A DNA stretch of 64,000 nt from Macrostomum lignano (lineage: Eukaryota). The notes under the pieces were generated by a model. The model made no database searches, was not told where the DNA came from, and worked only from the letters and a program-made list of their open reading frames with translations. How positions within the stretch are numbered: position 1 is the first letter of the stretch; every line of letters starts with the position of its first letter. Below, piece after piece: positions 1 to 64,000 of the stretch. Position numbers and translations under genes: made by a program. Location of the stretch: contig NIVC01001984.1 of the NCBI GenBank assembly GCA_002269645.1, positions 152,061-216,060 of the forward strand, read 5' to 3'.

Positions 1-201
1 ATTATAAGCATATACCTACATGTATTTTAGGTATAAATTGTTAAATTTGCTACTTATAAACGTTTATGAGTAGGATATTTTGATTAGAGACGGAATAATT
101 GATAATGTATATTATTACGAGTTTGCATAAATTAGAACATTACATCATTCCATGCATGGTAGACAGTAACATGGATATTAACTGTTAAATAACTAATGTG
201 A

Positions 202-458
202 CCCAGACATCCTGGGTGATACCTGTTAGACATCCTGGATGATACCTGTCAGACATCCAGGGTGATACCTGTTAGACATCCTGGATGATACCTGTCAGAC
301 ATCCAGGGTGATACCTGTTAGACATCCTGGATGATACCTGTCAGACACCCAGGGTGATACCTGTTAGACATCCTGGATGATACCTGTCAGACACCCAGGG
401 TGATACCTGTTAGACATCCAGGGTGATACCTGTTAGACATCCAGGGTGATACCTGTTC
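202..458. repeat. 23-bp minisatellite GATACCTGTTAGACATCC(AGGGT/TGGAT)
   Basis: About 11 units; two variants alternate in part of the array. Confidence 0.9.
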
Positions 459-639
459 GACTTTGCGGGTGGCATCTGCTACACATCAAAGGTGATACCC
501 CATAGATGCAAAGGTTGGCACCTGTTTGAAATTAAAAGCAATAACTATTAATCATCAATGTTGTGTATTCGTAAAACGTACAACGTTCAGCAGCAGTTTC
601 TGGCTACCGCTTCTCCCCTCTCAATTAAATTTCATTCAG

Positions 640-996
640 CGCGAATCCGACCGGAGCTCAAAAACGGCTACTCCGCCGCCTTCGTTCTCCGCTGCTGCGG
701 CTCCAGTCGCTGCTGCCGCGGCCGTCGCCGCCCCTGCCGCTGCCGCTGCTCCAACTTCTTCGGCCAGTCCACCCGCTTATCCGACCCCTCAGCAGCAGCA
801 GCAGCAACAACCGAAGTCGCAGCCACCGCCGAAGGAGCAGCAGCAACAACAGAAGCAGAAGAGCAACGGCGGCGATCCAGTTGGCGACGTTAGCCTTGAA
901 GAAGTTCGCAGCCGAATCGGTCAAAACAAGCGCAACCAAGTGAAGATGAATAGCGGCACCTTCTCGGAGAAGTATAGCATGTTCGAGTCGCTCTAA
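640..996 (+). CDS. Probable terminal coding exon (118 aa, Ala/Pro/Gln-rich, ends TFSEKYSMFESL*) of a gene starting upstream of the window
   Basis: Acceptor-like ttcattcag|CGC at 639/640 in frame with ORF 526..996; GC-rich codons like the other genes; no upstream partner exon recognised in 1-640. Confidence 0.5.
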   Translation, partial: RESDRSSKTATPPPSFSAAAAPVAAAAAVAAPAAAAAPTSSASPPAYPTPQQQQQQQPKSQPPPKEQQQQQKQKSNGGDPVGDVSLEEVRSRIGQNKRNQVKMNSGTFSEKYSMFESL

Positions 997-1065
997 CTGT
1001 CTAGATTGATATTATTTGAACAACCTAACACCGACTTCACAATTGGGTTGGAGTTTTATTGCAAA

Positions 1066-1380
1066 TGGAGTGGGGTGGTTGTGCGTGCGCGAGGGTTTTA
1101 TAGCCAGGGGAGTGGGGTGGTTGTGCGTGCGCGAGGGTTTTATAGTCAGGGGAGTGGGGTGGCTGTGCGTGCGCGAGGGTTTTATAGCCAGGGGAGTGGG
1201 GTGGTTGTGCGTGCGCGAGGGTTTTATAGCCAGGGAGTGGGGTGGCTGTGCGTGCGCGAGGGTTTTATAGCCAGGGAGTGAGGTGTCTGTGCGTGCGCAG
1301 GGAGTTTTATAGTCACGGGAGTGGGGTGTTTGTAACGTCCAGAGGAGGTTTTACAGCCAGGGAAGTGGGGTGGTACCCAC
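1066..1380. repeat. 42-bp minisatellite GGAGTGGGGTGGTTGTGCGTGCGCGAGGGTTTTATAGCCAGG
   Basis: Five good units followed by decayed units. Confidence 0.9.
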
Positions 1381-1935
1381 AACAACCGTTCGTGGGGGAG
1401 GGGTATTATGGGAGTAGGTTTTTTAAGTGTGCTCGAGGGGGGTTTATGCCCAATTCTTTTGTCCATGTGCTACTTTTGAAACTCGTTTATTAATTAATAG
1501 CTATTACTAAAAAGCCGATATGCTACACGATAATTACTCTAAATGTATCCGATAAGTCTGGCAAAGCACATTTTATAACTGTATTCAAAGTCTTTGATGA
1601 TATTTCACTACACAACTTGAAGTTCTGCAATCAAAGTACTGCAGCTTTTGCCCTAGTTTCCGAACGCTTTGGAAAGCCATGTACTTTTCTTTGTTGTTTC
1701 GAGTTACCGTTCCAACTCTGGATGTATTGACTGCAACGTAACTAGACTAAATATTGTGCCAATTAAAGAACAAAAAAATCGAACCTAATAATGCATATAA
1801 ATTTTCCATTAAAACTATTCTGCTGCAAAATGACTACTAAAGCACTTGTAAAACATTATTTTCAGCAATATAAACACTTCAATTGATTGTCGAGGCCGCT
1901 TAAATGTGAACGAAACATGGATTGGTTAATAAAGA

Positions 1936-2158
<223 letters not shown>

Positions 2159-2819
2159 GCACAAATTAGCTCATAACAATCAGAGAAGAACTTATACCTT
2201 TTTACTCTGGCTTCTCTCCATCTACTTACCGCAGAGAACGCACGGCTCGCAAGCAGATTAAACCCACGCCATCTCAGGTGCTAGAAGCTGTACATGTAGC
2301 ATTTTAGCCAGCCTGGTGGCAACAAGCGGAGGAAAGCAGTTAAAAAGTAGCTGCAAAGCAGGTGCACCGCGCAGCTGTCCAAATTCTTCCCCGGGAATAT
2401 TTGCTCTGCCATATTGCACCGCTGCATCGAGTGTTTCCAGCCTCACAGCTCTCCACTCTGCATCCCTTCCTAACAAGACTCATCAGGCGGGTCGTCTGTC
2501 GCAGAAACCCCCCCCCCCTGACTCAAACTAGCCCTTCTAGGTGCCTTCTCACGTCTCACTCAGTTATCCCCTGTCATCATCTCTCTTCCCTCTTATTTTT
2601 CCTTTTGCGATTCAATCTGCTTCTAGCTTTGAAGGCCGAAGACGTTTCATTGGTCAGGAGGCCTTTGCCCCTCCGCTCCCCTTCAATATCTTTTCTGTAT
2701 GCAGCACGCAAGCAGTTTTCTGTTTAAAGACACACAAGATCGACTCTTTAACGAACTCGGCAACAAAGGAGACTTGTCAGTCCAAGCATTTCGACCGCAT
2801 TCACAGCTAGTAAAACACA

Positions 2820-4175
2820 ATGAGCAACGAGACTGGCTGCATCACCATGGAGTACCTCACCTCACCTCACTTCATCGCTCAGACCTGCAGTCTCGGCATT
2901 GTCAACATCATCATCATATTCGGGAACATCCTGGTTGTGCTGGCCGCCTGCACATCGGCGAAGCTGCAGACCGCTCTGACCAGCACGTTCGTGGTGAGTT
3001 TGGCCACCAGCGACCTTCTGCTGGGCCTCCTGGTACTGCCGTTCTCCATCGCCTACCAGGTGCTTCTGAAGCATTGGATCTTCAGCAGATGGTGGTGTCA
3101 AATCTGGTTGGCCGTAGACGTGTGGACCTGCACTGCCTCGATCCTGAACCTGGTTGTCATCAGCCTAGACCGCTACCTGAGCCTGCGTCACCCGCTGAAG
3201 TATCCGAAGCTGATGAACCGGCGTCGAGCACGACTTCTAGTTGCTAGCGTCTGGATTCTGGCCTTCGCCATCAGCCTGCCAACCCTGTTCAAACTGTTCC
3301 TGCAGAACTCCTCACTGACTGATGAAAGCTCCGATTCCAGCAGCAACAGCAGCAGCAGCAATGAAAGCTTGCTGTGCCTAGACTTGGGTCAGCAGTGCAC
3401 CATCGCGCACAGCACGCCTCTGTACATCGTCTACTCCGCCCTGGGCTCCTTCTTCCTTCCCCTGCTGGTCATGATCTACTTCTACTTGCACATCTTCGCC
3501 TCAGTGCACCGGACTCTCAAAGCCGGACGCAGGGGCGTCTTGGCCAGCCGAGAGAGCGCCGCTCAACACGGAGAGCTGCGAATCCACCGAGGCGGCGGCG
3601 GCGGAGGCACCTCGTCCGGAGCAGCGAACTACAGCGGAGGCGCTGGAGTCTCCATCGTCAGTCGACGGGTCCGCTTGGTAAAGAACTCGCAGCAGCAGCA
3701 GCAGCAGCAGCAGCAGAATCTGCAGGTGCCTCCGGCCGCCAACACCAGCCGCAAGGCTTCATGGAACACCCTGATCAACGTGGCCACAAAGTACGCCCCG
3801 TTCTCCGGTCGCTACGGACGCGAACTGAAAGCGGCTCGAATGCTGGCAATCATCTGTGTCACGTTCATTGGCTGCTGGGCCCCGTTCTTCTCGGTGTACT
3901 TGTTCGGCGCCTTCTGCCAGGACTGCGTTGCTCCACTGACCTTTGATGTCTGCTTCTGGTTGGGCTACGTCAATAGCGCGCTGAATCCGTTTATCTACGC
4001 GCTGTTCTCGGCGGATTACCGGCGAGCGTTCAAGACGCTGGTGCTGCGAAGGCAGCGCAGAGCCTATCAAACCATCCGCCAACTGGCTCGGGGCGGCCTG
4101 CGAGGCATCGAGGTGGTGACGGCTGCTCAGGCCACGGCGACAGCCTCGTTTAGCCTGGCTGGGAAAAGTAGTTAA
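2820..4175 (+). CDS. Intronless class A biogenic-amine GPCR, octopamine alpha/OAMB-like (451 aa)
   Basis: Seven hydrophobic helices; TM3 WLAVDVWTCTASILNL with amine-binding Asp and DRY; TM5 YSALGSFFLP; LRIHRGG in ICL3 as in OAMB/Dop1R2-type receptors; TM6 CWAPFF; TM7 WLGYVNSALNPFIY. Ligand is inferred. Confidence 0.93.
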   Translation: MSNETGCITMEYLTSPHFIAQTCSLGIVNIIIIFGNILVVLAACTSAKLQTALTSTFVVSLATSDLLLGLLVLPFSIAYQVLLKHWIFSRWWCQIWLAVDVWTCTASILNLVVISLDRYLSLRHPLKYPKLMNRRRARLLVASVWILAFAISLPTLFKLFLQNSSLTDESSDSSSNSSSSNESLLCLDLGQQCTIAHSTPLYIVYSALGSFFLPLLVMIYFYLHIFASVHRTLKAGRRGVLASRESAAQHGELRIHRGGGGGGTSSGAANYSGGAGVSIVSRRVRLVKNSQQQQQQQQQNLQVPPAANTSRKASWNTLINVATKYAPFSGRYGRELKAARMLAIICVTFIGCWAPFFSVYLFGAFCQDCVAPLTFDVCFWLGYVNSALNPFIYALFSADYRRAFKTLVLRRQRRAYQTIRQLARGGLRGIEVVTAAQATATASFSLAGKSS

Positions 4176-4182
4176 GCAGATC

Positions 4183-4824
4183 AGTGGCGTACGCAGCAGG
4201 GGAGGGTCAGCGGTCCGCGGCCCTCCCCCCATAAAAACTCACTCCCCCGAAACTACCATTAATGAAAAAGGCAACCAAACTGAACGACTGACAGTCGTAG
4301 GTCAACTTCGACCAACTCTTGGGCCTGGCCTCCATGAGACAGGGATGCCTCCATGAGACAGGGATGCCTCCATGAGACAGGGATGCCTCCATGAGACAGG
4401 GATGCCTCCATGAGACAGGGATGCCTCCATGAGACAGGGATGCCTCCAAGAGACAGGGATGCCTCCATGAGACAGGAATGCCTCCATGAGACAGGGATGC
4501 CTCCATGAGACAGGGATGCCTCCATGAGACAGGGATACCTCCAAGAGACAGGGATACCTCCATGAGACAGCGATGCCCACCAAGAGACAGGGATGCCTTC
4601 ATGAGACAGGGATGCCTCCATGAGACAGGGATGCCTCCAAGAGACAGGGATGCCTCCATGAGACAGGGATGCCTCCAAGAGACAGGGATGCCTCCATGAG
4701 ACAGGGGTGCCCACCAAGAGACAGGGGCGCCCACCAAGAGACAAGGGCGCCAACAATGAGACATCAAATATTGTCACCACTTTGGGTTGCAGCCCCTCCA
4801 ATTAAAATTTCTGCGTAAGCCACT
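4183..4824. mobile_element. MITE-like non-autonomous DNA transposon (14-bp TIR) carrying an internal minisatellite
   Basis: AGTGGCGTACGCAG (4183-4196) vs CTGCGTAAGCCACT (4811-4824), 13/14 inverted match; G/C-rich subterminal segments; no clear TSD. Confidence 0.6.
4328..4760. repeat. 19-bp minisatellite GCCTCCATGAGACAGGGAT
   Basis: About 22 units, decaying at the right end. Confidence 0.95.
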
Positions 4825-5108
4825 AAGGGAGAAAGTTGCTAACAGAGTCTACTTGAGAAGTACTCAAACTTGTTGAGACAGTTCTTTTAAAACAAGACAA
4901 AATATTTTGATTTCAATTGACAAAGAAATCCGTTGTCTCGTATCGCACAAATTCTCTGAAATATGTAACTTTTTTACTTTGTTTTCCTGCACGCGAAATA
5001 TGTCAATTGCTTGTACTTTTCTTGCTGTCGTCTTTAAACTTGACTCATTTTATCATCATGTTTAGTTGACTAATTTTAGTCTATCTTTGACTTATTCTCA
5101 CCTATCTA

Positions 5109-5940
5109 ATGACTCATTCTCGTGTGTTCCTGACTCATTCTGATGTGTTCCTGACTCATTCTGATGTGTTCCTGACTCATTCTGATGTGTTCATGACTCA
5201 TTCTGATGTGTTCCTGACTCATTCTGATGTGTTCCTGACTCATTCTGATGTGTTCCTGACTCATTCTGATGTGTTCCTGACTCATTCTCATGTGTTCCTG
5301 ACTCATTCTGATGTGTTCATGACTCATTCTGATGTGTTCCTGACTCATTCTGATGTGTTCCTGACTCATTCTCGTGTGTTCCTGACTCATTCTGATGTGT
5401 TCCTGACTCATTCTCATGTGTTCCTGACTCATTCTCATGTGTTCCTGACTCATTCTCGTGTGTTCCTGACTCATTCTCATGTGTTCCTGACTCATTCTGA
5501 TGTGTTCCTGACTCATTCTCATGTGTTCCTGACTCATTCTCGTGTGTTCCTGACTCATTCTGATGTGTTCCTGACTCATTCTCATGTGTTCCTGACTCAT
5601 TCTCATGTGTTCCTGACTCATTCTGATGTGTTCCTGACTCATTCTCATGTGTTCCTGACTCATTCTCGTGTGTTCCTGACTCATTCTGATGTGTTCCTGA
5701 CTCATTCTGATGTGTTCCTGACTCATTCTGATGTGTTCATGACTCATTCTCATGTGTTCCTGACTCATTCTCGTGTGTTCCTGACTCATTCTGATGTGTT
5801 CCTGACTCATTCTGATGTGTTCATGACTCATTCTCGTGTGTTCCTGACTCATTCTGATGTGTTCATGACTCATTCTCGTGTGTTCCTGACTCATTCTCGC
5901 CTGTTCCTGACTCTTTATCACATGTTCTTGACTCATTCTC
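5109..5940. repeat. 21-bp minisatellite TGACTCATTCTGATGTGTTCC
   Basis: About 39 units with a few recurrent variants. Confidence 0.95.
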
Positions 5941-6279
5941 AATTTTGTTTTAAATCTTGTCTGACTCAAAATTTTGTATCAATATCTGTGAAGTTAAAAA
6001 ATTTTTACCTTTTTTAAAAAATATTACTTTTCAAAAAAGATTATTCAATTTTTTTGCACCACAACATCGATCTTTTTCGATCAACAAGCTAAAAATATTT
6101 ACAAAAATTTCTATATAAAATGCACAAACCTACATTCTGCAGACACATAGCAATATACCATAATCGATCATTTTCGTTGTAAAGAAAAAATGTTTTGAAA
6201 AAATATCGAATTGGGATTAAAATTCGAGTTCTGCTGTTATTTTCCGCAGATTGCGTCTAAACAACCGTCTCAACTGGCG

Positions 6280-7705
6280 TCATGGCGCCACTCTCAACTG
6301 AAATGGCGCCCCTCTCAACTGAAATGGCGCCACTCTCAACTGAAATGGCGTCACTCTCAACTGAAATGGCGCCACTCTCAACTGAAATGGCGTCACTCTC
6401 AACTAAAATGGCGCCACTCTCAACTGAAATGGCGTCACTCTCAACTAAAATGGCGCCACTCTCAACTGAAATGGCGCCACTCTCAACTGAAATGGCGTCA
6501 CTCTCAACTGAAATGGCGCCACTCTCAACTGAAATGGCGTCACTCTCAACTAAAATGGCGCCACTCTCAACTGAAATGGCGCCACTCTCAACTGAAATGG
6601 CGCCACTCTCAACTGACATGGCGCCACTCTCAACTGACATGGCGACACTCTCAACTGACATGGCGCCACTCTCAAATGACATGGCGCCACTCTCAACTGA
6701 AATGGCGCCACTCTCAACTGACATGGCGCCACTCTCAACTGACATGGCGCCACTCTCAACTGACATGGCGACACTCTCAACTGACATGGCGCCACTCTCA
6801 ACTGAAATGGCGCCACTCTCAACTGACATGGCGCCACTCTCAACTGACATGGCGCCACTCTCAACTGAAATGGCGCCACTCTCAACTGACATGGCGCCAC
6901 TCTCAACTGAAATGGCGCCACTCTCAACTGAAATGGCGCCACTCTCAACTGACATGGCGCCACTCTCAACTGACATGGCGCCACTCTCAACTGACATGGC
7001 GCCACTCTCAACTGAAATGGCGCCACTCTCAACTGACATGGCGCCACTCTCAACTGAAATGGCGCCACTCTCAACTGAAATGGCGCCACTCTCAACTGAC
7101 ATGGCGCCACTCTCAACTGACATGGCGCCACTCTCAAATGACATGGCGCCACTCTCAACTAAAATGGCGCCACTCTCAACTGACATGGCGCCACTCTCAA
7201 CTGAAATGGCGCCACTCTCAACTGACATGGCGCCACCCAAAACTGAAATGGCGCCACTCTCAACTAAAATGGTGCCACTCTCAACTGACATGGCGCCACT
7301 CTTAAATGACATGGCGCCACTCTCAACTAAAATGGTGCCACTCTCAACTGACATGGCGCCACTCTTAAATGACATGGCGCCACTCTCAACTAAAATGGTG
7401 CCACTCTCAACTGACATGGCGCCACTCTTAAATGACATGGTGCCACTCTCAACTGACATGGCGCCACTCTCAACTAAAATGGCGCCACTCTCAAATGACA
7501 TGGTGCCACTCTCAACTGACATGGTGCCACTCTCAACTGAAATGGCGCCACTCTCAAATGACATGGCGCCACTCTCAACTGAAATGGCGCCACTCTCAAC
7601 TGACATGGCGCCACTCTCAACTGAAATGGCGCCACTCTCAAATGACATGGCGCCACCCAAAACTGAAATGGCGCCACTCTCAACTAAAATGGCGCCACTC
7701 TTAAC
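6280..7705. repeat. 21-bp minisatellite ATGGCGCCACTCTCAACTGA(A/C)
   Basis: About 68 units; variants change gradually along the array. Confidence 0.95.
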
Positions 7706-8234
7706 TTTCTGAATTTGAAATTTGAGATATTCTGAAATATGACGAGACGGCAACGCCAGTTCTTTATGAAGTCGCATCTGCTGTTGCGCTGGCTATTTGG
7801 CAGAGAATTTCCGATTCGATCTGCCCAGGGTAACAGGATTCTCTCCTACGCTGACCAAGTAAGTTCGCGGTTAATCCCGACAAAACACTCCTCGACGATT
7901 ACTGGAGCGTGTAAAAAGAGTTAGCAGGACCCGAGTCGGCCTCTCTTTGCCAAGAAACTCTGCGCTGGTCACTTCGTGCATTTGAGCAAGAATATCTCAC
8001 CCTTGGGGGATCAGGGTGAGATGAGGAAGATGGGGAGAGAGGGAGAGAGAAAGACAGGCAGCTCGGCATAAAAATTAGCCTCATCCTTGTGAGCAGTCCA
8101 GCCTCCTCCCCCCCTCGACAGATGAGGCAGCTGACAGTGAGAACTGCAAAAAACAGTCCCATGTAGCTTAACTAATTTAGTGAGGGGTGAGGGGTTGGGT
8201 TTAGGAGATGAGGCCTAGCATCTTCCGTTACTAT

Positions 8235-8815
8235 GGAGATGGAGCTTGAGACGGAGAAGGAGACAGAAGAGAGAGATAGAGAGTGAGACAGTGAGATGGA
8301 GAGGGAGACAAAAGGAAGAGATAGAGCGTGAGACGGTGAGATGGGGAGAGAGAGGGAGAGATAGAGAGTGAGACAGTGAGATGGAGAGGGAGAGAGAGGG
8401 GGAGATAGAGAGTGAGACAGTGAGATGGAGAGGGAGAGAGAGGGGGAGATAGAGAGTGAGACAGTGAGATGGAGAGGGAGAGAGAGGGGGAGATAGAGAG
8501 TGAGACGATGAGATGGAGAGGGAGAGAGAGGGGGAGATAGAGAGTGAGACAGTGAGATGGAAAGGGAGACAAAAGGAAGAGATAGAGCGTGAGACGGTGA
8601 GATGGGGAGAGAGAGGGAGAGATAGAGAGTGAGACAGTGAGATGGAGAGGGAGAGAGAGGAGAGAGGAGAGAGTGAGATAGAGAGGGAGAGAGTGGAGAG
8701 AGGAGGAAGTGAGATGGAGAGGGAGAGAGGAGAGAGGAGAGAGTGAGATGGAGAGGGAGAGAGAGGAGAGAGGAGAGAATGAGATGGAGAGGGAGAGAGG
8801 AGAGACAATGAGAGT
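8235..8815. repeat. GA-rich purine tract with internal ~43-bp repeats
   Basis: Repeated GAGATAGAGAGTGAGACAGTGAGATGGAGAGG units. Confidence 0.85.
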
Positions 8816-9214
8816 GAGGTGCTCAGGCTTGAATATCCGTCAGTCAAGAAGCATATCACGACAAGAGTCTGTTTTACTTACACTGCAGTTGACAGTAAAA
8901 ACTTTAGAAAAATAAAAGAGCTTCTAAGTGGTCTTCAAAACAGAACAGAGCTAGCAGAACAGTAGAAGATTTCAGAGTGATTTGCTTGTTGAAACGATTC
9001 AAAATTACCCCTTTGAGCTGGTTCGCTTTGCTACCTTAAGTGTCTCTCAAGATATGCGGGCATTCTTGGATTTTCAGTAGGCATTTCTATGAAACTCATA
9101 CTTTTTCTTTTAATCGTCAGCTTTAAGGCCAGTGGGTGAACTTACTGCTGTTTATTTGTATAAGGTTAAAAACCCCTAGCTTTTCTAACAAGTTAAACAC
9201 TCCTCTTTTATAAC

Positions 9215-9975
9215 AGGCTAACTAACCCTCGTGTCTAACAGGTTAAACATCACTCATGTCTAACAGGTTAAACATCACTCATGTCTAACAGGTTAAACAT
9301 CACTCATGTCTAACAGGTTAAACATCACTCATGTCTAACAGGTTAAACATCACTCATGTCTAACAGGTTAAACATCACTCATGTCTAACAGGTTAAACAT
9401 CACTCATGTCTAACAGGTTAAACATCACTCATGTCTAACAGGTTAAACATCACTCATGTCTAACAGGTTAAACATCACTCATGTCTAACAGGTTAAACAT
9501 CACTCATGTCTAACAGGTTAAACATCACTCATGTCTAACAGGTTAAACATCACTCATGTCTAACAGGTTAAACATCACTCATGTCTAACAGGTTAAACAT
9601 CACTCATGTCTAACAGGTTAAACATCACTCATGTCTAACAGGTTAAACATCACTCATGTCTAACAGGTTAAACATCACTCATGTCTAACAGGTTAAACAT
9701 AACTCATGTCTAACAGGTTAAACATAACTCATGTCTAACAGGTTAAACACCATCGTGTCTAACAGGTTAAACACCATCGTGTCTAACAGGTTAAACACCT
9801 CTCGTCTCTAACAGGTTTAACATCCCTCGTGTCTAAAAGATTTAACACCACTCGTGTCAAACAGATTAAACAATCCTCGTATCTAACAGGCTAACTAACC
9901 CTCGTGTCTAACAGGTCAAACATCTCTCGTGTCTAACAGGTCAAACATCTCTCGTGTCTAACAGGTTAAACACCG
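9215..9975. repeat. 25-bp minisatellite GTCTAACAGGTTAAACATCACTCAT
   Basis: About 30 units, homogeneous centre and decayed edges. Confidence 0.95.
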
Positions 9976-10450
9976 CCTCAAAGCAACGATAACATCCTAA
10001 AAAGCAGCATATACTCCATCCATCTATGCAAGACAGCAGATGCAATGGGAAGTCTAATGGGAACATTGCGTGCCGCCCCTAGCCCGCCAGCCACTTTGTA
10101 ATTAACGCTGCAAAATTAGCGTTGCTGACGCTGAGACTCAAGAGAGATCATTAGCAAAATTGATGTCGCTGAAGCGTGAGTTCAGGTGGAGAAAAACTAT
10201 GACTTTCTGCAGCTGACGGACGGTTTTTGAGACTCAGGGAGAAAATGAGAAAAACAGAAGGCCATGTGCAACTCTTTCCAGTACTCACCTTTCCTTATTT
10301 TTTGCATGATAATTCCTGGAAAATGCTGACAGCTGGCTGTTCGACACACACGACTTGACTATGATAATAACTCAATAAGAGATGCTAGTGAAAGTAGACT
10401 TAAGAGAGGTAGACTCAAAAAAGAGAAAGGTAGACTAATAGGAGTGTGAG

Positions 10451-10916
<466 letters not shown>

Positions 10917-11052
10917 GGAGAGAAAGAGTGAGAGAGAGAGAGAGAGAAAGAGAGAGACTCACAACTGAGAGAAGTAGACTCACAAGACAGACGTAGAATC
11001 AAGAAGAATATTCCAACTTTAGAACAAGCAAGTATAGTTTAAGGATTCTCAT

Positions 11053-11500
11053 ATCAACCGGCTGTCTAGCATGTGCAACCGGCTGTCTAGCATGTGCAAC
11101 CGGCTGTCTAGCATGTGCAACTGGCTGTCTAGCATGTGCAACTGGCTGTCTAGCATGTGCAACTGGCTGTCTAGCATGTGCAACTGGCTGTCTAGCATGT
11201 GCAACTGGCTGTCTAGCATGTGCAACCGGCTGTCTAGCATGTGCAACTGGCTGTCTAGCATGTGCAACCGGCTGTCTAGCATGTGCAACTGGCTGTCTAG
11301 CATGTGCAACCGGCTGTCTAGCATGTGCAACTGGCTGTCTAGCATGTGCAACCGGCTGTCTAGCATGTGCAACTGGCTGTCTAGCATGTGCAACCGGCTG
11401 TCTAGCATGTGCAACCGGCTGTCTAGCATGTGCAACCGGCTGTCTAGCATGTGCAACTGGCTGTCTAGCATGTGCAACTGGCTGTCTAGCATGTGCAACT
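11053..11500. repeat. 21-bp minisatellite CAAC(C/T)GGCTGTCTAGCATGTG
   Basis: About 21 units. Confidence 0.95.
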
Positions 11501-11716
11501 GACCAGCATGCCCACACTTAGGCAGAGCTGTCGGCTTTATTATCACTGGATCAAAAAGCTAACAAGAGTGCAGCTGTCTCTCTTCTCTCCATCTGCAGAA
11601 TCTGCTGAAGACTGCAATCATCATCCCTTCATTACTGTTAGCGTAACGCGAACCTACCTCACCTACACTGGGAGCTTATTAGCCTTAGTATCCCTGTGTT
11701 GCCTTTTCTTCTACAG

Positions 11717-11892
11717 CGGCTATCCTCTATATTATTCACGACTCATCCGGCGCACGGTGCAACTGCCCTGACCCGGCTGAAGATATAAAGGATGCCGTCA
11801 GCTCATCAATTACCGAATTAGAGACTGTCGGAGAGGGGTTTGAAAGGCGGATGGGAGGAGAAGATAATAATAGGGGATGCCGGATTCTGTGA
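11717..11892 (+). CDS. Possible terminal exon ending in a CaaX-like motif (RGCRIL*)
   Basis: Acceptor ccttttcttctacag| at 11716; phase-1 frame AILYIIHDSSG...DNNRGCRIL then TGA TAG. Upstream exons not established. Confidence 0.25.
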
Positions 11893-11943
11893 TAGGGGCT
11901 CGGCTGCATGGGGATTGCTGAGGTCACGGTGACGGACTCACTA

Positions 11944-12220
<277 letters not shown>

Positions 12221-12864
12221 CATGGATTTCACAATCCAGTGCCTAGTAAAATTCTGGTGGCAACTCCATCACCAGATGTCTCGCTCTTAGTAAGCCACAA
12301 ACAGCGCGCTATATGCGATTAAATCTTTAGCTGGATTCGAATTACCGCCAAAAATTCAATCGATCCTATGTTATTCCGCCTTTATTCAGTATTTATCTAA
12401 TTTCAATGATCGCTGATTTTTTTAATTTGAATACGAGGGTTTCCCTGTGAAAAATCCATTCTCGAGTTGCGATGCATATCACAGGGGCTGTGGTGTATTT
12501 CCTTTCAGATGACGGCTTCCATTGATGTAATTGACGGTGTAAAATTGCTTATTTAAAACTATCAGCTCAGAATCAGACAAATATCTGCATATAGTTCGAA
12601 ATAAAATGTTAAAATTATTAAAGTAAAACAGAAAAAAATTATTTTATTGATTTCCATGCAAAAAGGCAGACGGTTTCTTTTTTACTTATTCATTTACCCA
12701 GTCACGTATGGCTGGGGATTAATGGGGAAAAAACAAAAAAATCATTCAGTTTTAAATCCAAAGAATCTTTTCTTAAATCCAGTTTCAGTAGGAAAAACTT
12801 CATCGCAATATTATTTTCTTCTTGAAGCCAGCCGCCGCTACAGTCAGGGTTTCTTCGCGTCCGA

Positions 12865-15800
12865 CTACTGACTGACATCGACGGTGCTGGCAACTTGATT
12901 TTCAACTCCGGCCGTCACGCCATCCTTAGCTGGCCTAGATTAAAGTTTTTCAATGTTAGGCGAAATCAAAATGAATGTACTGGTTTGAAAAAATGGTTAA
13001 ATGGTAAAAAATTCGGAATCCTTGAAAGGCAGTCGGAGCTCTTGTACGTGACAAAGGTCACATAATAAATGTAAGCGCGTGACCTTGGGATCCTGTCGTG
13101 ATGTGACGATTGACCTTGTAGGCACGCGTTGATTAGGTGGGAAAATGGGACTCTAAGGTATGACCCTAGACGCGTAGATCTCGTGCGTGAATTTAAGTGC
13201 AAGAGCGTGACCTTGAAATCACGCGCTGATTGCGTGTGACTTAAATGTACACTGTAAGCACGTGACCTTGAAACCACATATAGACGGCGTGCTAGAATTC
13301 AATTACCAGCGCTTGACCTTGAGATCACGCGCTGATTGCGAGACCTTGCGAGTTAACGTGAAAACAGAAAATGCGACTGTTCTAGCACGTGACGTGGCCC
13401 GTACAGCTTCAAAAGCTTTGTTTTACTTACGTGTTCATCTGTTTTAGCTTTTCTCGATACTTGTCGCTTTCCAGCCAGAAGGCCTCCACAGGCGGGCCCC
13501 AGTCGGGCGTCTCCTTGAGAGCGGCCGTCAGTCCACCCCGACGCCAGACCTCGTAGATTCCGCAGCAGGGGATGAAGAGCACAGAGCCAACCATCATTAG
13601 CCAGCACATCGCTTCGCCCCAAATGGTGAACGGCTCCGAGTTGTAGCTTGGCGATTGGTACTTGACCAGAGAGAAGATCGCAATGAACTGCGGGTTGGTT
13701 GACGTTTTTTAGTAGGCGCATCGGTGTAGGATCACATGACAAAAAGATGATAAGGGATTTCTGCTTGCAACGCATCCACAATCTACGTCTCGTGGTTTAC
13801 TTAGGCCCTACAAGAGATTGTCTCCCATTTTTAGCCAGAATAGAAAATAGAACTTTGAACCAGCTTGTTAGGACTTAAAAATTCAGAAGTCCTAACTTCT
13901 TCAGGTTCTCAAATTAGCGGTTCCTTAACAGTTTGAAGTAGAAGTGATTGCAAAAAAACTTTTCGGTTTTAAAGTGACCTAGAATAACGCGTAGAATACT
14001 CGTACGTCTTTAACAAGCACGAGAGAAAAGTCACGTGACAAAAGATTAGATCAGCATCGGCAGAATCTTTAAGCAACCTTGCAGCGACCTTGGATCACGC
14101 AGTCAACGCGTGCTTTGACAAAAATTTATTAAAAACTTACCAAAATGAGAGCCGGAGTGATCCCAAACCAACAGGCGATCCAGTAAGGCCCCGGACGGAA
14201 TCCCAGCATCATCTGAATGTCGTTCAGAAAGTTTTTAATCCCGTACAGGTATGAGATTCCGAGCATCTCTACGAGAGCAACAACGAACAGGTTATAGTAA
14301 GCGCAGTAGTCGTTAAGCATTGAGAAATAGTAAATTCCTCCAGGACAGCACATTGGAATGCCAAGCAGAAACATGACAAGGCACACGACTGACTTGAATA
14401 TTGCCTGCTTAGTGAAGTTCTCCTGCAACCAGGGCCACTCGTCCATGCAAGCGGTCAGCACAGTTTCAACCATGGCAAATTGCGAATCGACGCCCAGCGT
14501 TAGGATCATGATGAAGAACAGCACGCTCCAAAGCGGAGCGACGGGCATGGCGGCGAGGCCCTCGGGATAGGCGACGAACGCCAGGCCCGGACCGCTCTTG
14601 GTCACCTCGGCCACCGGCAGGCCCGTCTTGTGCGCCATGAAACCGATCACCGAGAAGATGGCGAAACCGGCGAATATTGACGTGCCGCTGTTGATGCCCG
14701 CTACGATGAGGGCGTCTCTGCAATTGGTAAGTTTGCTTGGTTTTATAGTGCAGTTCGAACTGTGTGCCCCTTTTTTCAACACAATTTGTGCTGTCAACGC
14801 TATTGCGTTGTGTGCCCAAAACTTCCACAAAGTTCAGACCGGTTTTAGAGGTATTAGTGTAGTGTCAGGTGAGATTGTTGCCTTAATTTCTCGTTGTCCA
14901 ACATGTACTCTCTGTGGCTTGGGGTTTGGCTTGTAAGCCCGGGCCGATTTCATGCACAAGTCCCAACACACACGTGGAGATTTAACCCAGGGATATTTTA
15001 GCGCGAAAGAGACTGATGAGTGACGCATTTACCACTGAACTCATCTGCCTTTGTCTTCGGATCTTTAATCAAATATTTAAAGAGAATGCATTCAGTAAAA
15101 TTACATCAAGGTGTTGCCATCATTATTAATTGTCGTTTTTATAAGCGCCGTCATTTTAATAGTAGCAATGACTACTCGTATTTGTTGAAATAAGCGACTC
15201 ACTTGTAGCAATTGTTCCGAAACTTGTTATAACTGGACATGGTCGTCAGGCAGCCGAAGGCGACGCCAAGCGAGTAGAAAATCTGCACCGCCGCCGCAGA
15301 CCAGATCTTGAAAACAAATTTCCAGGAATTGCGGCTTCTAAATAAACACTTAACACCTGCTGTTAAGCAGAGCCAAAACAGATTAATTACCTCAGATGTA
15401 AGTAGCAGGCTGAAGTCCGGTTTCAAGTAGAATATGATGCCCTCCTTGGCGCCCTCCAGCGTTGCGCCGCGGATGAGGAGAATCACCAGCACGAGATAGG
15501 GAAACGTGGCGGTGAAGTACACCACCTGGGGAGGTGAAGGCAGCGCTATATGCAGCGGTATGCATTAACGAGTCCGTCAGCTCAGTAGGGTATTTACAGA
15601 AACTTTCACGACTATAAGATCGGTGTTCCATGAGCTTCACATGTGATTCAGCCTGACAGGTTCTGTCAATCCAGCTATTAATCACGCATTCATCCTGTTA
15701 GATTAATGTGTCAGTATGGTCTCCTCTATCTATATAGTTATATATATACATTTTAGTTGTTAGATAAACTTTCAGAAGATGTATCTAATAGGTAAAAAGT

Positions 15801-18800
15801 TTTTCTTAACACACTGTCTACCTGTTAGACACACTTTCTACCTGTAAGATAAACCCACTACCTGTTACGCTCGTATATAACTCTTCTATCGGTTGGATAC
15901 GTAATTATTTCGCCTGTCAGAGTCGTGACTTCAAGACTATGACCTGACCAATGTAAACACAATTTCAGATGCATAGCTAAAGTACAAACCTTGACCTGAC
16001 CACTGTAAACACAATTTCAGATGCATTGCTAAAGTACAAATCTTGACTTGACCACTGTAAGCACAATTTCAGACGCATTGCTTAAGTACAAACCTTGACT
16101 TGACCACTGTAAGCACAATTTCAGATGCAATGCTAAAGTACAAACCTAGACCTGACCACTGTAAACACAATTTCAGATAGATTGCTAAAGTACAAACCTT
16201 GACTTGACCACTGTAAACACAATTTCAGATGCATCGCTAAAGTACAAACCTTGACCTGACCACTGTAAACACAATTTCAGATAGATTGCTAAAGTACAAA
16301 CCTTGACTTGACCACTGTAAACACAATTTCAGATGCATCGCTAAAGTACAAACCTTGACCTGACCACTGTAAACACAATTTCAGATAGATTGCTAAAGTG
16401 CAAACCTTGACTTGACCACTGTAAACACAATTTCAGATGCAATGCTAAAGTACAAACCTTGACCTGACCACTGTAAACACAATTTCAGATAGATTGCTAA
16501 AGTACAAGCCTTGACCTGACAACTGTAAACACAATTTCAGATGCATCTCAAAAGCACAAACCTTCCCAGAAGTCTTGACTCCCTTGAGCAGGCACGCGTA
16601 GATGATGATCCAGGCCAACAGCAGGCACAAGGTCACGTGCCATTGCGGCGGTCCGATGGGGTCGGACATTTTCTTGATTGCTCCGTTTAAACTGGTGTAG
16701 CCCAGCATCACTCGTCTGCGCAAAGTTAAAAAGTTGAAAGGTTAAACATCAAGTTTCAGGAATGTCAGACAAGAAATTAAAACAAAAATACTGAATCAGT
16801 TTAATTGCACCTTCACTTACTCAAAGTACTGCTCGCTCGGAGTTTGATATTGAGTACAGTTGGTCTTTAAATCCTGGGAGCAGGCCTCCGGATTAGCTGT
16901 TATCGTTTAATCAAGAGTTTGGCTTAGTTTAGCTTGGAAAAGTTATTTACAGGCACTGAACAGTAGTTTGTGAGTAGCATCAGGTGCATATTGCCTTAGA
17001 AAGTAATTTTTCGTTGAAAATGGCGTCATTATCTTTAATGTTCATACCTAAGTCGCTTCTTGGGAAATTCTAAGGACGCCTCAAGATTTCGGTGCTTCCT
17101 TGACAACATCGTGGCACTTACCTGACTGATCTTGGCGCTAGTCTGACCTGATCTTGGCGCTAGTCTGACCTAATCTTGGCGCTAGCCTCACCTGATCTCG
17201 GCGCTACCCTGACCTGATCTTGGCGCCACCCTCACCTAATCTTGCCGCTAGCCTCACCTGATCTTGGCGCTACCCTCACCTGATCTCGGCGCTACCCTCA
17301 CCTGATCTTGGCGCTACCTTGATCTGATCTTGGCGCTACCCTCACCTGATCTCGGCGCTACCCTCACCTGATCTTGGCGCTAGCCTCACCTGATCTTGGC
17401 GCTAGCCTGACCTGATCTTGGCGCTACCCTGACCTTATCTTGGCGCTACTTTGACCTGATCTTGGCGCTACCCTCACCTGATCTTGGCGCTAGCCTCACC
17501 TGATCTTGGCGCTACCCTCACCTGATCTTGGCGCTAGCCTCACCTGATCTTGGCGCTACCTTGATCTGATCTTGGCGCTAGTCTGACATCCCAAATATCC
17601 AAAATCCAAGACGCTTACGATTGAAACCGGCTCTGAGATTCCCGGGCACATTGTGAGTGGCGTTGGTGGTGTTGACGCTGAGGTCCCGGCAGTGAAAGTC
17701 GTTCCAATAGTTGTTGCAATCCGCCCAGGGCACCTTGGAGTTGAATGAGGCGAACAGGTAGAACAGGGCCCAGGCTATGATCACGTTGTAGTAGATGGAG
17801 ACCAGCGCTGAGATGCTGACCATCGCCCAGCCCGTGCCTGCGGGGTGGCGGTTGTTGAGCAGTGAAACTGAGTTTAGCTGAGAAATTGACTGAGTCTTCG
17901 GGATTCTTGGATAGCCAGGGAAGCACTTCGGTTCGCAACTTCCGGAGCAGGGACTTCAGGACTTCAGGAGCTGGGTAGTTGCAACTTCAAAAACAGGAGT
18001 GACCCAGATGAATAGCCTCAGACTAAGTACAACAGAACTTCAGGAACTGGGTAGTTGGAACTTCAGGAACAGGTGTGACCCAGGTGAATAACCCCAGCCT
18101 CAGTCAAACAGAACTTAAGGAACAGGTGTGACCCAGGTAAATAACCCCAGCCTCAGTCAAACAGAACTTCAGGAACAGGTGTGACCCAGGTGAATAACCT
18201 CAGCCTCAGTCCAACAGAGCTTCAGGAACAGGTGTAAACCAGGTGAATAACCTCAGCCTCAGTCCAACAGAACTTCAGGAACAGGTGTGACCCAGGTGAA
18301 TAACCTCAGCCTCAGTCAAACAGAACTTTCAGGAACAGGTGTGACCCAGGTGAATAACCTCAGCCGCAGTCCAACAGAACTTCAGGAACAGGTGTGACCC
18401 AGGTGAATAACCCCAGCCTCAGTCAAACAGAACTTCAGGAACAGGTGTGACCCAGGTGAATAACCCCAGCCTCAGTCAAACAGAACTTCAGGAACAGGTG
18501 TGACCCAGGTGAATAACCCCAGCCTCAGTCAAACAGAACTTCAGGAACAGGTGTGACAGAGGTGAATAACCTCAGCCTCAGTCCAACAGAACTTCAGGAA
18601 CAGGTGTGACAGAGGTGAATAACCTCAGCCTCAGTCAAACAGAACATCAGGAACAGGTGTGACCCAGGTGAATAACCCCAGCCTCAGTCAAACAGAACTT
18701 CAGGAACAGGTGTGACCCAGGTCAATAACCTCAGCCTCAGTCCAACAGAACTTCAGGAACAGGTGTGACTCAGGTGAATAACCTCAGACGCAGTCCAACA

Positions 18801-19809
18801 GATACCTTTCAGCAGCGGGCACGCCTTCCAGATGGTGACGGGGCCGAGGTTGCCGAACTGACCAAACGCCACCTCCATGTAGAACAGCGGCAGGGCGGCG
18901 ACACCCAGCATGATCAGGTAGGGGATCAGAAAGGCACCTCCGCCGTTCTTATAGCACAGGTAGGGGAAGCGCCACACGTTGCCGAGGCCCACGGCGTAGC
19001 CGATGCAGGACAGCAGGAAGTCGAACTGGCCGGTCCAGTTTCCGCGAGCCTCGTTCTCGTCAGCTGCCTCGCCTTCGCCCGCCTGCGGGGCCTCCGCGCT
19101 GTTGGATGCGTTCTGCCGGGTGGGGATAGTGTGGGGAGTGACTTGTAGAGTGACTTGAGGAGTGACTTGTGGAGTGACTTGAGGAGTGACTTGTGGAGTG
19201 ACTTGAGGAGTGACTTGTGGAGTGACTTGTGGAGTGACTTGTGGAGTGACTTGTGGGGTGACTTGTGGAGTGACTTTTAACTTGTGGAGTGACATGCTGA
19301 GTGACATGTGAAGTGACTTGTGGAGTAACTTTTGGAGTGAATTGCGGAGTGACTTGTGGAGTGAACTGGGGAGTGACTTGTAGAGTGACTTGGGCTGTAA
19401 ACTTGTCGAATGACATGTGGAGTGAATTGTGAAGTGACTTTTAGAGTGACATGTGGAGTGACTTGTAGAGTGACTTTTTTAGTGACATGTGGAGTGACTT
19501 GTAGTGTGAAAGCGGAAGATAGAGTGACTGAAAGATGAGAGTGACGGTTTTTCAAGTGCCACTTCCTTAGAGGGATAATGCTAAATGAGACTGACCATTT
19601 CGTTACTATAGTAAACCTATTTTGAAAGATTTTTTTATCGATCAGCAAGTTGCAGGCACCGTATCAGAGTCTGGAGTGAATGTATCGAATTAGGAAGGAA
19701 AGACTTTTCAAGGTCAAATGGAACTCACCATCTGAATGTCGATCTGCTGAGTTCTGAAACGTTGCCCGCAGCTCAACAGACCCGTAAAAGTCTGTGCGAC
19801 TCGTTTCAT
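12865..19809 (-). CDS. SLC6 Na+/Cl- dependent transporter, amino-acid (proline/glycine, PROT/GlyT-like) clade, paralog A, 10 exons
   Basis: Exons read on the - strand, all GT-AG and phase-consistent: 19809(or 19731)-19729, 19112-18806, 17837-17619, 16896-16821, 16715-16562, 15525-15391, 15306-15203, 14717-14141, 13687-13431, 12934-12865. Motifs [68 protein letters not shown]. 633 aa from the last exon-1 ATG, 659 aa from the first. Confidence 0.93.
15940..16561. repeat. 52-bp intronic minisatellite (SLC6-A intron 5)
   Basis: About 12 units beginning at the donor; orthologous to 24673-24975. Confidence 0.9.
17120..17580. repeat. 22-bp intronic minisatellite CCTGATCTTGGCGCTACCCTCA (SLC6-A intron 3)
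   Basis: About 21 units; reverse complement of the 23205-24105 array. Confidence 0.9.
17950..18800. repeat. 53-bp intronic minisatellite (SLC6-A intron 2)
   Basis: GAACTTCAGGAACAGGTGTGACCCAGGTGAATAACC... units; reverse complement of the 21905-22610 array. Confidence 0.9.
19135..19505. repeat. 12-bp intronic minisatellite GTGACTTGTGGA (SLC6-A intron 1)
   Basis: Direct reading; mirrors 21220-21575. Confidence 0.9.
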
Positions 19810-20964
19810 TTTAACAAAAACTGAAATCAATTTTTTCTTAAATCATTTTTGAACCAGTTTTTCAGCGGCTCTTTTTCTGAACCGGAAATTTCCGGATCTC
19901 AAGCAAAGTGGAAATTTTTTTTATTTTTTTGTTATACTCAGTTGCACTTTTGCAAAAGAAAATCAAAGAGCAACAGAACTAAAAATTAAGATACACTCTG
20001 AATGCCGGGTTTTACCATAGACTATTCGCACATAGGCTAATGGAATGAAAAATTCGAATTATCTTCGAGTGTTGACTTCTTTATATTTATACCTTTTCAT
20101 ACATTGCTTTCAATTTGCATTCTGTGCATTCTTAATAATTATTTCACCTTGACGATTCTATTAAAAAAGATCATAAATTATGAATGTTTGTTACCGAATT
20201 TACATATTTATGCGTCGGAAATTTGGTTGACTTCACGCAAGCAGACCAAGACCGGGTCTGTGTCGGTCAGCCATAGCCCCACATCGTTTCTCCACAACAC
20301 TTTCCGTCTACACCTGACCTTAATTATCTTTAATAGAGGTTTTGCCATTAAAATATTTATTAGTCTACTTTACTCAATAGTTTATGCAAGTAAACTAAAT
20401 TTTACATTAACAAGCGAGTTTTCATCTCCTTCTCACTTACTCTTAGTAGGCTAGTTTAGCATTTTTCTTATTTATTTATTCTGTGGCCCAGCTGGTCTTT
20501 TTAATGGCTCAGAGTGTCGTTAAGGTTCAAGTTAGCCCTGGCGAAAGCATTTGACAGATTCATTAAAACTAATCTTCTTGAGATATGCTGGCTCTTGCAG
20601 TCATTGACAAAACTCGGTGGCTAAAGCTATCTGTATTCCATATCTTCCGAATGATATGATATAAAATTATGAACGATATTTAAACTGGTTTGCTGCTAAA
20701 TGTCTAGGGCGAAACTTCTTTTGAAATTTTGCTCTAATTTATTTATTTATTTTGTTTTTCAAAAGTACAAATATGAACTCGGTTAAAACATCTCGTTCAA
20801 TTCTGTTTTTCAGATTCTGAAAATTTAAGTTAAAAAAACCCGCATTTAATAAGTTGTTTGTGTTCTATGTTTTCTTCAACAAAATAAAGAAGAAGCAAGT
20901 TGCAGATTCTGTTACGGGGCTCTTCGGCTGCGTGCAAGGTTTCAGAACTCATTGTCAAGTCCAA
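19810..20964. promoter_or_regulatory. Putative shared bidirectional promoter / 5' region between the divergent SLC6 paralogs
   Basis: About 1.15 kb of AT-rich, repeat-free sequence between the two start codons; contains the palindrome CCGGAAATTTCCGG (19882-19895). Confidence 0.5.
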
Positions 20965-23900
20965 ATGCATATGGTGAGTCACCACTTATACTATAGCACA
21001 TGATTTACCTGTCACTTCACCAAGTGTGAGAGACGGTCAGTAAATTTACCACACCTATGGTTTTTGCGAAACAGTTGTCACTCTTTAAAAACGGTCACTT
21101 CAAATCGGTCAATCAATACAGCGGATACTTTACAACTGTACTTTACAACTGTCACTCTAGAGACAGTCACTGTTATCTACGAGTAAAAGTGTCACTTATT
21201 CCACAGGTTTCCCTCCACAAGTCACCCACAAATCACTCCAAAAGTCACTCCACAAGTCAAAATTCACTCCACAAGTCACTCCACAAGTCACTCCACAAGT
21301 CACTTAACAAGTCACTCCACAAGTCAAAAGTCACTCCACAAGTAACTCCACAAGTCACTTAACAAGTCACTCCACAAGTCAAAAGTCACTCCACAAGTAA
21401 CTCCACAAGTCACTCTACGAGTCACTCCACAAGTCACTCCACAAGTCACTCCACAAGTCACTCTACAAGTCACTCCACAAGTCACTCCACAAGTCACTCC
21501 TCAAGTCACTCCACAAGTCACTCCTCAAGTCACTCCACAAGTCACTCCTCAAGTCACTCTACAAGTCACTCCCCACACTATCCCCACCCGCCAGAACGCA
21601 TCCAACAGCGCGGAGGCCCCGCAGGCGGGCGAAGGCGAGGCAGCTGACGAGAACGAGGCTCGCGGAAACTGGACCGGCCAGTTCGACTTCCTGCTGTCCT
21701 GCATCGGCTACGCCGTGGGCCTCGGCAACGTGTGGCGCTTCCCCTACCTGTGCTATAAGAACGGCGGAGGTGCCTTTCTGATCCCCTACCTGATCATGCT
21801 GGGTGTCGCCGCCCTGCCGCTGTTCTACATGGAGGTGGCGTTTGGTCAGTTCGGCAACCTCGGCCCCGTCACCATCTGGAAGGCGTGCCCGCTGCTGAAA
21901 GGTAACTGAAGTTCTGTTAGACTGAGGCTGAGGTTATTGACCTGGGTCACACCTGTTCCTGAAGTTCTGTTAGACTGAGGCTGAGGTTATTGACCTGGGT
22001 CACACCTGTTCCTGAAGTTCTGTTGGACTGAGGCTGAGGTTATTCACCTGGTCAAACCTGTTCCTGAAGTTCTGTTGGACTGAGGCTGAGGTTATTGACC
22101 TGAGTCACACCTGTTCCTGAAGTTCTGTTGGACTGAGGCTGAGGTTATTCACCTGGGTCACACCTGTTCCTGAAGTTCTGTTGGACTGAGGCTGAGGTTA
22201 TTCACCTGGGTCACACCTGTTCCTGAAGTTCTGTTGGACTGAGGCTGAGGTTATTCACCTGGGTCACACCTGTTCCTGAAGTTCTGTTTGACTGAGCCTG
22301 AGGTTATTCACCTGGGTCAAACCTGTTCCTGAAGTTCTGTTGCACTGAGGCTGAGGTTATTCACCTGGGTCACACCTGTTCCTGAAGTTCTGTTAGACTG
22401 AGGCTGAGGTCATTCACCTGGGTCACACCTGTTCCTGAAGTTCTGTTTGACTGAGGCTGAGGTCATTCACCTGGGTCACACCTGTTCCTGAAGTTCTGTT
22501 AGACTGAGGCTGAGGTTATTCACCTGGTCAAACCTGTTCCTGAAGTTCTGTTTGACTGAGTCTGAGGTTATTCACCTGGGTCACACCTGTTCCTGAAGCT
22601 CTAACTACCCTGTTCCCGTAGCGCCAACTACCCTGTTCCTGAAGCTCCAACTACCAGTTCCTGAAGCTCTAACTACCCTGTTCCTGAAGCTCCAACTACC
22701 CTGTTCCCGTAGCGCCAACTACCCTGTTCCTGAAGCTCTAACTACCTGTTCCTGAAGCTCTAACTACCCTGTTCCTGAAGCTCTAACTACCTGTTCCTGA
22801 AGCTCCAACTACCCTGTTCCTGAAGTCCTGAAGTCCCTGCTCCGGAAGTTGCGAACCGAAGTGCTTCTCCGGCTGTCCAAGAATCCCGAAGCCTCAGTCA
22901 ATTTCTCAGCTAAACTCAGTTTCACTGCTCAACAACCGCCACCCCGCAGGCACGGGCTGGGCGATGGTCAGCATTTCAGCGCTGGTCTCCATCTACTACA
23001 ACGTGATCATAGCCTGGGCCCTGTTCTACCTGTTCGCCTCATTCAACTCCAAGGTGCCCTGGGCGGATTGCAACAACTATTGGAACGATTTTCACTGCCG
23101 GGACCTCAGCGTCAACATCACCAACGCCACTCACAATGTGCCCGGGAATCTCAGAGCCGGTTTCAATCGTAAGCGTCTTGGGTATTGGAAATTTAGGATA
23201 TCAGACTAGCGACAAGACCAGTTCAAGGTAACGCCAAGATAAAATCAGGGTAGCGCCAAGATCAAATGAGGCTAGCGCCAAGTTCAGGTGAGGCTAGCGC
23301 CAAGATCAGGTCAGGGTTGCGCCAAGATCAGGTGAGGCTAGCGCCAAGATCAGGTGAGGGTAGCGCCAAGATCAGGTGAGGCTAGCGCCAAGATCAGGTG
23401 AGGGTAGCGCCAAGATCAGATGAGGCTAGCGCCAAGATCAGGTGAGGGTAGCGCCAAGGTCAGGTGAGGCTAGCGCCAAGATCAGGTCAGGGTTGCGCCA
23501 AGATCAGGTGAGGGTAGCGCCAAGATCAGATCAAGGTAGTGCCAAGATCAGGTGAGGGTAGCGCCAAGTTCAGATCAAGGTAGTGCCAAGATCAGGTGAG
23601 GGTAGCGCCAAGATCAGATCAAGGTAGCGCCAAGATCAGATCAAGGTAGAGCCAAGATCAGGTGAGGCTAGCGCCAAGATCAGATCAAGGTAGCGCCAAG
23701 ATCAAGTGAGGCTAACGCCAAGATCAGGTGAGGGTAGCGCCAAGATCAGGTGAGGGTAGCGCCAAGATCAGGTGAGGGTAGCGCCAAGATCAGGTGAGGG
23801 TAGCGCCAAGATCAGGTGAGGCTAGCGCCAAGATAAAATCAGACTAGCGCCAAGATCAGATGAGGCTAGCGCCAAGTTCAGGTGAGGCTAGCGCCAAGAT

Positions 23901-26900
23901 CAGGTGAGGGTAGCGCCAAGATCAGATCAAGGTAGCGCCAAGATCAGGTGAGGCTAGCGCCAAGATCAGATGAGGCTAGCGCCAAGATCAGATCAAGGTA
24001 GCGCCAAGATCAGGTGAGGCTAGCGCCAAGATCAGGTGAGGGTAGCGCCAAGATCAGATCAAGGTAGCGCCAAGATCAGGGTAAGGCTAGCGCCAAGATC
24101 AGTCAGGGAAGTGCAACGATGTTGTCAAGCAAGCACCGAAATCTTGAGGCGTCCTTAGAATTTCCCAGCGAAGCGCTTTAGGTATGATTTTAAAGATAAT
24201 GACGTCATTTTCAACGAAAAATTACTTTTTAAGGCAATATGCAGCTGATGCTACTCACAAACTACTGTTCAGTGCCTGTAAATAACTTTTCTAAGCTAAA
24301 CTAAGCCAAATTCTTGATTAAACGATAACAGCTAATCCGGAGGCCTGCTCCCAGGATTTAAAGACCAACTGTACTCAATATCAAACTCCGAGCGAGCAGT
24401 ACTTTGAGTAAGTGAAGGTGCAATTAAAACTGATTCAGTATTTTTGGGTCAATTTCTCGGCTGACATCCCTAAATCTTGATGTTTAACTTTTCAACTTTT
24501 TAACTTTTTAACTTTGCGCAGACGAGTGATGCTGGGCTACACCAGTTTAAACGGAGCAATCAAGAAAATGTCGGACCCCATCGGACCGCCGCAATGGCAC
24601 GTGACCTTGTGCCTGCTGTTGGCCTGGATCATCATCTACGCGTGCCTGCTCAAGGGAGTCAAGACTTCTGGGAAGGTTTGTGCTTTTGAGATGCATCTGA
24701 AATTGTGTTTACAGTAGTCAGATCAAGGTTTGTACTTTAGCAATGCATCTGAAATTGTTTTTAAATTGGTCAGGTCAAGGTTTGTACTTTAGCATTGCAT
24801 CTGAAATTGTGTTTACAGTGGTCAGGTCAAGGTTTGTACTTTAGCAATGCATCTGAAATTGTGTTTACAGTAGTCAGGTCAAGGTTTGTACTTTAGCAAT
24901 GCATCTGAAATTGTGTTTACAGTTGTCAAGTCAAGGTTTGTGTGTTTGTGATGCACCTGATATTGTGTTTACAGGTCTGTGAGGTCGTGACTCTGACTTG
25001 TAAATAAACGGGTCTGACAGCTAGACGTGTTTGAAAACACGTGTGTTAAAAGGTGACATTACAGATGACATTTGGTATTGATAATGCCGGTACTATCTGA
25101 CGAATAAACGGACGCTGTCTTCACCTTCCCAGGTGGTGTACTTCACCGCCACATTTCCCTATCTCGTGCTGGTGATTCTCCTCATTCGCGGCGTCACGCT
25201 GGAGGGCGCCAAGGACGGCATACTTTTTTACTTGAAACCGGACTTCAGCCTGTTACTTACATCTGAGGTGATCTGTTTTGGTTTTGCTAACAGCAGGTGT
25301 TAAGTGTTTATTTAGAAGCCGCAATTCCTGGAAATTTGTTTTCAAGATCTGGTCTGCGGCGGCGGTGCAGATTTTCTACTCGCTTGGCGTCGCCTTCGGC
25401 TGCCTGACGACCATGTCCAGTTATAACAAGTTTCGGAACAATTGCTACAAGTGAGTCGCTTAGCTCAATGAGTCTGCTTCTTTTAGCGATCAATAAAGTA
25501 ACGTTTATTGCTACGTAATCTCGCCACCAGTGATGGATGCAGTTCTAAAACTGGGGGGGGAGTGCCCTTGCGCACAAAATTGACCTCATGTTACGTCGTC
25601 TGACTCTCGAGAAACCGAGTGCTTACATGCCTGTCAATGAGAAACTCAGAGTCTCTGTACACCTTGAATGAGCATAACTTTTCATCCTCAACAAACCCAA
25701 CGATCGTCACTGCAGAGATGTCCTCATCGTAGCGGGCATCAACAGCGGCACGTCAATATTCGCCGGTTTCGCCATCTTCTCGGTGATCGGTTTCATGGCG
25801 CACAAGACGGGCTTGCCGGTGGCCGAGGTGACCAAGAGCGGTCCGGGCCTGGCGTTCGTCGCCTATCCCGAGGGCCTCGCCGCCATGCCCGTCGCTCCGC
25901 TGTGGAGCGTGCTGTTCTTCATCATGATCATAACGCTGGGCGTCGATTCGCAGTTTGCTTTCGTTGAGAATGTGCTCACGACTTGCATGGACGAGTGGCC
26001 CTGGTTGCAGGAGAACTTCACTAAGCAGGCAATATTCAAGTCAGTCGTGTGCCTTGTCATGTTTCTGCTTGGCATTCCAATGTGCTGTCCTGGAGGAATT
26101 TACTATTTCTCAATGCTTAACGACTACTGCGCTTACTATAACCTGTTCGTCGTGGCTATCGTAGAGATGCTCGGAATCTCATACCTGTACGGGATTAAAA
26201 ACTTTCTGAACGACATTCAGATGATGCTGGGATTCCGTCCGGGGCCTTACTGGATCGCCTGTTGGCTTGGGATCACTCCGGCTCTCATTTTGGTAAGATT
26301 TCCTCAAACTAGAGTTGAAAGCAGACGTGGGGTGGATTCAAAATAATTTCAAGGTCACTTGAAGTTGCTGTTGTTATTTTCGTCGTTATAGTTAAAAGCT
26401 GTTGACACGTGACTTATCTTACGTTCAAGAAGCCTGAGTGAAAGTAGTTTTAAGGCTGTAACTTTTTGGCAACTTCTGCGGGTATGTCACGACCCAGTTA
26501 TGATGATTGAACATGTACGCTCGTATGTCGGAACATGCAATAAGCAAAAATTCAAATGTAGCCTTAGTCAGCTTAACTAAGGACCTCATCAATCGCGTGC
26601 GCACACGTTAGAAGCAGTCTTCTCGCGCACCGGATAAATTAAAGAGTACATGTAGCTTCATACTTTTCTGTCTCTGGCTTACTATAGTTAGTCGACATAA
26701 GATTTTTACGGTAGCGCATCTTAAAATCGATGTCAATCAACCCGCAGTTCATTGCGATCTTCTCGCTGGTCAAGTACCAATCGCCAAGCTACAACTCGGA
26801 GCCGTTCACCATTTGGGGCGAAGCGATGTGCTGGCTGATGATGGTTGGCTCTGTGCTCTTCATCCCCTGCTGCGGAATCTGCGAGGTCTGGCGTCGGGGT

Positions 26901-27672
26901 GGACTGACTGCCGCTCTCAAGGAGACGCCCGATTGGGGCCCGCCTGTGGAGGCCTTCTGGCTGGAAAGCGATAAGTATCGAGAAAAGCTGAAACAGATGA
27001 ACACGTAAGTAAAACAAAGCTTTTGAAGCTGTACGGGCATTGATTTTTTGTTCCAAGATAGCGTACATTGATTTCTGACATTCACGCGATCAACGCGTGA
27101 TCTCAAGGTTTGCAAACCTACACAGTGTACATTTATTCCAAGCACGATTAACATTAAGGGCGTACGCTTGATTTCAAGGTCACAGCGCTTGAATCTAATT
27201 TTAACGCGCGATCAACGCGTGATTTCAAGGTCACCAGCCTACGCTGTGCGGCACACATTTAATTGACACCACATACGCGTGATTTCTACGTAACACGCTT
27301 GGATGTACTTGAAATTCTCTCATGCAATCAACGGCGTGATTCAAGGGTCAACCACTTAAACAAATTCTAACACGTGATCAACGTGTGGATTTATAGGCCT
27401 CAAGAAAGCGTATGTTACGAGCTATATCTAGATACACACCAATGCAAGGAACCACTTCAAAATTAAAATGATATATAAATTCAAGGAATGTTAAAATGTA
27501 CCAGCAAACCCTCTTTAGTTATTTTCTGTGCATAATTTACATTCACGTCAATCTTCTCGACTATATTTAACTAACTGTCAGGCCAGCTACAGATCCCGTG
27601 ACAGGACATGAAAACCGGCCGGGTGTTGACGATTTCAGCCAGCCCTCGAACACGAAGGAAACCAAAACGTAA
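20965..27672 (+). CDS. SLC6 Na+/Cl- dependent transporter, amino-acid (PROT/GlyT-like) clade, paralog B, 10 exons (~642 aa)
   Basis: Exons 20965-20973, 21595-21901, 22950-23168, 24332-24407, 24522-24675, 25133-25267, 25347-25450, 25716-26292, 26748-27004, 27582-27672. The eight internal exon lengths equal those of paralog A (307, 219, 76, 154, 135, 104, 577, 257); the frame stays open to TAA. Confidence 0.93.
21220..21575. repeat. 12-bp intronic minisatellite CAAGTCACTCCA (SLC6-B intron 1)
   Basis: Direct reading. Confidence 0.9.
21905..22830. repeat. 53-bp minisatellite followed by a derived 23-bp minisatellite CTGAAGCTCTAACTACCCTGTTC (SLC6-B intron 2)
   Basis: 53-bp units to about 22610, then about 10 shorter units sharing CTGTTCCTGAAG. 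Confidence 0.9.
23205..24105. repeat. 22-bp minisatellite TAGCGCCAAGATCAGGTGAGGG (SLC6-B intron 3)
   Basis: About 40 units. Confidence 0.9.
24673..24975. repeat. 52-bp minisatellite starting at the exon 5 donor (SLC6-B intron 5)
   Basis: About 6 units of AAGGTTTGTACTTTAGCAATGCATCTGAAATTGTGTTTACAGTGGTCAGGTC. Confidence 0.9.
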
Positions 27673-28639
27673 CAACAGATGCGTTTCGGAAAGAAGACTC
27701 AGAATCAACTTTGAAAAAGAAAACGTTGAATGCCACTAATATTACCTCACTGAAAACATTCCAGAAGCACGCGGGATTGATTTTTCCGGATTTGATGGGT
27801 TCCACACCCGCATTTTTACGTAAGCCACAGCCGTCCAAATCGGTTTGTGAAAATTTCATTTAAAAACTCTAAAAATAAACTAACGGAAAAATGTGAATGC
27901 TTGTCCAACATCCGTTTAATGTGGACAAGCAATTTTTTGTTGCTTCTATCTCTCCAATTTCAAGCTTTTTTAGTCCTTGCAGATAGTTTAATTTAAATTG
28001 CAGTTTATTTTAGGCAACTACCATGTAGTTTTGTCACCTGTTATTGTCACATTGGCACACAACCGGCGAGAGGCATTGCTGTCCATTCAGCCGACTCCCC
28101 TGAGCAGGCACACAAGCGCGCGGATACGTACATGTACGCAGGCACACACTCACACAGGAGTGTACAGCGGCCCTATAACTTTATTATGGTTAGGCATGTA
28201 CACTTTTCACTGCGCCTTGAGGGTTTGGCTATGCCTCGCATGCATTGCATTCACCGACTTCTTCCTCATCATTTTCCCCTGATATTCAATCAGCAAGTTG
28301 TCTATGGTAAAAGCTTCCAAATCGATTATAAAAGCCAATTAATTGTGCATGATTAAAATTGTTATAACGTTAAGTTTTGCTCAGCATGCAGTCAATTAAA
28401 TAGTTTTGCAGTTTTACCATTGTAGCCAAAATGAATGTCTGCAGCGCCAAAATGATCAACACCGATTCCCAAAATAATATAGTAAATTGGTCATGTACAT
28501 GTAGAATTCTCGGCTTTGGCCCCCGGCCTCCCACAATAAAATCCATACTGGAAAATTGCACCCCCGTTTTCATACATGTGCATGTATTTACGAGTATGTC
28601 AAATCATGTATATGTCAAAAATATGAAAAACTTAATTGT

Positions 28640-28940
28640 TCAAAGGGGGTCAGAGCGTCGGACTCACGACTTGAAAGTCGGAGGTTCGATTCCCGATCTC
28701 ACTGGAACATGCAATTTGTGTCCTTGAGCAAGACACCTGACTCTGCATGGGCTTCAGTCCACCCAGCTGTAAAATGGGTGCCAGCTTTAGCTGGGGTAAT
28801 TGAGGGTGCGTGTGGCGACCCCCCAGTCCTTGGACTGAACAGCCGTACGCAGCCTTCAGATGCGCCGCGCAATAGCTGCGGCTGAGCTGTCGGTTGCACA
28901 TCTGGCCATTAGGCAGACTCTTGACTTGTTGTTGTTGGTT
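28640..28940 (+). mobile_element. tRNA-derived SINE with a CORE-like central domain
   Basis: Degenerate A-box region (~28647-28661); B box GGTTCGATTCCC (28683-28694); CORE-like TGTGTCCTTGAGCAAGACAC...CTGTAAAATGGGT (28717-28779) resembling the MIR core; (TTG)n tail at ~28926-28937. Confidence 0.7.
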
Positions 28941-29382
28941 TCAATGTACATTACACATGTAACTCAAATCAGAAAAGTCAGAAAATTTTCATAATGCTTT
29001 AATTAAGAGATAAAATATGTTGTTTATTGAATATGTTGTATTTATAGTGGATATAGGGTATATACAGAATAAATATGTCAGTTTTAATAATCGTTTTAAA
29101 CAATTTTTTTGCAGCAACGTATGACAAAAAGTCTGACAGAGACGTATGACAGAGCACCTTCTATGGCGCGCGATGAATATTGTATTGTGGTTCGAATAAG
29201 TTCAACAAAAATTGAGCGATTTGTTAAAGAAAAAAATGTACAGAAAATTAAAAAAAATACAAATAAGCAAATGTTTGTCTTTTTTATGCACAATCGCTGA
29301 TTATAAGCTTTTATTCTTACTACTCTACTTAACTGAAATGTAAGTAGTGTAGTTTGCGTGTTTTCTGGAATTGATTTTTTCA

Positions 29383-32300
29383 TTAAACAAAGCTGGCTTC
29401 AGTGTACGGACTAAATGGAGCTCTCTGCTGCATCGCGTGCAACTGCTGTTGCTGCGTCTGCTGCAATGGAAATCCCGCGGATTTTCCGTCGACACTGAAC
29501 CCGCCTCGGGGCAGAGTGTGGCTCTGCCGGCGCGGCTGGGGTGTCGATAAGACGGCGCGATTTCCGCCGACACCGCCGCGGCCCTCGATTTCGTAATAAC
29601 GATGCGACATTGGCTGTTGCTGCTGTTGCAGAGTCTGCTTTTTCTGGCCTTGGCTGGGCTGATGCTGCTGTTGCGATGAAGAGTCCAGAGTCTGGTAGTG
29701 CTGAGACAGCGGCTGACGGCGGGACGAAACAGCGACAGTTGACTGGCGGGGAAGCTCCGAGTCAGTGGCACCGCCTGGAAGGTGAAATGATCGGGATCCA
29801 CCCAGATTTGATTTGAGATCTACTCAGCACTGAATCGGGATCTACTCAGCACTGAATCGGGATCTACTTAACACTGAATCGGGATCTACTCAACACTGAA
29901 TTGGGATCTAATCAAAATTGAATTTGGATCTACTCAGGATTATTGAATCAGGATCTACTCAGCACTGAATCGGGATCTACTCAACACTGAATCGGGATCT
30001 ACTCAGCACTGAATCGGGATCTACTCAACACTGAATCGGGATCTACTCAGCACTGAATCGGGATCTACTCAGCACTGAATCGGGATCTACTCAGCACTGA
30101 ATCGGGATCTACTCAACACTGAATCGGGATCTATTTAACACTTAATTGGGATCTACTCAGCACTGAACCGGGATCTACTCAGCACTGAATCGGGATCTAC
30201 TCAGCACTGAATCGGGATCTACTCAACACTTAATTGGGATCTACTCAGCACTGAACCGGGATCTACTCAGCACTGAATCGGGATCTACTCAACACTGAAT
30301 TGGGATTTACTCAACACTTAATTGGGATCTACTCAGCACTGAATTGGGATCTACTCAACACTGAATTGGGATTTACTCAACACTTAATTGGGATCTACTC
30401 AGCACTGAATTGGGATCTACTCAGCACTGAATCGGGATCTACTCAACACTGAATTGGGATCTACTCAACACTGAATCGGGATCTACTCAGCACTGAATCG
30501 GGATCTACTCAACACTGAATTGGGATTTACTCAACACTTAATTGGGATCTACTCAGCACTGAACCGGGATCTACTCAGCACTGAATCGGGATCTACTCAA
30601 CACTGAATTGGGATTTACTCAACACTTAATTGGGATCTACTCAGCACTGAATTGGGATCTACTCAGCACTGAATCGGGATCTACTCAACACTGAATTGGG
30701 ATTTACTCAACACTTAATTGGGATCTACTCAGCACTGAATTGGGATCTACTCAACACTGAATTGGGATTTACTCAACACTTAATTGGGATCTACTCAGCA
30801 CTGAATTGGGATCTACTCAGCACTGAATCGGGATCTACTCAACACTGAATTGGGATCTACTCAACACTGAATCGGGATCTACTCAGCACTGAATCGGGAT
30901 CTACTCAACACTGAATTGGGATCTACTCAACACTGAATTGGGATCTACTCAGCACTGAATTGGGATCTACTCAACACTGAATCGGGATCTACTCAACACT
31001 GAATCGGGATCTACTCAGCACTGAATCGGGATCTACTCAACACTGAATCGGGATCTACTCAACACTGAATCGGGATCTACTCAGCACTGAATCGGGATCT
31101 ACTCAACACTGAATCGGGATCTACTCAGCACTGAATCGGGATCTACTCAGCACTGAATCGGGATCTACTCAGCACTGAATCGGGATCTACTCAGCACTGA
31201 ATCGGGATCTACTCAGCACTGAATCGGGATCTACTTAGCACTGAATTGGGATCTCAGGAACAATCCTGAGCAGCAATAACAGGTGTCACTCACCCAGACT
31301 CAGACTAGCTGAAGAGTACAGCCGATCCCGAGTGACAGTCGCGTGTTTGAGTTTGTTAAGCTGAAGCATCTGCTGCTGGTGCTGCAACTGCTGAGCGCTG
31401 CTGTAGGCTCCGTAATCATCCTGTGTTACAAATTGTGTTACAATATTATTTTTCATGACAAACTGTGGCAGGTTCTAATGCGATTTAGCTGGCCAAGTTT
31501 TAATTGGGGATTTGGATTAGGGATCTCTTTTAGTGAATTCTATCTGATTTGTACTTCCCGACTGCGCTGTCTATCTTCTCTCCCTCTCCTCTCTGCCTTG
31601 CCTCCTCTTGCTCTCTTCTTTCCCTCTTTTCTCTCCCTCTTTTCTCTCCTCTCCCTCTCCTCTCTCCTTACTCTGCTCCCTATCCCCCTCTCTACCTCTC
31701 CCCTCTCCTCCTCTCTCCTCTCCCTCCCCTCTTCACCTCTTCTCTCCCTCTCCCCCTCCCCTTTTCCTCTCTCCTCTCCATCCCTCTCCCTCTCTTCTCT
31801 CCATTCTCCCTTCCCTTTTATCATTCTACTCCCCTTAATTACACACTCAACACCGGCAACCTCATCTCACCCCATCCTCAACTTTCTTTCATGTTGATCG
31901 CAAACGTTTCCCATTTAGCAACCATTTTTTCCTACAACTATCACCATCCTCCCCTTTATCTACATCACTAATCATTGATGCTCAAAGCTCCATTTCTTTC
32001 TCCTTTGCATTGGACACAAAGAACTGATTTTGAACTTGCATACTTGCTCCAACCTAAAGCTAGACCTGCCCCAACTCAAACACTCATTAATAATAACCAG
32101 TTTAAAAAAATCAGTCATATCCAATCCATACGAAAAATATACCAACTAAAGTATAAAAAATATGAAGCTCATAAAATCTATACACAAGGGACTACGAGTA
32201 TAAATATTCTCGTTAGGCGAGAGGATCCGACACAAAATTAATACTCTCTCGTATCACCCCGGCGTCCCCAATAAAATCAGTCCGAGAGCTGCATCATTAA

Positions 32301-35300
32301 TCTACTGGGCAACAAATTAGTTATAACAAAAAAGATAGCCAGTCCCCTCTGTATGCAGCAGTGGGTTCTGAGTCCGCTCGAGCGGTCAAGACTTTAATCA
32401 GGATGAACAAAAAGTACTCAAGGGTTACCCCCGCTACTTACAGTTTATATCCCCTGTGACCCTGTCGCTTCAGTTTTTCCCAGACTCATACCCTTCATTT
32501 AACTTTACCTTGATTTATTAAGTTTACTATTTACAGAATTAATAAAATAAAATTTACCTCAACGTTGAAGTTTGTCTTATAAGTTGGCGGGCAGTAATAA
32601 GGACTTTGCTGGTCAATCATCTTTGCGTGCACACTGTCGGGATCTGAAGTTGAGCATTGTTTATTGGGATTTTTTACAAAATTAAATCCTTTTTATTTAT
32701 GCTTTATTGGGATCAATGAGATTGGGATCTGTGAGATTGGGATCTGTGAGATTGGGATCTGTGAGATTGGGATCTGTGGGATTGGGATTTGTGAGATTGG
32801 GATCTGTGGGATTGGGATCTGTGAGATTGGGATCTATAGGATTGGGATCTGTGGGATTTGGGATCTGTGGGATTGGGATCTGTGAGTGAGATTGGGATCA
32901 ATGAGATTGAGATCTGTGAGATTGGGATCTGTGAGTGAGATTGGGATCTGTGAGTGAGATTGGGATCAATGAGATTGAGATCTGTGAGATTGGGATCTGT
33001 GGGGTTGGGATCTGTGGGGTTGGGATCTGTGGGGTTGGGATCTATGGGGTTGGGATCTGTGGGATTTGGATCTGTGAGATTGGGATCTGTGAGATTGGGA
33101 TCTGTGAGATTGGGATCTATGAGATTGGGATCTGTGGGATTTGTGGGATTGGGATCTGTGAGTGAGATTGGGATCTGAGGGGTTTGGGATCTATGAGATT
33201 GGGAGCTGTGAGATTGGGATCAATGAGATTGGGATCTGTGAGATTGGGATCTGTGGGGTTGGGATCTGTGGGGTTGGGATCTGTGAGATTGGGATCTGTG
33301 ATGTTGGGATCTGTGGGATTGGGATCTGTGGGATTGGGATCTGTGAGATTGGGATCTGTGAGATTGGGATCTGTGGGGTTGGGATCTGTGAGATTAGAAT
33401 CTGTAGGATTGGGATATGTAAGATTTAATACTGTTTTCAGCTCCTCACCGACTTCAGTCGCCAGCCTCCCAGCTTGGAGGGTGCCAGTTCCGCAGGCGGC
33501 ACCAGCAGCCCCAGCAGCAGCCGCTGTCCTGCTATTCAATGCAGCGGCCGAGGCCCTTCGCCGGACAATGAGGCAGACGATAGCAAAACAAGCTGCAACC
33601 AGCAGCAGCAGTGTCACCACCAGGCAGATGATGACGGACTCGTTGCTGAACGCCAACAGCGACCCATTCCCGTAGTTATTGACATTGTGCGGCGATCGGC
33701 CATTTGTCAAGCTGGAGTCGCCTCCTCTGAAGGCAGCGTCGGCCGCAGTCTGGGCCGGGATCTCCGCTCGATATTCAACCGGTTGAGAGCACATACGGGG
33801 CTGGCCTAGGTCGCAGGCTCGAATGCTGAGAGGCAATTTGATGCTGTGAGTAGATTGGCCAGGTAATTGTCGGATGTTGTGCAGAGGCTGGCTGACCAGG
33901 ATGCTGCCCGTGTCCGAGTGAACGCCGAACCGCTGGTCTGAGCTGTTCAAGAGCTCGTACACCACCTGCGAGAGGGAGGTGGAGAAGGAGAGATGAGATA
34001 AAAATGGCACGGATTTAATTTTTTCTTAGCGACTTGGGAATTTAGAAACTTGGATATTATAAATTATGGGTTCTGTGGGGTTGGGATTTGGGATCAATTG
34101 GATTGGGATCTGTGAGATTGGGATCTGTGGGATTGGAATCTGTGGGGTTGGGAGCTGTGTTATTGGAATCTGTGAGATTGGGATCTGTGGGATTGGGATC
34201 TGTGGGATTGGGATCTGTGGGATTGAGATCTGTGAGATTGGGATCTGTGGGATTGGGATCTGTGGGATTGGGATCTGTGGGGTTGGGAGCTGTAAGATTG
34301 GGATCTGTGGGATTGGGATCTGTGGGATTGGGATCTGTGGGATTGGGATCTGTGGGATTGGGATCTGTGGGGTTGGGAGCTGTGTTATTGGAATCTGTTA
34401 GATTGGGATCTGTGAGGTTGGGAGCTGTGTTATTGGAATCTGTGAGATTGGGATCTGTGAGGTAGGGATCTGTGGGATTGGGATCTGTGGGGTTGGGAGC
34501 TGTGTTATTGGAATCTGTGAGATTAGAATTTGTGGGAATGGGATCTGTGAGGTAGGGATCTGTGGGATTAGGATCTGTGAGGTAGGGATCTGTGAGATTG
34601 GGATGTGGGATTGGGAACTGTGGGGTTGGGATCTGTGTTATTGGAATCTGTGAGATTGGGATCTGTGGGATTGGGATCTGTGGGATTGGGATCTGTGGGA
34701 TTGGGATCTGTGAGATTGAGATCTGTGGGATTGGGATCTGTGGGGTTGGGAGCTGTGAGATTGGGATCTGTGGGATTGGGATCTGTGGGATTGGGATCTG
34801 TGGGATTGGGATCTGTGGGGTTGGGAGCTGTAAGATTGGGATCTGTGGGATTGGGATCTGTGGGATTGGGATCTGTGGGGTTGGGAGCTGTGTTATTGGA
34901 ATCTGTGAGATTGGGATCTGTGAGGTTGGGAGCTGTGTTATTGGAATCTGTGAGATTGGGATCTGTGAGGTTGGGAGCTGTGTTATTGGAATCTGTGAGA
35001 TTGGGATCTGTGAGGTAGGGATCTGTGGGATTGGGATCTGTAGGGTTGGGGGAGCTGTGTTATTGGAATCTGTGAGATTAGAATTTGTGGGATTGGGATC
35101 TGTGAGGTAGGGATCGGTGGGATTGGGATCTGTGAGGTAGGGATCTGTGAGATTAGGATGTGGGATTGGGAACTGTGGGGTTGGGATCTGAGGGGTTGGG
35201 ATCTAAAGGATTAGGATCTATAGTATCTATAGGATCCTGGTCTGGGATCTCTGTGATTTTCAGTTTACAGCTAAGGTATTTACAGCTGAGCACACAGAGC

Positions 35301-36168
35301 TCAGTGTCCCGAACCTTCTGGTTAATTCCCTCATCCGGGTCATCGGCCACCACATGGCCGATCCGGTGTCCGGGCTCCAGTTGATTGACAACAAACTCGG
35401 CTGGAAACTCTGGCGGATCAATTCGCAGCGAAGGCGCATTGTCGTTGACGTCGTCCACAGTGATGGTCACGTGACAGGTGCCGGTGAGTTGCAGACCTCG
35501 TTGCTGAGGCTGGTCCTCCGCCAGGACGCGAAAGGAATAGTGGGATCGGAGCTCGCGGTCCAGGGCCGCTCTGGGTGCGATGGCAAGATGTATAATTGTA
35601 AATACATTTAACTAACCAGCTAAGGCATGTATCAAATAATCTGTCAGATCAATTTATCAAATACATTAGATTATTTATTAATACGAGTAAATCAATCAAT
35701 CAATCAGATTAATCAATAAATTCGATCAATCAATCAATACATTTGATCAGCCAATCAGATCAACCAATCAATCAAAAACTTAATCAATCAGAGCAATCAA
35801 TCAATCAGATCAATTGTTCAATCAATCAGAGCAATCAATCAATCAATCAATGAATCAATCAATCAATCGTATCAAACAATGAATGAATGAATGAATGAAT
35901 CAATCAATTAATCGTATCAAACAATGAATGAATGAATCAATCAATCAATCAATCAGAGCAATCAATCAATCAGATCAATTGTTCAATCAATCAATCAATA
36001 AATCAGTCTATCAGAGCAATCAATCAATGAATCAATCAATGAATCAATCGTGTCAAACAATGAATGAATGAATCAATCAATCAATGAATCATATCAATCA
36101 ATCAATTAATTAGATAAATCAATCAATTAATCAATCATCAATCAATCAATCAATCAATCAATCAGATG

Positions 36169-36205
<37 letters not shown>

Positions 36206-36209
36206 GATG

Positions 36210-36250
<41 letters not shown>

Positions 36251-36333
36251 GATGAATCAATCAATCAATCAACCAATCAGATGAATCAATCAATCAATCA
36301 ACCAATCAATCAGAGCAATCAATCAATCAGATG

Positions 36334-36398
<65 letters not shown>

Positions 36399-36402
36399 GA
36401 TG

Positions 36403-36439
<37 letters not shown>

Positions 36440-64000: not shown

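Follow-up and report, generated by a model that had tools for sequence, protein, structure and literature searches.

A fixed TM8 patch separates two largely homogenised, head-to-head SLC6 transporter genes of Macrostomum lignano

Gene content of the locus

The window is a stretch of 64,000 nucleotides of Macrostomum lignano DNA in which two genes, A and B, lie head to head. Both are predicted SLC6 genes for amino-acid transporters of the GlyT/PROT-like type. A protein search against annotated proteins matched them to M. lignano proteins, A being of the Mlig012780 type and B of the Mlig012133 type. A tblastn search of the 64-kb window found A and B alone, with no further SLC6 copy. We found no mention of Mlig012133, Mlig012780 or the paralog Mlig024770 in the literature searched.

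Gene B (642 aa, Pfam SNF) occupies 20965..27672 on the plus strand and was modelled by combining its translation and splice sites with the annotated protein P0154. Its exons are e0 (20965-20973), e1 (21595-21901), e2 (22950-23168), e2b (24332-24407), e3 (24522-24675), e4 (25133-25267), e5 (25347-25450), e6 (25716-26292), e7 (26748-27004) and e8 (27582-27672). Gene A (659 aa) occupies 12865..19809 on the minus strand, and its exons were mapped as for B, using P0155/P0031: e0 (19809-19729), e1 (19112-18806), e2 (17837-17619), e2b (16896-16821), e3 (16715-16562), e4 (15525-15391), e5 (15306-15203), e6 (14717-14141), e7 (13687-13431) and e8 (12934-12865). A model in which e2 is spliced straight to e3 at a weak acceptor, with the stop at an in-frame TAA after e7, is contradicted by the annotated proteins, which reveal an additional 76-nt exon (e2b), the correct acceptor of e3 and one more exon at the 3' end. 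The pairwise A/B difference statistics below (1698 coding nt) use the earlier model without e2b, and the six-copy analysis uses the corrected one.

Exon 6 alone matches the Pfam SNF profile (PF00209) with E=6.5e-65 over profile positions 284-474. A full-length protein query retrieved 8000 SNF proteins, and exon 6 alone as a protein query retrieved only fragments, with identity of 47% or less. The best solved relatives of A and B are GlyT2 and hPROT (E ~1e-59), and a 12-TM LeuT fold may be expected for both proteins, since they are 51% identical to PROT and GlyT proteins of solved structure. Alignment with LeuT, PROT, GlyT2 and ATB0,+ shows that the ion-site and gating residues are present (TM1 GLGN, TM6 QIF(Y/F)S, TM7 N...S and TM8 D/S-S). 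Also identical in A and B are the residues named N59, Y79, Q294, S298, N330, S334, L395 and S399 in hPROT.

The nearest relative of A is B and vice versa, and the M. lignano paralog Mlig024770 comes next (66%). Identity drops to about 50% for vertebrate PROT, for GlyT1/2-like proteins and for proteins of amphioxus. Judged by these identity levels, A and B appear to be flatworm-specific duplicates and not orthologs of vertebrate SLC6A7. The protein collection held no ortholog from other Macrostomum species, the next matches being 66% and 56% identical.

Exchange between the two genes

The B-side arm of the inverted repeat (21208..25462, plus strand) aligns with the A-side arm (15191..19511, minus strand) through introns at ~89-95% identity. 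Between the genes is a diverged central spacer (19512..21207) that contains both first exons, which encode different N-termini, and presumably both promoters. Beyond the arms the picture changes. Intron 5 of B (25451..25715, plus strand) is 72-74% identical to intron 5 of A (14718-15202) in a forced alignment and 98.5-100% identical among B copies, and intron 6 of B (26293..26747, plus strand) is 61-64% identical to intron 6 of A (13688-14140) and 98% identical among B copies. Overall, introns 5 and 6 and the 3' flank show 61-74% identity between A and B in forced alignments, and 97-100% within a gene type across loci. The N- and C-terminal exons are also strongly diverged. A and B thus have the appearance of an old duplication, with near-saturated introns, 3' flank and terminal exons.

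The core exons, in contrast, are 97-100% identical between A and B, with dS=0.044 outside two islands described below. Synonymous sites frozen by codon bias are ruled out as the source of this identity, as exon 6 shares only 72% identity with the paralog Mlig024770.

Six copies were compared, namely A and B at three subgenome loci, each on an independent contig. Across e1-e3 and e5 (860 nt) the six copies do not group by gene: A and B are completely intermixed, with zero fixed differences between them. In e4, e6 and e7 there is partial clustering by gene type. At seven sites both alleles occur in both gene types across the three loci, where 0.2 such sites are expected from parallel mutation (P ~3e-9). 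Shared polymorphisms, intermixed 5' exons and the contrast between near-identical exons and saturated introns bear out the gene conversion between A and B that the original prediction assumed. Since the split of the three loci, about five exchanges can be recognised, only one of which is in exon 6.

A diverged patch in TM8

The largest patch of A/B divergence is a short stretch of exon 6 that encodes part of TM8. In B this island spans 25953..25981 on the plus strand, with a core fixed in all B copies at 25959-25981, and in A it spans 14452..14480 on the minus strand, where it retains the ancestral state. Compared codon by codon (B at 25951-25983, plus strand; A at 14482-14450, minus strand), B/A read CAG/CAA, TTT in both, GCT/GCC, TTC/ATG, GTT in both, GAG/GAA, AAT/ACT, GTG in both, CTC/CTG, ACG/ACC and ACT/GCT. 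The codons quoted in the original prediction are exact, as are its three replacements and five synonymous changes; its A coordinates (14451-14483) were off by one. The patch thus holds nine nucleotide differences in 29 nt, falling in eight codons (F/M, N/T and T/A plus the five synonymous). The Phe codon of B (TTC) is at 25960-25962 and the Met codon of A (ATG) at 14473-14471.

The remainder of the 577-nt exon (25716-26292) is near-identical, as had been claimed: of 18 A/B differences in exon 6, the nine outside the patch amount to just 1.6% of 548 nt. Across the 1698 aligned coding nucleotides A and B differ at 39 positions, and a window of 30-33 nt holding nine of the 39 was obtained in none of 20,000 random placements (clustering P<5e-5). 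The patch is short and its edges are sharp. Two of the five synonymous differences, at 25953 and 25977, are polymorphisms private to this locus, which leaves a fixed core of seven nucleotides (25959-25981) in all three genomic copies.

Persistence of the patch was borne out: at each of the three subgenome loci, A and B carry the state particular to their gene type. It is very improbable that the patch is a meaningless product of mis-assembled haplotypes or of a degenerating B gene. M. lignano is a neopolyploid whose genome is difficult to assemble (PMC10733133), and in exon 6 of one A copy (g3) a single nucleotide is deleted. However, the head-to-head pair, with type-specific patch, introns and tails, recurs on the three independent contigs, and the A/B divergence of introns and terminal exons is far above the 1.4-2.4% between subgenomes (PMC10733133). 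In addition, none of the three B copies has a broken reading frame, and the predominance of synonymous over replacement polymorphisms given below indicates purifying selection.

Twenty sites are fixed by gene type across the three loci, and seven of these are inside the TM8 patch. The fixed differences comprise 11 replacement and nine synonymous changes, and the polymorphisms nine replacement and 39 synonymous (Fisher P=0.007, from six sequences and small counts). With the TM8 patch removed, the excess of replacements is still found (P=0.03). This enrichment of fixed A/B differences for replacements fits selection opposing conversion. Consistent with this, six of the seven clusters of fixed differences include a replacement.

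Among the window copies, dN/dS is 0.13 in the patch and 0.12 in the rest of the gene, and pS in the patch is 0.625, the level of the saturated introns. A patch dN/dS equal to background makes the patch look old or imported, with no sign of fast adaptive protein change. Positive selection alone, acting without old ancestry, is ruled out because three fixed synonymous differences occur in ~8 synonymous sites of the patch, compared with three in ~400 elsewhere.

The same values would also fit a chance remnant of old divergence, stranded between conversion tracts in a neutral mosaic, where 7-9 mismatches in less than 30 nt block heteroduplex extension by mismatch-repair anti-recombination and so preserve the patch with no selection on its residues. 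We regard this explanation as fairly unlikely. Conversion events since the split of the loci are few, and with a single exchange in exon 6 the survival of the patch over that interval is, by itself, weak evidence. A second fixed island is also relevant here. It is in exon 4, at the end of TM5/EL3 (25194..25228 in B, plus strand; 15430..15464 in A, minus strand), and includes six fixed differences, among them V/A, D/E and L/I. Exon 4 shows 7.4% A/B divergence, with five differences in 13 nt (25216-25228) and eight in 45 nt (P ~0.001). This island is away from the S1 site, its replacements are all conservative and its changes arose on both lineages; thus, islands are possible without an obvious functional anchor. 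Weighing against a neutral remnant are the enrichment of fixed differences for replacements relative to polymorphism, the presence of a replacement in nearly every cluster, and the fact that the B changes strike conserved positions (the invertebrate Met and the Thr of the 'ET' motif). Furthermore, the single-site islands and those of 3-5 nt are unable to serve as mismatch barriers.

Several mini-islands of 1-5 nt are also present. The original prediction had named similar clusters scattered at random across all exons as a point against it, and on this the outcome is mixed. The exon-4 island is comparable to the TM8 patch and the mini-islands add to it, but the distribution is not random, as five of the eight core exons are without any fixed A/B difference.

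At six of the seven fixed patch sites the outgroup is A-like, and Met is usual among invertebrate homologs. Thus, the B state is derived. Because synonymous sites are close to saturation in the outgroup, this polarity leans mainly on the replacements.

Polarisation of both silent and replacement changes to B, together with the short length and sharp bounds of the patch, would also fit a single-event origin in B that has not yet been reverted. Such an event could be a short ectopic conversion from a distant SLC6 paralog, or clustered mutation through templated or error-prone repair. We regard this as quite improbable. The 64-kb window holds no template and no match of at least 10 nt to the B patch elsewhere, and none of the further SLC6 clusters encountered in M. 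lignano (Mlig024770, P0041 and P0120) has the motif FAFVEN. The near-saturation of the outgroup weakens the argument from silent sites, and fixation in three subgenomes makes the patch older than their split. A search with a 52-aa peptide of the B patch returned no candidate, though P0154 contains the query, and thus says nothing on absence.

Position of the patch in the substrate site

The proposed equivalence of DSQFA-x in TM8 with LeuT TSSIA-I359 holds in a gap-free alignment (LeuT sequence verified against 2A65). The Phe/Met position corresponds to I359 of LeuT and F403 of hPROT. Vertebrate PROT does read DSQFAF, as the original prediction had it for mammals, and in human PROT this Phe (F403) is part of the lining of the proline pocket (PMC13402342). 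In the cryo-EM structure 9wml and related structures, F403 touches the pyrrolidine ring of proline (PMC13402342). The hPROT F403L variant has lowered affinity and Vmax and keeps strict proline specificity, and the residue is described as 'not a specificity filter' (PMC13402342). In LeuT, I359 forms part of a volumetric sensor with F259 (PMC6689989). The residue at this position is subfamily-specific, being Leu in GlyT1, Thr in GlyT2 and Ser in ATB0,+ (PMC9564218, PMC9599917).

B has Phe at the F403 position and A has Met, as do most invertebrate homologs. The other hPROT pocket residues (Y53, G56, G58, Y133, Y297, G300, F303 and S399) are identical in A and B, and Phe/Met is the sole A/B difference among the listed pocket residues. 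Both proteins carry the TM6 gatekeeper Phe (hPROT F303), which is Trp in GlyT1 and GlyT2. Three positions beyond the Phe, the Thr of the 'ET' motif is replaced by Asn, and among the ungapped matches surveyed this occurs in the B copies alone. By simple helical periodicity, Phe, Asn (+3) and Thr (+7) fall within ~60 degrees on one helical face.

Human PROT (SLC6A7), from the same SLC6 amino-acid branch, is the closest relative that has been characterised. It is ~51% identical to A and B and aligns with them without gaps in TM8. Its F303 gatekeeper, its remaining pocket residues and the residues of its Na1, Na2 and Cl- sites recur in both, and with B it shares DSQFAF, including Phe at the F403 position. 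The Phe of B is, however, convergent, as Met is ancestral (invertebrate homologs and A), and Asn for the conserved Thr at +3 is unusual. At the cholesterol site, the equivalent of hPROT F309 is Met in both A and B.

Side-chain size at this TM8 position, that of I359 in the LeuT F259/I359 sensor, shapes pocket volume, transport rate and, for certain members, substrate range, as in LeuT I359Q (PMC6689989, PMC9564218, PMC9599917). Met and Phe are both large and hydrophobic, so a subtler effect would be expected in A and B. The two substrate specificities suggested in the original prediction seem no more likely than a difference in kinetics or affinity, given that F403L retains proline specificity and that the TM6 gatekeeper is the same in A and B. 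A wholesale change of substrate class would be less likely.

Evolutionary interpretation

We lean towards the interpretation that selection against overwriting conversion keeps the TM8 patch in a largely homogenised gene pair, with a functional difference between A and B, and consider it somewhat better supported than not. The sequence comparisons show the gene models, the conversion, the fixation of the island, the direction of its changes and its place in the S1 site; selection as the cause of persistence, and the existence of a functional difference, are what we infer from these patterns. A and B are an old inverted duplicate pair whose core exons are held near identical by recurrent conversion between the copies. 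In the 3' half the introns are too diverged to pair, limiting conversion to exons. A few short segments, nearly all anchored on a replacement, escape homogenisation, the TM8 patch being the biggest. In this patch the derived Phe-x-x-Asn-x-x-x-Thr of B has replaced the ancestral Met-x-x-Thr-x-x-x-Ala retained in A. Selection would act against conversion tracts that erase these residues, and tightly linked synonymous differences would hitch-hike with them. The functional difference would most probably come from altered pocket volume and packing, which would adjust affinity and turnover; the choice between small neutral amino acids might shift as well. Regulatory subfunctionalisation of A and B is also possible, as their promoters and their N- and C-terminal tails differ.

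If selection does hold the patch, conversion acts as a mutagenesis screen that picks the few residues separating two near-identical SLC6 transporters: one on the floor of the S1 pocket and another two lower on that face of TM8. The A/B background, with Met ancestral and Phe convergent with PROT, suits the study of how the I359/F403 position tunes substrate handling.

A more specific prediction from the sequences, which we consider unlikely, is that B is an independently evolved PROT-like high-affinity transporter for proline or another small amino acid. If so, a flatworm lineage repeated the Met-to-Phe change on the TM8 pocket floor that defines vertebrate PROT. Phe, Asn (+3) and Thr (+7) would then be the minimal co-adapted set for a functional shift, the rest having been erased by conversion, and the pair would amount to a naturally occurring 'mutational scan' of the volumetric sensor in SLC6 transporters.

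Comparison with known systems

The pattern is of a known kind, found here in a new gene pair; it involves no new mechanism or family. RHD/RHCE and the primate red/green opsins are also conversion-homogenised duplicates with selected differences. The theory of selection-protected differences under gene conversion is reportedly due to Innan and to Teshima & Innan.

The tandem ATP1A1 paralogs of Leptodactylus (Mohammadi et al., bioRxiv 10.1101/2020.08.04.234435) resemble A and B in being homogenised by conversion except for few selected replacements with linked silent marks. Unlike the tandem Leptodactylus pair, A and B are inverted and head to head. In addition, the ATP1A1 differences are retained from one species to another, and protein engineering has demonstrated what they do, whereas the A/B patch is documented by sequence in one species with three subgenomes.

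The arrangement is also similar to that of Y-chromosome palindromes, in which inverted arms surround a short diverged spacer (PMC3403216). In A and B, homogenisation is contiguous through introns over the spacer-proximal 4.3 kb. Their arms are ~90-95% identical, much less than the nearly identical arms of Y palindromes; in the distal half homogenisation is restricted to exons, and fixed islands interrupt the arms. The pair illustrates how concerted evolution can be limited to exons in inverted genes, and it does so in parallel in the three subgenomes of a neopolyploid animal.

Two SLC6 genes and their subgenome copies

Two complete transporter genes are arranged head to head in the window. Gene A (Mlig012780, 659 aa) extends leftward on the minus strand from 19809 to 12865 and gene B (Mlig012133, 642 aa) rightward on the plus strand from 20965 to 27672; ten exons were defined for each using translation, splice sites and database proteins. 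A full-length protein search matched the window proteins to P0155 (A) and P0154 (B). Exon 6 matches the Pfam SNF family (PF00209) with E=6.5e-65, and its nearest solved structures are GlyT2 and human PROT (E about 1e-59). A and B are ordinary SLC6 members of the GlyT/PROT/ATB0,+ branch. They are currently annotated as unnamed 'Transporter' proteins, and a literature search found no publications naming either gene. No third SLC6 copy was found within the 64-kb window.

An adjacent A/B pair recurs on two more contigs of GCA_002269645.1 (L001 and L002), both collinear with the window. The reference assembly of M. lignano, a neopolyploid, contains three subgenomes with SNP divergence of about 1.4-2.4% (PMC10733133), which explains the three copies of the pair (g1 on L001, g2 in the window and g3 on L002).

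A and B are strongly diverged in their N- and C-terminal tails, encoded by the first and last coding exons. The B first coding exon (20965-20973) encodes MHM only, from homologous but diverged sequence, and the start of A lies 27 codons further upstream (first coding exon 19729-19809). The N-termini have thus diverged despite the homogenised core, as presumably have the promoters in the 1.7-kb spacer. The final exons (B 27582-27672, A 12934-12865) encode C-terminal tails that are quite unlike. An in-frame TAA directly after exon 7 (27004-27008; 13427-13431) was rejected as the stop, because in the annotated proteins exon 7 is spliced there, at AC|GTAAGT, to the final exon. Gene A at g3 has a frameshift in exon 6 caused by a 1-nt deletion (L002:~2716, exon offset 151), which truncates its annotated protein (PAA78200.1, P0151) at 428 aa; the deletion reflects either pseudogenisation of this subgenome copy or an indel error in the long reads.

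Homogenised exons of an old duplication

The upstream region and introns 1-4 are 89-95% identical between A and B. Identity drops to 61-74% in forced global alignments of introns 5 and 6 and of the 3' flank, slightly above shuffled controls, and the exons lying between these introns are 97% identical. Compared across the three loci within one gene type, the introns and the flank show 97-100% identity. Given their near-saturation between types, the A/B split must be far older than the subgenome split. Synonymous divergence between A and B is 0.044 outside two islands, in exons 4 and 6. The next paralog, Mlig024770, shares 72% identity in exon 6, so synonymous sites are able to change, and purifying selection on the protein is ruled out as the cause of exon identity. 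Repeated exon-limited gene conversion can account for near-identical exons between diverged introns.

We aligned eight core exons (1829 nt) of A and B from all three loci. The 68 variable sites comprise 20 fixed by gene type, 7 shared, and 41 variable in one type only, most of them singletons. Both alleles occur in both gene types at 21777, 21861, 22951, 23115, 25243, 25250 and 25809, whereas parallel mutation would yield about 0.2 such sites (P about 3e-9). In exons 1-3 and 5 the six sequences are fully intermixed rather than sorted by type; the g3 copies of A and B differ at 2 sites, the g1 and g2 copies of A at 7. Thus, the predicted conversion between A and B did occur, and went on after the three loci separated. 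At 21861 and 22951 (A 18846, 17836), A and B of g2 share alleles that neither gene has at g1 or g3, which indicates at least one conversion event in that subgenome after the subgenome split. The inverted layout and the contiguous homogenisation near the spacer resemble arm-to-arm conversion in palindromes (PMC3403216).

Also present in both arms are matching intronic minisatellites whose copy number differs between A and B: in intron 1 (B 21906-22616, A 18043-18802; unit about 53 nt), intron 2 (B 23200-24108, A 17108-17587; about 22 nt) and intron 3 (B 24673-24974, A 15940-16564; about 52 nt). Upstream of exon 1 are 12-nt 'VTPQ' units, again in unequal number (B 21200-21575, A 19135-19510). 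The minisatellites of both arms produce long spurious ORFs.

The TM8 patch

The window copies of A and B differ at 39 of 1698 aligned coding bases. Exons 1 and 5 are identical, exon 3 has one differing site and exon 2 has three. In exon 6, nine differences fall inside 29 nt of TM8. B reads CAG TTT GCT TTC GTT GAG AAT GTG CTC ACG ACT (25951-25983, plus strand) and A reads CAA TTT GCC ATG GTT GAA ACT GTG CTG ACC GCT (14482-14450, minus strand). The original prediction quoted both sequences exactly, with the A coordinates one base off, and correctly counted three replacements (F/M, N/T, T/A) and five silent changes, so that 8 of 11 codons differ. The exon is 577 nt long (25716-26292) and near-identical elsewhere, as it had also stated (9 of 548 positions differ outside the patch). 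None of 20,000 random placements put nine differences in a 30-33 nt window. The clustering is therefore beyond chance, but a second cluster exists: divergence between the window copies peaks in exon 4 (10/135, 7.4%), where 25216-25228 holds five differences in 13 nt and a 45-nt stretch holds eight (P about 0.001).

Persistence of the TM8 island was borne out, as seven sites (25959-25981) separate all A-type from all B-type copies across the three loci. Two of the five silent differences in the window, 25953 and 25977, are single-locus polymorphisms and hence not fixed. The patch protein has one reading in all A-type copies and another in all B-type copies, and the same is true of the exon 4 island, where six sites are fixed (25194-25228). 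The other fixed sites are 25719 and 25721 (A 14712; a V/A replacement at the start of TM7), 25930 (A 14503; I/L, start of TM8), 26154 and 26158 (A 14275; I/L, TM10), 26765, and 26881 (A 13554; C/Y, after TM12). Assembly artefact or decay is contradicted by the recurrence of the type-specific features on three independent contigs, by intact reading frames in B, and by a replacement:silent ratio of 9:39 among polymorphisms.

Over the patch, Mlig024770 reads FAMMETVLTA; it agrees with A at all but one of the seven fixed sites, and there it matches neither copy. Among 153 homologs with a matchable TM8 motif, Met occupies the position of the B Phe in most invertebrate GlyT/PROT-like proteins (flatworm, annelid, nemertean, echinoderm, hemichordate, amphioxus). 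Vertebrate PROT has Phe, as stated in the original prediction, GlyT2 has Thr, and ATB0,+ has Ser or Thr. Among ungapped matches, Thr of the 'ET' pair is replaced by Asn in B copies only. The B patch thus represents the derived state (M>F, T>N, A>T), and Phe arose there convergently with vertebrate PROT. This one-sided polarity would suit an alternative, one-step origin in the B lineage, by import from a third paralog or by clustered mutation; no template was found in the window, however, and the motif is lacking in the other SLC6 clusters retrieved from M. lignano. In the exon 4 island, changes are divided between the A and B lineages.

Probable selection against conversion

In the window copies, dN/dS is 0.13 in the patch and 0.12 in the rest of the gene, and pS is 0.625 versus 0.043. 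Silent and replacement sites are raised together, so the patch looks old or imported, with nothing to indicate rapid adaptive change in the protein. Positive selection on the three residues alone is ruled out, because three of about eight silent sites also carry fixed differences.

The ratio of replacement to silent changes is 11:9 for fixed and 9:39 for polymorphic sites (Fisher P=0.007), or 7:6 and 9:37 without the TM8 patch (P=0.03), a contrast that rests on six sequences and lends moderate support to selection against conversion. At least one replacement occurs in six of the seven clusters of fixed differences, and two of the four single replacements outside the islands (25721 and 26158, but not 25930 and 26881) lie 2-4 nt from a fixed silent difference. 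Conversion would erase neutral A/B differences; were tracts overwriting particular residues selected against, tightly linked silent differences would survive too. The original claim that selection blocks conversion over the patch thus gains from the replacement excess and loses from a patch dN/dS equal to background. The latter value, like the existence of the exon 4 island, suits a neutral remnant that perpetuates itself through its own mismatch density. This reading is harder to reconcile with single-site islands or with so many replacements among the fixed differences. We regard selection against conversion as the best-supported cause of island persistence, with slightly better than even confidence.

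The substrate pocket

We aligned A, B and Mlig024770 (MAFFT) with LeuT (PDB 2A65, 519/519 residues), mammalian PROT, GlyT2, ATB0,+ and two invertebrate homologs. TM8 aligned without gaps, with LeuT A358, D369 and E370 invariant, and the B-Phe/A-Met column corresponds to LeuT I359. Pairwise alignment places the B Phe at F403 of human PROT (9wml), so the residue maps to the S1 site, as predicted. LeuT F259 and I359 are a proposed volumetric sensor (PMC6689989), I359Q makes Trp a transported substrate (PMC9599917), and GlyT1, GlyT2 and ATB0,+ each have a distinct residue at this position (PMC9564218). In PROT, F403 lines the hydrophobic pocket for the pyrrolidine ring and stacks on Y133, with F303 in TM6 acting as the size gatekeeper; the F403L mutant has a Km of 357 uM instead of 64 uM and a Vmax cut to about 20%, with strict proline specificity kept (PMC13402342). 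At all other pocket and ion-site positions listed for hPROT, F303 among them, A and B have the same residue, so the TM8 residue is the only pocket difference between them. In hPROT, the nearest characterised relative, this position tunes affinity and turnover, not specificity. Judged by that mutagenesis, the two substrate specificities originally proposed for A and B are probably overstated. With simple helical periodicity the replaced residues (i, i+3, i+7) fall at 0, 300 and 340 degrees, which suggests that they share one helix face.

It is well known that protected differences can punctuate concerted evolution, as in RHD/RHCE and the primate opsins, and such differences under conversion have been treated in theory (Innan; Teshima & Innan). 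The ATP1A1 paralogs of Leptodactylus are a close published parallel to A and B (10.1101/2020.08.04.234435). The novelty lies in the particular case: two SLC6 genes of a neopolyploid flatworm, present as a pair in each of three subgenomes, whose largest putatively protected patch covers the volumetric-sensor position.

Other features of the window

Downstream of B at the g1 and g3 loci, on the opposite strand, is a large cadherin-repeat gene (1119 aa called; L001:18079-26372 (-), L002:18055-26386 (-)), with a predicted window counterpart at about 29.8-39 kb, placed by collinearity. Large tandem-repeat arrays, 4-nt-based and longer ((CTGT)n-like; 'SVCL' when translated), recur and cross-match across the window (1936-2159, 11944-12220, 44561-45070, 60516-62450 and 63415-64000).
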